DNA from: Candidatus Versatilivorator sp.
Lineage (GTDB): Bacteria; Acidobacteriota; Terriglobia; Versatilivoradales; Versatilivoraceae
Reading direction: 5' to 3'
Assembly: GCA_965207735.1 (NCBI GenBank)
Contig: OZ242296.1
Span: 672,001-736,000 of the forward strand
DNA: 64,000 bases
The position numbers were made by a program, and so were the translations under genes. Positions 1 to 64,000 of the stretch are shown here, piece after piece. The notes beneath the pieces were generated by a model that saw only the letters and a program-made list of their open reading frames with translations, had not been told where the DNA came from and made no database searches. Positions within the stretch are counted from its first letter, which is position 1, and each line of letters starts with the position of its first letter.

Positions 1-1356
1 CAGAATCTTTGCCGACTGCAGGGCCCCGGCGGTCTTCTGCAGCCAGTGGTAGAGAAGAATAGCGTTGAGTAGGGCTGCCAGGGAGGTGACCAGCGCCAGC
101 ACCCGGTAGCCCATGCCCACGCGCTCGATGAGCAACAAATTGGCGGTGACGCTCAGGGCCAGGGTTGCGGCGCTTATCAGAACCGGGATGCGGGGCCTGT
201 CGAGCGCATAGAAGGCGGGCACCATGAGCTTGATCACCGAGTAGGCAGCCAGCCCCAGAGCGTAGTAGATGAGCACCCATCCGGTCTCCAGGGTGTCCGC
301 GGCGGTGAATCGTCCTCGTTCATAGATCAGGGCCACCACCGGATGGCTGAGGCAGATGAGTCCCAGGGATGCCGGCACGTTGAAGAACAGAGAGAGACGT
401 AGAGACGTGGAAAGAGTGTCGCGAAGTTGCCGGTTCCGATGGTGTGCGGCGTGGGCGGAGAGGGTGGGCAGAGCTGCCGAAGCGATGGCCACGCCGAAGA
501 TGCCAATGGGCAAATACATCAGACGAAAGGCGGCGTTGAGCCAGCTTACGGCTCCCTCCTGCTGGTAGCTTGCCAGCCAGGTGTTCACCAGGAGATTGAC
601 CTGGGTAACCGCCAGGCCAAAGGTTCCCGGACCCATCAGCAGCAGGATCTTCTTGAGGCCCGGATGTTCGAAGGAAACCCCCATGGTGTACTGAAATCCG
701 AGTTTGGAGAGGGAAGGGAACTGGACCGCCACTTGCAGAGCCCCGCCGACGATCACCCCGACGGCCATTCCAACCACCGGATCGACGCCATAGGCCGGCA
801 GAAGCCAGTACAGAGATAGGGCCACCACAATGGATCCCAGGTTGAAAGTGGCCGGCGCCAGGGCCGGAATGAAGAATTTGCCGTGGCAATTCAGCACTCC
901 CATGGCGACGGCGGCCAGGGCCACCAGCAGCAGGAAGGGCAACATGATCCGGGTCAACAGGACGGTGAGCTCGAACTTGCCGGGTTGGTTGCCGAAACCG
1001 CCGGCAATGGTTTCCACGATCCAGGAAGCATTGAAGATTCCCAGCAGGACAATCAAACCCAGCACGACCACCAGGAAGTTGATGACCAGGGAGGCCAGAC
1101 GCCAGGCGGCCTGGGGCCCCTGGCGTTGAAGGGTCTTGGTGAAGGTGGGCACGAAAGCCGCACTCATGGCCCCTTCGGCAAAAAGATCCCTCAGAAGGTT
1201 GGGGATTCTGAATGCGACGTAGAAGGCGTCGGTTTGAAGGCGGGTGAACAGGGCCAGCAGAAGGGTTTCCCGCACCAGGCCCAGGATCCTGCTGATGATG
1301 GTCGCAAGGCTGATCAGCCCGGCGGATTTGACTAGCGGAGGGGGCTCATGGGTCAT
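1..1356 (-). CDS. murJ: Lipid II flippase MurJ (MviN); runs off the window start
   Basis: Manual translation from ATG at 1356: MTHEPPPLVKSAGLISLATIISRILGLVRE...DAFYVAFRIPNLLRDLFAEGAMSAAFVPTF, the typical MurJ N-terminus. Not in the ORF track because the stop lies outside the window. Confidence 0.93.
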   Translation of the reverse strand, partial: MTHEPPPLVKSAGLISLATIISRILGLVRETLLLALFTRLQTDAFYVAFRIPNLLRDLFAEGAMSAAFVPTFTKTLQRQGPQAAWRLASLVINFLVVVLGLIVLLGIFNASWIVETIAGGFGNQPGKFELTVLLTRIMLPFLLLVALAAVAMGVLNCHGKFFIPALAPATFNLGSIVVALSLYWLLPAYGVDPVVGMAVGVIVGGALQVAVQFPSLSKLGFQYTMGVSFEHPGLKKILLLMGPGTFGLAVTQVNLLVNTWLASYQQEGAVSWLNAAFRLMYLPIGIFGVAIASAALPTLSAHAAHHRNRQLRDTLSTSLRLSLFFNVPASLGLICLSHPVVALIYERGRFTAADTLETGWVLIYYALGLAAYSVIKLMVPAFYALDRPRIPVLISAATLALSVTANLLLIERVGMGYRVLALVTSLAALLNAILLYHWLQKTAGALQSAKIL

Positions 1357-1385
1357 CAGGGCAACCGCCGGGGGTTGAGTGCAAG

Positions 1386-2432
1386 TTACTTCATCAGGTC
1401 TTCAACTTTTCGTTGAAGTTGTCTGAGAGACTTGTTCATTTCCGGCAGCTTGGCGAAGAGCGCCGAACACTTCAACCAAAGTCGGTTGTCAATGGCGGGA
1501 TAGCCCGAGACCAGTTTGCCTGGTGCGACGTCGGAGGGGATTCCAGTCTGGGCGGTCGCGATGGCGCCGTCGCCAATTCGGCAATGGCCGGCCACCCCGA
1601 CCTGACCGGTCAAGATCACGTTGTCGCCGACATCGGTGCTTCCGGCCAGACCGACCTGGGCACAAAGAAGGGTGTCCCGGCCCACCTTCGATCCGTGCCC
1701 TACCTGGACGAGATTGTCGACCTTGGCGCCCTTGCGGATGCGGGTCTCGCCAACAGCGGCCCGGTCCACGGTGGCGTTGGCCTGGACCTCCACCTCATCT
1801 TCCAGAACCACGGCTCCGGCCTGAGTGATCTTGGCGTAGCTTCCGTCCTCCCGCTTGGCAAAGCCATAGCCGTCGGCGCCGATGACGACGCCATTCTGCA
1901 GGATCACCCCGTTGCCAATGGAGCAGTTCTCGCGAACGCAAGCGTGGGAGTGCGCCGTGAAATCGTGGCCGATAGTGACCCCGGAATAGATCACGACATG
2001 AGGATGCAGAACGACGTTGTCCCCGATGACCGCATCCCTGTCGACAATGACATAGGGGCCGATCGAAGGATTGCTGCCGATCACCGCGTTGTCGGCAATG
2101 ACTGCCGTCCCGTGGATGCCCCGCGGCGCAACCGGGGGACTGTAGAACAGATCGATCGATTGGGCAAAACTCAAATAGGGGTCTCTGGAGCGGAGCGTGC
2201 TGATGGTCAAGGGCGGAAAGTCCCTGGACACGATGATGGCCGAAGCCTGGGTGGAGCGAAGTTTCTTCTGGTACTTGCGATTCGCGAGGAAGGTCAGCTC
2301 GCCGGGCCGGGCTTCGTCAATGGGGGCGACGCCGCTGATCAGCAGATCGCCGTCCCCCTCGAGGTCGCAGTTCAGAGCCTTGGCAATCTCGGCTAGAGTC
2401 ATGGTGGGCAGGCTCAGGGACGCTTCCGGCAA
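1386..2432 (-). CDS. lpxD: UDP-3-O-acylglucosamine N-acyltransferase
   Basis: Hexapeptide repeats with IGADGYGF, IDRA-like and KVDNLVQVGH motifs. The true start may be ATG at 2402 (MTLAEIA). Confidence 0.95.
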   Translation of the reverse strand: MPEASLSLPTMTLAEIAKALNCDLEGDGDLLISGVAPIDEARPGELTFLANRKYQKKLRSTQASAIIVSRDFPPLTISTLRSRDPYLSFAQSIDLFYSPPVAPRGIHGTAVIADNAVIGSNPSIGPYVIVDRDAVIGDNVVLHPHVVIYSGVTIGHDFTAHSHACVRENCSIGNGVILQNGVVIGADGYGFAKREDGSYAKITQAGAVVLEDEVEVQANATVDRAAVGETRIRKGAKVDNLVQVGHGSKVGRDTLLCAQVGLAGSTDVGDNVILTGQVGVAGHCRIGDGAIATAQTGIPSDVAPGKLVSGYPAIDNRLWLKCSALFAKLPEMNKSLRQLQRKVEDLMK

Positions 2433-2483
2433 AGGCTGAAATTATATTACGATAACAGTGGCGTCAAGGAAACGGGTGCTTCA

Positions 2484-3626
2484 ATGTTCAGCGAAATTTC
2501 GGGATTCATCAACTACCTTACGGTTGAAAAAGGACTTTCCAGAAACACCTTGGCCGCCTACAAGTCGGATTTGGCAAAGCTCCAGCAATTTCTGGAAAAG
2601 CGGAAACTCTCGTTGGCATCTTTGACTCCGAGCCAGCTGCAGGATTTTGTTCAGACACTTCAGCAGGACGCCGGCTCCGCTTCAAGAGTTCTGTCCGAGC
2701 TCCAGAAATATCTGAAGAAGCGGAAACTGTCTCCGGCATCTTTGACTCCGAGTCGGCTGCAGGATTTTGTTCAGACACTTCAGCAGGACGCCGGCTCCGC
2801 TTCAAGAGTTCTGTCCGAGCTCCAGAAATATCTGAACAAGCGGAAACTGTCTCTGGCATCTTTGACTCCGAGCCAGCGGCAGGAATTCATCCGGAAGCTT
2901 CAACTCGACGCCCGCTCCATTTCAAGAATTCTGTCGGCGGTTCGCGGCCTTTGCCGTTGGATGGTCCTGGAGGGAAGGCGAACCGAGGACCCGTCCGAGA
3001 ACCTGGAATTGCCGAAAGTCTGGAAAAGGCTGCCAGGGGTTCTGTCCTTGAAACAGGTGGAAGCCCTGCTGTCCCAGCCCGACCGAAAGAAGCCCCGCGG
3101 CCCCAGAGACAAGGACGTATTACTTAGAGACAAAGCCATGCTGGAAGTGCTCTACGCGACGGGTCTGCGTGTTTCGGAGCTGGTGTCTCTGGAAGTCAGG
3201 GACCTGCATAGCGATCGCGACCGGGGGTACCTGCACTGTCAGGGAAAGGGTGGAAAGGTGCGGGCCGTTCCCCTGGGCAACTCAGCCAAGGAGGCATTGG
3301 AGCAGTACATGGAGCACGCCCGGCAGAGTTTGCTCAAGGGGAAGGGTTCTTCCCTGATCTTTGTCACCAACCGAGGGCGGGGGATGACCCGCCAGGGGTT
3401 TTGGAAGATGATCCGGCGTTACGGAGAACTGGCGGGGATCCGGTCGTCTCTCAAGCCCCATGCCTTGCGCCATTCCTTTGCGACCCATCTCTTGCAGCGG
3501 GGGGCCGACCTGCGGGCGGTGCAGATGATGCTCGGTCACTCCGATCTCTCCACCACCCAGATCTATACCCATGTATTGAAAGAGCGCCTGAAAGGGATCT
3601 ACCGAGAGCACCACCCCAGGGCCTAG
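2484..3626 (+). CDS. xerD: Tyrosine recombinase XerD with an ~80-aa repeat expansion in the N-terminal domain
   Basis: VEKGLSRNTLAAY, LYATGLRVSEL, MTRQGFW, HALRHSFATHLL..GADLRAVQMMLGHSDLSTTQIYTHV, ending HHPRA. Confidence 0.92.
   Translation: MFSEISGFINYLTVEKGLSRNTLAAYKSDLAKLQQFLEKRKLSLASLTPSQLQDFVQTLQQDAGSASRVLSELQKYLKKRKLSPASLTPSRLQDFVQTLQQDAGSASRVLSELQKYLNKRKLSLASLTPSQRQEFIRKLQLDARSISRILSAVRGLCRWMVLEGRRTEDPSENLELPKVWKRLPGVLSLKQVEALLSQPDRKKPRGPRDKDVLLRDKAMLEVLYATGLRVSELVSLEVRDLHSDRDRGYLHCQGKGGKVRAVPLGNSAKEALEQYMEHARQSLLKGKGSSLIFVTNRGRGMTRQGFWKMIRRYGELAGIRSSLKPHALRHSFATHLLQRGADLRAVQMMLGHSDLSTTQIYTHVLKERLKGIYREHHPRA
2581..2940 (+). repeat. Three tandem 120-bp (40-aa) units inside xerD
   Basis: Units start TCCAG at 2581, 2701 and 2821. 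Units 1 and 2 are near-identical; the second half of unit 3 has diverged. Confidence 0.95.
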
Positions 3627-5206
3627 GAGTCTGCGCCGCAGGACGATTTCGGAAAGTTCAAGAGCGAGAGGCTACTGCGCAAGGCCGGTTCCAAGGAGTG
3701 CTTGGGAGCCGCTTGGGCGTTGATAGAGTCTCAAGAGCCCTGTGGGCTCCCACAATGGGCGGTTGAGGACCTCCGTGGTCCTGGGTATTGGGTGGAAATC
3801 CCTTGCTTCAGGCTGCCATCAGCGCACTCATCCTCTTGATGTTGAGGGCCAGACACACCAAGTCCCACTCCCCCTGCACTGACTGCAAGCCCCGCAGACT
3901 GAACCGTCGGAATCCCAGCCCCTCCTTGATCCACCCATGAGGGGCTTCGGCAATCCACTTCCTCCGCCGATACTCCACCTGACCGGCTAGGCTGGCCAGC
4001 TTCTTCCTCATACGACTCTTGGCCGGATGCTTCCTGGGATCGATCTCTACCGCCCGCTTCCCCTCGCGCCCCAGCGCAACATAACCGTCCACTCCTCTCT
4101 CTTCCAGGGCCTGCAAGTCCGCCTCATTGCAGTAGCCCGCATCCGCCAGCACCTGTTTCGGTATCTCCTGGAAGCTCTCCTCCACCTCCTCCAGCAACTC
4201 CATCATCTGCCCCTGATCGCTCGCCTGCGCCGTTACCTCGGTGGCCACAATGATCTGGTGCTCTCCGTCCACCGCCACCTGCGCGTTGTAGCATTGCTGG
4301 AACCCCTCGGTGGAAGTCTTCATGATCCGGCTTTCCGGATCGGTGAAATTACTCTGCGCCTTCTCCTCCGGTTCTCCGTAGGCCCGCTTGTAGGGCCGTC
4401 GTGCTTTCGGGTTGCGGTCCTGTCCCGGTTTGCGCCCCCGCTCCTCATCGGCCTCCCGCTGGGCCGCCTCCAGCCGCTGCTTGGCCGCCTCGATCGCCGC
4501 CAGCCGGTCCTCCCGCCGACGCAACTCCTCGGGCAACTCGTCCCCACGCCGGTCTTCCCCGTAGCGCTCATCTTCCTCCCGGTCCTCCCGCCGCGCCTGC
4601 TTCAACAACTCTTCGATCTCTTCCCTCAGTTGCCGCTCCCGCTCCCGCATCCGACCGTAGCTCATCGCCTTGCGCCGGCTCGCGTTCGCCCGCACCTTCG
4701 TCCCGTCGATCCCCAATCGCCCCAACCCCACCATCCCCATCTCCCGCGCCAAACGCACCACTTGCACCAACAGCCGCTTGAAGTCCTTCAAGTGCCGCCG
4801 GCGAAACTCGCACAGCGTCCGATGCTGCGGAAAGTTCCCCGCCGCCAGCATCCGAAACGCCACGTCCTCCTCCAGCTTCCTGGCAATCTTGCGCGACGAG
4901 AACACCCCCGTCGCATAGGCGTAGATCAATACCTTCACCATCATCCCCGGCTCATAGGGCGAGTTGCGCCTCCCGTCCTCTTCATACCGCCGGTAGAACG
5001 CTCCCAACTCCAGCCCATCCACCAACTCGCTCACCTGATGCGCCAAGTGTCCTTCCGGTACCCACTCCCGCAGGTCCGGCGGCAGCATCAACAACTGCTT
5101 CGGTTCATACGGGCGAAACCTCGTCCCCATTCACCACCTCCCATGATCTCTCTAAGCCCGTTATTCTATCATTCAGCCCTGCCTGGGTTTTCTGCGGCGC
5201 AGACTC
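3627..5206 (-). mobile_element. IS1182-family insertion sequence
   Basis: Perfect 15-bp TIR GAGTCTGCGCCGCAG (3627-3641; 5192-5206), flanked by CTAG direct repeats (3623-3626, 5207-5210). Confidence 0.9.
3808..5130 (-). CDS. IS1182-family DDE transposase
   Basis: LLMLPPDLREWVPEGHL, SSRKIAR, IDGTKVRANAS, SNFTDPESRIMK, YNAQVAVD, LADAGY. Confidence 0.92.
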   Translation of the reverse strand: MGTRFRPYEPKQLLMLPPDLREWVPEGHLAHQVSELVDGLELGAFYRRYEEDGRRNSPYEPGMMVKVLIYAYATGVFSSRKIARKLEEDVAFRMLAAGNFPQHRTLCEFRRRHLKDFKRLLVQVVRLAREMGMVGLGRLGIDGTKVRANASRRKAMSYGRMRERERQLREEIEELLKQARREDREEDERYGEDRRGDELPEELRRREDRLAAIEAAKQRLEAAQREADEERGRKPGQDRNPKARRPYKRAYGEPEEKAQSNFTDPESRIMKTSTEGFQQCYNAQVAVDGEHQIIVATEVTAQASDQGQMMELLEEVEESFQEIPKQVLADAGYCNEADLQALEERGVDGYVALGREGKRAVEIDPRKHPAKSRMRKKLASLAGQVEYRRRKWIAEAPHGWIKEGLGFRRFSLRGLQSVQGEWDLVCLALNIKRMSALMAA

Positions 5207-5210
5207 CTAG

Positions 5211-6209
5211 CCCGCATTTCTCAGTGCGCCATGGAAAGGCGCCTTCTTCCAACGGGTGCGAAACCCGTCCAACAACTGTCGCTCCGGTTGGTAGCAGCCA
5301 GGGCGGATCATGGAGGTAACGATATGGTCTGAAGCCCTCTGGTGTCAAAGGGCCGCTTAAGGCGGTTCAGCGAGCATGCGGGCCGGAACGCGAGTGAACG
5401 TCGAGCAGGCCTCGAAACGGGCAATGCGGGGGCCGACCCACCTGAGAAATGGGGAAGGCCGAAGACGGAGGGGGAAGCGAGCGACGCGGGCACCCCTTTG
5501 GACCCGCCGGGGTAGTGGCGCTGGCACGCATGGAAGGGGAAGAAGGCAGCAACATGGGAAGCCCTGTGGGTGGTGAGGCACGCACCGAACCGGAAGCTCG
5601 CGAGAGTCAGTCTAGGCCGACAGGGTGGCGGAGAGGCCTGTAGTACCGGAGAAGCCGGGTAATACCGGTGGAGGGAAGGGGCCTCAGGTGAGGAGCGGTG
5701 ACCGAAGGGGGAAGGGTCCCGGGAGTGGCGAAAGCCTGAAACCCCGACCAAAAAAGGGCCGGAGACTCCGGAAGCATCACATGCAAAAGTGAAAGGGTCG
5801 TCGGAGGAGGACGGCGTCGTCAGGGCATCAACAGGCCTGGCGGCAACCCGGGAGCGGAAGTGGATGGAGTGGGGGACGGGTGCCAATCCCATAGGAGTCG
5901 TCCACGGATGCGAGCGGGGACCTGTGTGCGAGACGCATGATCCCACTGGAGAGCCGAGATGCGGGAAAACCGCACGTCCGGTTCGGAGAGCGGGGACTGG
6001 AAACGTGATAAGGGAGCCGGACTGAGGCCCGAAGCGAAAGCGACGGAATAGCCACCGGACCCTATAGTCAACGCGCCAGTCCTCGACTCTACCCAAGGGG
6101 CATGCCCAGAGCTGTCTGTTACCCGCAAGCCCTTACCAGAGAGCCAATCAAAGTACTGAAGATAAACTACTTTTCGTCATGGCACCAGCGACCTGGCGAG
6201 AAATGCGGG
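5211..6209. mobile_element. ~130-bp MITE with IS1380-type ends, left TIR interrupted by a group II intron
   Basis: Left end CCCGCATTTCTCA (5211-5223) plus CC (6093-6094); right end GGCGAGAAATGCGGG (6195-6209); flanks CTAG/CTAA. Ends match the IS1380 at 18340 and the MITE at 50943. Confidence 0.82.
5224..6092 (+). ncRNA. ORF-less group II intron, copy 1 (869 nt)
   Basis: 5' GTGCG, 3' CTCTAC; domain V GAGCCGAGATGCGGGAAAACCGCACGTCCGGTTC at ~5951-5984. Homologous to the RT-bearing intron at 57657-59651. EBS2 ATGCGGG (5424-5430) and EBS1 TGAGAA (5443-5448) pair with the 5' exon. Confidence 0.92.
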
Positions 6210-7694
6210 CTAAGCGGGCCCGTGTCCCGCGGGCAGGCTGGATCCAGCCAGGGGAATCGAGACCAGAAAAGATGTTCCTCGGCCAACCTGGCTTTCCACG
6301 GCAATGGTGCCCGCGTGGTCGTCGATGATCTTTTTGGTAATCGACATTCCCAAGCCGAACCCCGTCGGCTTGCCTTGGGTGAAGAAGGGCTGGAAGAGGG
6401 TGGCTTGAGCGTGGGCGGGAATGCCGCCGCCATTGTCGGTGAGCCGGATGCAGGCTTGATCCTCCCGGGTTTCGGTGCGAATCGAGAAGGTGCCTCCACC
6501 CTTGAGCGCATCCTTGGCATTGACCGCGATATTCAGCAGAGCCCGCCTGAATTTGTCCTTGTCGACGGTGACCCGGGCATCGCAGTTGAACTCCCGAACA
6601 AAACGGGTGCCCTTGCCTTGGAACAGGGCCTGGATCTCAATGCAGCAATTCTTCAGAACCTGATCGAGGCTGCAGGTTTCCGGCGACATGCAGGTCTTCT
6701 TGTCGTTGGCGAACTGCAGGATCTCGTCCAGCATCCGTTCCATGCGCTCGACCTCGAAGTGGATGAATGCCAGGCATTCCTGCTTTTTGTCAGCCGACAG
6801 GTCGAAGTCACTCATGACGGAAGCAAAACCCTTGATGACGGTGATGGGCGTTCGGCAGTCGTGGACGATGGTATTGACCATGGTGCCGACCGCCGCCAGC
6901 TTTTCCGTCTTGATTCGTTCCTCCTGACTCTGCCTGATGCGGTCCATCATGTGGTTGAAGTGGTTGGCCAGTCCCTCCAGCTCGTCACCCGTCTTGACTT
7001 GAATTCGGTGAGAAAGGTCGCCCGCGGAGGCCTTCAAGGCTCCGCCGACTATGGTGGAAACGGGGACTGTGATCCGGTTGGCCAAGATACAGGCGCCCAC
7101 AATTCCCGTCACCGCGGCCGCCAGGCCCACCTGCAGGATGACGAGCTGTATTTCCCATACCTGCTGATTCATGCCGTCGGTCGAGAAGCCCAGGCGGACC
7201 GTTCCCCAACGTCCCGGAGACTCGGGCGACAGAACCGGGACCGTGAAATCCAAGACCGGGTCGAAAGAAGAAACCTTGCTTGGGGCGAATCGGAGTCGAC
7301 GAATGAGGGGTTTGCGGGCCTGCAGGGATTGCCGGGCCTCGGCTCCCGTTGGATGGGTGTCGATCAGGGAACTGTCTTCGGAATGGGCTGCCACCTTGCC
7401 TTCCTTGTCATAGACGATGACATAGAGGAGGTCGCTTTCCCCTCGAGCCAGCCGTGCGTTGACTTGGAGCATGCGGTAGTTGTAGGTCTGCAGATGGGTC
7501 AAGTTTGCTCCGCTGGCGAAGATTCGGGCGATGGCGATCCCGCGCTGCCGGGTGTGGTCGCGAATGACTTGGTGCATGCGGTGACTCAGCAAACCAATTG
7601 CCGGCAGGAGGACCGAAGCAAGTAAGAGGACCGTAGCCGATATCAACTTCGTCCTCAGGTTGATTCGGGAAAAAGCGCGCATGTAGGCCTCCAA
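6210..7694 (-). CDS. HAMP-domain sensor histidine kinase
   Basis: Two TM segments, HAMP (DELEGLANHFNHM), H-box HDCRTP, N/G/F boxes (DNGGGIP, FQPFFT, GFGLGM). Confidence 0.9.
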   Translation of the reverse strand: MEAYMRAFSRINLRTKLISATVLLLASVLLPAIGLLSHRMHQVIRDHTRQRGIAIARIFASGANLTHLQTYNYRMLQVNARLARGESDLLYVIVYDKEGKVAAHSEDSSLIDTHPTGAEARQSLQARKPLIRRLRFAPSKVSSFDPVLDFTVPVLSPESPGRWGTVRLGFSTDGMNQQVWEIQLVILQVGLAAAVTGIVGACILANRITVPVSTIVGGALKASAGDLSHRIQVKTGDELEGLANHFNHMMDRIRQSQEERIKTEKLAAVGTMVNTIVHDCRTPITVIKGFASVMSDFDLSADKKQECLAFIHFEVERMERMLDEILQFANDKKTCMSPETCSLDQVLKNCCIEIQALFQGKGTRFVREFNCDARVTVDKDKFRRALLNIAVNAKDALKGGGTFSIRTETREDQACIRLTDNGGGIPAHAQATLFQPFFTQGKPTGFGLGMSITKKIIDDHAGTIAVESQVGRGTSFLVSIPLAGSSLPAGHGPA

Positions 7695-7986
7695 CGGAGG
7701 GAGTCCTGTATGGCGATGCTGCTGGAAGGTGTCGGGGAGGGGGGTATCCTAACACCGCCCATGAAGCCGGTCAACCACTCCGACACCACTCCGATGCCTC
7801 AGCGAACCCCTGCTGGCGGAGCTGCGGGGTCTGTTTGGTTTCCGGAGATTGTGTGATACTTTGGGGCGCTTATCTGCCCGGTGGCAGGAGTCACCGGGCA
7901 GACGAAGCAGCGGCCGGCAGGGCTGTCGGCGACCCCTCTGATGCGAGTGTCGAGGCGTCGACACCCGACCGGCGGTTGGAAGCCCG

Positions 7987-8742
7987 ATGGGGATTCTGAG
8001 CAGTGAAGCCATCATCCTGCGGACCTATCCGCTCAGGGAAACTGACAAGCTGGTGGTGGCCTATACTCGAAAGTACGGCAAAGTGCGCGGGGTGGCTCGT
8101 GGAAGCCGTCGGATCAGAAGCCGCTTTTCCGGCCGGCTGGAACCCTTGTCCTGGGTGGAGCTGGTTGCCTTCGAAGGGCGTAGTCCGGAGCTGGTGTCTA
8201 TCGACAAGGTGGAGTTGCTGAAGGGTTATGGCCTGGCGATGCAGGACTACCAGGCCTACCTGCGTTCCTCCTATTTGTTGGAGCTCCTGATGGAAACGGT
8301 TCCTGAACATGAAGCCAACGACTCTCTATTTCGCCTGTTGTTGCATGTGCTACCGTTGCTGGGGAATAGTCACGACTCCCGGCTGGCCTCCGTCTATTTC
8401 CAGATCTGGCACTTGAAACTGGCAGGGTTGCTGCCCAGCCTTGACGCATGCAGTCGTTGCGGTGCGGCATTGGGCCGTAGTACGGGAGCCTGGTGCCGAT
8501 TGGAAGTTCTGGGACTTTTCTGCCAGGAATGCCGACAAGGTGCGGGACATCGGGTATTCGGGGAGGTCCTGGAGTTGGCTGGTCAGGTGGTGAAGAAGTC
8601 TTTGCCGGATCTGGCCCGCGGGCAATTAGCAAACAAGACCGTTTCCGCGCTTAACGCGGTAGCGGAGGAGATGGTGCAGACCGGCTTTGAGCGGAAGTTC
8701 GATTCGCTGTCGCTGCTGCGGCAGGAGTCCGGGAATCGGTAG
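7987..8742 (+). CDS. recO: DNA repair protein RecO
   Basis: AIILRTYPLRETDKLV..YGKVRGVARG; CxxC...CxxC zinc finger; upstream of glyQS. Confidence 0.92.
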   Translation: MGILSSEAIILRTYPLRETDKLVVAYTRKYGKVRGVARGSRRIRSRFSGRLEPLSWVELVAFEGRSPELVSIDKVELLKGYGLAMQDYQAYLRSSYLLELLMETVPEHEANDSLFRLLLHVLPLLGNSHDSRLASVYFQIWHLKLAGLLPSLDACSRCGAALGRSTGAWCRLEVLGLFCQECRQGAGHRVFGEVLELAGQVVKKSLPDLARGQLANKTVSALNAVAEEMVQTGFERKFDSLSLLRQESGNR

Positions 8743-8745
8743 ATC

Positions 8746-9594
8746 ATGTGGTTCCAACGACTATTCATGGAATTGCTGACGTTCTGGGCAGAGCAAGGCT
8801 GTGTCATCCACTTGCCCTATGACGTGGAAAAAGGGGCGGGAACCATGAATCCGGAGACCTTTTTCCGGGTTCTGGGGCCTGATTCCTATCGGGTGGCCTA
8901 TCTGGAGCCCAGCCGGCGTCCCGCAGACGGCCGATATGGCGAGAATCCCAACCGGGTCCAAAAGCACCACCAGCTTCAAGTCGTCCTGAAGCCCGGCCCG
9001 CCGGATGTGCAGGCTCTCTATCTGGAGAGTTTGGAGAAGATCGGCATTCAGTTGCGAGCCCACGATATTCGATTTGAAGAGGACAATTGGGAATCGCCCA
9101 CCCTCGGGGCTTGGGGCGCCGGCTGGCAGGTGCTGCTGGACGGGCTGGAGATCACCCAGTTTACCTATTTTCAGCAGGCCGGAGGACTGGAGCTGAATCC
9201 GGTTTCGGTGGAAATTACCTACGGGTTGGAACGAATCGGAATGTTCCTGAACCACTTGTCGGATGTGTTCGATCTGGACTGGAATGCCGGGGTCAGTTAT
9301 CGGGACCTCAGGCACGAGGACGAAGTCCAGTTTTCCCGTTACAATTTCGAAGTTGCCGATGTCGACCGGCACTTCGACTGGTTCACCGGCTATGAAAAGG
9401 AAGCCGACCGCCTGATAGAGATGGGGTTGATCCTGCCGGCCTACGATTACTGTCTCAAATGCTCGCACACCTTCAATGTTCTGGATGCCAGGGGCGCCAT
9501 CAGCGTCTCGGAACGCACCCAGTTGATTCAGCGGGTGCGCACCCTTGCCTGCCGCGTCGCTCAACGATATCTGGCCGGCCGGGACCAACTGTAG
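8746..9594 (+). CDS. glyQ: Glycine-tRNA ligase alpha subunit
   Basis: [42 protein letters not shown]. Confidence 0.97.
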
Positions 9595-9671
9595 CCCGCT
9601 CGGGGACCCAATCTGGACCAAGAGGGGCGATTCACCCTGAAGTTTCCGATTAGACTTCCCCACTTAAATCA

Positions 9672-11762
9672 ATGAGATCAGAGTTCTTATTGGAATTAGG
9701 CTGTGAAGAGATACCGGCACGCTTCCTGCCGGCATCCTCCCAGCAGTTGAAACAGAATATTGAACGGATTCTGTCGGTCAATTCTCTGGATCATGACCGA
9801 ATCGACGCCTATTCCACGCCGCGACGCTTGATTGTGCACGCTGCCGGCGTGGCGACCACCCAGCCGGACCAGAGCCGGCTGATCACCGGCCCTCCCTGGA
9901 CCATCGCTTTTGACCAGGACGGCCGTCCCACCGCCGCCGCCCTGGGATTCGCCCGCAAGAACCAGGTCGAGGTGGAGGCTCTCTCGGAGGCAAAGACCAG
10001 GAAGGGCAGTTATCTGTCCTATCAGAGGCAGGTTCCCGGCCGCGAAGCCGTCCGGATCTTGGAGGAGGAGGTTCCCAACGCCATCAAGGAACTGGAATTG
10101 CCCAAGAGCATGAGATGGGAGTCGAGCCGCTTTCTCTTTCTGCGCCCCATACGGTGGATTCTTTGCCTCTTTGACGGGCAGGTGATACCCATTCAACTGG
10201 CTTCCATCCGGGCCGGCGACCGCACTTTCGGGCACCGAATTCTGGCCGGCAACCGTGAAGCGGTGGTGAGGAGTTTTGACGAGTATCGGCAGAAACTTCG
10301 AGAGGCTCAGGTGGAAATCGATCCGATGACGCGGTTGCGTCGGATCCAGGCAGGTCTGGAGTCAGCAGCGGTTGAGCAGGGCGGCGGCCTGGTCGAGGAC
10401 CGAACGCTGCTGCAAACGGTGGCCCACCTGAGCGAGCATCCCGGCGTGGTGTGCGGGAACTTCGACCGGGAGTTCCTGAAGCTCCCGCGGGAGGTCCTCA
10501 TCACGGTGATGCGCGAGCATCAGAAGTATTTTTCGCTTCATGACCGCAAGGGGAAATTGCTCCCCAAATTCCTGGCGGTGGTGGATTCGGACGGGACCCA
10601 TTCCCGACAAATTCAGGCCGGACACGAGCGGGTGCTCAGGGCCCGCCTGTCGGACGCTGTCTTTTTTTGGGAGTCCGACCTGAAGGTCCCCGTGCAGGAC
10701 CGCATCGGATTGCTGAAACAGATTACCTATCAGAGAAATCTCGGCACGTTGTTTCATAAGACTCTTAGAATAAAGGCTTTATCAAAGTTTGTCGTCAAGT
10801 CGATTCGACACCCCGAGCTCCTGTCGCAGGTGGAGCAGGCCGCCGAGTTGTGCAAGACCGATCTGACCACCGAGATGGTCCGGGAATTCAGCAATCTGCA
10901 GGGAGTCATGGGGGGTCTCTACGCCCGCGTCCAGGGCATCGAGGCAGGAGTATCGGAGGCCATATACGATCACTACCTGCCGGTTAGCGCGGAAGACCGT
11001 GTGCCGCGCGGGCTGGCCGGGGCGATTGTTGCCATGGCCGACAAACTGGACACGTTGGCTGGCGCCTTCTGTCTGGGCCTGATTCCCACGGGATCGCGGG
11101 ACCCCCTGGGGTTGCGCCGCCAGGCCCTGGGGGTGATCCGCATCCTGCTGGCAAAAGAACTGGACCTTTCCTGTGAAAGAATGCTGCGCCAGGCCTACCG
11201 GGGAGTTCGCAGGTTTGCCGATCGATCGTGGGAGGAAACCTCTCTGAGTTTCCGGAACTTCCTGAAGGACCGACTGCGTTTCCTATTCCGGGGGCAGGGG
11301 TTTCGCTACGACGAGGTCAACGCGGTGGTGGAGGTGTGTTGGGACAATCCGGTGGAATGCCGGAAGCGGTTGGGCGCCATTGCCGGCATGCGGGAAAGCT
11401 CCGATTTCCGGTCTCTGGCGACCAGTTTCAAGCGTATCAAGAACATTCTGCTGAAAGCCGAAGTGGATCCGCAAGCAGCCTGCGCCATCGATCCGGCACT
11501 GTTTTCAACGCCGGAGGAGGGCCTGCTCCACGGCCAGGTCGTTTCGCTTGACCGCGGGATTTCCAAGGCTATTCGTGCAGGAAGGCACGAGGCGGCTCTG
11601 GGAATGATGGCCTCGCTGAGACCCGCGGTGGACTGCTTCTTTGACCAGGTGCTGGTGATGGACAAGGATCCGTCGGTGCGGAGAAACCGTCTGGCGCTGC
11701 TGACATTTCTCTTGCAGACGTTTCTGAGGGTCGCCGACGTTTCCGAGATGGTGGCGACCTGA
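9672..11762 (+). CDS. glyS: Glycine-tRNA ligase beta subunit
   Basis: [42 protein letters not shown]. Confidence 0.96.
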
Positions 11763-11845
11763 TGGCAGATGTCGGCGCGTCGACATTGCCTTATTCGAGA
11801 GTTGCCCGGGACAGGAGTCCTGGCGAGTTGAATCGGAGAGCGACA

Positions 11846-14605
11846 ATGGCTGAACAGTCGGTTTACTTTTTTGGCGACGGCAGGGCCGACGGTCGGGCTG
11901 ACATGAAGAGCCTGCTGGGCGGGAAGGGAGCCAATCTGGCGGAGATGACCAACCTGGGACTGCCGGTCCCCCCCGGGTTCACCATCTCGACCGAGGTCTG
12001 CGACCACTATTACAGGGAAAAGGAGCAATATCCCATCGGCCTGTCCGATGAGGTTTCCCAAGCGCTCCATGAAATGGAAGAGCTTATGGAAATGCGGTTC
12101 GGCGATGCCCAAAATCCCTTGCTGGTTTCGGTGCGCTCAGGGGCCCGGGCCTCGATGCCTGGCATGATGGACACTGTCCTGAACCTGGGATTGAACGACA
12201 GCACGGTTGAGGGACTGGCCCTGCGAACCGGCAATGCGAGGTTTGCCTGGGATTCGTATCGCCGGTTCGTACAAATGTACGGAAACGTCGTACTTGGAAT
12301 GAAGCCAATCCGCAAGGACGAAGTCGATCCCTTCGAGCGCATGATCGAGGCGAAGAAGGAAACACGCGGGCTGGTCCTGGATACGGAATTCACAACGACC
12401 GATCTCCAGGATCTGGTGATTCTCTTCAAGCGTGAAATCAGACAGCGGGTAGGAGTGGACTTTCCCGACGATCCCCATCAACAGCTATGGGGCGCCATCG
12501 GAGCCGTGTTCGGTTCCTGGATGAACCCGCGTGCCGAAGAGTATCGAAGGCTCAACGCAATTCCTTCCAGTTGGGGAACGGCCGTCAACGTGCAGGCCAT
12601 GGTGTTCGGGAACATGGGATCCGACTCGGGTTCCGGGGTGGCCTTCACCAGGGACGCCGCAACCGGGGAAAACGTGCTCTACGGGGAGTACCTTGGAAAC
12701 GCTCAGGGGGAGGATGTGGTGTCGGGGGCCCGAACCCCCGCCGCCATTGCCGAACTGGCTCGCGAGAGACCGGAGTTGTATGGCCAGTTGGATCGAGCCC
12801 GCGGGATCTTGGAGAAGCACTATCGGGACATGCTGGATATCGAGTTCACCATCCAGCAGGGGACGTTCTACCTGTTGCAGTGTCGGGTCGGGAAGCGAAC
12901 TGCATTCGCCGCCATCAGGATTGCCGTCGACATGGTGGATGAAGGGCTGATCACTCCCGAGGAAGCGCTGCTGAGAGTGGAGCCGGATCAACTGAACCAG
13001 CTCTTGAGGCCCGTATTCGATCCGGCGGAGAAGGCGGCGGCCATCGAGCAGGGCCGTTTACTGGCCAAGGGTCTCAACGCCGGCCCTGGCGCCGCCGTCG
13101 GCCGAGTGGTCTTCAACGCACCGGACGCAGAAGAGTGGAAGAGTCGTGGGGAACGGGTCATTCTGACCCGCATCGAGACTTCGCCTGAGGATATCAAGGG
13201 AATGAACGCGGCCGAGGGGATCCTGACGGCTCGGGGAGGCACGACCTCCCATGCGGCTCTGGTCGCCAGGCAAATGGGCAAGGTGTGCGTTGCCGGCTGC
13301 AGCGCCTTGGCCATCGATTACTCTCAACGCCACATGAGAGTCAACGGACGGGTCATCCGGGAGGGTGATTTCCTGTCATTGGACGGAACCACCGGCGAGG
13401 TGATCCAGGGGCCCATTGCGGCACGAGATTCGGAGGTTCTACAAGTTCTCCTGCACGAGGTATCTGAAAAGCAGGAGGCCCAGGTTTATCGGCAGTATCG
13501 GAAACTGATGGAATGGGCGGACCGGGTTCGTACGCTGGCCATCCGCGCCAACGCGGATCAGGCGGACCAGGCAGCTGCCGCCATCGCGTTCGGGGCTGAG
13601 GGGATCGGTTTGTGCCGAACCGAGCACATGTTCTTCGGCGAGGGAGAGATCGGCCCGATGCGGGAAATGATCCTGGCCTCGACTCCGGAAATGCGGGAAC
13701 GCGCCTTGTCCAAGCTCCTGCCGCTCCAGCGGGAGGATTTCGAGCACATTTTCGAAGTGATGGAAGGCAGGCCGGTCACCATCCGAACCCTTGATCCGCC
13801 TCTTCACGAGTTCCTGCCTCACGAGGCGTCGGCTCAGAGAGAGTTGGCTTCGGACATGGGCGTTTCCTTTGAGGCGGTCAAGGCGAAAGTGGATTCATTT
13901 CACGAGTTCAATCCCATGATCGGTTTTCGCGGCTGCCGCCTGGGAATCGTCTATCCCGAAATCACCCGGATGCAGGCGCAGGCGATCTTCGAGGCGGCCG
14001 CCAACGTCATCGGTCGAGGAATGAAAGCCGTGCCGGAGGTCATGATCCCCCTGGTCGGTAACGTCAAGGAACTGGAAGATCAGGCTAAGATCGTGCGGCA
14101 AGTGGCAAGACAGGTGATGGATTCCCGAAAACTGGAGATCGAGTTTCAGGTGGGCACCATGATCGAGGTTCCCAGGGGGGCTCTCACCGCGGACGAAATT
14201 GCGCGTTCGGCGGACTTCTTCAGCTTCGGAACCAATGACTTGACTCAAACCACCTTGGCTTTGAGCCGAGATGATGCCGACCGGTTCCTGGTGCCCTATC
14301 TGCAGCAGGACATTTATCCCAGGGATCCATTCCAGTCCCTTGACGTGGCTGGAGTTGGAGAGTTGATGAGGATTGCGGTGGTGAAGGGGCGGTCCACCCG
14401 GCCTGAAATCAAGATCGGGATTTGCGGTGAACATGGGGGCGATCCCGCCAGCATCGAGTTCTGCCATCAACTGGAGCAGGACTATGTCAGTTGTTCCCCG
14501 TATCGGGTTCCCATTGCCCGTCTGGCCGCAGCCCAAGCGGCGATCAAGCTCTCTCAGCCAGCTCCCGAGACGTCCGAAAAAGTCAGGGCCACCGCACGCG
14601 GGTGA
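11846..14605 (+). CDS. ppdK: Pyruvate, phosphate dikinase
   Basis: [55 protein letters not shown]. Start placed at ATG 11846 ([10 protein letters not shown]). Confidence 0.96.
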
Positions 14606-14661
14606 AACCCGGCGGTCATCCCTGCGTCATTGCGGAGCACACGACTCTCACCTGGTGAGCC

Positions 14662-14775
14662 GTGCGCATTGAAATCCTGACGGGGGGAGACGGTCCCGGA
14701 CTGAATCCCTGCATCGAGCGAGACCACTATCGCCCCAGGGTCCCCCAGGTGGACGGAAAGCCGATGTTTCTTTAC
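14662..14775 (+). pseudogene. Internally deleted 6-phosphofructokinase remnant
   Basis: Reads MRIEILTGGDGPGLNPCIE (resembles the PFK motif xGILTGGGDxPGLN) joined to RDHYRPRVPQVDGKPMFLY, which I recall as a PFK-like C-terminus. Confidence 0.6.
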
Positions 14776-14875
14776 CAACTCGGAGATTGGGTCTATAATG
14801 ATTATATAGTACCACTAGAAAAAGACGCAAAACCAACGTTTGTCGATTCCGAAGGTCTTTCCGAGGAGCAATGCC

Positions 14876-15901
14876 ATGCTGCAACCGAAAGCGTACCTTG
14901 GGCTCGTCGTCCTGCTGTTTACCGACATTGGGGCGGTGAACGCCAACGAAACGGCCGCATACTTCATCTCGGCCAAGTCGGGCATGATCAACTACGTGGA
15001 GGGTGAGCCTACGGTGAGTAATCCCGAGCTTTCTCAGCCACGGCCGGTCGGGCCCCGGCACCAGCTCGCCAAGGGGGATGTGCTGCAGACGACGGGGGAC
15101 CAGAGGGTGGAAATGCTGCTCAACCCGGGAACCTATCTGCGAGTGGCGGAAAACAGCCGGGTTCGGGTTCTGGCGACTGCCTTCGACGACATGCGTTTTG
15201 CCCTGGAAGAAGGCATCGCAATCGTGGAATCGCTGAGCCTGCGGCGCAAGGTCCACCGGCTTCAGGTCCTGACGCCGTCCGGAGAACTGAGAGTGCTCAA
15301 AAAGGGTTTGTATCGCTTCGCTGTCGATGCGGCCGGCCAGGTTCAGGTGACGGTATTCAAAGGCAAGCTGAAGTGGACCAGAGATCAGGTCAAGATCGCG
15401 GCTCTGAAATCGGGAAAGACCTTCAATCTCAACCGTTCCGCAAGAGGACGATTGCGCTACAGCAAGGTGGGAGAAGATTTCTTCGACGATACCGATCGCT
15501 GGAGCCGAGAACGGGCGGTTGCGTTGATCGCCGCCAACTCCAAGATTCCCTCCTGGATGTCTCGGTCGGCCCTGTCCAGGTATGGCTTCCGGTCGAGTGG
15601 GGGTTGGGTCTATGACCCGTTTTCCCGGATGCATACCTTCATCCCGTTCCATTCCCTGCTGAGGTCGCCCTACGGCTTGGCCTACGGCAACTATTGCCCC
15701 ACCTGGCGTTCCTACGGTCCCGTCTACGCATCCAGAGGCTACGGCGGTTCCAGTCTTGGCAGGTCGAGTTCTACCTATATACCGGCCACAACCAGCGTGC
15801 ACCGGTCTTCGGCAGCCACTTCCACCTCCAGCAGTATTGCCGCCGGTTCAGGGGCTCAACAGAGCCGCGCCGCAGCCAGCAGCAGCGTTCGCGGGAGGTA
15901 A
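14876..15901 (+). CDS. Exported FecR-domain-like protein
   Basis: Signal peptide; GDVLQTTGDQRVEMLLNPGTYLRVAENS; aromatic/Gly-rich region followed by a Ser-rich tail; GAGGAG RBS before ATG 14876. Confidence 0.7.
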   Translation: MLQPKAYLGLVVLLFTDIGAVNANETAAYFISAKSGMINYVEGEPTVSNPELSQPRPVGPRHQLAKGDVLQTTGDQRVEMLLNPGTYLRVAENSRVRVLATAFDDMRFALEEGIAIVESLSLRRKVHRLQVLTPSGELRVLKKGLYRFAVDAAGQVQVTVFKGKLKWTRDQVKIAALKSGKTFNLNRSARGRLRYSKVGEDFFDDTDRWSRERAVALIAANSKIPSWMSRSALSRYGFRSSGGWVYDPFSRMHTFIPFHSLLRSPYGLAYGNYCPTWRSYGPVYASRGYGGSSLGRSSSTYIPATTSVHRSSAATSTSSSIAAGSGAQQSRAAASSSVRGR

Positions 15902-15980
15902 CTTCCCGGCCCGCTGACTCAGCCTGACCGTTCCGCACGAGACTAGGCTTCTTTCGGCATCCCCGAATTGTCGGTATAAT

Positions 15981-17216
15981 TTGGGAAAAACCCGTGGGAG
16001 AAGCATCGTGGCACTTTCGAACCGTTGCGCGCTGGGCGGCCTGCTGCTGGTCATTCTTGTCGGAGCACCCCTGAACCTGTTGACGGCCGAGGGGCCTATC
16101 AGCCGGGAGGAACTTCTGGCCCTGGTCACCACCGCCCGCATGGGAGCGGTGACTCCCCAACAGGTGGTGGAGTTGATCGGGGAGCGGGGGATCGGCTTTC
16201 GAGTCAAGGACATTCTCCTGCAGGAACTGAAAGCTCGCCAGGCCGATCCTGCCATCATCCGGGCAGTGCAGGAAAACGGCCGCACTCAACCGGGTGCATC
16301 GCCCCTGAGACCCCCGCCGGGAGTTGCGCCTCCACCGCTGGTCTTTATCCCACCTCCTGATGAACCGGTGGCAACCGAGCCGCCGGCAGCGGGTTCTCCG
16401 GCAAGTCCCGAGCCGCCAGCACCGGGTTCGGTGGCAACTCCCGCGCCGTCAGCAACCGCGGCTCCGGCTGCAACGCCCGTGCGCTCCGGATTGCCGGACC
16501 GGGAGTCCTGGCCGAAATTCCTGGAAGACGTGCGCAGAACAGCAATGGCCTATACCGACAACCTGCCGAATTTCATCTGTACCCAGATCACCCAGCGTTA
16601 TTTGCGCCGCCTTCCCAAGACGGGTTGGGTGCGGATGGACAACTTCGTGGCGGAGTTGTCCTACTACGACAAACAAGAGCACTATAAGCTGGTGTCGGTC
16701 GGGAATCGCTCGGCGGCCTCCAATGCCACGCTGGAATCGCTCAAGGGAACAACCTCGACAGGCGAGTTCGGATCCTCCTTGAATTTCCTGTTCGATCCCG
16801 CAACCCGGACCTTTTTCCGCTTTGAGGGGATCGACCACAGCCGTGGCGCGCCCACCGTGCGTGTCGGTTTTCGAGTGCCTAAGGACACCTCCAAGAGAAG
16901 TATCATATTCAGGGACGGGACCACCGAACTGGGCGTAGTCACGCCTTATCGGGGGCGATGCTGGATTGATCCGGACTCGATGCAGGTCGTCCAGATCAAG
17001 GAGCGGGCTTATAGAATCCCCGATACCTTCCCCATAACACGCTCGGAGGGTTCCACCGAGTACAACCAGGTGGATATCGCGGGGCAGCAACACTGGCTTC
17101 CGGTCCGGGCGGAGGTCCTGATGGAGAATGGCACGGCCAGGCTCCACACCAGGAATGTCATCCAGTTCAAGCAGTACCGCAAGTTCGGCAGCGAGGTGAA
17201 GTTCCTGTCCGACTGA
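15981..17216 (+). CDS. Exported hypothetical protein with Pro/Ala-rich linker
   Basis: Signal-like N-terminus; Pro-rich linker; C-terminal domain (YTDNLPNFICTQ...TSTGEFGS...YRKFGSEVK). True start may be GTG ~16008. Confidence 0.75.
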   Translation: MGKTRGRSIVALSNRCALGGLLLVILVGAPLNLLTAEGPISREELLALVTTARMGAVTPQQVVELIGERGIGFRVKDILLQELKARQADPAIIRAVQENGRTQPGASPLRPPPGVAPPPLVFIPPPDEPVATEPPAAGSPASPEPPAPGSVATPAPSATAAPAATPVRSGLPDRESWPKFLEDVRRTAMAYTDNLPNFICTQITQRYLRRLPKTGWVRMDNFVAELSYYDKQEHYKLVSVGNRSAASNATLESLKGTTSTGEFGSSLNFLFDPATRTFFRFEGIDHSRGAPTVRVGFRVPKDTSKRSIIFRDGTTELGVVTPYRGRCWIDPDSMQVVQIKERAYRIPDTFPITRSEGSTEYNQVDIAGQQHWLPVRAEVLMENGTARLHTRNVIQFKQYRKFGSEVKFLSD

Positions 17217-17325
17217 GGGGCAGGCCACCGATCGCTGTCGGCTCTTCAGCTAGCCCGCAATCGTCGCCTTCGATTGCTAGCCACGACCACCGGCCACGCC
17301 CTACTGCGTACTCAAAGTCACTCCT

Positions 17326-18339
17326 TTATCGATTAAACCGTGACGATTGCCCTGCTTCCTCCAGGAAGGTGGCGGTGCGCAGGTAGTTTCCGTCGCTACG
17401 GATGGTGACGGCCCCCTGTCGGTCGGTGCGGAACAATTGCACGGGAAGTGTCTTCAAACGGCGAACCACCTCGGGGTGAGGATGGCCGAAGGGGTTGACC
17501 TTACCCGCCGAAATAACGGCAAGCACCGGATTGACCCGGTTCAGGAAGAGTAAGGAGGATGAGGTCCAGCTTCCATGGTGGGCTACCTTCAAGACATCGG
17601 CTTGGAGGCCACGTCCGAGGGCTGCCAGGCATTCCTCGACCGGCTCCTCGATATCACCGGTCAACAAGAAGGACCTGCGCCCGAAGGTCATTCTCAAAAC
17701 CAGGGAATCGTTGTTGAGATTTCCGTCGGAGGGGCCGCAACCCGGATTGAGAAATTCCAGTCCGGCCCCATGAACATTGAGCGTGTCCCCGGCTTGAAAA
17801 GCTCGGATCCTGAGGCCGCGTGCTTCCGCCTTTTTGAGCAGTGCGAGCAGATCGGGGGAAACGGGGCCGTTTCCAAGCCAGAATTCCTTGACCTCGAAGT
17901 TGTCCAGAATAAACCCCAGACCTCCCATATGGTCCTGGTGGGCATGGGTCAGGATCACCGCTTCCAGCGATCGGACGCCGCGGCTCCGGAGATAAGGCGC
18001 GACCACCTGCTCACCGACGTCAAAAGCGGACCCCACGATCTCGGATCGGTGGCCGGCCCCGGACCAACTGCCACCGCCATCGACCAGAGTGTGCCCGCCG
18101 TTCGGCCAGCCTACCAGGATGCTGTCTCCTTGCCGCACATCCAGAAACGTCAAACTCATCTCCTGCGATCCGGATTTGACCCCTTGTCCGCCTGAAAGCA
18201 GGACCGTCAGGGATGCCAGCCAGATGACGGCGCCGGACAGCCTCAGGAGGCGAGGGACTCTTGTGGCGACCCACAGGGCCAGGGAGCCGTAGTAGGCCAA
18301 CACCCAGGCCAGGGGAACCTGGGGCAGGGAAAAGCCTAG
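17326..18339 (-). pseudogene. comEC: comEC/Rec2 3' fragment (MBL domain), cut off by IS1380
   Basis: FLDVRQGDS, LTHAHQDHMGG, NNDSLV, LLTGDIE, KVAHHGS, NPFGHP. Rejoins the 5' part in frame. Confidence 0.9.
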
Positions 18340-18434
18340 CCCGCATTTCTCACCAGAGGTAGGAAGCATCGGTTCTCGGAATCTGGTAAAATACTCTTGT
18401 CTAAGGAGTTAACCAGATTCTTAAAGGAGAACCG

Positions 18435-19802
18435 ATGCCGACACAGTGTAACACCAAACCCCTGGAGTTTGAACCCCACGGCCGCCGCCGCGTGGTGGCT
18501 GATTTCGACGGCGGTCCCATCACTTCCGATGCCGGCTCCCTGCTGTTGCGCCGGGTGGATCGGGGCTTATCTCTCTCCGACCAGGTGGCCGACTGTTTCA
18601 CCGATCACCGCGACCCCAAGCGGACCCAATACAGCCTGCGCACCCTCATCGCTCAGCGCATCCGTGGCATCGCCCTCGGCTACGAGGATCTCATCGACCA
18701 CGACCAACTCCGTCACGATCCCCTCATGGCCTTGTTTTCAGAGAAAGGCCGTCGTGGCGACTCGCCTCCCCTGGCAGGCAAGAGCACCCTCAACCGACTC
18801 GAACACGCCCCCACCCAAGGCCCCACCCGCTACCACAAGATTGACCACGACCCCGAGGCCTTGCAAGCCCTCCTGGTGAAACTGTTTCTGCAAGCCCATC
18901 CCCAACCCCCCGATGAGATCATCCTCGACCTCGACGCCACTGACGATCCCCTCCACGGGGAACAAGAGGACCGCTTCTTCCACGGCTACTACCGAGGCTA
19001 CTGCTACCTGCCCCTCTACATCTTCTCGGGCCGCCATCTGCTCTCGGCCCTGCTCAGACCCGCCAACATCGATGCCTCCGCCGGCGCTCTGGAGCAGGTC
19101 CAGCGCATCGTCTCCCGCCTACGGCGTGTCTGGCCTCAGGTCAAGATCCTGCTGCGGGCCGACTCCGGCTTTGCCCGTGAGGAGCTGATGGGGTGGTGTG
19201 AGCAGCATCAGGTCGACTATCTCTTCGGCCTGGCCCGCAACTCCCGCCTCCAAGACGCCATCGCCCCCGAGTTGGCTCAGGCCCAGGCCCTCTCAGACCA
19301 GCAACAGCAGCCCGCCCGGATCTTCACCGACCTCTCCTACCGCACTCACAAGAGCTGGTCCCACGAGCGCCGCCTGGTCGCCAAAGCCGAGGTCCTGCCC
19401 CGCGGCCCCAACCCCCGCTTCGTCGTCACCTCTCTGTCGGTCCAGGACTACCCCGCCCAGTTCCTCTATGAGAAGATCTACTGTGCCCGCGGTGAGATGG
19501 AAAACCGCATCAAGGAGCAGCAACTCGACCTGTTTGCCGATCGCACCTCCACCCACTCCTTCCGGGCGAATCAGCTCCGGCTCCTGATGACCTCTTTCGC
19601 CTATGTGCTGGTGGAGGGCTTGCGCCGGCGGGCGCTGCAATCCACCTGCCTGGCCCGGGCCACCGTCGGTTCCATCAGACTCAAACTGCTCAAGATCGGC
19701 GCTCAGGTCACCATCTCGGTCCGTCGCATCAAGGTCGCCATGGCTTCCGGATGTCCTTACCAGAGGGAGTTCCGCATCGCTTGGGCTCACCTGCCGCCCT
19801 GA
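18435..19802 (+). CDS. IS1380-family transposase
   Basis: ADFDGGPITSDAG, LGYEDLIDHD.LRHDP, ILDLDATDDPLHGEQE, RADSGF, YCARGEMENRIKEQ; AAGGAG RBS. Confidence 0.95.
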   Translation: MPTQCNTKPLEFEPHGRRRVVADFDGGPITSDAGSLLLRRVDRGLSLSDQVADCFTDHRDPKRTQYSLRTLIAQRIRGIALGYEDLIDHDQLRHDPLMALFSEKGRRGDSPPLAGKSTLNRLEHAPTQGPTRYHKIDHDPEALQALLVKLFLQAHPQPPDEIILDLDATDDPLHGEQEDRFFHGYYRGYCYLPLYIFSGRHLLSALLRPANIDASAGALEQVQRIVSRLRRVWPQVKILLRADSGFAREELMGWCEQHQVDYLFGLARNSRLQDAIAPELAQAQALSDQQQQPARIFTDLSYRTHKSWSHERRLVAKAEVLPRGPNPRFVVTSLSVQDYPAQFLYEKIYCARGEMENRIKEQQLDLFADRTSTHSFRANQLRLLMTSFAYVLVEGLRRRALQSTCLARATVGSIRLKLLKIGAQVTISVRRIKVAMASGCPYQREFRIAWAHLPP

Positions 19803-20024
19803 GGTGCCCTGACCCGACCGTCACTCCTGGCCCTTGAAGACGCGGCCACCAGGCCCGATGGCAGAGGTGTCGCTGTTTTCGAGGGAAAATGCCGCCTGAG
19901 GTTCCTCGGAGAGCCTCAGAAGCCTCCGCTGTTGGCCTTTGCCTACCGATCCAGCCACCAACGTTGTTAAACTCGGCCTCAAATGCCTCCATGGCCCCTT
20001 TTACCGCTCCTGTGCGAACTCTGG

Positions 20025-20893
20025 GTAGAGTCGAGGACTGGCGCGTTGACTATAGGGTCCGGTGGCTATTCCGTCGCTTTCGCTTCGGGCCTCAGTCCGG
20101 CTCCCTTATCACGTTTCCAGTCCCCGCTCTCCGAACCGGACGTGCGGTTTTCCCGCATCTCGGCTCTCCAGTGGGATCATGCGTCTCGCACACAGGTCCC
20201 CGCTCGCATCCGTGGACGACTCCTATGGGATTGGCACCCGTCCCCCACTCCATCCACTTCCGCTCCCGGGTTGCCGCCAGGCCTGTTGATGCCCTGACGA
20301 CGCCGTCCTCCTCCGACGACCCTTTCACTTTTGCATGTGATGCTTCCGGAGTCTCCGGCCCTTTTTTGGTCGGGGTTTCAGGCTTTCGCCACTCCCGGGA
20401 CCCTTCCCCCTTCGGTCACCGCTCCTCACCTGAGGCCCCTTCCCTCCACCGGTATTACCCGGCTTCTCCGGTACTACAGGCCTCTCCGCCACCCTGTCGG
20501 CCTAGACTGACTCTCGCGAGCTTCCGGTTCGGTGCGTGCCTCACCACCCACAGGGCTTCCCATGTTGCTGCCTTCTTCCCCTTCCATGCGTGCCAGCGCC
20601 ACTACCCCGGCGGGTCCAAAGGGGTGCCCGCGTCGCTCGCTTCCCCCTCCGTCTTCGGCCTTCCCCATTTCTCAGGTGGGTCGGCCCCCGCATTGCCCGT
20701 TTCGAGGCCTGCTCGACGTTCACTCGCGTTCCGGCCCGCATGCTCGCTGAACCGCCTTAAGCGGCCCTTTGACACCAGAGGGCTTCAGACCATATCGTTA
20801 CCTCCATGATCCGCCCTGGCTGCTACCAACCGGAGCGACAGTTGTTGGACGGGTTTCGCACCCGTTGGAAGAAGGCGCCTTTCCATGGCGCAC
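20025..20893 (-). ncRNA. ORF-less group II intron, copy 2 (869 nt)
   Basis: Reverse complement of 5224-6092 with no differences seen; the shadow ORFs translate identically. Exon junction CCCGCATTTCTCA^CCAG. Confidence 0.92.
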
Positions 20894-20906
20894 TGAGAAA
20901 TGCGGG

Positions 20907-22509
20907 CTAGCCAGGGGATTGCGGAAAAAGCGCGGTTGAGGCTCAGAAGACCTTCAGCCAACAGGCCGGAGGTCCAACCGAGCAGCCAGGCGGTCTGCGG
21001 GGACAGACCGGCCCAGGCCAGATAGGAAAATCCCAAGGGTATGATCATGGCGACCAGGGGAATGACCAGCACATTGAGGAAGATCACGGGCAGCACCACC
21101 CGGTGGAAATAGACCGTTAGCGGAATCAGGAGCACCGCCTGAATGGCGATGGAAACCAGGAAAATATCCACAAGGCCCAAGGCGAGCTTGTAGGGCCAGG
21201 CAATCAGACCGAGGCGGATGGCCGGTCGAGTAATGCCCACAAACTCCCCCAATCTGGAGCCGCGGAGTCGCAAGCCAACCCGCCAGGCGGCCAGTCGGGG
21301 GGGGAAGTTGCGATCCAGATGGACGGATTCCAAAGACCCGAGAGCCTCCTTGTAAGGCTGAGTGGTGCGGCGCAGCAGAGGAAGGCCCATCGCGGCGATC
21401 GCCAGCGCGGCCGAGAAGGAGAGCTGGAACCCCGAGTCGTGCAGCCATCCGGGATTTTTCAGGAGAATCCACCAGGCCGCCAGGCACAAAGAGTGAAGCA
21501 GGTTGCGGTCCCGGTCGAAATAGAGAGCCGTCAGGAACAGACAACCCATGACCGAGGCTCGTTCAATGGCAACCTGTCCCTCGGCCACCAGGTTGTAAAG
21601 GGCGATCGCTCCCATGGTCAAGGTCAGGACCAACCAGCGTGGAAGCCCCAGTCGTTTGAGCAAGGCAAAGACCATGGCAATCATCATCCCGACATGCAGT
21701 CCCGAAACCACCAGTACGTGGTAGAGTCCGTTCAGTCGAAAACGGGACTCGGTTTCCTCCCCAAGGTCGCTGTCGTCTCCGAGCAGGACGGCTTTCAGAA
21801 CGGCCCTGGCCGGGTCGGATGCCGGAAGCGCATCCAGTGCACGAAAACAGCCTTGTCGCATGCGGTTGCCAAGAGCCTGCCAGGACCATTCCTCTTGCCG
21901 GGTGAGACAGGTCAGCAGGAGCGGATCCTTCAAATTTCCAGTCAGGAAGATGCCCCGAAGTTCCAGGTAGGACCGGTAGTCGAACTGCCCCGGATTGTTG
22001 AAATTCTCCGGTCTTCGAAGATAGGCAAGGAACTCGACCCGGTCGCCCGCCTGCGGGGGTGGCGAAGAGTCCAGAGCAATGTCCGGCGAGTTGAGGTGAA
22101 GCCGGATCTTTCCACGGGTCTCAAAGCCTGCGAACCGGTTTGCCAGGTGGTGGACTTCCACCTCCAGTCGGATGCCGTGGCCCTTTCCTTCCGAAACTCG
22201 AGCGCAAATTCCCCTCACCCGACAGGGAGCCGTCAGGTCAAGCGCATCGGATCGGACCAGGGTTCGAAGGTGGTTGGGATCGAACTGGAGTTGGTGGATG
22301 GATGTCCAGGCCAATCCCGACAGGCCAAAGGCCAGGAGCAGGACGATCCGGCAGCTCCAGTCTCTGTCCTTGACCCAGAGAATCCATGAGAGGCACAGCG
22401 CCAGAGCACCGGCAGCCCATAGGAATTCCGGGGAGCTGGTGACCTGGGCATGAGCGGCAACACCCAGGCAGAAAGCCACCGTCGGCAACAGAAGTGGAGT
22501 GTGCAACAT
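20907..22509 (-). pseudogene. comEC: comEC/Rec2 5' fragment (OB-like and competence domains)
   Basis: NPGQFDY, GLYHVLVVSGLHVG, GFQLSF. Removing the IS and one CTAG gives ...AIPW-LGFSLPQVP..., an 870-aa ORF. Confidence 0.9.
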
Positions 22510-22660
22510 CCCTGAGATTTGCCGGATCGTGCTGTCTGGGAGAGGGAGGACCCCGGGGGACAGCCGCGAGAGAATTTTGCTATGATCGGCTCAGGCACCG
22601 GCAGCCAATCCGGAGGCCCGGCCGCCCGATCGGTTCGGGTCCAACGAGGGAGGAGGGTCT

Positions 22661-23077
22661 ATTTCACACCGAGTCACCAAGCACATCGATTTCTGCTACG
22701 GCCACCGCCTGCTCAACTACGAGGGAAAATGTCGCCATCTCCACGGCCACAACGGCAGAGTTGAAGTGGAGGTTGTCAGCCGGCATCTCGACCACCGCGG
22801 CATGGTGGTGGATTTTGGCGACATCAACCAGGTCATCAAGACCTGGATCGATGCCGAACTGGATCACAAGATGCTTCTGCATCGGGAGGATCCCCTGGTC
22901 GCCGTGCTTCGCGAGCATCGACAACCCTGTTACCTGATGGACGCCAACCCCACTGCCGAGAACATCGCCAAGGTCATCTACGACTATGCGCATACCCAAG
23001 GACTGCAGGTGGCGGAAGTCAGGCTCTGGGAAACGCCCAATTCCTTCGCTTCCTATTTTCGACCGTCGACGCCTTGA
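22661..23077 (+). CDS. queD: 6-carboxytetrahydropterin synthase (PTPS family), probable ATT start
   Basis: Frame reads (ATT)SHRVTKHIDFCYGHRLLNYEGKCRHLHGHN...GMVVDFG...NPTAENIA...ETP. RBS GGGAGGAGG at 22648-22656; in-frame TGA upstream at 22583. Confidence 0.85.
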   Translation: MSHRVTKHIDFCYGHRLLNYEGKCRHLHGHNGRVEVEVVSRHLDHRGMVVDFGDINQVIKTWIDAELDHKMLLHREDPLVAVLREHRQPCYLMDANPTAENIAKVIYDYAHTQGLQVAEVRLWETPNSFASYFRPSTP

Positions 23078-23139
23078 GGTTGGGGAACTGAACCAATAAC
23101 ACCTTGCCCTTGAATATTCAGTGACCCGGAGGGTGCGGG

Positions 23140-24432
23140 CTACGGCTGCAGGAGATCGATCTTCGGAAAGAGCACTCCGGAAAAGGCCAGCCAAGCTGCC
23201 AGCAGGGTGAGCGCAATGTTCAGCGTCTGACCGGACCAGTAGAGCAGCAACGGACGGCCCCCGGCCATCTGTCGCGTCAGTGCGCGAAAGTTGGAATCCA
23301 GACCGATACAAAGGAATGCCAGGCAGAACAGCCAGGTACGGATCGCCTTGGATGCCTGCAGGGACCGGTCGACCGGCTCGGATCCCAGCAAGGGTACCAG
23401 CACCAGCGAGACCACACAGGAGGCCGCGATGAAACCCAGGACGAACTTGGGAAACCGATTCCAGATTTCCATTGCTCCGGGTCGCGCTCCCTCATTGGGC
23501 TCCACGCGTGTGACCCAGTAGAGGGCGATCAAGAGGGCTACCAGGCCGATGGAAGCGTTTTGAATCATCTTGATCACCGCGGCCGTCTGCATGGCCTGAT
23601 CGCCCAACATCTGTCCGGCGGCCACCACCGCGCCGGTGGAGTCGATGGTCCCACCCAGCCAGGCGCCGGCCACAATCCTGTCCAGGCCCATCCAGCGGCA
23701 GACCAGCGGCATGAATACCATCATCAGAACGGTGAAGATCAATGTCATGGCCACGGCCAGGGTCAGCTCCTCTTTCTTGGCCTTGCTGGCTCCGGCCGCG
23801 GCAATGGCGGCGGAGACTCCACAGACTGAAGTGGCCGCGGCGATGGTGACGGTGAAGGACGGCGCCAGTTTCAGTCGGCGGTAACCGAACCAGAACATGG
23901 AAATCAGGACGACGGGAGTCACTCCCCAGGCTACGATGATCCCGTACCGGCCGAGAGCGAGGATGTTGCCGAAAACGATCTCGGCGCCCAGAATCACCAG
24001 CCCGGTCTTGATGAAGAGTTCCGAGCGCACCGCGGGTTTCAACCAGCCGGGAACTCCCAGCAGATTGCTCCAGGCCAGTCCGATCAGAAGCGCCCACAGG
24101 GCATAGCTCAGGCCGTAAGCCGCCAGGGTACGGTTCCCGGCGACCAGAAAACTGAGAAGGGCCAGGCAGAAGAGGATTGGGAAGCCGACCGCGAAACGGC
24201 TGGCTTGGCGGTGGATGGCCCCCACTGCCAGGAGACTCAATCCTCCAAGCCCAATCATCAAAAGGAGCAATGGCGCCGCCTGTGCCGAGGCCAGGACCTC
24301 ACCGAGCGTCGACCACTTGGGGATTTCGGGAACCCCCGAGACCACTCCCAGAAATACCGACCCCAACAGCAGGAATCCAATCCAGACGGCCCACCAGTCC
24401 TCAAGAGTAACCAGCTTTTTCCAGCTCCCCAT
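23140..24432 (-). CDS. YeiH/putative sulfate exporter family membrane protein
   Basis: Multi-TM; EDWWAVWIG, IKTGLVILG, SVCGVSAAIA, GGTIDSTGAVVAAG, RFPKFVLGF. Confidence 0.85.
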   Translation of the reverse strand: MGSWKKLVTLEDWWAVWIGFLLLGSVFLGVVSGVPEIPKWSTLGEVLASAQAAPLLLLMIGLGGLSLLAVGAIHRQASRFAVGFPILFCLALLSFLVAGNRTLAAYGLSYALWALLIGLAWSNLLGVPGWLKPAVRSELFIKTGLVILGAEIVFGNILALGRYGIIVAWGVTPVVLISMFWFGYRRLKLAPSFTVTIAAATSVCGVSAAIAAAGASKAKKEELTLAVAMTLIFTVLMMVFMPLVCRWMGLDRIVAGAWLGGTIDSTGAVVAAGQMLGDQAMQTAAVIKMIQNASIGLVALLIALYWVTRVEPNEGARPGAMEIWNRFPKFVLGFIAASCVVSLVLVPLLGSEPVDRSLQASKAIRTWLFCLAFLCIGLDSNFRALTRQMAGGRPLLLYWSGQTLNIALTLLAAWLAFSGVLFPKIDLLQP

Positions 24433-24435
24433 GGG

Positions 24436-25236
24436 TTACTCCATCTTGGGTTTGGGTCCGTAGTGGTTGAAAGAGGGAATCAGCGGACCGGCGGTAATGC
24501 CGCCATCGACCGAAATCACCTGGCCGGTGATCCAATCGGTATCGGGACTGGCCAGAAACACTGCCGTTCTAGCGACGTCGTGGGGTGTCCCGAATCGGCC
24601 TAGCGGAGTGTATTGCATCCAGGCCTTGTAGAGCGCCGAGTCCGTGGCAGGCGGAGGGTCCTTGGGAACCGGGACGGCTCCCGGGGCAATGCAGTTGATC
24701 TGGATATTCCATTCGGACAGGTCAAAGGCTGCCCCTCGGGTAAAGTTGATGATGCCGGCCTTGGTGGCTTCGTAGAGCGATCCCTGATGCGTGCCGCCGA
24801 GGCCGTGGACGGAAGACATGGTCACGATCTTGCCGCGCCCCCGCGCGGCCATGAGCCGGGCTCCTTCTCTGACTGTCAGGTAGGTGCCGATCAGATTGGT
24901 CCGAATGACCCGCTCAAAATCGTCAAGGGTGGAATCGAGCAGTGGTCTGGAAACTCCGATCCCCGCGTTGGCCACCAGGATATCCACACGGCCGAAACGG
25001 TCCCGGGTGGCTTCGAACAAGCTCTTCACCTGGGCTTCGTCCGAGACGTCGGTGCTAACGACTTCGGCCCGGCGGCCCAGGGCGGTCACCTTGGACGCCG
25101 TCTTCTCCGCTTCCGCCCGGTCGCTACGATAGACCACCACGCAGTCTGCGCCCTCGGCGGCGAAAGCCTCGCAGATGCCGGTTCCCAGGCCGCCGGAGGC
25201 GCCGGTCACTACAGCCACCTTGTTCTTGAGTCGCAT
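24436..25236 (-). CDS. SDR family oxidoreductase
   Basis: TGASGGLG, ANAG, YEATK, ITGQVISVDGG. Confidence 0.92.
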   Translation of the reverse strand: MRLKNKVAVVTGASGGLGTGICEAFAAEGADCVVVYRSDRAEAEKTASKVTALGRRAEVVSTDVSDEAQVKSLFEATRDRFGRVDILVANAGIGVSRPLLDSTLDDFERVIRTNLIGTYLTVREGARLMAARGRGKIVTMSSVHGLGGTHQGSLYEATKAGIINFTRGAAFDLSEWNIQINCIAPGAVPVPKDPPPATDSALYKAWMQYTPLGRFGTPHDVARTAVFLASPDTDWITGQVISVDGGITAGPLIPSFNHYGPKPKME

Positions 25237-25251
25237 CCTGCCTCCTTAAAT

Positions 25252-26154
25252 TCAGGTCTGGCCGATCCAGGAAGCCTCCGCCACCTCTTTCCAGCGCTTG
25301 CGGATCGCCACGAATTGACGGGAGGGCAGGGGACCGGCTTCGAGCAGGGTGGCGTTTTGCCGCCACCGTCCCGGCGTCAGCGTTCCCACGATGGCCGTAT
25401 GTACGCCCGGGGCGCTCAGGGTGAAGCGCAGCGCCGTCGAAATGGAAGTATCCAGGGAGTCTTTGATGAAGGGATAGTCCAGCCGCTGCAAGCGATCCCA
25501 GTAGGTATGGTGATAGGAATTCACCGGCTTCCGTCCGATTCTCCAGGCCGCATTGGCCAGGGGCCGCTTGGCGATTACGCCGAGCGGTTGCTCGCGTGCC
25601 AGGGGAAGGGCCAGGTCCAGCGCTTCCTGATCGGCGATGCTGATGGAAGTCTGCAAGCAATCGAAGGCTCGGCATTGGGCGGCGAAATAGGCTGCCCGGC
25701 TGTCGCCGCTATAGCCGATGTAGCGGCAATAGCCGCGCTCCCGGGCTCGCTGCAAGGTCTCGATCACCGTTCCCTTGAGCAGTTCCTCTTCGGAACAACT
25801 GTGCAGCTGGATCAGATCCAGCCTGTCGGTCCGCAGTCGCCGCAGGCTGCGTTGGATACTGCGCAACAAGGAGTCCGGCCGCCAGTCTTCTTCCGGCATT
25901 CCGTCCGGATGGCCGCACTTGGTGAACAGGTAGAAATCCCGGCGGCGTCCCGAAACGGCCCGTCCGATAAGCTCCTCGCTGGCTCCGTAGCACTCGCCGG
26001 TGTCGATCAGATTCAATCCCTCGTCCAAAGCGGCATTGAGCAGGCGGGTCACCGTGCTCAAGGATGCCCCGGGACCTTCCAGGCCGATTTCGGCGCCCCC
26101 GAAACCGAGGATGCTGACCTCCATGTCGGTATTGCCCAGTCGTCTGGTTTCCAT
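25252..26154 (-). CDS. Aldo/keto reductase
   Basis: RRLGNTDMEVSILGFG, IDTGECYG.SEELIG, SLRRLRTDRLDLIQLH. Confidence 0.92.
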   Translation of the reverse strand: METRRLGNTDMEVSILGFGGAEIGLEGPGASLSTVTRLLNAALDEGLNLIDTGECYGASEELIGRAVSGRRRDFYLFTKCGHPDGMPEEDWRPDSLLRSIQRSLRRLRTDRLDLIQLHSCSEEELLKGTVIETLQRARERGYCRYIGYSGDSRAAYFAAQCRAFDCLQTSISIADQEALDLALPLAREQPLGVIAKRPLANAAWRIGRKPVNSYHHTYWDRLQRLDYPFIKDSLDTSISTALRFTLSAPGVHTAIVGTLTPGRWRQNATLLEAGPLPSRQFVAIRKRWKEVAEASWIGQT

Positions 26155-26260
26155 TTCCTCTCCTCATCCCGCCAAGGTTTGAATAGGCTATCACAAGGCC
26201 CGGAACCCTGAGGATCGGGAATTCGGGGTCGTGTGTCCCGGAGAACTCCGTCAGGTCGAC

Positions 26261-28237
26261 TCAGCCGCTGAGCAAAAGCGTTTCTGCCAGCTCCAGCGAT
26301 TCCGGGGTCCCGTAGAGCACCAGAACATCGTCTTGCTTCAACACCGTGTCGGCGGTCGGCTGACGCCCGACGATCCCTTGCCGGCGGATTGCGGTGATCA
26401 GAACTCCCGAATCGGGCAGGCGCAGTTCCGACAGCGAGCGATCCACCGCGGCGGCACCCTCCGGGAGGGTCACGGTCTGCAGTTGTTCCCGAAAGGCATG
26501 GGACTCGTCCAGCACTTGGGCGTCTTCCTTGCGGAAGATATTGCGGAGCATGGTATAGCGGTGGCCCCTGATGTTGGCCACTTTGTGCACAATTCGGGAG
26601 ATGGGCACGTTCAGCAGAAGCAATAGGTGGGAAGCCAGCATCAGCGCGGCTTCCAGGGACTCCGGGACGATTTCGGTGGCGCCGGCTTTCTGAAGGCTGT
26701 CCAGTTCCGTATCGTCACGTGTGCGAACCAGGACCGGGACCTCCGGACATCGCTCCTTTGCCGTCCTGACGATCTTGAGAGCGCCCAGGCTGTCGGGGAC
26801 GCTGATTACCACAACGCTGGCATTGACCAGGCCGACGCTCTCCAGGACATCCCGTTGAGAGGCATCGCCATAGTGAACGGGGTCGCCCGCTTGCCGGGCC
26901 ACGCTCACTCGGTAGGGATCGAGATCCAGGGCAATGTACTCGAACCCCTCCTGCTCGAGGATGCGGGCCAGGTTCTGGCCCACCCTGCCGTAACCGCAGA
27001 TAATGACGTGGCGCCGTTTGGCTACCGCCAGGGTGGCATCGCGTTGGAGGGCCAATCGATGGGGTTCGGAATCTTTTCCGGAAACAAGCCATTCGGCTAT
27101 GGTCCGATTGTGACGGATCAACAGGGGACTCAGGACCATGCTGATGACCACGCCCGCCAGCAGCGCCTGGGCGATGGCCGGGTCCAGCACCTTCTCCTGC
27201 AGTGCCAGCGCCAACAGCGCGATGCCGAATTCGCCCCCTTGAGCCAGAACCAGTCCCGCCCGAAGCGACGCCTGCCAACTACCGAGGAAAAAACGGGATA
27301 ACATCATTATAATCAGTCCTTTTACAAGTCCAAGAGCCAATACCAGCAAGCTCACCAAGGCAACTTGGTCGGCAAGAACTGAAAAATCCAGCAGGGTCCC
27401 GATGACGATGAAAAACAAGCCGAGCAGGACGTCCCGAAAGGGCCGAATGTCGGCTTCAACCTGGTGGCGATACTCGGTCTCGGACAGCATCAGGCCGGCA
27501 AGGAATCCTCCGACGGCAAGCGACATCCCGACGGCATGCATGAACCATGCCGCTCCCAGTACAATCAACAACAGGGCCAGGGTGAAGAGCTCGGGGCTGC
27601 GCCGATGGGCGACTTCGTGGAAGAGAGGCCGCAGCAACCGGTGGCCCACCGCCAAGACGATGACCAGCGCCGCTATGGCTTCCACCAACGCCAACAGGAT
27701 CTGGACGGATAATAATTGATCGCCCTGGGCAGCCAGGGAGATCAGGATGAGGAAGACGATGACCGCCATATCCTGGAACAGGAGAGTAGCTACCGCACAG
27801 CGGCCGTGGCTTTGATCCAGCTCCAGTTGCTCACGGAGTTGCTTGATCACGATCACGGTCGAGGACATGGCCACCGCGCCTCCCAGGATGACTGCCGAGG
27901 GCAGTGGGACCGCCGCCCAGGAGGCCGTCGCCGCGGCCACAAAGGATGTCACCAGAACCTGGGCTCCCCCCAGTCCGACCATTTGCCAGCGCATGGCGGC
28001 CAATCGGGGCAAGGAGAATTCGAGCCCCAGGGTAAAGAGCAGGAAAACGACCCCGAACTCCGCCAGAAAACTCGTTTCGCCAGTAGTGGAAAACAGTCCA
28101 AACGCCCGGGGACCCAGGAGCATGCCCACCAGGATGTATCCCGGCGCCGGCGGAAGCTCCAGACGCCTGAACACCGTCACCACCAACACGGCCGACGCAA
28201 GCAGCAAAAGAATGTTCGCCAGGCTCAATTCATTCAT
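26261..28237 (-). CDS. CPA2 (Kef-like) cation:proton antiporter with TrkA-N and TrkA-C domains
   Basis: AEFGVVFLLFTLGLEFS, FRDVLLGLFF, LAQGGEF, IICGYGRVG, YGDAS. Confidence 0.92.
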   Translation of the reverse strand: MNELSLANILLLLASAVLVVTVFRRLELPPAPGYILVGMLLGPRAFGLFSTTGETSFLAEFGVVFLLFTLGLEFSLPRLAAMRWQMVGLGGAQVLVTSFVAAATASWAAVPLPSAVILGGAVAMSSTVIVIKQLREQLELDQSHGRCAVATLLFQDMAVIVFLILISLAAQGDQLLSVQILLALVEAIAALVIVLAVGHRLLRPLFHEVAHRRSPELFTLALLLIVLGAAWFMHAVGMSLAVGGFLAGLMLSETEYRHQVEADIRPFRDVLLGLFFIVIGTLLDFSVLADQVALVSLLVLALGLVKGLIIMMLSRFFLGSWQASLRAGLVLAQGGEFGIALLALALQEKVLDPAIAQALLAGVVISMVLSPLLIRHNRTIAEWLVSGKDSEPHRLALQRDATLAVAKRRHVIICGYGRVGQNLARILEQEGFEYIALDLDPYRVSVARQAGDPVHYGDASQRDVLESVGLVNASVVVISVPDSLGALKIVRTAKERCPEVPVLVRTRDDTELDSLQKAGATEIVPESLEAALMLASHLLLLLNVPISRIVHKVANIRGHRYTMLRNIFRKEDAQVLDESHAFREQLQTVTLPEGAAAVDRSLSELRLPDSGVLITAIRRQGIVGRQPTADTVLKQDDVLVLYGTPESLELAETLLLSG

Positions 28238-28519
28238 GGTTCAAGGCGGATTTCGAAATCTGCAGGCATGTGGTCTCGGAGCACAGCCTGGAGCGAGGCC
28301 TGCCGGATCCTAGGTCCGCCAATCAACGAAGGGGAAAAAGACTCCCACCAAGGGGCACGTAGAAGCGCACAGGAAGACGAAGGGACTGATTGAGGGTTTG
28401 ACTGTTGGAGGAGTCGGTGGGTTCAAAGGGACATGACTCGGCATGGCAGGACTCGATCGCCTGCAAAGAATCGCTGCAGCCGGGGGGCGGCCGTCACCAG
28501 ACTCGATGGGGACAATTTC

Positions 28520-28660
28520 CTAACGGTCCCGGAAACCTGTGGATCGAATGCGTCGAAACACCCAATAGGCGACCAACACCAGCCCTGCTGCCAGAACCCA
28601 TTCGAAGTGAGCGTGAGGAATGTCATTGAGCGCGTGCGCCGTTAGAATCAGGGCCTTCAT
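28520..28660 (-). CDS. Putative 46-aa single-TM small protein
   Basis: MKALILTAHALNDIPHAHFEWVLAAGLVLVAYWVFRRIRSTGFRDR*; GGAG about 10 nt upstream; TM helix followed by a basic tail. Confidence 0.55.
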   Translation of the reverse strand: MKALILTAHALNDIPHAHFEWVLAAGLVLVAYWVFRRIRSTGFRDR

Positions 28661-28963
28661 GGTTTGGTTTTCTCCGTTCTTCAAGTGAACCCGACCGAAA
28701 ACCCATTATATATCGAGTTACAGTGGAAAGGGTTCATACCATTTTGGGTGGCTGTGAAAGACGCGCTTCAGAAAGAGTGGTCGTTTCCGGTCCTCCAGGC
28801 AGAACGGCCGATAAGATATCTTATGTAAACTTTTATTAAAACGCGCAGACAGTGGGGTCAGCCGGGGAATTTTCGGGGAATCCGGGTTCCCTGCCGAGCG
28901 GGTCAGGTACCTCGCGAGAAGATGCTGGAGATTAATCGACTTCGATAATGTATCCATCCACCC

Positions 28964-28978
28964 GGTGAGAAATGCGGG
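28964..28978 (-). repeat. Solo IS1380-type TIR (empty intron target)
   Basis: GGTGAGAAATGCGGG, identical to the reconstituted IS end. Confidence 0.75.
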
Positions 28979-29057
28979 ATAAAATGGAAATGGCTCGAGG
29001 TTGGTGGAATGCGCCAGCCGCTCCGATCAACGTTGAAACTGTTGCCAGGCGTTCGGA

Positions 29058-31400
29058 ATGAGAATTCTCCGACAGTCGATTTTTTTGGAAGTCGCCGGCT
29101 CCTTCGGTCTGGGTAGCCTGGTGTTCAGCGCTGTCCTGCTGACCAACGAAGTGTCTCGACGGCTAATGGAAACCCTGGTTCAGGAGAACATCACCCTGGA
29201 GGAGGCCGGTCTCCTCTTCCTCTGCATCCTGCCCAAGGTGCTCACCTTCTCCATTCCCATGTCGGCCTTGTTGGGCATTCTCATCTGTTTCGGACGCCTT
29301 TCGGCCGACAGTGAAATTACCGCCATGCGATCTTCCGGCATCGGTCTGAGGAACCTGGTGTGGCCGGTATTGGTCTTCTCGGCGGTAGTGGGCACGGTGG
29401 CCCTGTTGAATTCCAACCTGTGGTCTCCCAGGGCCAATCACCGCCTGATATCGATCAAGGATGATATTGCGCTCAAGTCGCTCAACACCGCCGTCCGTAG
29501 AGGTGTCTTCGAAGAGCGTTTTCCCGGTCGGGTGGTCTACATCATGGATACGGCCCCCGACCGGCGCTCCTGGAAGGGGATCTTCCTGGCCGAGGTCACC
29601 GAGGCCAATTGGCCCAAGGCTACCTTTGCGCGCCAAGGTAGACTGATCAGCCACCTCGGCCGGCGTGAGCTGCAGCTCAACCTTCAGCAGGGTGCGACCT
29701 ACGAGGTGGTGCCGGGAAAAGAAGGGACGGTGCGGGTCACTTCCTTTGACGACGCCACCGTTCCCCTCTACAAGGCGATGGGTGCCCCCGCGGAGGCTCC
29801 CAAGAACAAATCCATCCTGGAGATGGACACGCTTGAGCTCTACGGCAAGGTTTTTTCCGAGGTTCCTGCCGGCAGCGACCTTGATCGCAGAAAGGGGGTC
29901 ATTGAGCTCAATCGTCGACTGGCGCTGCCGCTGGCCGTCCTTGTGTTTTGCATTCTCGGGCTTCCGCTGGGCGTTGTCACCAGGAGGGGCGGCAAGTCCT
30001 TCGGGTTCGTCGTCAGCCTGGTCATCTTCCTGGTCTATTTCATTCTTTTTTCCCAGGGTCTGGCTTTTGCGGAAAGCGGCCATATCCCGGCCTTCCTGGG
30101 CCCCTGGTTGGCGAACCTGGTGTTTCTGGCGTTGGGATTGTTTCTCTTGCTGATCTCGGAGAGGCAGTTTTCCTGGGGTCGGCTGTTTCGCCCCCTGGTC
30201 AACGCGATCTGGGGCGCGACCCGGGGACTGCGCAAGGAAGCGGCCGGCGCCGACAATTCCGGCCGGAATCGGAGAAGCGGGGGGAGCGGTGTCTCCCACT
30301 TCCCTGCCGGATGGACGCTGGACAAGTACATCCTCAGCGGATTCCTGAAAATCCTGGTTCTGGTGCTTGCCGCCTTCATCGTGCTCTTCGTGCTGTTTAC
30401 CTTCTTTGAACTGCTCAGCGACATCGTCGAGCAAGGCACTTCCGGTTGGGTCGTGTTCGACTACTTCCTCTACCTGATTCCCCACATCCTGGTGCAGATG
30501 ATTCCCTTCAGCGTCCTGGTAGCCGCGCTGGTGAGCTTCAGTCTCCTGACCCGGACCTCTCAGATCGTGGCCATGAAATCCTCGGGAATCAGCCTATACC
30601 GGCTGTCCTCTTCGGTTCTGCTGACTGCCTTCCTGTTGAGCGCCGGTTCCTTCATGCTGCAGGAATATGTCCTGCCATCCGCCAACCAGAAGCAGGACGA
30701 CTTGCGGCGCGTCATCAAGGGACGCAATCCTCAGACCATACGTCCCACCCTCAAGTGGATGATGGGCGAGCGGGACCGCATCTTCCACTACAATTTCTTC
30801 GATGATCAGCTCAACGTTTTCAATCGGATTTCGGTGTTCGACTTCGATCCGCGGACCCTTGCGGTCACCCGGATGGTCTTTGCCGAGAAAGCCTGGTGGG
30901 ACCCAACCCGCTCGGGATGGGTTTTCGAGGGGGGCTGGGCTCAGGGTTTCAGCCACGACCGGGCACAGCAGTCCCAGTTTTTAGCGATCGACCGTAAGCT
31001 GATCGGGTCCATTGAGGAGCGTCCCGACTACTTCAAGAAGGAAGTCCGTCAGTCATCCAAGATGAGTTATCGGGAATTGGGCCGCTACATCGACGACTTG
31101 AGCCGAAGCGGGTTCGACGTGGTGAGGCTGAAGGTTGCCTGGTACGGCAAGCTGTCCTTTCCGCTGGTGAGTCTGACCATGGCCATGATCGCCATTCCCT
31201 TTGCCTTTTCCACGGGCAAGCGGGGTTCGCTCTACGGCATTGGCCTCAGCATCGTGGTTGGAATCAGCTTCTGGGTCGTGCAGGGATTCTTCGAGCAGAT
31301 CGGAAGCGCGGGCAAGCTGGAGCCGCTGCTGGCCGCCTGGGCCCCCAACCTGGTCTTCGGGGCCGGAGGCCTCTACCTGCTCTTCAACGTGCGGACGTAG
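29058..31400 (+). CDS. Fused LptF-LptG LPS export permease
   Basis: Two YjgP/YjgQ units: RLSADSEITAMRSSGI...WLAN and LTRTSQIVAMKSSGISLYR...LAAWAPN. Confidence 0.88.
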   Translation: MRILRQSIFLEVAGSFGLGSLVFSAVLLTNEVSRRLMETLVQENITLEEAGLLFLCILPKVLTFSIPMSALLGILICFGRLSADSEITAMRSSGIGLRNLVWPVLVFSAVVGTVALLNSNLWSPRANHRLISIKDDIALKSLNTAVRRGVFEERFPGRVVYIMDTAPDRRSWKGIFLAEVTEANWPKATFARQGRLISHLGRRELQLNLQQGATYEVVPGKEGTVRVTSFDDATVPLYKAMGAPAEAPKNKSILEMDTLELYGKVFSEVPAGSDLDRRKGVIELNRRLALPLAVLVFCILGLPLGVVTRRGGKSFGFVVSLVIFLVYFILFSQGLAFAESGHIPAFLGPWLANLVFLALGLFLLLISERQFSWGRLFRPLVNAIWGATRGLRKEAAGADNSGRNRRSGGSGVSHFPAGWTLDKYILSGFLKILVLVLAAFIVLFVLFTFFELLSDIVEQGTSGWVVFDYFLYLIPHILVQMIPFSVLVAALVSFSLLTRTSQIVAMKSSGISLYRLSSSVLLTAFLLSAGSFMLQEYVLPSANQKQDDLRRVIKGRNPQTIRPTLKWMMGERDRIFHYNFFDDQLNVFNRISVFDFDPRTLAVTRMVFAEKAWWDPTRSGWVFEGGWAQGFSHDRAQQSQFLAIDRKLIGSIEERPDYFKKEVRQSSKMSYRELGRYIDDLSRSGFDVVRLKVAWYGKLSFPLVSLTMAMIAIPFAFSTGKRGSLYGIGLSIVVGISFWVVQGFFEQIGSAGKLEPLLAAWAPNLVFGAGGLYLLFNVRT

Positions 31401-31415
31401 GTGGGACACCAAGTA

Positions 31416-34232
31416 ATGACCATGAATGAAGTCGGATTCGTTAGTCGCCGGTCCAGCGTGGAAAGCAAGATCGCCCTATTCCGTTCGCTGTTTCGGGGAC
31501 GCGAGGACGTCTATCCGCGCCGATTCGAGAGTTTGGCATCCGGTAAGTCGGGTTATGCGCCAGCATGTTCCAACGAGTGGCGGCCGGGCGTGTGCGAAAA
31601 GCCAAAGATTAAGTGTGCCGACTGCTTCAACCGCCGGTTCCTATCCGTCACCGACCAAGTGGTTCGTTGGCACCTGTCTGGCGCAGACGATAACGGCAAG
31701 CCGTTCACCATGGGCGTCTATCCCATGTCGGTCGATGAAAGCTGTCACTTTCTCGCGGTCGACTTTGACGGCAAGCGGTGGAGTGATGACGCAACAGCCT
31801 ATCTCGAAATCTGTGCCAGGCGTGGAGTCCCCGCTGCTCTCGAACGTTCAAGGTCGGGAAACGGAGGACACATTTGGCTGTTCTTCGACGAGGCTGTACC
31901 GGCGGGGTTGGCGCGCCGGTTAGGGGCGTTGCTTCTCACTGAAGCCATGGATGACCGGGCCGATCTCGGTTTTCGTTCTTACGACCGTTTCTTTCCGAGT
32001 CAAGACACTTTGCCACGTGGCGGATTCGGCAACTTGATCGCTTTGCCGCTGCAGCGCGAGCCGCGGAAGGCCGGCAACAGCGTATTTGTCGATGCGGACT
32101 TGAATCCGTTTGCCGATCAGTGGGCACATCTTTCGCAACTCGGCCGAATTCATTCAATGCAGGCAGAGTCCATGGTCGAACAAGCGGAGAAGAAAGGCCG
32201 CGTGTTGGGTGTCAGGGCCGTCACTCTCGATGACGACCTGTTTGCCGCCGCACCGTGGAACGCACCGCCGTCCCGTAGGCCCGTTGAACCGGCCGTAACC
32301 GCACCGGTTCCCGACAATTTGGAGATCGTGCTCGGTGACCGAGTCTACATCCCAAAGGGGGATTTGCCGCCGAGTATCGTCACCCGCTTGATGCGGCTGG
32401 CGGCGTTCCAGAATCCAGAATTCTACCGCGCGCAGGCCATGCGGTTGCCAACCTACGGCAAGCCCAGGATCGTGGCCTGCGCTGAGAATGGAACCAGGTT
32501 TCTCGATGTTCCTCGGGGTTGTCTGGAAGATGTGGAGAAACTTCTCCGTAGTCTTGGGATCGAGCTTTCGATACAGGACAAACGCTTTTCGGGTCTACCT
32601 CTTACGGTGTCCTTCCAAGGCGTGCTGCGCCCTGAGCAGGAGACGGCGGCGAACGCCATGCTGGCCCATGACACGGGAGTCTTGGCGGCAACGACTGCAT
32701 TCGGGAAGACGGTCGTGGCCGCGTGGCTGATCGCTAAACGAAGCGTCAACACACTGATTCTGGTTCATCGCAAACAACTGTTGGAACAGTGGGTCACCCG
32801 ATTGGGCGAATTACTTGACGTCGCGGAACGTGACATCGGTCGTTTGGGGGGTGGTCGCAAGAAACTCACTGGCAAGATTGATGTCGCCCTGATTCAGAGC
32901 TTGACCAGAAAGGGTCTGGTCTACGACCGAATTGCCGATTACGGATTTGTGATTGTCGATGAGTGTCACCACGTACCCGCTTTCAGCTTCGAACTGGCAG
33001 TCAGCCGCGCAAAAGCCAAGTACCTCACCGGACTCTCGGCAACCGTCGTGCGAAAGGATGGCCACCAGCCGATTGTGTTCATGCAGTGTGGTCCCGTACG
33101 GCACCGCGTGGATGCCAGGCGCCAGGCTGCAAAAAGGCCGTTTTCCCACGTGGTGCTGGCTCGACCGACGGGCTTCCAGATGCAGGGCGAGCCGGAAGGC
33201 GATGCGCGCATCGAGTTCCAACGCGTTTGCGATCAGTTGATAAGGGACAACAGTCGGAATCAGGCGATATGCTCCGAAGTAGTCCAAAACGTTCAAAACG
33301 GTCGGGCGCCACTGGTTATGACGGAACGAGTCGACCACTTGGAGACCCTTGCCGATGGGCTCCGGGCCAGCGGTGTTGACATTGTATGCCTACAGGGTGG
33401 GATGGGAAACAGGGCACTCAAATCGGCTCTGGCTCGGGCTGCCGAGTTCGTACCCGGGCGGGTGTTGTTGGCCACGGGGCGTTTCATTGGGGAGGGATTT
33501 GACAACGCGCGGCTCGATAGCTTGTTCCTGACCATGCCTGTGTCCTGGCGCGGAACCATCTCCCAGTACGTAGGGCGTCTGCATCGTCTTCACGAAAACA
33601 AGCGTGAGGTGCTCGTCTACGACTACGCTGATCTCGATGTGCCGATGCTTTCGCGCATGTTCGAACGACGATGTCGCGCCTACGAGGCGGCTGGCTATTC
33701 CATTTCGCTTCCTGCCAGTGCCGCTCCTGGCTGGCCTGCCGGCGTCCAGCTTCCCGCCGATGGACCTTGGAAACACCGGTACTCGGCAAGCGTGCGGCGT
33801 TTGCTTCGCGATGGGGTTGACGAAACCCTCGCCGAACTCTTCAGCACCATCAGCGGGCCCGTACCCTTGGACGAGCCAAACACCCCACGGGCACGTAGCG
33901 CCAGCGAAGCGTTCCTGTTCCGGCGCCTGCAAAGTATGCCTGAAACCAAAGATCGATTCCGATTGAACGCCCATTTGCCAATTCCGTTTTGTCAGGAAGG
34001 CCACATGGAGGTCGACTTTCTCGACCCGGCGTCACGATTGGTGGTCGAACTGGATGGATCGCAACACTTGGGGGACCGTGAAGCGTATCGGCGAGACCGT
34101 CGCAAGGATGCCCTGCTGCAGGAGCACGGTTATGTGGTGTTGAGGTTCTTAGCCGAAGATCTGGGCCTTGGACTGGATTCGATTCTCGACGAAATCCTGC
34201 GTGCACTTGCCCGAGCAGCCAAAATTTCATGA
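31416..34232 (+). CDS. AEP/TOTE-type primase-like domain + SF2 helicase + DUF559-like nuclease fusion
   Basis: LFRGREDVY, LAVDFD, ERSRSGNGGHIW, GNLIALP; ATTAFGKT, DECHH, GLSAT, QYVGRLHR; C-terminal VDF..LVVELDGSQH..DRRKD.LL..GYVVLRF. Confidence 0.8.
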   Translation: MTMNEVGFVSRRSSVESKIALFRSLFRGREDVYPRRFESLASGKSGYAPACSNEWRPGVCEKPKIKCADCFNRRFLSVTDQVVRWHLSGADDNGKPFTMGVYPMSVDESCHFLAVDFDGKRWSDDATAYLEICARRGVPAALERSRSGNGGHIWLFFDEAVPAGLARRLGALLLTEAMDDRADLGFRSYDRFFPSQDTLPRGGFGNLIALPLQREPRKAGNSVFVDADLNPFADQWAHLSQLGRIHSMQAESMVEQAEKKGRVLGVRAVTLDDDLFAAAPWNAPPSRRPVEPAVTAPVPDNLEIVLGDRVYIPKGDLPPSIVTRLMRLAAFQNPEFYRAQAMRLPTYGKPRIVACAENGTRFLDVPRGCLEDVEKLLRSLGIELSIQDKRFSGLPLTVSFQGVLRPEQETAANAMLAHDTGVLAATTAFGKTVVAAWLIAKRSVNTLILVHRKQLLEQWVTRLGELLDVAERDIGRLGGGRKKLTGKIDVALIQSLTRKGLVYDRIADYGFVIVDECHHVPAFSFELAVSRAKAKYLTGLSATVVRKDGHQPIVFMQCGPVRHRVDARRQAAKRPFSHVVLARPTGFQMQGEPEGDARIEFQRVCDQLIRDNSRNQAICSEVVQNVQNGRAPLVMTERVDHLETLADGLRASGVDIVCLQGGMGNRALKSALARAAEFVPGRVLLATGRFIGEGFDNARLDSLFLTMPVSWRGTISQYVGRLHRLHENKREVLVYDYADLDVPMLSRMFERRCRAYEAAGYSISLPASAAPGWPAGVQLPADGPWKHRYSASVRRLLRDGVDETLAELFSTISGPVPLDEPNTPRARSASEAFLFRRLQSMPETKDRFRLNAHLPIPFCQEGHMEVDFLDPASRLVVELDGSQHLGDREAYRRDRRKDALLQEHGYVVLRFLAEDLGLGLDSILDEILRALARAAKIS

Positions 34233-34275
34233 GAAGTAGGTGGTCAGTGCAGATGGCAAACCAAGTCGGCAATAG

Positions 34276-35559
<1,284 letters not shown>

Positions 35560-35711
35560 TTAGAAAGAAAAGAAATCACTGCATGGCGGGGGCACCCTAG
35601 CACATTGCCTTCGGTAGGGTCAAATGGGGAGGGACCAATGACAAGGCTTGAATTGCGGCACAACTGACCGGTCTCGCTCAGAGCGGGCTTGCCGATCCCG
35701 TCGGGCGCCGG

Positions 35712-36929
35712 TCATTCGACCAGTTCCAGGATTCCCGCGGCGCCCATTCCGCCGCCGATGCACAGGGTGACCATTCCGAACTGAACCCCTCGCCGCCGCA
35801 TCTCGCCAAGCAGGGTCGCCGTCAGTTTGGCGCCGGTGCAACCCAGCGGGTGGCCCAGGGCGATCGCTCCCCCGTTGACGTTGACCCGGTCCGGATCCAG
35901 GCCGGATTGGCGGATGACCGCCAGCGCTTGAGCCGCGAATGCTTCATTCAATTCAATCAGGCCGATCTGAGAGAGCTCGAGACCCGCCTGCTTCAGAGCC
36001 TTGGGAATGGCCTGGACGGGGCCGAGACCCATCTCCTCGGGCGGCACCCCGGCAGTGGCGAAGGAGAGGAACCGTCCCAGGATCGTCCAACCTCGATCCC
36101 TGGCCGTGTTCCGGGAGGCCAGCACCACGGCGGCAGCGCCGTCACTCATGGGCGAGGAGTTTCCGGCGGTGATGGAACCGCTGGCGTGGAAGGCCGGCTT
36201 GAGCTGAGCCAGTGCCGGCAGGCTCGTGTCCTTGCGCGGACCTTCGTCCCGGTCAAAACGGGTGGGGCCTGTTCCCTTCTCTGCCTGTCCATTGCCATCG
36301 CCGCCGAGAGAATCCGGTGCGGCTCGGCCGAGGCCGTTCGGGGTCAGCTCCAGCGGCACGATCTCATCCCGAAAGCGTCCCTCCTCCATGGCCTGGATCG
36401 CTTTGCGATGGCTCCGGAGGGCAAAGCGGTCCTGTTGCTCGCGGCCGATCTCGTACTTGCGAGCCAGGTTTTCGGCGGTCATTCCCATGTTGAGGTAGAC
36501 ATCCGGATAGGAATCCGCCAGATCGGGGTTGGGCGAGAAATGGTGCCCGGCCCTGGGGATCAGGCTCATGCTTTCCGTTCCTCCAGCCAGGATGACCTCG
36601 GCCGAGCCGCACCGGATTCTTTCGGCGGCGAAGGCAATGGACTGCAGTCCCGAGGCGCAGAAGCGGTTGACGGTGACAGCGGAGACCGAAACCGGCAGAC
36701 CGGCCCTCAAGCCGGCGATGCGGGCCACGTTCATTCCCTGCTCCGCCTCCGGCATGGCGCACCCCAGGATGACGTCTTCGATTTCCCCGGTCTTCAACCC
36801 GGGGACGCGCCGGACGGCTTCCGAGATGGCGACGGCAGCCAGGTCGTCGGGGCGGGTATGTCTCAGGGCTCCCTTCTTGGCTTTCCCGACGGGAGTCCTG
36901 GCGGCGCTGACGATCACAGCCTCTTTCAT
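35712..36929 (-). CDS. fadA: Acetyl-CoA C-acyltransferase (thiolase)
   Basis: [34 protein letters not shown]. Confidence 0.9.
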
Positions 36930-36952
36930 GGGTCTCTTTCCGGTGGTTCCAA

Positions 36953-39349
36953 TCAGTTCCGCAGCGGCTTGCCTCGCTGCAGCATGGTTTGGATCCTGTC
37001 CTGGGACTTGCGTTCTCCACAGAGACTGAGAAAGGTCTCTCTCTCCAGATCCAAAAAATGCTGTTCGTTGACGTCCCGCGGGCTGCTGCAGTCACCCCCG
37101 CAGAGAACAAGAGCCAATTTGCTGCCCAGATGATAGTCGTAGGGGCTGATGTAGGCTCCCCGCAGCAACTGGTGCATGGCGATCTTGAGAGTGGATAGTG
37201 CCGGCCGGCCCAGCGCGGGCACCGCCAGCGGTGGATCGGGTTGCTGAAAGCCTTGCCGGACGAGTGTCACAACCCTCTGCTTGGCGTCGGCAATCAGGCG
37301 GTCGGGGTTCATGGTGATGGCATCGCTGGGCCGAATGAAGCCCAGAGACCGGGCCTCGGCACCGCTGCCGGACACCTTTGCCTCGGCGATGGTCTCGAAG
37401 GATGTGCGCAGGCACGGAAACAGCTCCTGGTCCGGCCGGGACCTCTCCAGGCTCCGCAACACCATTTCCTTGGTGCCTCCCGCTGCCGGAATCAGGCCCA
37501 CTGCCAACTCGACCAGTCCCATGTAAGTCTCGGCCGAGGCCTGCACGGCCGAGGCGTGCAAGGCGACTTCGCAACCCCCTCCCAAGGTGAGCCCGAACGG
37601 AGCGACGACTACCGGACAAGGAGAATACTTGATCTCCATGTTGGCTGTTTGAAACAGCCGAATCATGCTGTCGATCTCCTCCCACTTCCGTTCCCGAGCC
37701 TTGCGCAGGATTTGCACCAGGTCGGCTCCGGCGGAAAACTGGGCGCCCTGATTGCCGATTACCATCCCGGAGAATTCGGATCGCGCCAGTTGAAGCGCTT
37801 CTCGGATCATGCGGAGGGTGTCGTCCCCGATGGTGTTCATCTTGGCGTGGAACTCCAGGCAGAGGACACCGTCGCCAAGGTCGATCAAGCTGGCCCGGGG
37901 ATTCTTGCGGACGACTCCTCCCTTTTGCTCCCTGAGTGAGGACAGAAGGACCATTCCGTCGGGAACACCGACGGGGAGATAGTCCCGGGAGGGACAATCG
38001 AAGTAGGAGACGATTCCCCGGCGGCGCCGGTAAAAGCGCTTGCCGGGGGTGTCCAGTACCATCCGCGCCAACTCCGGCACTTTTCTTCCCTCGGACTCCA
38101 GGCGCGCCGCCACGGTTTCGACACCCAGAGCATCCCAGGTCTCAAAGGGGCCCATGTCCCAATTGAAGCCCCACTTCATGGCGTTGTCGATGGTGAGGAT
38201 ATCGTCTGAAATCTCCGGGATTCGATTGGCGGCGTAAACCATCTCTCCGCTGAGCGCTTTCCAGACCAGTTGTCCTGCCGGGTCGTCGGATCGAATCAAC
38301 GCCCTCAACCTTTCGGAGGTATCCGGGATGGCCTTGGCTACCGCCAGCGAGGGATACTCGGCCTTGCGACGGGAGCGATACTCCAGGGATTCAAGATCCA
38401 GCGCCAGGATTTCCCCGCTCGGCATCTTTCGATAAAATCCGCTGCCACTCTTGGCTCCCAGCCAGTTTCGCTCAATCATTCGCCGGATGACTTCAGGGAT
38501 CTCGAAGAGTTGGTGATGCTCATCGCCGGGCGCGCTTTCAAAGAGGGTGGCGGTGACCCGTGCGAAGGTGTCGAGGCCAACGATGTCCAGGGTGCGGAAA
38601 GTGGCGCTCTTGGGGCGCCCGATCAGCCTGCCGGTCAGCAGGTCGATGTCGTCCACCCCGTAACTCTCCTCCAACACCATGCGAAGGAGTTGCTGGAGGG
38701 CAAAGGCCCCCACCCGGTTGGCCACGAAGTTGGGAGTGTCCTTGGCCAACACGATGCCCTTGCCCAGGCGATAGTGGCCGAGATGAGTGATGGTTTGGAC
38801 CACCGATTCCAGGGTTTCCGGGGTGGGAATCAGTTCCAGTAGCTTGAGGTAGCGAGGCGGATTGAAGAAATGGGTTCCCAGCCAGTGTTGCCGAAAGTCA
38901 TCGCTCAGCCCTTCGGCCAGGCGGTTGACTGAGATCCCGGAGGTGTTGGAGCTGACAATCGATCCTGGCCGGCGGATCCCATCGAGGTCCTTGAGCAGGC
39001 GGGCTTTGATGTCGAAGTCTTCCGAGACGGCTTCGATGATCCAGTCCACCTCCCCCAGCCAGGAACGGTGGTCCTGCAAATTGCCAAGTTGAATGCGACG
39101 GGCGTCCTCCGGAAGAAAGAAAGCCGGAGGTTTGGTTCGTTCCGCCCTGCGCAGCCCCTGTTGCACCAGCCGCTGCCGAAACCGGGGGTCGGAAGCTGAG
39201 CATTCCCCGGATTCCTTTTCGGAAGTCGGATCTGAAGGAGGGATGTCCAGCAGACAGACCGAAAAGCGGGCGTTGACCAGGTGGGCGGCAATGGCCGCGC
39301 CCATCACCCCCGCACCGACCACGCCCACCCGTTCAATCCTTTGTTTCAT
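36953..39349 (-). CDS. 3-hydroxyacyl-CoA dehydrogenase/enoyl-CoA hydratase (FadN-like)
   Basis: GAGVMG, SNTSG, HFFNPPRYL, LGGGCE, GLVE..VGLIPAAGG; ends GKPLRN. Confidence 0.92.
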   Translation of the reverse strand: MKQRIERVGVVGAGVMGAAIAAHLVNARFSVCLLDIPPSDPTSEKESGECSASDPRFRQRLVQQGLRRAERTKPPAFFLPEDARRIQLGNLQDHRSWLGEVDWIIEAVSEDFDIKARLLKDLDGIRRPGSIVSSNTSGISVNRLAEGLSDDFRQHWLGTHFFNPPRYLKLLELIPTPETLESVVQTITHLGHYRLGKGIVLAKDTPNFVANRVGAFALQQLLRMVLEESYGVDDIDLLTGRLIGRPKSATFRTLDIVGLDTFARVTATLFESAPGDEHHQLFEIPEVIRRMIERNWLGAKSGSGFYRKMPSGEILALDLESLEYRSRRKAEYPSLAVAKAIPDTSERLRALIRSDDPAGQLVWKALSGEMVYAANRIPEISDDILTIDNAMKWGFNWDMGPFETWDALGVETVAARLESEGRKVPELARMVLDTPGKRFYRRRRGIVSYFDCPSRDYLPVGVPDGMVLLSSLREQKGGVVRKNPRASLIDLGDGVLCLEFHAKMNTIGDDTLRMIREALQLARSEFSGMVIGNQGAQFSAGADLVQILRKARERKWEEIDSMIRLFQTANMEIKYSPCPVVVAPFGLTLGGGCEVALHASAVQASAETYMGLVELAVGLIPAAGGTKEMVLRSLERSRPDQELFPCLRTSFETIAEAKVSGSGAEARSLGFIRPSDAITMNPDRLIADAKQRVVTLVRQGFQQPDPPLAVPALGRPALSTLKIAMHQLLRGAYISPYDYHLGSKLALVLCGGDCSSPRDVNEQHFLDLERETFLSLCGERKSQDRIQTMLQRGKPLRN

Positions 39350-39365
39350 AGGGCGTGGTTGTTAC

Positions 39366-41171
39366 CTACTCCGGTTTGGATGGGCTCTCCGCGTAGAGGG
39401 CTTCAATCTCATTCTTAAATCTCTTCTCGACAATTCGACGTTTAACTTTCAGTGTAGGAGTCAGTTCCCCGTCCTCGATGGTGAAGTCCTTTTCTACGGG
39501 AACGACTTTTTTCACCGTTTCGAAAGAGGCCAATCCGGCAGTTGATTTTTCGACTGCGTTCATGAGGAATTCTTGAATGGGCGGGCTTTGGAGCAGGTCG
39601 CCGTAGCTCTCAAAGGAGAGTCCCTGTTCACGCGCGTGGTCGGTGATCGTCTCCGGGTTGGGGACCACCAGGGCGCACAGGTAGGGGCGCTTGTCTCCCA
39701 ACACGACCGCATTGAGCAGCACCGGGCTGGCTTTGAGGAGCCTCTCGATCGGCTGGGGGGCGACGTTTTTCCCGCCGGCTGTGACAATCAGGTCCTTCTT
39801 GCGATCGGTGATCTTCAGGAATCCGTCCGGGTCCAGATGGCCGATGTCCCCGGTGTGGAACCACCCTTCCTTGATCACCTCTCGAGTTTCCTCGGGCCTG
39901 TTGTAATAGCCGAGCATCACTGACGGCCCCCGGGTCAGGACCTCGCCGTCTTCGGCGATTCTCGCTTCCAGACCGGGCAACGGCTGTCCCACCGTTCCGA
40001 ACCTGAAGCGGTTCGGCAGGTTGACCGCGATCACCGGTGAGGTTTCAGTGAGGCCGTAGCCTTCCAGGATCAGGATCCCGGCGCTGAGGAAGAACTCGGC
40101 CAGGCTGGGGTCGAGGGGGGCGCCTCCCGAGATGAAGAATCGCAGCCGACCCCCAAGGCGCTGTTGCAGCTTGGCAAACACGATCTTGGAGGCGAGGAAG
40201 CGCTGGAAGGCCAGGCCGGGGGGCGGGGTGGTGCCCTGGAGAATGTGACGGGTATGGCGCTCCCCTACTCCGAAGGCCCAATCGCTCAGCGCGCGTTTCA
40301 GGCCGGTACTGAGTCGCCTGGATTCCATGACACGGTCGTGTAACTTCTCGAAGAATCTGGGGACGCAAGCCACCACCGTGGGTTGGACCTCCTGCATGTT
40401 GAGCGGTACCTTTTCGATGCTTTCGGCGTATGCGATGCTCACGCCGCAATTGAACATGAGGTAGTGCGCCACCCGTTCGAAAATATGGCTGAGCGGCAGC
40501 AGGGAAAGGACGCTGTCCCTGTGATCGAAGTCGAATCCCCGGCTGAGTTCCAGGACGTTGGCCACGATGTTGGCATGGGACAGCATGACTCCCTTGGGCG
40601 GCCCGGTAGTGCCGGAGGTGTAGATGATGGTGGCCACGTCTTGCGGACCGATTCCTTGACGGACCTTCAGATATGCGGCAGGGTCGCTCTGCGAAGCCTG
40701 TTCCCCCTCCTCCCGCAGGCTGTTGAAGCTCCGCAGGCTGTCGGATTCGGGTTCTTCCAGGTCCATGACCACCGTGGATTGGAGACTGGGTATCTTCGAC
40801 TCGATTTCCCGGATCTTCTCCAGTTGTTCCGTGGTGGACAGGATGATGATCTTGACGCCGGCGTCGTTGAGAAGCCCCTCGATCTGGTTCGCGGGCAACG
40901 TCGGATAGACGGGAACGTTGATGGCGCCGGCGGAAAGAATGGAGATGTCCGAAACCAGCCATTCGGGCCTGTTTTCCGACAGGAGGGCGATACGGTCGCC
41001 GGCCTCCGCTCCCAGGTTCATCAATCCCGCGACCACGCCCTGGACTTGGCTTCGGACCTCCGCCGAAGACAGCGGGTGAAAGCGGCCCTCCCGCTTGACC
41101 ATCAAAGCGTCAGGCCGGCTCTTGTGGGTTACGGCCTCCTCGAAGAGGTCGACAATCGTTTGTGGTGTCAT
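39366..41171 (-). CDS. Long-chain fatty acid-CoA ligase
   Basis: YTSGTTGPPKG, EGYGLTET, WFHTGDIG, LTPTLK. Start placed at ATG 41171; the longer ORF is a shadow of gcvT. Confidence 0.92.
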   Translation of the reverse strand: MTPQTIVDLFEEAVTHKSRPDALMVKREGRFHPLSSAEVRSQVQGVVAGLMNLGAEAGDRIALLSENRPEWLVSDISILSAGAINVPVYPTLPANQIEGLLNDAGVKIIILSTTEQLEKIREIESKIPSLQSTVVMDLEEPESDSLRSFNSLREEGEQASQSDPAAYLKVRQGIGPQDVATIIYTSGTTGPPKGVMLSHANIVANVLELSRGFDFDHRDSVLSLLPLSHIFERVAHYLMFNCGVSIAYAESIEKVPLNMQEVQPTVVACVPRFFEKLHDRVMESRRLSTGLKRALSDWAFGVGERHTRHILQGTTPPPGLAFQRFLASKIVFAKLQQRLGGRLRFFISGGAPLDPSLAEFFLSAGILILEGYGLTETSPVIAVNLPNRFRFGTVGQPLPGLEARIAEDGEVLTRGPSVMLGYYNRPEETREVIKEGWFHTGDIGHLDPDGFLKITDRKKDLIVTAGGKNVAPQPIERLLKASPVLLNAVVLGDKRPYLCALVVPNPETITDHAREQGLSFESYGDLLQSPPIQEFLMNAVEKSTAGLASFETVKKVVPVEKDFTIEDGELTPTLKVKRRIVEKRFKNEIEALYAESPSKPE

Positions 41172-41426
41172 GGGTTCCCTCGTGCGTTCCGGTTGGTGAA
41201 GTTGAGGACCATGCCCGGCTGTCTTTCCCAAGCTGGAATTTCGGTGATTATAGCAAACTCGGAAACCCTCCGGGCTGCAGGCTGGAACGGTCCCCCTTTG
41301 GCGGGATTCAGCTCGCTCTCGAGGCCTGTCGGAACGCCTCCGGAGCCACCAGCCGATTGGCTTGACGCCTCCTGGTGGGTGTGTTACTTTGCCACGCTTG
41401 ATGCCTCCTTCCGAGACCGGCAGCCG

Positions 41427-42575
41427 ATGACGTCCCCGCTGAAAAAGACTTCCCTGCACGCGTTGCATCGAAGGTTGGGATCCAGGATGGGCGCATTTGG
41501 CGGCTGGGAAATGCCCATCGAATACACGGGAATCGTGGGGGAGCATCTGGCCGTGCGGACCAGGGTGGGTCTGTTCGACGTCAGCCATATGGGAGAGATC
41601 GAGATCGATGGACCCGGCAGCCTGGCTCTGGTGCAGCAGGTCGCCTGCAACGATGCCGGACGTCTCCAGCTCGGTCAGATCCAATACTCCGCCTTGCTCA
41701 CCGAGCGGGGGACGTTTGTGGATGACATTCTGGTCCATCGGCTGGAAGAGAGCCGCTTTCTCCTTTGCGTCAATGCCGGCAACACGGGCAACGATTATCG
41801 CCACATATGCCGTCAAAACCGATTCGGGGCCCGGGTTACCGACGCCAGCGATCACTATGCGCAGTTGGCCATTCAAGGTCCCGAGGCCGCGCCAGTCCTC
41901 CAGTCCCTGGTCGATCTGGACCTGTCTGAAATCGGCTACTACCGTTTTCGACCCGGGCGGGTCCAGGACGTTCGGGGGCTCATCGCGCGGACCGGCTACA
42001 CGGGGGAAGATGGCTTTGAGATCTATTTTCCGCCCACCGCCGCCGAGGCCGTGTGGGAGGGTCTGAGCCGAGCGGGACGATCGCGGGAGTTGCTTCCGGC
42101 AGGACTGGGAGCACGCAATACCCTGCGCCTGGAGGCCAAAATGGCTCTCTACGGTCACGAGATCGATGGAGAGACAACGCCCTGGGAAGCGGGATTGGGG
42201 TGGATGGTTCGCATGGACAAACCCGACTTCACGGGAAAGGCCGCCCTGGCCGCCCAACTGGAGGCGGGAGTGCAAAGAAAGCTGGTTGGTTTCGAGATGC
42301 GCGGGCCGGGAATCGGCCGGGACGGATATGACGTGCTTCGAAACGGCCGGAGGATCGGTTGGGTCACCAGCGGCAGCCCTGCTCCTTTTCTCAAGAAAAA
42401 CATCGGACTTGCCTATGTGAACGCGGGTGAAGCCTTCCTGGGAAACCGGCTCGATATTCAGGTCAGAAAACGCCTGGTGCCCGCCGAAGTCGTGAAGACC
42501 CCGTTCTATCGGAGAGAGAGGCGTCGGCCTGTCGGCCCTCGTCCAAACCCGGAGACCCCCCATGAGGCTTCCTGA
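41427..42575 (+). CDS. gcvT: Glycine cleavage T protein
   Basis: FGGWEMP, LFDVSHMG, RTGYTGEDGFE, GLGARNTLRLEA. Confidence 0.96.
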   Translation: MTSPLKKTSLHALHRRLGSRMGAFGGWEMPIEYTGIVGEHLAVRTRVGLFDVSHMGEIEIDGPGSLALVQQVACNDAGRLQLGQIQYSALLTERGTFVDDILVHRLEESRFLLCVNAGNTGNDYRHICRQNRFGARVTDASDHYAQLAIQGPEAAPVLQSLVDLDLSEIGYYRFRPGRVQDVRGLIARTGYTGEDGFEIYFPPTAAEAVWEGLSRAGRSRELLPAGLGARNTLRLEAKMALYGHEIDGETTPWEAGLGWMVRMDKPDFTGKAALAAQLEAGVQRKLVGFEMRGPGIGRDGYDVLRNGRRIGWVTSGSPAPFLKKNIGLAYVNAGEAFLGNRLDIQVRKRLVPAEVVKTPFYRRERRRPVGPRPNPETPHEAS

Positions 42576-42954
42576 GGACTGTCGTTACAGCAAACAGCAC
42601 GAATGGATTCGAGTCGACGGAGATGGCGGGACGGTAGGCATCACCGATCACGCCCAGAAGGAGTTGGGGGACGTTGTTTTCGTAGAGTTGCCCGAGATCG
42701 GCCAGGTCTGCGCCGCCGACGAGGTTCTGGCCAACGTGGAATCCGTGAAGGCCGTATCCGAGGTCTACGCTCCGGTGGCGGGAGAGGTGACGGCCGTCAA
42801 TTCGGCCTTGGTTTCCTCTCCCGAACTGGTCAACCAGGACCCCCATGGAGAAGCCTGGTTTGTCAGGATCAAGTTGGTCGACTCCAGCGGTCTCGACAAT
42901 CTTCTTACCGCCGACCAATACCGAAAATATGTCGAGGAGGAGTCGGCTGGTTAG
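42562..42954 (+). CDS. gcvH: Glycine cleavage H protein
   Basis: HEW, GITDHAQ.ELGD, lipoyl motif VESVKAVSEVYAP. Confidence 0.96.
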   Translation: MRLPEDCRYSKQHEWIRVDGDGGTVGITDHAQKELGDVVFVELPEIGQVCAADEVLANVESVKAVSEVYAPVAGEVTAVNSALVSSPELVNQDPHGEAWFVRIKLVDSSGLDNLLTADQYRKYVEEESAG

Positions 42955-44292
42955 ATGAGATTTCTTTCGACCTCTTCCGAGCAGCAGGCCCTCATGCTGA
43001 AGGTCCTGGGACTGCATTCGGTGGAGGACCTGCTTACCTCCATCCCGGAGGCCATTCGTCTCCGCTCCCCGCTCGATCTTCCTCCCGCCCTGAGCGAACC
43101 CGAACTGCTGGCTCGATTTGGAGAGCTGGAAGCCGGAAACGCCCCCGGAATTCTTTCCTTTCTGGGAGCCGGGGTGAATCAGCATTTCATTCCCCTGGTG
43201 ATCGACAGTCTCTGTTCCCGGGGGGAGTTTTTGACTTCCTACACACCCTACCAGGCAGAGATCAGCCAAGGGACCTTGCAGGCCGTCTTTGAGTATCAAA
43301 CCTTCATTTGCCAACTCACCGGAATGGATATCTCCAACGCTTCCATGTACGACGGGAGCACGGCCCTGGCGGAGGCGGTCCTGATGGCCAGGCGAATCTC
43401 GCGTCGAAGGCGAATCCTGATGGCCAGAACGGTCCATCCCGAATACCGGGCGGTGGTGGACACGGTTACCCGCCATCAGGACTTGACCATTCAAGCGGTC
43501 GAATATGGGGAAGACGGACGCATCGATCCGGCGGAGCTGGAGACCCGCCTGGGTGAGGACGTGGCTGCACTGGTGGTCCAGTCGCCGAATTTTCTGGGAA
43601 ACCTGGAGTCCCTGGACATCCTTGCGGATCGGTGTCGGCAACTGGGGGTGCTGCTGGTGGTCAACGTCGCGGAGTTGCTCTCGCTGGGAATCGTGCGGTC
43701 TCCGGGCTCGGTCGGGGCCGACATTGTGTGCGGCGAAGCTCAGTCACTGGGGGTTTCAACCGGTTACGGCGGCCCTCACGTGGGTTTTCTCGCAACTCGA
43801 GAGAAGTTTGTCCGGAATTTGCCGGGCCGCCTGGTGGGACAGACCGTGGACAGGCACGGACAACGAGGTTACGTGTTGACGCTTGCGACCCGGGAACAGC
43901 ACATTCGGCGAGAAAAGGCCACCTCCAACATCTGCACCAACCAGAACCTGACCGCACTGATGGTGACCCTGTTCTGTTCCCTGCTGGGCAAGACGGGAAT
44001 CCGGGAGCTGGCCATCCAGAATGTCGCCAAGGTCCAATACGGGCTTGCCGCCCTGAGAAAGCGCGGTATCGAAATTCTGTTCGAGGGTCCTCGATTCAAT
44101 GAGTTCGTATTGCGGTTGAACCGCCCTTATGAAGAGGCGGCCGAAAGATTCCATGCCGCCGGCGTGGTCCCCGGTCTGCCGCTGAGGGGGTATGAACCTC
44201 GGCTGGAGAACGCGCTGCTGGTTTCGATTACGGAAACAAAGAGCAGACAGGATATCGATCGGCTGGTGGAATTGGTCAAGGCCGCGGCCTGA
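42955..44292 (+). CDS. gcvPA: Glycine dehydrogenase subunit 1
   Basis: YTPYQAEISQG, NASMYDG, TREQHIRREKATSNICTN. Confidence 0.96.
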   Translation: MRFLSTSSEQQALMLKVLGLHSVEDLLTSIPEAIRLRSPLDLPPALSEPELLARFGELEAGNAPGILSFLGAGVNQHFIPLVIDSLCSRGEFLTSYTPYQAEISQGTLQAVFEYQTFICQLTGMDISNASMYDGSTALAEAVLMARRISRRRRILMARTVHPEYRAVVDTVTRHQDLTIQAVEYGEDGRIDPAELETRLGEDVAALVVQSPNFLGNLESLDILADRCRQLGVLLVVNVAELLSLGIVRSPGSVGADIVCGEAQSLGVSTGYGGPHVGFLATREKFVRNLPGRLVGQTVDRHGQRGYVLTLATREQHIRREKATSNICTNQNLTALMVTLFCSLLGKTGIRELAIQNVAKVQYGLAALRKRGIEILFEGPRFNEFVLRLNRPYEEAAERFHAAGVVPGLPLRGYEPRLENALLVSITETKSRQDIDRLVELVKAAA

Positions 44293-44338
44293 TGCCGGTC
44301 CATCGCGCCGATCCTTGCCTCCGAATGAGCACCCACCC

Positions 44339-45844
44339 ATGAAACACGACAGAACCGACAGGCACCTCAACCTGAAGGAGGGGCTGATTTTCGAGCGCAG
44401 CTCCGCGGGTCGCAAGGGCTATGACCTGCCTCGGCTGGACGTTCCTCAGGCAGACCTCGGCGCCGCGTTGGGAACCGACAATCTGAGGGAACCGATCCCC
44501 GGTTTCCCGGAGGTCAGCGAGGTGGATGTGGTGCGGCACTTCACCCGCCTTTCCAGTTGGAATTACAGCATCGATGCCGGCATGTACCCCCTGGGTTCCT
44601 GCACCATGAAGTACAATCCGCGCCTCAACGAGCGGGTAGCGCGGATGGAAGGGCTGGCGACGGCCCATCCTCTGACTCCGGAGTCGCTTGTGCAGGGCAG
44701 TCTGGAAATTCTCGGGCAGTTGGCGGATTGCCTGGCTGAGATCAGTGGCATGGACGCGGTCAGTCTGCAACCGCCTGCCGGCGCCAGCGGAGAGTTGACC
44801 GGCATCCTGATGATCCGCGCCTGTTTGAGCTCACGAGGCAATCCCCGGAGACGGGTTTTGATCCCGGACTCCGCCCACGGAACCAACCCCGCCAGCGCGG
44901 TCATTGCCGGCTACGAGGTTCAATCCTTGAAATCGGACAACCGTGGATGCATCGATCTCGACGGGCTGGACCGGGCCATGAACGATGAGGTCGCGGCCCT
45001 GATGTTGACCAACCCCAACACGCTGGGAATCTTCGAGCAGGACATCGTGAGCATTGCCCGGATCGTGCACGAACGGGGAGGGCTGGTCTACATGGATGGA
45101 GCCAACCTCAACGCCCTGATGGGAATTACACGTCCGGGGAACTTTGGAGCCGATGTCCTCCACATCAATCTGCACAAGACCTTCTCCACGCCTCACGGAG
45201 GCGGCGGGCCGGGCGCCGGCCCGGTGGCGGTAAAACAGGTGCTGGAACCCTTTCTGCCCGCCCCGACCGTGGAGCGGCGCGATGACGGGCGTTACACTCT
45301 TGATCATGACCGTCCGCGCTCCATCGGCAGGGTCAAGGCTTTCTACGGAAACTTCCTGACTCTGGTGCGCGCACTGGCCTATATCCTGGCCAACGGGGCC
45401 GAAGGACTCAGGGAGGCCAGCCAGGTGGCGATTTTGCATGCCAACTACATCAAGCACCATTTGCGGGATGTTTACGAGCTGCCCTATGACGAACCCATCC
45501 TTCACGAAGTGGTGTTTTCAAGCAAGCGGCAGACCCGGAACAACATTACGGTGATGGACCTCGCCAAACGCCTGATGGATTATGGCTTCCACCCCCCCAC
45601 CGTTGCTTTTCCCCTGGTGGTTCAGGGGGCCCTCATGATCGAGCCGACCGAAACCGAGAGCCGGCAGGAGTTGGATCAGTTTATCCAGGCCATGAGATGT
45701 ATTGCCGAGGAGGCCGATACCGATCCTGACCTTCTCAGACAGGCGCCCCATTCCACCCGAGTCAGCCGTCTGGATGAGGTTCAGGCTGCCCGCCGGCCGG
45801 TATTGAGGTGGCTGCCGGAGGAGACAGGAGGCCAGGAGTCTTGA
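44339..45844 (+). CDS. gcvPB: Glycine dehydrogenase subunit 2
   Basis: PLGSCTMKYNP, HINLHKTFSTPHGGGGPG, MIEPTETES. Start placed at ATG 44339. Confidence 0.95.
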   Translation: MKHDRTDRHLNLKEGLIFERSSAGRKGYDLPRLDVPQADLGAALGTDNLREPIPGFPEVSEVDVVRHFTRLSSWNYSIDAGMYPLGSCTMKYNPRLNERVARMEGLATAHPLTPESLVQGSLEILGQLADCLAEISGMDAVSLQPPAGASGELTGILMIRACLSSRGNPRRRVLIPDSAHGTNPASAVIAGYEVQSLKSDNRGCIDLDGLDRAMNDEVAALMLTNPNTLGIFEQDIVSIARIVHERGGLVYMDGANLNALMGITRPGNFGADVLHINLHKTFSTPHGGGGPGAGPVAVKQVLEPFLPAPTVERRDDGRYTLDHDRPRSIGRVKAFYGNFLTLVRALAYILANGAEGLREASQVAILHANYIKHHLRDVYELPYDEPILHEVVFSSKRQTRNNITVMDLAKRLMDYGFHPPTVAFPLVVQGALMIEPTETESRQELDQFIQAMRCIAEEADTDPDLLRQAPHSTRVSRLDEVQAARRPVLRWLPEETGGQES

Positions 45845-45856
45845 GTCGAAACAGCT

Positions 45857-45956
45857 GAATTTCGGATTGTAGATTTCTGATTGTCGATTGGTGAATCACG
45901 ACAACCGACTGTAACGCGATTCCAACATGCAATCTAAAATCATCAATCCACAATTC
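45857..45956. repeat. Inverted arrays of degenerate heptamer repeats
   Basis: GAATTTCGGATTGTAGATTTCTGATTGTCGATTG ... CAATCTAAAATCATCAATCCACAATTC, a potential long hairpin after gcvPB. Confidence 0.65.
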
Positions 45957-45996
45957 ATGTCCTGTTGGTTCGAGGTGCAACCGAGCTAGATTATCC

Positions 45997-46026
45997 TTGA
46001 CAACCGTCGAGGGTCCTCATTATAAA
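45997..46026 (+). promoter_or_regulatory. sigma70-type promoter of groES-EL
   Basis: TTGACA (45997-46002), 18-nt spacer, TATAAA (46021-46026), just upstream of CIRCE. Confidence 0.7.
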
Positions 46027-46035
46027 GGATGTGGC

Positions 46036-46062
46036 TTGGCACTCGATGAATGGGAGTGCTAA
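46036..46062. promoter_or_regulatory. CIRCE operator (HrcA site)
   Basis: TTGGCACTC-N9-GAGTGCTAA, one mismatch from consensus, upstream of groES. Confidence 0.93.
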
Positions 46063-46102
46063 TAACCACGCCTAACTTGCTTATAAATAAGGAGAACACT
46101 CT

Positions 46103-46396
46103 ATGAGTCTTAGACCCCTGCAGGATCGAATCCTAGTCCAGCGCACGGAGGCGGAGGAGACGGTCGGAGGTGGCCTGATCATTCCCGATACAGCCAAGGA
46201 GAAGCCACAGGAAGGCATCGTCAAGGCCGCGGGCAATGGCAAGGTTCTCGAGAACGGCAAGAGATTGGAAATGACACTGAAGTCCGGAGACCGCATCCTG
46301 TTCGGCAAGTATTCCGGCTCCGAGGTGACACTGGATGGCGAGGAGTACCTCATCATGAAGGAAGAGGATGTCCTGGCTGTCCTGGAATCCGAGTGA
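46103..46396 (+). CDS. groES: Co-chaperonin GroES
   Basis: [26 protein letters not shown]; AAGGAG RBS. Confidence 0.98.
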
Positions 46397-46466
46397 GGCC
46401 GGCTGTACCGGCAGTAGCGTGAAGGCTTTGGCTTTAGATTTCGGGCCTGCGGGCCCGTTTGGATGA

Positions 46467-48107
<1,641 letters not shown>

Positions 48108-48123
48108 GCACCCATTTTCCATG

Positions 48124-48170
48124 AGAGGCGGTCGCGCCGGGCCTGCCGGGGGGACCGCCTCTTCTTCCCT
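48124..48170 (+). terminator. Possible terminator hairpin after groEL
   Basis: Stem AGAGGCGGTC...GACCGCCTCT followed by a pyrimidine run (weak U-tract). Confidence 0.45.
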
Positions 48171-48210
48171 TCACTCTCGACATCCCAACCCACCTCCCTG
48201 CCCTTTTCTC

Positions 48211-48567
48211 ATGAGGTCCTTCACCGGAGCGCGACGGACGGTGACATTGACCGTTCTGGCCAGTCTGGGACTGCTGTTGATCCCTTTCTGCGGCATGGCC
48301 TTTGGGTGCGGCTGTACCTGGCTTTGGGATGGAGCCGCCGCTCACTGCAACGTGTTCCGGCCCGGACCTCCCGATTGTCCCTGGTGCGCCCATGGAGCCG
48401 TGGCGGGCACGGTAGCCACCTTGGGAATCGGCGGCTGCCAACTGCTACTGGCGTTTCTGACCTTGAAAAGAACCGGCCGAACCCTTCCGGCCTGTGTGGT
48501 CGGGGTGTCAACCCTGGTTCCAGCCGCAGTGTTCTTCGCCTGGCTGACACGGCTTTTGGGGCTGTAG
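48211..48567 (+). CDS. Small Cys-rich membrane protein
   Basis: Hydrophobic segments; CGMAFGCGCTWLW...HCN...CPWC motif. Confidence 0.65.
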   Translation: MRSFTGARRTVTLTVLASLGLLLIPFCGMAFGCGCTWLWDGAAAHCNVFRPGPPDCPWCAHGAVAGTVATLGIGGCQLLLAFLTLKRTGRTLPACVVGVSTLVPAAVFFAWLTRLLGL

Positions 48568-48702
48568 TCCAAGGGAGTCGGTTGTTTCAGACAAGCCGGG
48601 CCCCCGCCCCCACGACGGGCGGATCATACAAGAGTGAAACAATGAGTCTTCATGGCCCGTCGGGAACAAGGGCCCTGTCGTGCCGAACCGGTTTTCTACT
48701 GA

Positions 48703-48916
48703 TTGAACATGGATGCACAGGATAAACAGGATAAACAGCACGAGAGTCTGTGCCACAGAAGCAGACCCGCTTGATGATCGGGTGGGTGTTGAAAGTGATC
48801 CAAGAGCCCGGGAGCGGGTTTTGGGAAATCCGTGTTGGAACAGAGGCGATGGTTGAACTCAAGACGGTGGAAACTCTCACCCAATAATCCTGTCCATCCT
48901 GTGCATCCATGTAAAT
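48703..48916 (+). mobile_element. Element bounded by inverted repeats, containing a degraded GxxExxY-like gene
   Basis: Ends ACATGGATGCACAGGAT / ATCCTGTGCATCCATGT. Interior reads MDAQDKQDKQ, then after a frameshift LMIGWVLKVIQEPGSGFWE...MVELKTVETL*. Confidence 0.6.
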
Positions 48917-48991
48917 TAGCCGTCTGACTATGCTTGACTTTGAACGGATGTTCCGCCACCCGGCACAAGGCGTTGTTTCAAATAAACATCA

Positions 48992-49229
48992 GAGCCCTTT
49001 GCAAAATTCACGAGCGGGACCTTTGCCGGGAATGGCCACAAAAGGCACAAAAACACAAAAAGAACCATCGGATGGGCAAGTCTCGAAATCAAGAAACTCG
49101 TTTTGTGCCTTTTGTGCTTTTTGTGGTTTCTGTTGTCTCTTGTGCTTATCGTGGTGAATGCTGGAGCCTGCAGCACATCATCCTTGCCGCCTCAATGTCA
49201 TTCCCGATTGCGATATTTGCAAAAGGCTC
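48992..49229. mobile_element. MITE-like element with an internal inverted CACAAAA array
   Basis: Ends GAGCCCTTTGCAAA / TTTGCAAAAGGCTC; similar end at 61963-61976. Internal CCACAAAAGGCACAAAAACACAAAA ... TTTTGTGCCTTTTGTGCTTTTTGTGG. Confidence 0.55.
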
Positions 49230-49278
49230 ATCCTTGCGTCGGCTTGTGCTTCACTTGGGCTCACCGGCATTTGCTGCC

Positions 49279-49362
49279 GCCGCCTACGCGGCTCGACACC
49301 CATAGGCGACGTTTCCCTGGGCTGACGCCCACGGCTAAGTGCTGCCGCGGCTTCGCCGCTCT
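49279..49362. repeat. REP-like palindromic unit
   Basis: GCCGCCTACGCGGC..TGGGCTGACGCCCACGGCTA..GCCGCGGCTTCGCCGCTC; reverse-complement homologue at 62016-62100. Confidence 0.7.
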
Positions 49363-49459
49363 CAAGGAAGCCGGCTAAAGCAGCATATTCTCAGGCAAGT
49401 CCGGCCCCCGCCCTGGTGTGCGGATCATACATAGAGTGAAACAATCGGAAATCGACCAA

Positions 49460-49587
49460 CCCTTCACGACCTTGGTACCCCGTCGCGGTCAACCTCAGCG
49501 CCTTAGTGCCCCTTCGTCGTTCTTCGTGCCCCTTCGTGGATTTCTTTTTTCTTTTGTCTTTTTTCGTTTGTATCAGACAAGTCCGGT
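49460..49587. repeat. Dispersed repeat; uninterrupted allele of the RT-intron target
   Basis: CCCTTCGTCGTTCTTCG^TGCCCCTTCGTGGAT equals the joined flanks of 57657-59651. Related copy at ~61879-61944. Confidence 0.8.
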
Positions 49588-49644
49588 TCCACCCTGCCGA
49601 TGATTCGACGAACACGATCGATTGTTGTCCGTCAGCACGTTCCC

Positions 49645-49659
49645 GGTGAGGAATGCGGG
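49645..49659 (-). repeat. Solo IS1380-type TIR (1 mismatch)
   Basis: GGTGAGGAATGCGGG. Confidence 0.6.
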
Positions 49660-49741
49660 CTCCCGCGTTGTGTTATGATTCGCTGAAGTTTCTGGACGCT
49701 GATTAGCCAGAGTTTGACCCCTTCGAGGTGGAACAGCCGTC

Positions 49742-50932
49742 ATGGCGACTCTTCTGGATGAGTTTCTTGTTGGAGAGCTGGAATCGTTAAGAAGCAGGAA
49801 GCTCTACCGGGCTCTCAAGGTTCTCGAAGGACAACAACTGCCACAGGCTGAGTTCGATGGGCGGTCGGTGGTGAACCTTTCCTCCAACAACTACCTCGGA
49901 CTGAACACCCATCCCCGCCTGGTTGAAGCCTCACAGCGAGCCCTTCGGCAGTTCGGTGTGGGGTCGGGTGCGGTGAGGACCATCGCCGGGACCATGCGGA
50001 TTCACATGGAGTTGGAAGAGAAGATAGCCCGGTTCAAGCACACTGAGGCCAGCGTCGTCTTTCAATCGGGCTTCACCGCCAACGCCGGCACGGTGTCTTC
50101 GATTCTGGGCAAGGGGGACCTGATCATCTCGGACGAGCTCAACCACGCCAGCATCATCGATGGTTGCCGGCTGTCCCGCGCACAGATTCGGGTATTTCCC
50201 CACAAGAATACCCGGGCGCTGGAGGATATTCTGGCCGAGGTTCAAACGCTGCCCGGCAGGAAACTGGTGGTCACCGACGGCGTATTCTCAATGGATGGCG
50301 ATGTGGCGCCGCTTCCCCAAATCGTGGAATTGGCGGAAACCTACGGCGCCATGATGATGGTGGACGATGCCCACGCCAGCGGGGTCATGGGCACATGCGG
50401 GCGCGGCACGGTGGACCACTTCGGACTGCACGGACGAGTGGATATTCAGGTGGGGACGCTTTCCAAAGCCGTGGGGGCTCTGGGCGGATACGTCTGCGGG
50501 AGCCGCGCTTTGATTGAATACCTGTATCATCGCGCCCGGCCCTTTCTTTTTTCCACCTCTCATCCTCCGGCGGTAGCGGCCTCCTGCCTGGCGGCCTTCG
50601 AGGTCCTGGAAGAGGAGCCCGCCTTGATCGAACGCTTGTGGCAAAACACGCGCTTGTTCAAGGACGGCTTGAGCCGCCTGGGATTCGACACCGGCGCCAG
50701 CGAAACACCCATTACTCCGATCATCGTCGGCCAGGGAGAACTGGCAATGAAATTTTCCGACCAGCTCTTCGAGGAGGGTGTGTTCGCTCAGGGCATTGGA
50801 TATCCGACCGTACCGGAGGAAAAGTCTCGCATTCGCACCATTGTGACCGCCACCCATACCCGGGAACAGCTGGAGTTCGCCCTGGAGACTCTCGCCAGAG
50901 TCGGCCGCCGGCTGGAGATCATTCCGGCGTAA
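49742..50932 (+). CDS. kbl: Glycine C-acetyltransferase / AONS-family PLP enzyme
   Basis: NLSSNNYLGL, GSGAVRTIAGT, SDELNHASIIDG, DDAH, GTLSKA. A bioF-like function is not excluded. Confidence 0.8.
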   Translation: MATLLDEFLVGELESLRSRKLYRALKVLEGQQLPQAEFDGRSVVNLSSNNYLGLNTHPRLVEASQRALRQFGVGSGAVRTIAGTMRIHMELEEKIARFKHTEASVVFQSGFTANAGTVSSILGKGDLIISDELNHASIIDGCRLSRAQIRVFPHKNTRALEDILAEVQTLPGRKLVVTDGVFSMDGDVAPLPQIVELAETYGAMMMVDDAHASGVMGTCGRGTVDHFGLHGRVDIQVGTLSKAVGALGGYVCGSRALIEYLYHRARPFLFSTSHPPAVAASCLAAFEVLEEEPALIERLWQNTRLFKDGLSRLGFDTGASETPITPIIVGQGELAMKFSDQLFEEGVFAQGIGYPTVPEEKSRIRTIVTATHTREQLEFALETLARVGRRLEIIPA

Positions 50933-50942
50933 CGGAGGCAAG

Positions 50943-51063
50943 CCCGCATTTCTCACAGGAGGGCGCACCCCGTGTAACCGAAAACCGTCCAATTGCACCA
51001 ACAAGTTGTTGAAAACAAACGGTGGCTCCACGATTCATCCAGCGACCCGGCGAGAAGTGCGGG
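50943..51063. mobile_element. 121-bp intron-free MITE with IS1380-type ends
   Basis: CCCGCATTTCTCAC ... CCAGCGACCCGGCGAGAAGTGCGGG; right subterminal region matches 6185-6209. Confidence 0.8.
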
Positions 51064-51139
51064 CTATGCTGCTTCCCCGCCCTCCTTTGACCCCATTGAC
51101 GACTCCTGACCGGTCGATACCCGGGAAGAAAGGAATGCC

Positions 51140-52324
51140 ATGAAAGAGTTCAATCCCCCGAAGCGCATCCTGATGGGCCCTGGTCCCAGCGACGCCGACC
51201 CCCGTGTGCTTCGTGCGCTGTCCGCCCCGCTGGTGGGTCATTTGGACCCCGCATTCCTGGGAGTTATGGATGAGATCCAGCAGTTGCTGCGGGCGGTTTT
51301 CGAGACCGGCAATCGCTTGACGATTCCCATTTCCGCCACCGGCAGCGCCGGAATGGAGGCCGCCTTCGTGAACCTGGTCGAGCCGGGCGACGGGGTGGTG
51401 GTGTGTGTGAACGGAGTCTTCGGTGAGCGGATGAGCGATATCGTCACCCGCTGCGGAGGCAAGCTGACTCGGGTGGAAGCCGAATGGGGCCGCGGCCTTG
51501 ACATGGAGGAAGTCCGGCAAACCTTGCAACGAACCCGCCCCAGGATCCTGGCGGCTGTGCAGGCGGAAACCTCTACCGGAGTATTGACCCCGCCAGCCAA
51601 GCTGAGAGAGGTGTTGAACGAATTCCCTGATACCCTGCTGCTGCTGGACTGTGTCACCTCACTGGGCGGTCATCCCGTGGAAATCGATCGACATGGGGTC
51701 GATTTCGCCTACAGTGGCACCCAGAAGTGCTTGAGCTGTCCCCCGGGCTTGGCTCCCATTACGGTCTCGGACCGGGGCGTGAAAAGGATTCGACAGAGAA
51801 AAACCAAGGTGCAGAGTTGGTATCTGGATCTGACCATGGTTGAAAAGTACTGGGGTTCAGACCGGACCTATCACCACACGGCCCCGATTTCCATGAACTA
51901 TGCGCTACGGGAGTCCCTGCGCCTGGTCGTCGAGGAAGGGCTCCGGAACCGCTTTGATCGCCATCGCTTGAATCATCAAGCCCTGGTAGCCGGGGTGGAA
52001 GCCATGGGGTTGGAGATGCTGGTCCGACCGGAAGACCGTCTATGGGTCTTGAATACCGTCCGGGTGCCCGATGGAGTTTCGGATGCCGCCGTGCGCTCCC
52101 GGCTGCTGAGCGATTTCGGTATCGAGATCGGTGGTGGGTTGGGGCCGCTGAAGGACAGGGTCTGGCGGGTGGGGTTGATGGGTACCTCTTCCCATCCGAA
52201 CAACGTGCTGATGTTGCTGAATGCCCTGGAGCGCATTCTCAGACAGGAAGGGATCCGGCTGGCCCCGGGCAGCGGTGTGGAGGCTGCTTCGGCGGTCTTC
52301 GACCGGCAGGAACCCCCGGTTTGA
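51140..52324 (+). CDS. Alanine-glyoxylate/serine-pyruvate aminotransferase (class V PLP)
   Basis: [40 protein letters not shown]. Confidence 0.92.
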
Positions 52325-52354
52325 GAGCGGATCGCCCCGCGGGCTTTATCCAGG

Positions 52355-54056
52355 TCAATCGCCGGCCGGTCCGCGGTGAGTCAGCCTGCCGAAAACACCC
52401 GGGTCCAATTCAGGACGCCGACGGGACTCTCCCACTTCCCAGACCGTCAGGTAGACCAGTTTCAGGATGCTCTCCAGCTTGCTGAAGTTGATCTTGTCTG
52501 CCGTATCGGTGGCTCGATGGTAGTCGGGATGAAAGCCGGTGAACAGGAATAGCGCAGGAATTCCCCGCTTCAGGAAGGGCCAGTGGTCGCTGCGGCGCAT
52601 CAAGTCCATGGACTTGGGTTCCGAGGGAAATCTCAGATCCAGGCCGGTCTTGGCGTTGCTGCGCTCGACGAAGTCCCGCAGCATGGGTGCAACCGATGCT
52701 CCGAAGATGTTGAGCGAGTTTCGGTTGTCCTTTTCTCTTTGGCCGGGGAGGTCACCGACGAGATTGGCCCCGTGCTGGGCATTCCGGCCGATCATGTCCA
52801 TCTGGAACATGGCCACCGTCTGTTGGAGCGGCACCGGAGGGCGCCTGACGTAGTCTCGAGAGCCCAGCAGTCCGATTTCTTCCGCGCCCCAAGCCGCCAG
52901 CAGAATGCTTCTCCCGGGTTTGGCCGGGTTTCTTAGAAAGGCTTCCGAAAGTTCTAGTAGCGCCGTAGTGCCGGAAGCGTTGTCGTCGGCTCCCCAAAAG
53001 ATCCGGCCCTCCTTGTCGACACCCATGTGATCGTGATGGGCTCCCAGGATGATGAACTCGTCCTTGAGAACGGGGTCCGATCCCGGAATATGCCCCACCA
53101 CGTTGTACCCCTGGAATCGCCGCCTTCTGTAAGAGACCTGGATTCGCACTTGTCCCTGGAGAGAAAAGCTCCGCGGGTGTCCCGTCTCATCGATCCGGTC
53201 CTGTAGCTGCCCGAGGGACCTGGACGGGTTTTCGGGTCCGTCCCCTTGACGCAGAAGTCGTTCTCCGGCCGAGAAAGTCATCCTCACCACCGGAATGGAG
53301 AGGGCATCCAGCCGGTCCGACAGGTAGGCCCTGGCGTGGCGAAAGTTGGAACTCAGAGAAGGAAGTTCCTCTCCCCGGGCCTGAATGAGCACAACGCCGC
53401 ACGCCCCCCGGGCCGCGGCCCCAAGGGACTTCTCCACGGGGTCGGAGTAGTCGGTCGGTCCAACCTGGCGAAAGGCAATGTCGGGAGGCACCCCGCTGAG
53501 CATGATCGCGACCTTGTCCTGAAGTTCGATTCCTTGGAAATCGTCATAGTCTAGACCGGGTGCCGTCAGCCCGTATCCCACAAAGGCGGCTTGCTTGCCT
53601 TGGACCGTTCCATCCGGTCCCCAGGAGGCCGGCAGAAAATCCTCACCGGTCTTGAAGGAAACCATCGAGGCGCCGGCGCTTGCGAATTCCAGTAGACCGG
53701 ACTCTCGCGGAAGCGCCCGGCTGATCCCAAAGGAGTGTAGGAAGTCAGTGGCATGGGGGGGCCGGGAGCAGGCCATTGGCCTCGAAGACACTGGCGATGT
53801 AGGCCGCGGTGAGCTCGGCCTCGGGGCTGCCGGTTGCCCGGCCCTTGAAATGAGAGGACGCCAGAAACTTCAGCCTGGCCCGGATGCGTTCCTGCCGGAT
53901 TGATTTCAATCCGGGGGCAATCTTTTCAAAGGAGACTGCCTCGAGTTGGCCGGGCAGCAGGAGCCCAAGAACGAGGCCGGCCAGCAGCCAGCGAGACGAG
54001 ATGAGGTAGCGTGATGTGAATTGCGTGGCGCCCTCCTGTTCTCCTGCGGTCGGCAT
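52355..54056 (-). pseudogene. Secreted PA-domain M28 peptidase, frameshifted at a C7 run
   Basis: 5' part has a signal peptide and FLASSHFKGRATGS; 3' part has VGYG, GAHHDHMG, GADDNASG, AEEIGLLGS, RSDH, DYH. The frames join if one base of the run at 53755-53761 is removed. Confidence 0.82.
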
Positions 54057-54058
54057 GG

Positions 54059-54679
54059 CTAGGATGTAGCCGTGCGTGGCTGGATCCAGCGTTGGTAGGC
54101 TTCGGGGGTGTCGACGTCAACCAGGATCTGATCCGATTCCCATTCCAGATGGCAGATTTGTTGACGATGCTGCCTGACCACGGCGACGGCCCCTTCTTCC
54201 GGACTGGCGGCCAGCAGTTCGGGAAAGAGTTCCTTGGCGAACAGGACCGGATGTCCCCGCCTCCTCTGAAAGGAAGGAATCACAATGGGATGGCCTCCCT
54301 GGCTGAAGCAGTCCAGCAGCGCGTCGATCAGGGCGCTGTCGACCAGGGGATGGTCGACCAGGAACAGCATCAATCCGTCGCAGGTCTCCCGATCGAGAGC
54401 CCGGATGCCGGTTTGCAGAGAGGATAGTTGACCCTCCCGGTAGCGGGAGTTGACGACGGTTGCCGCCCTCAGGTCCGGCAGACGGTCGAGGATGGATTCG
54501 GGCCGATGGCCCAGCACGATCTTCAGGTCGACCAGCCGGGAGGCCCGAATCTGATGGACGATATGCTCCAGGAAGGTGGTGCCGAAGATCGGCAGCAAGG
54601 CCTTGGGGCGCCCCATGCGTTGCGATCGACCCGCGGCCAGGATGACGCCGCTGACCCTTTTGTCCCTGGGAGTCGTCAA
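54059..54679 (-). CDS. MocA/MobA-like nucleotidyltransferase
   Basis: ILAAGRSQRMGRPKALL, LVDHP, RRGHPVLF, DVDTPE. Confidence 0.88.
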   Translation of the reverse strand: MTTPRDKRVSGVILAAGRSQRMGRPKALLPIFGTTFLEHIVHQIRASRLVDLKIVLGHRPESILDRLPDLRAATVVNSRYREGQLSSLQTGIRALDRETCDGLMLFLVDHPLVDSALIDALLDCFSQGGHPIVIPSFQRRRGHPVLFAKELFPELLAASPEEGAVAVVRQHRQQICHLEWESDQILVDVDTPEAYQRWIQPRTATS

Positions 54680-55542
54680 TTTCCCGCGGCCTCTTCCGGA
54701 TCGAGATCGGAGTCGTCCCGGGGATAGGAACCTAGAATCTTCAAGTACCCGGCCAATTCCTTCAGATGAGCTATGGCCCTTTTGCAGCGCCTGTCCTCGA
54801 TACTGCCGGCGAAGTCGACGTAGAACAGATATTCCCAGGGTTTGCCGTGCAGGGGGCGAGATTCTATCTTGTAGAGGTCGATGTCCCTGAGTGCGAAAAC
54901 GCTCATTGAACGGAACAGAGCCCCTGGAAGGTTCTGGATGGAAAAAACGATGGAAGTCTTGCTGGCATTGGCGATTCTGTGACGCCCCTTGGCCAGCAAA
55001 AGAAACCGGGTGAAGTTGGCGAAGTCGTCCTGCAGATTTTCTCGCAGGATGCTCATGCCGTACAAACGTGCGGCCAGATCACTCGCGATGGCGGCGCCGT
55101 CAAGGATTTTCTCATCCTTGATTTTCTTGACGCTGCCCGCGGTGTCATAGGTCGGGATGATTTCAAGCTTGCCCAGACGAGCGGTATTTCTGCGGCACTG
55201 CATGAGCGCCTGAGGGTGGGAAAAGACACGACGAATTTGAGAAAGCCCGACCCCGGGGTTGGCGATCAGGTGGTGCAGGATGCGGAGCTTCAACTCTCCA
55301 ATAATCGTGAGCCGGTGGCGCAACAAAAGGTCGTAGTTCAGGTGGATGCTGCCTGCCAGCGAATTCTCGATGGGAATGACGCCGAATTCCGCCTCTTCCC
55401 GCTGGACTCTCTGAAACACCAAGTCAAAAGTCTCACAGGGAATCAGGCGGTCGGCGCCGGGGAAGAAACGCCGCGAGGCAATCTCGCTGTATGCCCCCGG
55501 CTCGCCCTGGTAGGCGACGACTTGGTCTTGGTCGGCCGGCAT
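54676..55542 (-). CDS. pheA: Prephenate dehydratase
   Basis: VAYQGEPGAYSE, PIENS, SHPQALMQC, NFTRF, ACT domain with KIESRP. Confidence 0.94.
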   Translation of the reverse strand: MPADQDQVVAYQGEPGAYSEIASRRFFPGADRLIPCETFDLVFQRVQREEAEFGVIPIENSLAGSIHLNYDLLLRHRLTIIGELKLRILHHLIANPGVGLSQIRRVFSHPQALMQCRRNTARLGKLEIIPTYDTAGSVKKIKDEKILDGAAIASDLAARLYGMSILRENLQDDFANFTRFLLLAKGRHRIANASKTSIVFSIQNLPGALFRSMSVFALRDIDLYKIESRPLHGKPWEYLFYVDFAGSIEDRRCKRAIAHLKELAGYLKILGSYPRDDSDLDPEEAAGN

Positions 55543-55745
55543 GGGGGTCCTGCCTCCGGTAAGTCAGGTCCGGGACATCGATGCAATCCCGGGAAGTGGG
55601 TGAATGTGCGGTTCCCGCAAGAAGCCGACCGGATTACGGGTTCCGTTGACAAATCGGAAGCCGTTGCTCGACAATGTCTTTCCTTGCGTTGCGTCGCCGG
55701 GGAAGGCCCAGCGGAAGTGTTGTTGGCACGGGGAGGAACCGCCCA

Positions 55746-57080
55746 ATGAGAATATTGCCGTTTCGGGGTTACCGCTACAATCTAGAACGTATTCCCAACC
55801 TGGACGACGTGATCTCGCTGCCCTACGATCAGTTCAAGGGTTCCCGAGACGACCGGTTCCACCAGCGCCATCCCTTTAACATCGCGCATCTTATCATGAA
55901 CCCCGAGACCGGTAGGGATTCCCCCTCCTGGAATCGATATACCCGGTCCAAGAACTTGCTGGATCTATGGATGAAGGAATCGATCTTCCTGCAGGACGAT
56001 CAGCCCAGCATTTATCCCTATTATCAAGACTTTCCCCTTGTCGGAGGACCCGCCGTAACCCGAAAGGGATTCGTGGCTCTGGGCGAAGTGACCGATTACT
56101 CCCAGGGCATCGTACGGCCCCACGAGCGCACCATGACCAAGCCCAAGCAGGATCGCCTGGAGCTCCTGCGCTCCACTCGGGTCGACTCGGGCCTTATCTT
56201 TGTCCTCTACTCGGATCCCCGGGGGGAGATCGAGGCTATTCTGGATGAAGCGGCCGGGCCTCAGCCGGCCATGACGGCAGCCGGTCCGGACAGGATGTTG
56301 AATCGGTTGTGGCGGGTATCGGACCCAACGCCAATCGCTCGCATCCGACAGGCTATGGAGGACAAGCCCGTAATCATTGCCGACGGCCACCATCGCTACG
56401 AGGTGGCGGTGGAGTTCAGCCGGGAGGCCATGAAACGTCGCCCCGAGGACCCGGCTTGGGAAAACTATCGATTCAAGCTCTTCAGCTTCGTTCGACAGGA
56501 ATCCCCAGCCATCGCTATCTTGCCCATCCACCGCATCCTGAGGAATATGGAGGCGTTCGATGCTTCCCAATTTCTTAGGAAACTCGAGTCCTTCTTTTCC
56601 ATTGAAGCGATTGAAGTCGGTGGCGGTATTCCACCCGGAGGGCTCGAGGAGTTGCTGCAACAAATGCGGCTTCGCCAGTCCGCGGGACACGCGGCCATGG
56701 GAGTCTACCTGCCCGCACTGAACCGGTTGGCCCTGTTGACGTTTCGAAAGGAGGCGGCGGAAAGCCTGGATTGGCCGGGAGACAAGTCCGAGACCTGGCG
56801 CCAATTGGATGTTTCCATCCTTCAGGTGGCCATTTTGGGCCGGATACTGAACCTTGGGGAGCGGGAACTGGCCGAGGGTAACTTTGTGGAGTATGTCAGT
56901 GACGCCGGGGAGGCGATCCTGAAGGCGGCGGACGGATCCTGCCAATGCGCCATTCTGCTGAATCCCACACCCATGGAGCAGGTCGAGGCCGTGGTGGAGG
57001 CCGGAGACCTGCTACCCCAGAAAACCACCCACTTTCACCCCAAGCTCATGGAAGGTCTGGTGTTTGCCAAACACCTTTAG
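55746..57080 (+). CDS. DUF1015 family protein
   Basis: ILPFRGYRY, PYD, PHERT, IADGHHRY, PQKTTHFHPK..GL. Confidence 0.88.
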   Translation: MRILPFRGYRYNLERIPNLDDVISLPYDQFKGSRDDRFHQRHPFNIAHLIMNPETGRDSPSWNRYTRSKNLLDLWMKESIFLQDDQPSIYPYYQDFPLVGGPAVTRKGFVALGEVTDYSQGIVRPHERTMTKPKQDRLELLRSTRVDSGLIFVLYSDPRGEIEAILDEAAGPQPAMTAAGPDRMLNRLWRVSDPTPIARIRQAMEDKPVIIADGHHRYEVAVEFSREAMKRRPEDPAWENYRFKLFSFVRQESPAIAILPIHRILRNMEAFDASQFLRKLESFFSIEAIEVGGGIPPGGLEELLQQMRLRQSAGHAAMGVYLPALNRLALLTFRKEAAESLDWPGDKSETWRQLDVSILQVAILGRILNLGERELAEGNFVEYVSDAGEAILKAADGSCQCAILLNPTPMEQVEAVVEAGDLLPQKTTHFHPKLMEGLVFAKHL

Positions 57081-57317
57081 CTCGCATTCCTCAACAAGGG
57101 GCTCCAGGAGTACAAACCCCGGTGCCAAATCCGGATCGGCCGCTCCCTCCCACGACGGTGCGGATCATTCAGAGGAGAAACAGCCAGCTGTTTGCGTTTT
57201 GGAAAGAGACAGGATTAATAGGACCAGAGGCCGCTGCACGGGACGCTGACTGGGAATCGGGGCGTTGGGCACGGCCAAGGCGCGCCACGGGGAAGATCAA
57301 TCGAGAAGGACTAAGAA

Positions 57318-57476
57318 TTGAACATGGATGCACAGGATGCACAGGATTTACAGGACGAGAGCTTCCTGCACCAGAAGCCAACTCGGGCGAAGATCCGGTG
57401 CGGACTTGCGGATTCCCGGCATTAGAAGCCATCCGTTTCCTGAACAATCCTGTGAATCCTGTGCATCGATGTTAAT
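57318..57476. mobile_element. Second element with ACATGGATGCACAGGAT-type inverted ends
   Basis: TTGAACATGGATGCACAGGATGCACAGGAT ... AATCCTGTGAATCCTGTGCATCGATGT; same ends as 48703-48916 but a different interior. Confidence 0.7.
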
Positions 57477-57656
57477 GATCTCTTTAAATCACGATGGGGT
57501 CGGAAGCCCCCCCACTGGCTCCGCCGCGGTCCTTGTTGCTTCTTCGCGGACAAATCCTCTTTGTCCCTTGTGTCCTTCGTTGACCCCCCTTGCCGACCTT
57601 CATCCCATCCCTCTTGGGCCTTCTCCAGCGCCTTGGTGTCCCTTCGTCGTTCTTCG

Positions 57657-59651
57657 GTAGAGTCGAGGGGAGGCGCGCCGGCCTTAGATCGAGGGAGTCG
57701 CTGTTGCCGGCGGCTTTCGCCACTCGCCGGTGCCTCAATCTCGTTCCTCGCTGCGTTTCCTCGCCCCCGCTCGTCAAACCGGACGTGCGGTTTTCCCGCA
57801 TCCGGCTTTCAGTCAAGATCATGCCTTCGCCCTCGGAAGGCTCTGTGGCTTCGACCCCAGGCAAGTGAGTCCATAGGTTTTCCATAGTCTCTCGTCCGAG
57901 AAGCGCACACTCCCCCCGGTCCTCACCTTGTGCTTCCGACAGAGCCACTGACGCAGCCGCCCGCCCGCGTGGCGGTCGATCGCTCGGTAGGCCGGGCTCA
58001 CCTGCCCCAGAACGAAGTAGTTCGCCCACCCGGTCATCGCCCGGTTCAGGTGTTCTACCATCTGTCCTCGAAGCAGCGTCCCGTTCCTCGGCGCCGTCCA
58101 CTCGCTGATCTTGCGGCAGATGCTCTGGACGCTCGCCTGGCTGGGTCGTGTGCCGATGTAGGCTCCTTTCCCTTTGGGGCGATAGTTGCGTCCGATGCGA
58201 TATCCCAGAAACCCCATCGGTTCCTCCGGACACCGCAAGCATCGGGTCTTCCGCTCGTTGACCGGTAGCTTCAGCTCCTCCATGATCCGCTTGACCGCCG
58301 TCAGCATCTCTGCCGCCGGTGCCCTGCCGAGTACACGGAAGTCATCCGCATAGTTGACGATCTCCGCACAGAAGCGCCGGGCATATCCCAGCACCTTCCA
58401 GCCCAAAACGAAGCGCCGCATGTAGAGATTGCTGAGCAACGGTGAGATCGGGGCTCCTTGCGGTGTCCCCTTCCGCTCCCGGCGCCCTCGGTTCCGGCGG
58501 CGTCTGCCACCCTTCCCGTCGTCCTCCTCCACCGGCATCTCCAGCCATGCCTTGATGAGCTTGAGCATCCTCCCGTCACTCACGCGCCGGGCAATGCTTC
58601 GAATCAGCTCCGCATGCGGAATCTCGCCGAAGTAGTTGGACAGGTCGCCGTCAACCACCTCCTGGTAACCCCTTTGCAGGAGTTCATGCACGCGTTTGAC
58701 CGCGTCGTTGGCACTCCGCCCCCGCCGATAGCCATATTGCTCCGGTTGCAGGTCCGCTTCGAAGATCGGCTCCAACACCAGCAAAGCCGCCGTCTGCGCT
58801 ACCCGGTCCCGTATGCAGGGTATGCCCAAAGGCCGGAACTTGCCGGGCTGTTTCTTCGGGATCAGCACCTGCCGCACCGGCTTCGGTACGTAGGTTCCTT
58901 CCCTCAGGTCCCGCGCCAGTTCCCCCAGCCAGCCCTCCACCCCATACGCCTCGATGTCCTTGAAGCCCTCCCCGTCCACCCCGGCCGACCCGCCGTTTCG
59001 GCGTACCTGTGCCCAGGCTTCCTTCAGAAAGTCCTCTCGCCACACCTTGTCCGACAGCGCATGAAACCGCCGCTTGGGGTCCTCCTTCGCTTTCGCATGT
59101 AGCATGGTCTGGAATTTCCGAACCCCCTCTGACCCTGTTAGACTCTTGTCAGTGGCCACGCCTTGCCTCCTTTCCATGCTGCTCTCAACTCAGGGTCCCT
59201 TCCCTCCACCGGCGTTACCCGGCTTCTCCGGTACTACCGACCCATCCGCCACCCTGACGGCCCGGCCTGCCCCTCGCGGGGTCCCGGTTGATGTGTGCCG
59301 CATCTCCCCCAGGGCTTCCCGTGTTGCTGCCTTCTTCCCCTTCCATGCGTGCCAGCGTCACTACCCCGACGGAAGCGGATCGGTGCCCGCGTCGCTCTCT
59401 TCCCCATCCGCCAACGGCCTTCCCCTAAAGACAGGAGGGTCGGCTTCCGTATTGTCCGTTTCGAGGCCTGCTCGACGTTCACTCGCGTTCCGGCCCGCAT
59501 GCTCGCTGAGCCGCCCTTGGCGGCCCTTGACCCCAGAGTGCTTCAGACCATTTCGTTACCTCCATGATCCGCCCTGGCTGCTACCAACCGGAGCGACAGT
59601 TGTTGGGCGGGGTTCGCACCCGCCAGAAGAAGGCGCCTTTCCACGGCGCAC
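57657..59651 (-). mobile_element. Group II intron encoding an RT/maturase (1995 nt)
   Basis: 5' GTGCGCCGTGGAAAGGCGCC, 3' CTCGACTCTAC; domain V AAGCCGGATGCGGGAAAACCGCACGTCCGGTTT. Boundaries are fixed by the empty allele near 49510-49541. Confidence 0.93.
57819..59177 (-). CDS. ltrA: Group II intron reverse transcriptase/maturase, no endonuclease domain
   Basis: RPLGIPCIRDRVAQ, YGYR, DLSNYFG, GTPQGAPISPLLSNLY, YADD, FLGY, GWANYF; 452 aa; no HNH motif. Confidence 0.95.
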   Translation of the reverse strand: MERRQGVATDKSLTGSEGVRKFQTMLHAKAKEDPKRRFHALSDKVWREDFLKEAWAQVRRNGGSAGVDGEGFKDIEAYGVEGWLGELARDLREGTYVPKPVRQVLIPKKQPGKFRPLGIPCIRDRVAQTAALLVLEPIFEADLQPEQYGYRRGRSANDAVKRVHELLQRGYQEVVDGDLSNYFGEIPHAELIRSIARRVSDGRMLKLIKAWLEMPVEEDDGKGGRRRRNRGRRERKGTPQGAPISPLLSNLYMRRFVLGWKVLGYARRFCAEIVNYADDFRVLGRAPAAEMLTAVKRIMEELKLPVNERKTRCLRCPEEPMGFLGYRIGRNYRPKGKGAYIGTRPSQASVQSICRKISEWTAPRNGTLLRGQMVEHLNRAMTGWANYFVLGQVSPAYRAIDRHAGGRLRQWLCRKHKVRTGGSVRFSDERLWKTYGLTCLGSKPQSLPRAKA

Positions 59652-59705
59652 TGCCCCTTCGTGGATAAGTCTTTTTCTCTTGTCTCTTGTCGTTTTTCGG
59701 TTATT

Positions 59706-60701
59706 TCAGGCAAGTCCAGCTCGCCCGGAGGCGGCCCGAAACCAGGCTGTGAAGCGGGCAAGCCCCTCTTCAAAGGCGACCTTGGGAGCATAGCCCAATA
59801 CCCTGGCCGCCTTTCCCAGGTCGGCATGGGTGATGGGCATATCGGCGGCTTGATCTTCTTGCATACGGAGCATGGCCGGCTTGCCGAGGGCCCTCTCCAG
59901 AAGGCGAACCATCCTTTTCAGGGGGATCGGATTGCCGCTGCCGAGATTGAACACTTCAAAGCCAACCTTCAGGGCCAGAGCCGCCGCAATTCCGTCCACG
60001 ATGTCGTCGACATAAGTGTAGTCGCGCAGTGAGTTGCCGTCTCCGAACAGCGTGACGGGGCGGTTTTCGTCGATGGCCCGCGCGAACTTGTGCATGGCCA
60101 GGTCGGGACGCTGCCGGGGACCGTAGACCGAAAAAAAACGGAGGCAGATCACCTCGAGGTCATAGAGGCGAGCGAAGCATTGGCACAGCTTCTCGCCGGC
60201 CAGCTTGGTGACCCCGTATGGCGACAGCGGATCGAGACGGCTCTCCTCTTCCGAAAAAGGCGCTCGGCTGGTCTTGCCGTAGACCGAGCTGGAAGAGCCG
60301 AAGATGAACTGCCGGCACATTCCCCGACGGGCCAGTTCCAGCAGCCCCAGCGTTCCCTGGAGGTTGACCTGTCCGTACAACAGGGGCTGAGTCAAGGAAG
60401 AGCGAACGCCCGTTCGTGCCGCCAGGTGGATGACGGCGTCGTAGGATTTCCCGGACAGCGCCGATTGAAGCTGCTCAGGGTTTGCGATGTCCACCTGGAG
60501 GAAGTCGAATCTTCCCTGCTCCGACACTTGGCTCAAATTCTCCTGCTTGAGATGGGTGGCGTAGGCATCGTTGAGGTTGTCCAGGATGGTGACGTGAGCC
60601 CCGGCGCCCAGCAGGCGTTCCGCCAGGTGGGAGCCGATGAAACCGGCGCCGCCGGTAAGCAGTATGGAGGTTCCCGGAGAGACCCCGGGAGTGGGGTTCA
60701 A
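59706..60701 (-). CDS. NAD-dependent epimerase (UDP-glucuronate 4-epimerase-like)
   Basis: TGGAGFIG, HLAA, SSSSVYG, SPYGVTK, GPRQRPDLA, RDYTYVDD. Start placed at a TTG overlapping the nadA stop. Confidence 0.88.
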   Translation of the reverse strand: MNPTPGVSPGTSILLTGGAGFIGSHLAERLLGAGAHVTILDNLNDAYATHLKQENLSQVSEQGRFDFLQVDIANPEQLQSALSGKSYDAVIHLAARTGVRSSLTQPLLYGQVNLQGTLGLLELARRGMCRQFIFGSSSSVYGKTSRAPFSEEESRLDPLSPYGVTKLAGEKLCQCFARLYDLEVICLRFFSVYGPRQRPDLAMHKFARAIDENRPVTLFGDGNSLRDYTYVDDIVDGIAAALALKVGFEVFNLGSGNPIPLKRMVRLLERALGKPAMLRMQEDQAADMPITHADLGKAARVLGYAPKVAFEEGLARFTAWFRAASGRAGLA

Positions 60702-61744
60702 TGGATCTCCAGCATCCGGTCCACCGCCCGCTTGGCTTTCAGCCGGATTTGCTCCGGGACATCGACCACATATCGGTTTTGGAGGAGTGAGTCGAGGGTG
60801 TCCTGCAGGGTGATCTGGTTCATGTGGGGGCAGCGAACGCTGCACAAGCGGAGCATCTCCTTGTCGGGATTTTCGGCCGCGACGTTGTCTGCCATGCTGC
60901 ATTCGGTCATCAGCAGATAGCGAGGGGAGCGTGCCTGTTCCACAAAGCGAATCATGGCCGAGGTGCTTCCCGAGAAGTCGGATGCCTCAACCACTTCCGG
61001 ACTGCACTCGGGGTGGGCCAGGACCACTACGTCGGGGAACTGCCGGCGCACGTTCTCGATGTCTTCCACGTTGAACTTCTCGTGAACCTCGCATTTGCCG
61101 TGCCAGCCCAGGATCTGGTAGTCCATGTGGGGATCCTGCTTGTCCCCGGGAATGGGTCTGTCGGTGGGAAAAATGATGTGTTTGCCGCTTTCGCGAGCCA
61201 CGTTTCTGGCCAGGTATTCGTCGGGAAGAAAGATGACCGTGTCGGTCTTGAAAGATTCAATCACCGCCAAGGCGTTGCTGGAAGTACAGCAGACGTCGCT
61301 TTCGGCCTTTATGTCGGCATAGGTGTTGACGTAGGTCACCACCGGAACTCCTGGAAAACGCTCGCGCAGTTCGCGCACGTCCTCGGCAGTGATGCTGGCT
61401 GCCAGGGAACAGCCTGCCTCCAAGGAGGGAATCAGCACCGTCTTGTGCGGACTCAGGATCTTGGCTGTTTCCGCCATGAAGCGGACCCCGCAGAAAACGA
61501 TGGGATCGCCGTCGGTGGTGGCGGCCAGCCGGCTCAATTCCAGGGAATCTCCGGTGTAATCGGGCACCGAATGGTACAGTCCGGGCTCCATGTAGTTGTG
61601 TCCCAGGATCACCGCGCCCAGGTCGCCCTTCAATTGATTGATGCGGCACGCCAATTCGGCTTTGGCCCGGATTTCAAAATCGGGCAGGACATCGTACAGC
61701 TTCTTCCGAAGCAGGTGATAAGTTTGCGAGGCGTCTGCGGTCAT
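60698..61744 (-). CDS. nadA: Quinolinate synthase
   Basis: GHNY, GDSL, FCGVRFMAE, AGCSLA, YVNT, CCTSSNA, HPEC, GSTS, CPHM. Confidence 0.96.
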   Translation of the reverse strand: MTADASQTYHLLRKKLYDVLPDFEIRAKAELACRINQLKGDLGAVILGHNYMEPGLYHSVPDYTGDSLELSRLAATTDGDPIVFCGVRFMAETAKILSPHKTVLIPSLEAGCSLAASITAEDVRELRERFPGVPVVTYVNTYADIKAESDVCCTSSNALAVIESFKTDTVIFLPDEYLARNVARESGKHIIFPTDRPIPGDKQDPHMDYQILGWHGKCEVHEKFNVEDIENVRRQFPDVVVLAHPECSPEVVEASDFSGSTSAMIRFVEQARSPRYLLMTECSMADNVAAENPDKEMLRLCSVRCPHMNQITLQDTLDSLLQNRYVVDVPEQIRLKAKRAVDRMLEIH

Positions 61745-62015
61745 TGGACTTTAACCGGCCGTCAAGTCGATTCCTGGAAAAGGGCGAGATCTTGGATCGT
61801 GTAAAAAAACAGTATAACGCCGAACCAGAGTTGAGGCAATTTCGGACGTTGGGTTGGTCTGGCGGGATCGCAAAAAGAGTTATCCACGAAGGGCCGCTAA
61901 GGCATCGAGGTGAACCGCGACGGGATACCACGGTCGCGAAAGGATTATCGATTTCCGGGCCTTTCGCAAAAGGCTCTAAATGATGATTCCCTGGGCGTCA
62001 GCCCGGGGTTCCAAT

Positions 62016-62100
62016 AGAGCGGCGAAGCCGCGGCAGCAGGTAGCCGTGGGCGTAAGCCCATGGAAAGCGTAGCGCAAGAGTCCGAGCCGCGTAGGCGGCG
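62016..62100. repeat. REP-like palindromic unit, inverse copy of 49279-49362
   Basis: GAGCGGCGAAGCCGCGGCAGCA..TAGCCGTGGGCGTAAGCCCA..GAGCCGCGTAGGCGGC. Confidence 0.7.
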
Positions 62101-62797
62101 ACCACACCAATTAGATTGTAAACCGTTACATATAATAGACTTAATGTGTCTTGTCCTGTTTCAATCCCCTCATTATATCCCTCTAATTGAACGGGAATCC
62201 ATTGGACCGTTCGGGACGTTGGCGGACAAGTCTTGCGATCGTTCGACCACGGATACTCGTCCTACGGGACCGTCGAGCGGGGTGGCAAGCTGCCCGTGCC
62301 CAGGATCGGAGATATCGGGTTGTGAACATCCTCCAGACTTGCCCTTCTCGGCCTTCTGGACCATTTGTGGTCTGCTGCTCTTCGGGGGTCTCATCGATGG
62401 GGGCGCGTAGCCAAGAGCCGACGTTGAGGGGCGGCTGGGTGCGGAGGAGCTGGAGCCGTTGACGGGCTTCGGGAGAGCCGCGGATATGAAGTGGAACACG
62501 ATGCAACATAAGACACACCGTAACACATAAAGCAACATTCAGATTACGAAGCTACACGGGGATACACTCATCCAGCATAAGCGCGAAAGGGCGCCCTGAG
62601 GCCTTCCTGCAGGATAATTTGGACGGGAGCGACCCTTGACGGCGCGGGGCGACGCTGTTACCAAAGCGATAGCCCGCGCCTGATCCAGAGCTAGGGATGC
62701 GGAAAGCGCAGCCTGGCTGGGAAAGCTCAACGAAAGCTCAACGATTGTAGTAATATTTATGGGAATTATTACCAATTCAAATACTTTCGGAGGAAAG

Positions 62798-64000
62798 GTG
62801 ACACGATTCATCTCTACCTGCTCCATGGCGGTTGGGGGCCTTGGCGCATTCCTTCTGCTAGGGGCCGGCTTTCAGCCCCTACAGGCGCAGGATAACGATC
62901 AGATCTATTACTTCCCGCATCTTGCCGTGGGAGCCGGCTGGCAAACCACGATTACCTATATCAACTACTCCCCGGCGGAGGTGACCTGCCAAACCGATTT
63001 CCTCTCCGATGACGGGACTCCGCTGATGGTCTCGTTTGCAGAACTGGGAAGGGTTGTGAGCCGGACCGACGTTCTACCACCCGGGGGGGCGGTTCACCAG
63101 GAGACCAACGTTGAGCTGAGCACTCCGCTTGCGCCCGGCTGGGCGAGAGGCAACTGCTCCGGGCCGGTGAAGGCCAGCCTTCTATTTCGTCGATACAACA
63201 GCGAAGGGGTGCCCATCGGGGAAGCTGCAGTCAATGCGACGACGCTTCCGACCACCGGGTTTGTCACCTTCGCCGAACAGGGAGTTGACCAATTTGGGAC
63301 CGGAGTGGCCTATGCCAACCCTTCAGCCGTAGCGGCCCTCGTCACCTTTACGGCCAGGGACGGGGCGGGGCAGACGCTGGCCAGCGTTAGTCACAGTCTG
63401 CCGCCGGGAGGACATGGTTCGCAAAACATGGTGGATCTTTTTGGTCTCACCAGCTTTAGCGGATCGCTCGAAGTCACTTCCACGGAGCCCATCGTTAGCC
63501 TGTCGCTTAATTTCGAAGCCGATCCCGTCTTCTCCTCTTTGCCTCCAGGTGAACTGGATACTTCCTCGCAGGGATCGGCTACGTATTATTTCCCACATCT
63601 TGCCGTAGGAGCGAGTTGGCAAACCACGATTACCTATATCAACTACTCCCCGCAGGAGGTGACCTGCCGGACCGACTTCATTTCGGATCATGGAAGTCCG
63701 CTGACAGTCTTGTTTCCGAGACTGGGAGCGGTTGTGAGTCGGACCGACGTTCTACCACCCGAGGGGGCGGTTCACCAGGAGACCAACGTTGAACTGAGCA
63801 CTCCGCTTGCGCCCGGCTGGGCGAGAGGCAACTGCTCCGGGCCGGTGAAGGCCAGCCTTCTATTTCGTCGATACAACAGCGAAGGGGCGCCCATCGGGGA
63901 AGCTGCAGTCAATGCGACGACGCTTCCGACCACCGGGTTTGTCACCTTTGCCGAACAGGGAGTTGACCAATTTGGGACCGGAGTGGCCTATGCCAACCCT
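62798..64000 (+). CDS. Secreted protein with tandem 226-aa domains; runs off the window end
   Basis: GGAGG RBS, GTG start, signal peptide ending PLQA-Q; domain begins YYFPHLAVGAGWQTTITYIN; frame is open to 64000. Confidence 0.85.
   Translation, partial: MTRFISTCSMAVGGLGAFLLLGAGFQPLQAQDNDQIYYFPHLAVGAGWQTTITYINYSPAEVTCQTDFLSDDGTPLMVSFAELGRVVSRTDVLPPGGAVHQETNVELSTPLAPGWARGNCSGPVKASLLFRRYNSEGVPIGEAAVNATTLPTTGFVTFAEQGVDQFGTGVAYANPSAVAALVTFTARDGAGQTLASVSHSLPPGGHGSQNMVDLFGLTSFSGSLEVTSTEPIVSLSLNFEADPVFSSLPPGELDTSSQGSATYYFPHLAVGASWQTTITYINYSPQEVTCRTDFISDHGSPLTVLFPRLGAVVSRTDVLPPEGAVHQETNVELSTPLAPGWARGNCSGPVKASLLFRRYNSEGAPIGEAAVNATTLPTTGFVTFAEQGVDQFGTGVAYANP
62906..64000 (+). repeat. 678-bp tandem duplication within the CDS
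   Basis: Unit 1 starts at 62906 and unit 2 at 63584, with long identical stretches. Confidence 0.92.

Follow-up and report, generated by a model that had tools for sequence, protein, structure and literature searches.

Two copies of an ORF-less group II intron lie in the 64-kb window, ie the whole stretch of DNA that was analysed: copy 1 at 5224-6092 (+) and copy 2 at 20025-20893 (-), the latter in sense with comEC. Both are 869 nt long and 100% identical, and their ends were set by the 28 copies in the genome. In both, Rfam models matched D1 (RF02003, 80.8 bits, cut-off 49; 5250-5393 in copy 1) and D5/6 (RF00029, 41.2 bits, cut-off 40; 5949-6092 in copy 1), and the termini, 5' GTGCG and 3' AC, fit the GUGYG and AY ends of group II introns. 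No RT ORF was found in either copy; the two ORFs of at least 100 aa that overlap the copies lack a Pfam match, and D4 holds only a short remnant resembling the N-terminus of an intron-encoded protein (IEP). Both copies are inserted at CCCGCATTTCTCA^CC, 13 nt inside an IS1380-type terminal inverted repeat (TIR), as the preliminary description of the locus had reported. D5 (5951-5984, +), assigned from sequence and fold, has an AGC triad, a GAAAA loop of five nucleotides and, compared to ORF-containing relatives, one extra A at 5957. This A is also present in the ORF-less copies of the related genomes G005 and G011 (those with a parsed D5) and absent from L012 and from the ORF-containing introns; it could reduce activity. 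D6 (5987-6092, +) is long, about 100 nt, with a bulged A at 6086 as the predicted branch point, and the fold of 5680-6092 gave a z of -2.7.

The host of copy 1 is a MITE of 130 bp net of the intron (5211-6209), taken from the table of paired TIRs, with IS1380-type TIRs and flanks of CTAG and CTAA. Copy 2 occupies the right TIR of an IS1380-family element (18340-20906, +; 1698 bp net of the intron) which has 19-bp TIRs, a CTAG duplication and a transposase at 18435-19802 (NF033539, 410 bits). This element splits comEC/rec2 (17326-22509, -) into two pieces, at 20907-22509 and 17326-18335, both matched by TIGR00361. With the IS1380 removed, the empty site reads as a single stop-free frame of 870 codons, and because comEC/rec2 is interrupted, DNA uptake has likely been lost in this strain. 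The proposal that new IS and MITE copies supply intergenic-like targets is borne out in part: the IS1380 or MITE end is a renewable target, but the IS1380 with copy 2 interrupts a gene. Elsewhere in the window there are two matches to the Acido-Lenti-1 RNA, at 49315-49360 and 62018-62063.

The genome (5.26 Mb) contains 28 copies of the ORF-less intron, 868-870 nt in length, of which 22 are identical. All 28 lie at CCCG(C/T)ATTTCTCA^CC, so that flanks unrelated to the TIR motif are not the rule. The 13-mer target occurs 157 times, compared to 0.14 expected by chance, and 152 sites carry the TIR motif of IS1380 and its MITEs, 29 of them occupied and 123 empty. Sixty paired elements were resolved, comprising 21 IS1380 copies, 35 MITEs of 242-254 bp (about 243) and four elements of 130-165 bp; an exact 4-bp duplication flanks 45 of the 60. 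One end is occupied in 25 of these pairs (24 by the ORF-less intron, one by an ORF-containing intron) and both ends in none. Seven of the 21 full IS1380 copies carry an intron, and occupied sites include both IS ends, both MITE ends and solo motifs. Where measured, the TIR is 19 bp in the IS and a perfect 18 bp in the MITE (one copy); since it is only 18-19 bp long, the intron splits it after base 13. The host IS has the NF033539 transposase, the 19-bp TIR and the 4-bp duplication of the IS1380 family, and from their common TIR motif and duplication the short elements appear to be its MITEs, presumably mobilised by the IS transposase.

Depths in run X19, which may be the source sample, were 222.9 for the intron, about 168 for IS1380 and 7.66 for single-copy sequence, corresponding to about 29 and 22 copies. 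Four metatranscriptome runs from four studies gave contigs on the intron, mostly 90-99% alike, with a summed depth above that of IS1380, although genes cannot be ranked by the depth of contigs. None of those contigs showed a joint that skips the intron, and empty TIRs would mimic such a joint. One TIR (C1:572757) carries GTGCG alone, a 5-nt intron scar that is likely a deletion product, and a 117-nt intron remnant with a family B/C-like start and an ORF-less end lies at 4260992-4261108; both are consistent with microhomology deletion.

Target recognition was analysed by covariation in 104 intron/target pairs representing 40 variants (38 after two mis-parsed variants were dropped), which fall into 17 classes by EBS1 core. 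The z values are inflated by relatedness, and both EBS2 registers were scored on the same rows. EBS1, UGAGAA[A] in the d3 loop (5443-5449, +), pairs with TTCTCA at -1 to -6 (-7) and gave a z of 8.6 over the 17 target classes. It is an unpaired loop in both the MFE and centroid folds, and its closing stem is 97% paired with one compensatory pair. The pairing first proposed for 5443-5448 thus stands.

The position of EBS2 required revision. It had been placed at AUGCGGG (5424-5430, +), complementary to -13 to -7 here, so that the two loops would cover exactly the outer 13 nt of the transposon. The 7-nt complementarity is real, but the segment is nearly invariant in the lineage and its register gave a z of 1.3 over the 40 variants and of 0.0 (p 0.55) over the 17 classes, compared to 4.4 (17 classes) for 5419-5422 with -14 to -11; the covarying pairing reaches beyond the 13 nt, so the loops do not cover exactly these. 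The revised EBS2, CGGGC (5418-5422, +), is predicted to pair with GCCCG at -14 to -10. It was the best window of a full scan and forms a variable column block in the alignment, with GGAU/ATCC, AUUU/AAAT, AGUU/AACT and CCGC/GCGG among the covarying EBS2/IBS2 examples. With C5418 counted, the duplex is 5 bp long, as stated for IIB1 and IIB2 introns (PMC8643678), and the corresponding IBS2 would run from the final base of the duplication through the first 4 nt of the TIR. Occupied and empty sites of this genome are not distinguished by base -14, so the pair at that position is not strict. In folds of domain I EBS1 lies in an open loop, as proposed. The segment 5424-5430 is partly stem in relatives, where its GCG (5426-5428) is base-paired to the strand following d3, in a helix that is 84% paired with one compensatory pair. 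The MFE fold of the whole of D1 was not significant (z -1.2) and buries part of both EBS2 candidates. A covariation scan for EBS3 gave nothing above invariant G columns, and enrichment of TA at -16/-15 was not significant (27/29 vs 95/123, p 0.07).

It is conceivable, if unlikely, that 5424-5430 paired with -13 to -7 is the EBS2 really used in the TIR-targeting ORF-less family, as a derived alternative to the ancestral pairing. All seven positions are complementary, the ancestral stem has a G-A mismatch here, and the GAA bulge reads GGG; moreover sequence can put EBS2 in the wrong place, and IIE and IIF introns can do without it for splicing (PMC3753933). Besides the missing covariation, this reading is opposed by the natural TIR targets, which are variable at -9 to -7 and constant at -13 to -10, and by the 53 parsed metagenome introns at the TIR site, only five of which form at least six of the seven pairs in that register. 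All 18 metagenome introns with GGGY at the revised EBS2 pair with RCCC, and in G011 a GGGU variant lies at ACCC in 5/5 copies, compared to 16/41 sites overall, which again argues for the revised position.

For the orientation test the replication origin was placed at dnaA. The lagging-template orientation was observed for 24 of the 28 copies (p 1.8e-4), or 22 of 28 when the origin was set at the GC-skew minimum instead. Among sites, 25/29 occupied ones are so oriented compared to 43/123 empty ones (p 5e-7). The bias persists within each MITE end (7/17 vs 0/31, and 11/19 vs 1/13) and is not significant at full IS1380 ends (3/11 vs 0/11; 2/11 vs 2/10). Four copies are oppositely oriented, including copy 2, which is close to a terminus of uncertain position. 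When compared to the replichores set from dnaA, GC skew is inverted at 3.8-4.5 Mb and reversed or flat at 2.8-3.1 Mb, suggesting recent inversions, possibly between repeats; inversions of this kind (3.8-4.5 Mb) blur the orientation calls. The lagging-template bias matches En-minus retrohoming of RmInt1 and RmInt2, for which the same bias has been reported (PMC4615759).

The differing flanks of the two window copies had been read as evidence of independent insertion. Outer flanks alone do not establish this, because a composite of intron and host could transpose, and the better evidence lies in the differing host elements and host ends. Passive spread, ie one or a few homing events followed by composite transposition of intron-bearing MITEs or IS, or by gene conversion between TIRs, has to explain why five kinds of host end are occupied, why 33 MITEs fall into 32 haplotypes with several occupied ones having empty nearest neighbours, why the strand bias holds within end types, and why intron variants (806C>A and 433C>T) each recur in different hosts. 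It is favoured by the outer 13 bp of the TIR being left intact, and transposases of the IS1380 family, for example that of ISEcp1, tolerate imperfect ends. One pair of occupied MITEs is identical, and the off-orientation copy 54570_b is two changes from 5074256_b. Occupied MITEs differ from each other by 7.3 differences, compared to 10.0 from empty MITEs, which fits some composite movement. Passive spread as the general explanation seems to us distinctly improbable, but some composite movement or conversion may have taken place besides homing.

The candidate helper, a 1996-nt intron at C1:5004992 that shares the EBS loops of the ORF-less intron, occupies the left TIR of a variant IS1380. Its ORF is intact and encodes a 452-aa protein with YADD and a TIGR04416 match, the same length as the family B IEP. 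Family B is represented in the window by an autonomous intron at 57657-59651 (-; 1995 nt), itself a possible helper, which encodes a 452-aa RT/maturase (57819-59177, YADD) and has a different EBS1 and target. The family B IEP contains RVT_1 and GIIM only, without an endonuclease; BLAST gave 13 copies of the family, and 11 of the 12 that were translated are intact. Its target is a purine-rich CACGAAG repeat, and that of family C (one ORF-containing intron, one ORF-less intron and one 117-nt remnant) is the centre of a palindromic repeat; both families differ from the TIR-type intron in EBS1 loop and repeat target. The closest IEP relatives come from Ca. Versatilivorator (Acidobacteriota). In G011 every full-length ORF-containing intron with a parsed D1 has a different EBS type, and the one of TIR type is truncated, so a helper need not share the target. 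G048 has ORF-less copies, and no close IEP was found there at E<1e-50. ORF-less introns are rare in bacteria, and a related IEP is almost always encoded in the same genome (PMC4424553); action in trans by a resident IEP is inferred here from the precedent of TeI3 (PMC2882425).

We consider it probable that this ORF-less group II intron, with its 28 near-identical copies at one position of the IS1380/MITE TIR, spreads by retrohoming with an RT borrowed from a co-resident autonomous relative. The original idea of a non-autonomous ribozyme exploiting IS1380 and MITE ends as a renewable target is supported by the 28/28 copies at the motif, the strand bias and the occupation of the same site in three congeneric genomes. 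Precursor RNA would arise by read-through transcription of flanking DNA, and a 452-aa RT/maturase without endonuclease would act on it in trans. The excised intron RNA would then reverse-splice into the single-stranded lagging-strand template at the fork, the target being read by EBS1 (-1 to -6) and EBS2 (-10 to -14, across the duplication/TIR junction), with protein contacts probably near the TA at -16/-15, and cDNA synthesis would be primed by the nascent lagging strand. Every jump of an IS1380 or MITE would yield two opposed targets, one of them on the favoured strand. That the intron is kept for a benefit to the host, the inactivation of IS1380 and MITE ends, a role proposed for RmInt1 and RmInt2 (PMC5894124) and in keeping with a TIR of 18-19 bp split after base 13, is very improbable, as only 29/152 sites and 7/21 full IS copies are hit, IS1380 is still high-copy, the sister introns target REP-like repeats instead, and selfish spread alone accounts for the data.

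The ORF-less introns are mosaics. In D5-6 those of four genomes (five with G011) are 97-99% identical to each other, compared to about 60% to ORF-containing introns, and across ORF-less copies from five other genomes conservation is 98-100% in D5-6 and 89-94% in D4. D1 is close to that of the co-resident ORF-containing intron of the same target type, with identities of 95.3% (TIR family here), 98.3% (C), 98.8% (G004) and 99.4% (G005), the G011 row being left out of this comparison. The D1 of the TIR-type ORF-less intron here is 97.7% identical to that of the G005 ORF-containing copy; G008 is an exception, its nearest D1 not being the co-resident one (96.8 vs 95.9). The switch point lies around D2/D3, and one ORF-less D3-D6 half occurs with three different D1 targeting halves. 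These alignments are most simply explained by recombination or conversion between co-resident introns, in either direction; the most likely course is that an older ORF-less D3-D6 half acquired its D1 by recombination with an autonomous intron that targets TIRs. At three other loci (L058, L053 and L157) the 5' exon is of one target type and the 3' exon of another, which suggests that intron copies have recombined. Related introns, 719-nt ORF-less units among them, stand in head-to-tail arrays at L110, L111, L119, L120, L122, L124 and L130 (Paracoccaceae).

A 5-nt D5 loop and a long D6 are class F or IIF traits (PMC3753933), and both are present (GAAAA; about 100 nt). The D1d hairpin whose tip would carry alpha-prime, as in class F, is present and 96% paired. 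The class F/IIF (g3) introns Ni.ha.I1 and Ni.ha.I2 share the 5-nt D5 loop, the long D6, the D1d terminal stem-loop and the lack of endonuclease (PMC3753933; PMC3552965). The N. hamburgensis plasmid 1 IEP, whose intron is in another target, is 45% identical to the helper and forms one clade with it (SH-aLRT 99) in a quick tree without bootstrap or labelled class C and E references. Both the structure and the IEP suggest class F in a broad sense, class F itself being an unsupported clade in PMC3552965. The available portions of the Ni.ha.I1/I2 accounts (PMC3753933; PMC3552965) state no TIR specialisation.

TIR-specific targeting had been thought undescribed, but RmInt2 of S. meliloti GR4 has been shown by experiment to home into the inverted repeats of ISRm17 (PMC4615759; PMC5894124). 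It too is an En-minus IIB-type intron found in both inverted repeats of an IS, with one target always on the lagging template (PMC4615759), and GR4 pSymA introns, presumably RmInt2, lie 12 nt after a CTAG. RmInt2 differs in being of class D, autonomous and present in 7 copies, whereas here IS1380 and MITEs are targeted and the expanding form is ORF-less. The helper is 34% identical to the presumed RmInt2 IEP and 32-34% identical to RmInt1/RmInt2 class D, compared to 72-87% among members. By analogy the intron appears to work like RmInt2, but by IEP sequence it is not a class D member. TeI3 of Thermosynechococcus elongatus provides a second parallel: its ORF-less copies outnumber ORF-containing ones, are mobilised in trans and form EBS-defined families, one of them at a fixed site in an IS (PMC2882425). 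TeI3 arose by deletion from a resident lineage, whereas here D5-6 is only about 60% identical to that of resident ORF-containing introns and the D1s resemble theirs; TeI4 IEPs have an endonuclease (PMC2882425) and the helper does not. In the excerpted text of the TeI3 account (PMC2882425) the term 'inverted repeat' does not occur, and excerpts of PMC8643678 and PMC12584367 mention neither inverted repeats nor class F. In the full-text literature, whose coverage leaves out most subscription journals, no published account of introns in IS1380 TIRs or of D1 swapping was found. IS-end homing (RmInt2) and ORF-less proliferation (TeI3) are already known; the new elements are a class F-like lineage whose RTs diverge (46-86% identity) while the IS1380 position used stays the same, and a single ORF-less D3-D6 half combined with three D1 targeting halves.

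A search of 61 genomes gave an intron match in 32. The occupied junction, in exactly this form, is present 11 times in G005, 7 in G009 and 13 in G011, all of the same genus; it is absent from G004 and G008, both of which have empty TIRs and ORF-less introns of target type B. ORF-containing relatives lie at the same TIR position beside an IS1380 transposase in two Gemmatimonadota records. A metagenome scan for a TIR followed by an intron start gave 117 loci (about 390 estimated), on mostly short contigs, with an RT match in 34 and an IS1380 transposase match in 11; Rfam D1 was found in 9 of 19 loci tested. Twenty-four other TIR-associated RTs are 46-86% identical to the helper and form two sister clades, one of which includes the N. 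hamburgensis IEP, in a tree whose RTs were sampled by target pattern, so that IS1380 targeting may reflect either ancestry or convergence. In the second RT clade the EBS2 position reads GUGAAG, which does not pair with the TIR.

An IS1182-family element (3626-5207, -; transposase 3808-5130, NF033551, 388 bits) lies in the CTAG immediately outside the occupied TIR of copy 1. Genome-wide, 10 ends of the 13 IS1182 copies abut a TIR motif at CTAG, nine of the ten via the left end, and only 89/1718 CTAG sites precede a TIR. At lagging-template sites the intron is present in 7/8 IS1182-adjacent TIRs compared to 18/60 others (p 0.003), and IS1182 next to a TIR was seen once in G011 too (L047). IS1182 aims at the same ends as the intron. 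A sigma-70-like site (10/12, a consensus match only) lies inside the intron at 5348-5319 (-), directed out of its 5' end toward the IS1182 transposase; no outward promoter was found in the IS1182 end.

A broader picture, in which we place about even confidence, is that a persistent protein-less D3-D6 chassis captures the D1 of a co-resident autonomous intron, its most successful form reading the junction of duplication and TIR made by IS1380 transposition. It would be a parasite of a parasite of a parasite, in a class F-like lineage for which IS1380 ends, where IS1182 also inserts, would be an old cross-phylum niche. The findings show the IS-end strategy, known from one rhizobial intron, to be a widespread niche, reached by introns with RTs only about 46% identical. 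The EBS variants form a natural set from which EBS2 is placed in a little-studied intron class, one where its part in homing is undecided (PMC3753933). The D1 swap suggests retargeting through recombination, as well as a compact ribozyme able, perhaps, to use several RTs, and the intron-bearing TIRs offer a direct test of movement by an IS with a split TIR.

TIRs are not supported as the general target of the lineage, since a partner inverted repeat was found for 15/25 UGAG-type sites but for only 9/62 others (flanks of up to 2.4 kb). For two targets found at L084, L086 and L102, namely type D (TARCCCATCTTTAAC) and one more, a partner inverted repeat lies at a distance of about 2.1-2.3 kb and the duplications match, and these two targets may be the TIRs of other IS.

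Follow-up and report, generated by a model that had tools for sequence, protein, structure and literature searches.

Three group II introns lie in the window, by which we mean the whole stretch of 64,000 nucleotides analysed here. Two of them have no ORF and share one guide, while the third encodes a reverse transcriptase (RT) and is guided differently (Table 1). This raises two questions: how closely related introns came to be aimed at different targets, and whether the RT of the third intron serves its ORF-less sisters.

Anatomy and class of the RT-encoding intron

The RT-encoding intron has exact boundaries (5' GTGCG, 3' AC), matches the Rfam models D1-D4-4 and DV/DVI, and shows the group II hallmarks 5' GUGYG, 3' AY and the catalytic triad of domain V. 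Its ORF, located in domain IV, is recognised by TIGR04416 (328.7 bits, cut-off 300), PF00078 and PF08388; the maturase match stops at residue 418 of 452, and the domain search found no HNH match. A GTG codon at 59159, preceded by a better ribosome-binding site, may be the true start. The single-sequence fold of DI-DIII was no better than folds of shuffled sequences (z 0.77), so that the structure rests on Rfam and covariation, and a scan for promoters and terminators yielded results at chance level. The upstream GalE-like host gene is a possible source of read-through transcription into the intron. Further short repeats lie on its flank, at 57326 and 57456 beside the intron.

The RT shares 47% identity with that of Ni.ha.I1. 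In a tree of 18 rows, drawn without g4, basal F and class E, it joins two g3 (class F) references (97/96) and stands clear of g1, g2 and D; its identity to the class D reference is 30%, and it falls outside the class D branch. Features of class F/IIF (sensu Toro 2013: g2-g4 plus basal F) are present as well: the D/En domain is absent, and the folds display a 5-nt domain V loop, described as a IIE/IIF feature, and a long structured domain VI, described as a IIF feature (PMC3753933). That paper also lists alpha-prime, located at the tip of a DId3 stem-loop, among the class features. On this sequence evidence we classify the window intron as class-F-like.

Table 1. Coordinates of the RT-encoding intron, its parts, its sisters and its target in the window
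Feature	Position	Strand	Remarks
Group II intron, guide type A, RT-encoding, 1995 nt	57657..59651	-	1 of 13 copies, 9 identical
RT-maturase ORF, 452 aa, YADD, no endonuclease domain	57819..59177	-	ATG start at 59177
EBS1 UGUCUU (seventh U at 59427)	59428..59433	-	from covariation; pairs with exon -1 to -6
EBS2 GGAC, intron nt 195-198	59454..59457	-	from covariation; exon -11 to -14 family-wide, A lineage shifted by one (-12 to -16)
EBS3 (G)	59361..59361	-	pairs with 3' exon +1 (C)
ATACGGA, originally predicted as EBS2; strand of an internal domain I helix	59446..59452	-	partner 59369-59374
Domain II/III joint, conserved, intron nt 398-411	59241..59254	-	crossover interval of the chimeric ORF-less copy C1:1135573
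Domain V, AGC triad, 5-nt GAAAA loop	57775..57810	-	
Domain VI, long (116 nt), ends in AC	57657..57772	-	
5' exon, upstream half of ~190-bp dispersed target repeat	59652..59726	-	IBS1 59652-59657, IBS2 (TATCC) 59663-59667
3' exon, downstream half of the same repeat	57587..57656	-	
GalE-like epimerase (below curated cut-off), host gene after nadA	59706..60902	-	same strand, upstream of the intron
ORF-less sister, guide B, 869 nt, in IS terminal inverted repeat	5224..6092	+	
ORF-less sister, guide B, 869 nt, in IS terminal inverted repeat beside IS1380 transposase	20025..20893	-	identical to the copy at 5224
Empty copy of the A target repeat (internal control)	49396..49590	-	

Three guides and three target repeats in one genome

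The 5.26-Mb genome contains 45 copies of this family, which carry three guides, each with its own repeat as target. Guide A (EBS1 UGUCUU) is found in 13 RT-bearing copies, twelve of them with an intact ORF; the identity of nine of these copies implies recent movement. Guide B (EBS1 UGAGAA) is carried by 28 ORF-less copies (22 identical) and by a single RT-bearing copy at C1:5004992, whose intact 452-aa ORF is 83% identical to the A protein and, judging by its dN/dS ratio of 0.21, is under purifying selection. Guide C (EBS1 UGUAAU) is represented by an RT copy (C1:4589468), an ORF-less copy (C1:1135573) and a 117-nt remnant (C1:4261108). Apart from the A, B and C introns, no full-length RT of this kind was found in the whole genome.

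The target of guide A is a dispersed non-IS repeat of ~190 bp with 334 profile matches at 240 loci, and 11 of 297 repeat sites are occupied. Guide B is aimed at IS terminal inverted repeats (29 of 169 sites occupied, 140 empty) and guide C at a hairpin repeat (3 of 19 sites occupied). The window intron splits one unit of the A repeat cleanly.

Several further observations concern these copies and repeats. In the remnant at C1:4261108 (minus strand), the initial ~84 nt of a C-type intron are joined to an ORF-less-type 3' end, and the IS end at C1:572756 (plus strand) carries no more of an intron than its initial bases; both are probably the result of intron loss via short homologies. In the most divergent A copy, C1:4519497 (plus strand), several changes match B or C intron alleles, which hints at gene conversion among the RT copies. 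Two matches to Acido-Lenti-1 RNA (49315-49360 and 62018-62063) adjoin copies of the A target repeat; they are none of the three targets, and a link to this RNA was dropped. The only fragment of a GxxExxY-type gene that was found, presumably of this type by its motif, lies at C1:2250064 (minus strand), ~200 nt from the A repeat copies at 2250277-2250297.

Guide elements defined by covariation

The covariation analysis started from 259 loci with 241 profile matches, from which 35 partial matches, 12 without a clear 5' end, 11 with less than 20 nt of exon and six duplicates from the genome studied here were dropped. Once 44 copies from this genome had been added and identical sites merged, 169 sites remained, in 84 clusters; stricter clustering at 90, 85 and 80% resulted in 37, 21 and 12 clusters, respectively. 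An unbiased scan of all domain I columns against exon positions produced three signals: intron nt 219-224 with exon -1 to -6 (EBS1), nt 291 with exon +1 (EBS3) and nt 195-198 with exon -11 to -14 (EBS2). For EBS1 and for EBS2 at nt 195-198, no permutation out of 300 was as strong, and none out of 500 at 90, 85 and 80% clustering. The 84 clusters contain 42 different EBS1 strings.

The original prediction had read EBS1 as UGUCUU(U) at 59433-59427, as against UGAGAA(A) in the ORF-less copies, and had paired it with its own 5' exon through three G:U wobbles. Both statements are confirmed: all six positions are paired, and they covary with exon -1 to -6. The EBS/IBS covariation that it proposed as a check thus bears out EBS1 but not its EBS2, ATACGGA, for which the real signal lies at nt 195-198. 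Most of ATACGGA forms one strand of an internal helix (nt 202-207 with 278-283), which is 92-96% paired and has compensatory changes, and after dereplication its pairing with the exon shows no excess (0.36-0.39 observed, 0.38-0.43 in the null).

At the window site, the six EBS1 pairs are accompanied by a G-C pair at EBS3 and by four of five EBS2 pairs in the shifted register, with one mismatch; in the family register the A-type EBS2 makes only one of four pairs. All 13 A copies keep five or six of the six EBS1 pairs as well as EBS3, and relatives with the EBS2 GGAU use the same A repeat with a full match. The view that one intron lineage has split into differently guided variants is upheld by the three guides and three repeats of the 45 copies and by the covariation of EBS1, EBS2 and EBS3 with the exons; natural retargeting is shown within the genome and across the 84 clusters.

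These guide rules bear on two other readings of the sites. The window copy was originally suspected to be an ectopic, that is retrotransposed, insertion at a poorly matched site, and the three G:U pairs of EBS1, the imperfect EBS2 and the position of two of the 13 A copies outside the repeat would fit this. However, the other 11, the window copy among them, sit at one and the same point of the ~240-locus repeat, which argues that the window copy is not ectopic; relatives in other genomes target this repeat with covarying guides, and the supposed ideal site TCCGTAT-(N)-AAGACA has no exact match in the genome, the three relaxed and 11 one-mismatch sites all being unoccupied. We regard an ectopic origin as very improbable. 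A second role of the ATACGGA segment in guide B introns, where it would displace its internal partner and pair with target positions -8 to -13 in addition to the covarying EBS2, is improbable too, if somewhat less so. All 29 B copies can form the six pairs, one of them with a wobble, and at 98.5% clustering the segment gives a weak signal (2 and 8 of 300 permutations as strong), but the signal is gone under stricter clustering (342-429 of 500) and the strand retains its compensatory pairing with nt 278-283. Changes at -7 to -9 are tolerated in B sites, and B introns with other letters in the segment share the same target.

A weak residual Watson-Crick covariation was seen between nt 277 and exon -9 (7, 3 and 21 of 500 permutations); the pair was singled out post hoc, and nt 277 covaries with nt 241 too, so we do not claim it as an additional EBS-IBS pair. 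In genome G009 (L206 / L262), a B-guide RT intron is interrupted near its 5' end by an element with a target end for a fourth guide (UGUUAA), which seems to be aimed at IS ends as well.

Probable guide capture by mosaic ORF-less introns

The close match between the scaffold of the window intron and the ORF-less introns, as originally described, is found in DI-DIII and DV (75-88%), but not in DIV (~54%) or DVI (63%). Of the 13 genomes in the genus, six others contain the ORF-less 3' half at nearly full length. The DV-DVI tree unites all ORF-less copies in a single clade (96/94), apart from all RT introns of the genus, whereas in the domain I tree, with EBS columns removed, they are scattered beside RT introns with the same guide, often from the same genome. 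When the 13 ORF-less rows of a 30-row alignment were forced together on domain I, the cost was 134.7 log units (p-AU 1.8e-53). The domain I tree requires seven changes of ORF status versus one on the DV-DVI tree; as many domain I branches are weak, seven is a loose upper guide to the number of swaps. Judging from the sequences, the B, C and A-like copies (G004, G005, G008) need at least three joins.

The crossovers can be mapped. The ORF-less copy C1:1135573 matches the C-type RT intron in DI (98%) and DII (100%) and the ORF-less B introns from DIII through DVI (90-99%), with its crossover between nt 398 and 411; those of other chimeras lie at 395-408, ~385 and ~320. Chimeras occur in four genomes, each at a site fitting the captured guide, and three of them, with 3-6 differences among them, occupy separate guide-matched sites in G004. 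This suggests that ORF-less introns are likely to retarget by capturing guide modules of RT sisters. Template switching would be a less parsimonious explanation, since the chimera would first sit at a mismatched site.

Since the genomes are metagenome-assembled, near-identical repeats can be mis-joined, and the C-type ORF-less copy is single; still, there is little probability that the mixed copies stem from faulty assembly or from independent losses of the ORF instead of guide capture. One shared divergent DIV-DVI is impossible to obtain from separate ORF losses, and mis-assembly, while possible, is an unlikely source of chimeras found in four genomes, of the three differing G004 copies at their guide-matched sites, and of the remnant at a second C site, whose 3' end is of the ORF-less type. 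In the literature searched, mainly at the level of titles and the beginnings of abstracts, with text passages of some papers, we did not find guide-domain exchange between ORF-less and RT introns, or any such exchange for this host group; recombination in the parts covered of four papers (PMC2882425, PMC2504315, PMC4424553, PMC12584367) is limited to exon-shuffling between two RT introns of Thermosynechococcus elongatus.

Helpers of the ORF-less introns

As the 28 ORF-less B copies lack any ORF, an RT must act on them in trans. Such action on ORF-less introns is established (PMC4424553, PMC2882425), and protein-free spread is unlikely. The original prediction saw the candidate helper in the window RT or a close paralogue, and named as a refutation an RT copy elsewhere that has the guide specific for terminal inverted repeats and explains the mobility. 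Such a copy, with an intact RT, exists at C1:5004992 and goes part of the way towards that refutation; the window A RT is consequently only one of three candidate helpers. Between the two main candidates, we lean slightly towards the abundant A RT, with its 12 intact genes, as the main helper of the 28 ORF-less copies; the single B RT is a lesser, though real, possibility. Mobilisation in trans by a differently guided RT stays plausible.

The comparison of the RNAs gives a divided picture. The ORF-less B introns are closer to the B RT intron than to the A RT intron in DI (95 vs 88%) and DIII (91 vs 83%). Their DIV is equally far from all three RT introns (54-58%), DVI matches at 63-68%, and DV is no closer to B. 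In genome G011, which is a single contig and 100% complete, four of nine ORF-less B copies examined are identical, all nine full-length RTs have a guide other than B, and both B-guide RT copies are truncated. This suggests that a differently guided RT can mobilise ORF-less B introns, although recent loss of a B RT could also account for it. In G005, ORF-less B expansions are found alongside full-length B-guide RTs.

These data also bear on a stricter division of labour, in which the RT at C1:5004992 would be dedicated to helping the ORF-less copies, while the window intron, as an independent sister, would mobilise only itself. The intact, constrained ORF, the shared guide and target and the closeness to the ORF-less RNA in DI and DIII speak for it, as do the high specificity of the RT of TeI4h for its own intron (PMC2882425) and the reading of distal exon bases by the RT (PMC4615759). 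We nevertheless consider this division doubtful, because the B RT intron has no second copy of itself in spite of 140 empty B sites, is no closer than the A RT intron in DIV or DV, and is not represented by a full-length counterpart in G011, where identical ORF-less B copies exist.

The bases T-16/A-15 are enriched at occupied sites of both guides (A, 9/9 occupied vs 126/200 empty; B, 27/29 vs 102/140), which is compatible with one protein reading A and B sites; they are missing at the three C sites, 14 of 21 representatives lack them at 85% clustering, and they overlap IBS2 in A. Domain V of the ORF-less B and C copies examined, including both ORF-less introns of the window, has a one-base bulge in the lower stem. 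The RT-bearing sisters do not have this bulge; the bulged ORF-less copies are nonetheless widely spread.

Strand bias and signs of mobility

Among B sites, 23 of the 29 occupied ones, versus 54 of 140 empty ones, have the orientation expected for the lagging-strand template (p 7e-5; p 3e-5 with local skew), a bias of the same direction as reported for RmInt1 (PMC8914252). For guide A, 11 of 13 copies conform by global skew but only seven of 13 by local skew, and this bias was discarded. Contigs mapping to both intron types stem from RNA and DNA of six different runs, mostly of related strains. Intron-skipping joints were rejected as evidence of splicing, since they are also found in a run of unknown kind and equal empty repeat sites; there was no intron circle joint among the joints listed for the contigs of the six runs.

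In G011 (C1:155437-159900; L258 / L276-L277), two RT introns form a head-to-tail tandem, the second lying directly 3' of the first, and 5' flanks similar to those of this tandem are present in L140, L169 and L170. G004 has one RT of the family, together with 18 equal-score matches to a group II RT that is unrelated to it (34% identity). The cumulative GC skew of the whole contig shows very unequal replichores of ~1.5 and ~3.8 Mb, which suggests inversions or assembly joins at repeats.

Proposed mechanism and implications

Taken together, we are fairly confident in the following reading: the window holds an intact En-minus class-F-like intron matched to its repeat, which likely retrohomes and likely serves ORF-less sisters in trans, and these sisters likely retarget by guide-domain recombination. 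The cycle would begin with retrohoming into the dispersed repeat matched by EBS1, EBS2 and EBS3, in which an RNP would reverse-splice the intron into the lagging-strand template and a nascent strand would presumably serve as the primer. With relaxed specificity, the RT could then serve enzyme-less sisters in trans. Chimeras would arise when copies recombine or undergo gene conversion at the domain II/III joint or ahead of it, and would then home to targets matched by the new guide. With somewhat less assurance, we favour a more general scheme, in which the ORF-less chassis with its divergent DIII-DVI persists throughout the genus by repeated capture of co-resident DI-II guide modules, using RTs whose own introns have a DIV only ~55% alike and a four-base EBS2 that reads -11 to -14 across a long linker.

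Sisters with divergent EBS sequences and an RT acting in trans on ORF-less copies are established biology (PMC2882425). What our analysis adds is a second route to new target specificity, namely the capture of a whole guide module by a non-autonomous intron, together with mapped crossovers, pairs of parent and chimera within single genomes, and a covariation-based EBS2 for class-F-like introns. For class F, EBS2 is reportedly not needed for splicing in vitro, and its role in homing is left open (PMC3753933). One genome yields a directly testable matrix of three RTs by three guides. If the proposed scheme is true, it would offer a compact, RT-promiscuous targetron scaffold of 0.87 kb and corrected guide rules for class F.

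Comparison with known systems

The class F / IIF g3 intron Ni.ha.I1 resembles the window intron in being En-minus, in its length of ~1.9-2.0 kb, in the 5-nt DV loop and in the long DVI; the parts covered of its two descriptions (PMC3552965, PMC3753933) mention neither mobility nor ORF-less partners nor any swapping of guides.

RmInt2 and RmInt1 of Sinorhizobium meliloti (PMC4615759, PMC8914252) share several properties with the introns described here: an En-minus RT, tolerance of an EBS2 mismatch, a longer linker, reading of distal 5' exon bases by the RT, a lagging-strand-template bias and head-to-tail copies. RmInt2 homes into IS inverted repeats (PMC4615759), as the guide B sisters do, whereas the window copy is located in a dispersed non-IS repeat. 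Both introns belong to class D, to which the window RT (30% identity) does not, and the RmInt2 passages covered name no ORF-less partners (PMC4615759).

The closest parallel in organisation is provided by the TeI3/TeI4 introns of T. elongatus (PMC2882425), where one lineage likewise exists in many copies (28 there, 45 here), families are defined by EBS sequences with matching targets (six there, three here), ORF-less introns outnumber ORF-bearing ones, and one family resides in an IS, as guide B does here. Driver RTs of other families were shown by assay to move the ORF-less introns (Mohr, Ghanem and Lambowitz 2010, PMC2882425). Given these driver RTs and the IS homing of RmInt2, the interpretation originally offered for the window describes a known kind of system. 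The differences lie in the class and in the history of the ORF-less introns. The T. elongatus introns are CL/IIB1 with an endonuclease domain (PMC2882425), whereas those studied here are En-minus and class-F-like. Their ORF-less members form one clade that arose by a single ORF deletion within the same lineage, while each EBS family is a clade and retargeting is ascribed to EBS mutation (PMC2882425). Here, in contrast, the ORF-less copies are one clade for DV-DVI only, this being rejected for domain I, and their 3' half, which belongs to a more distant lineage, is fused to the domain I sequences of several RT sisters.
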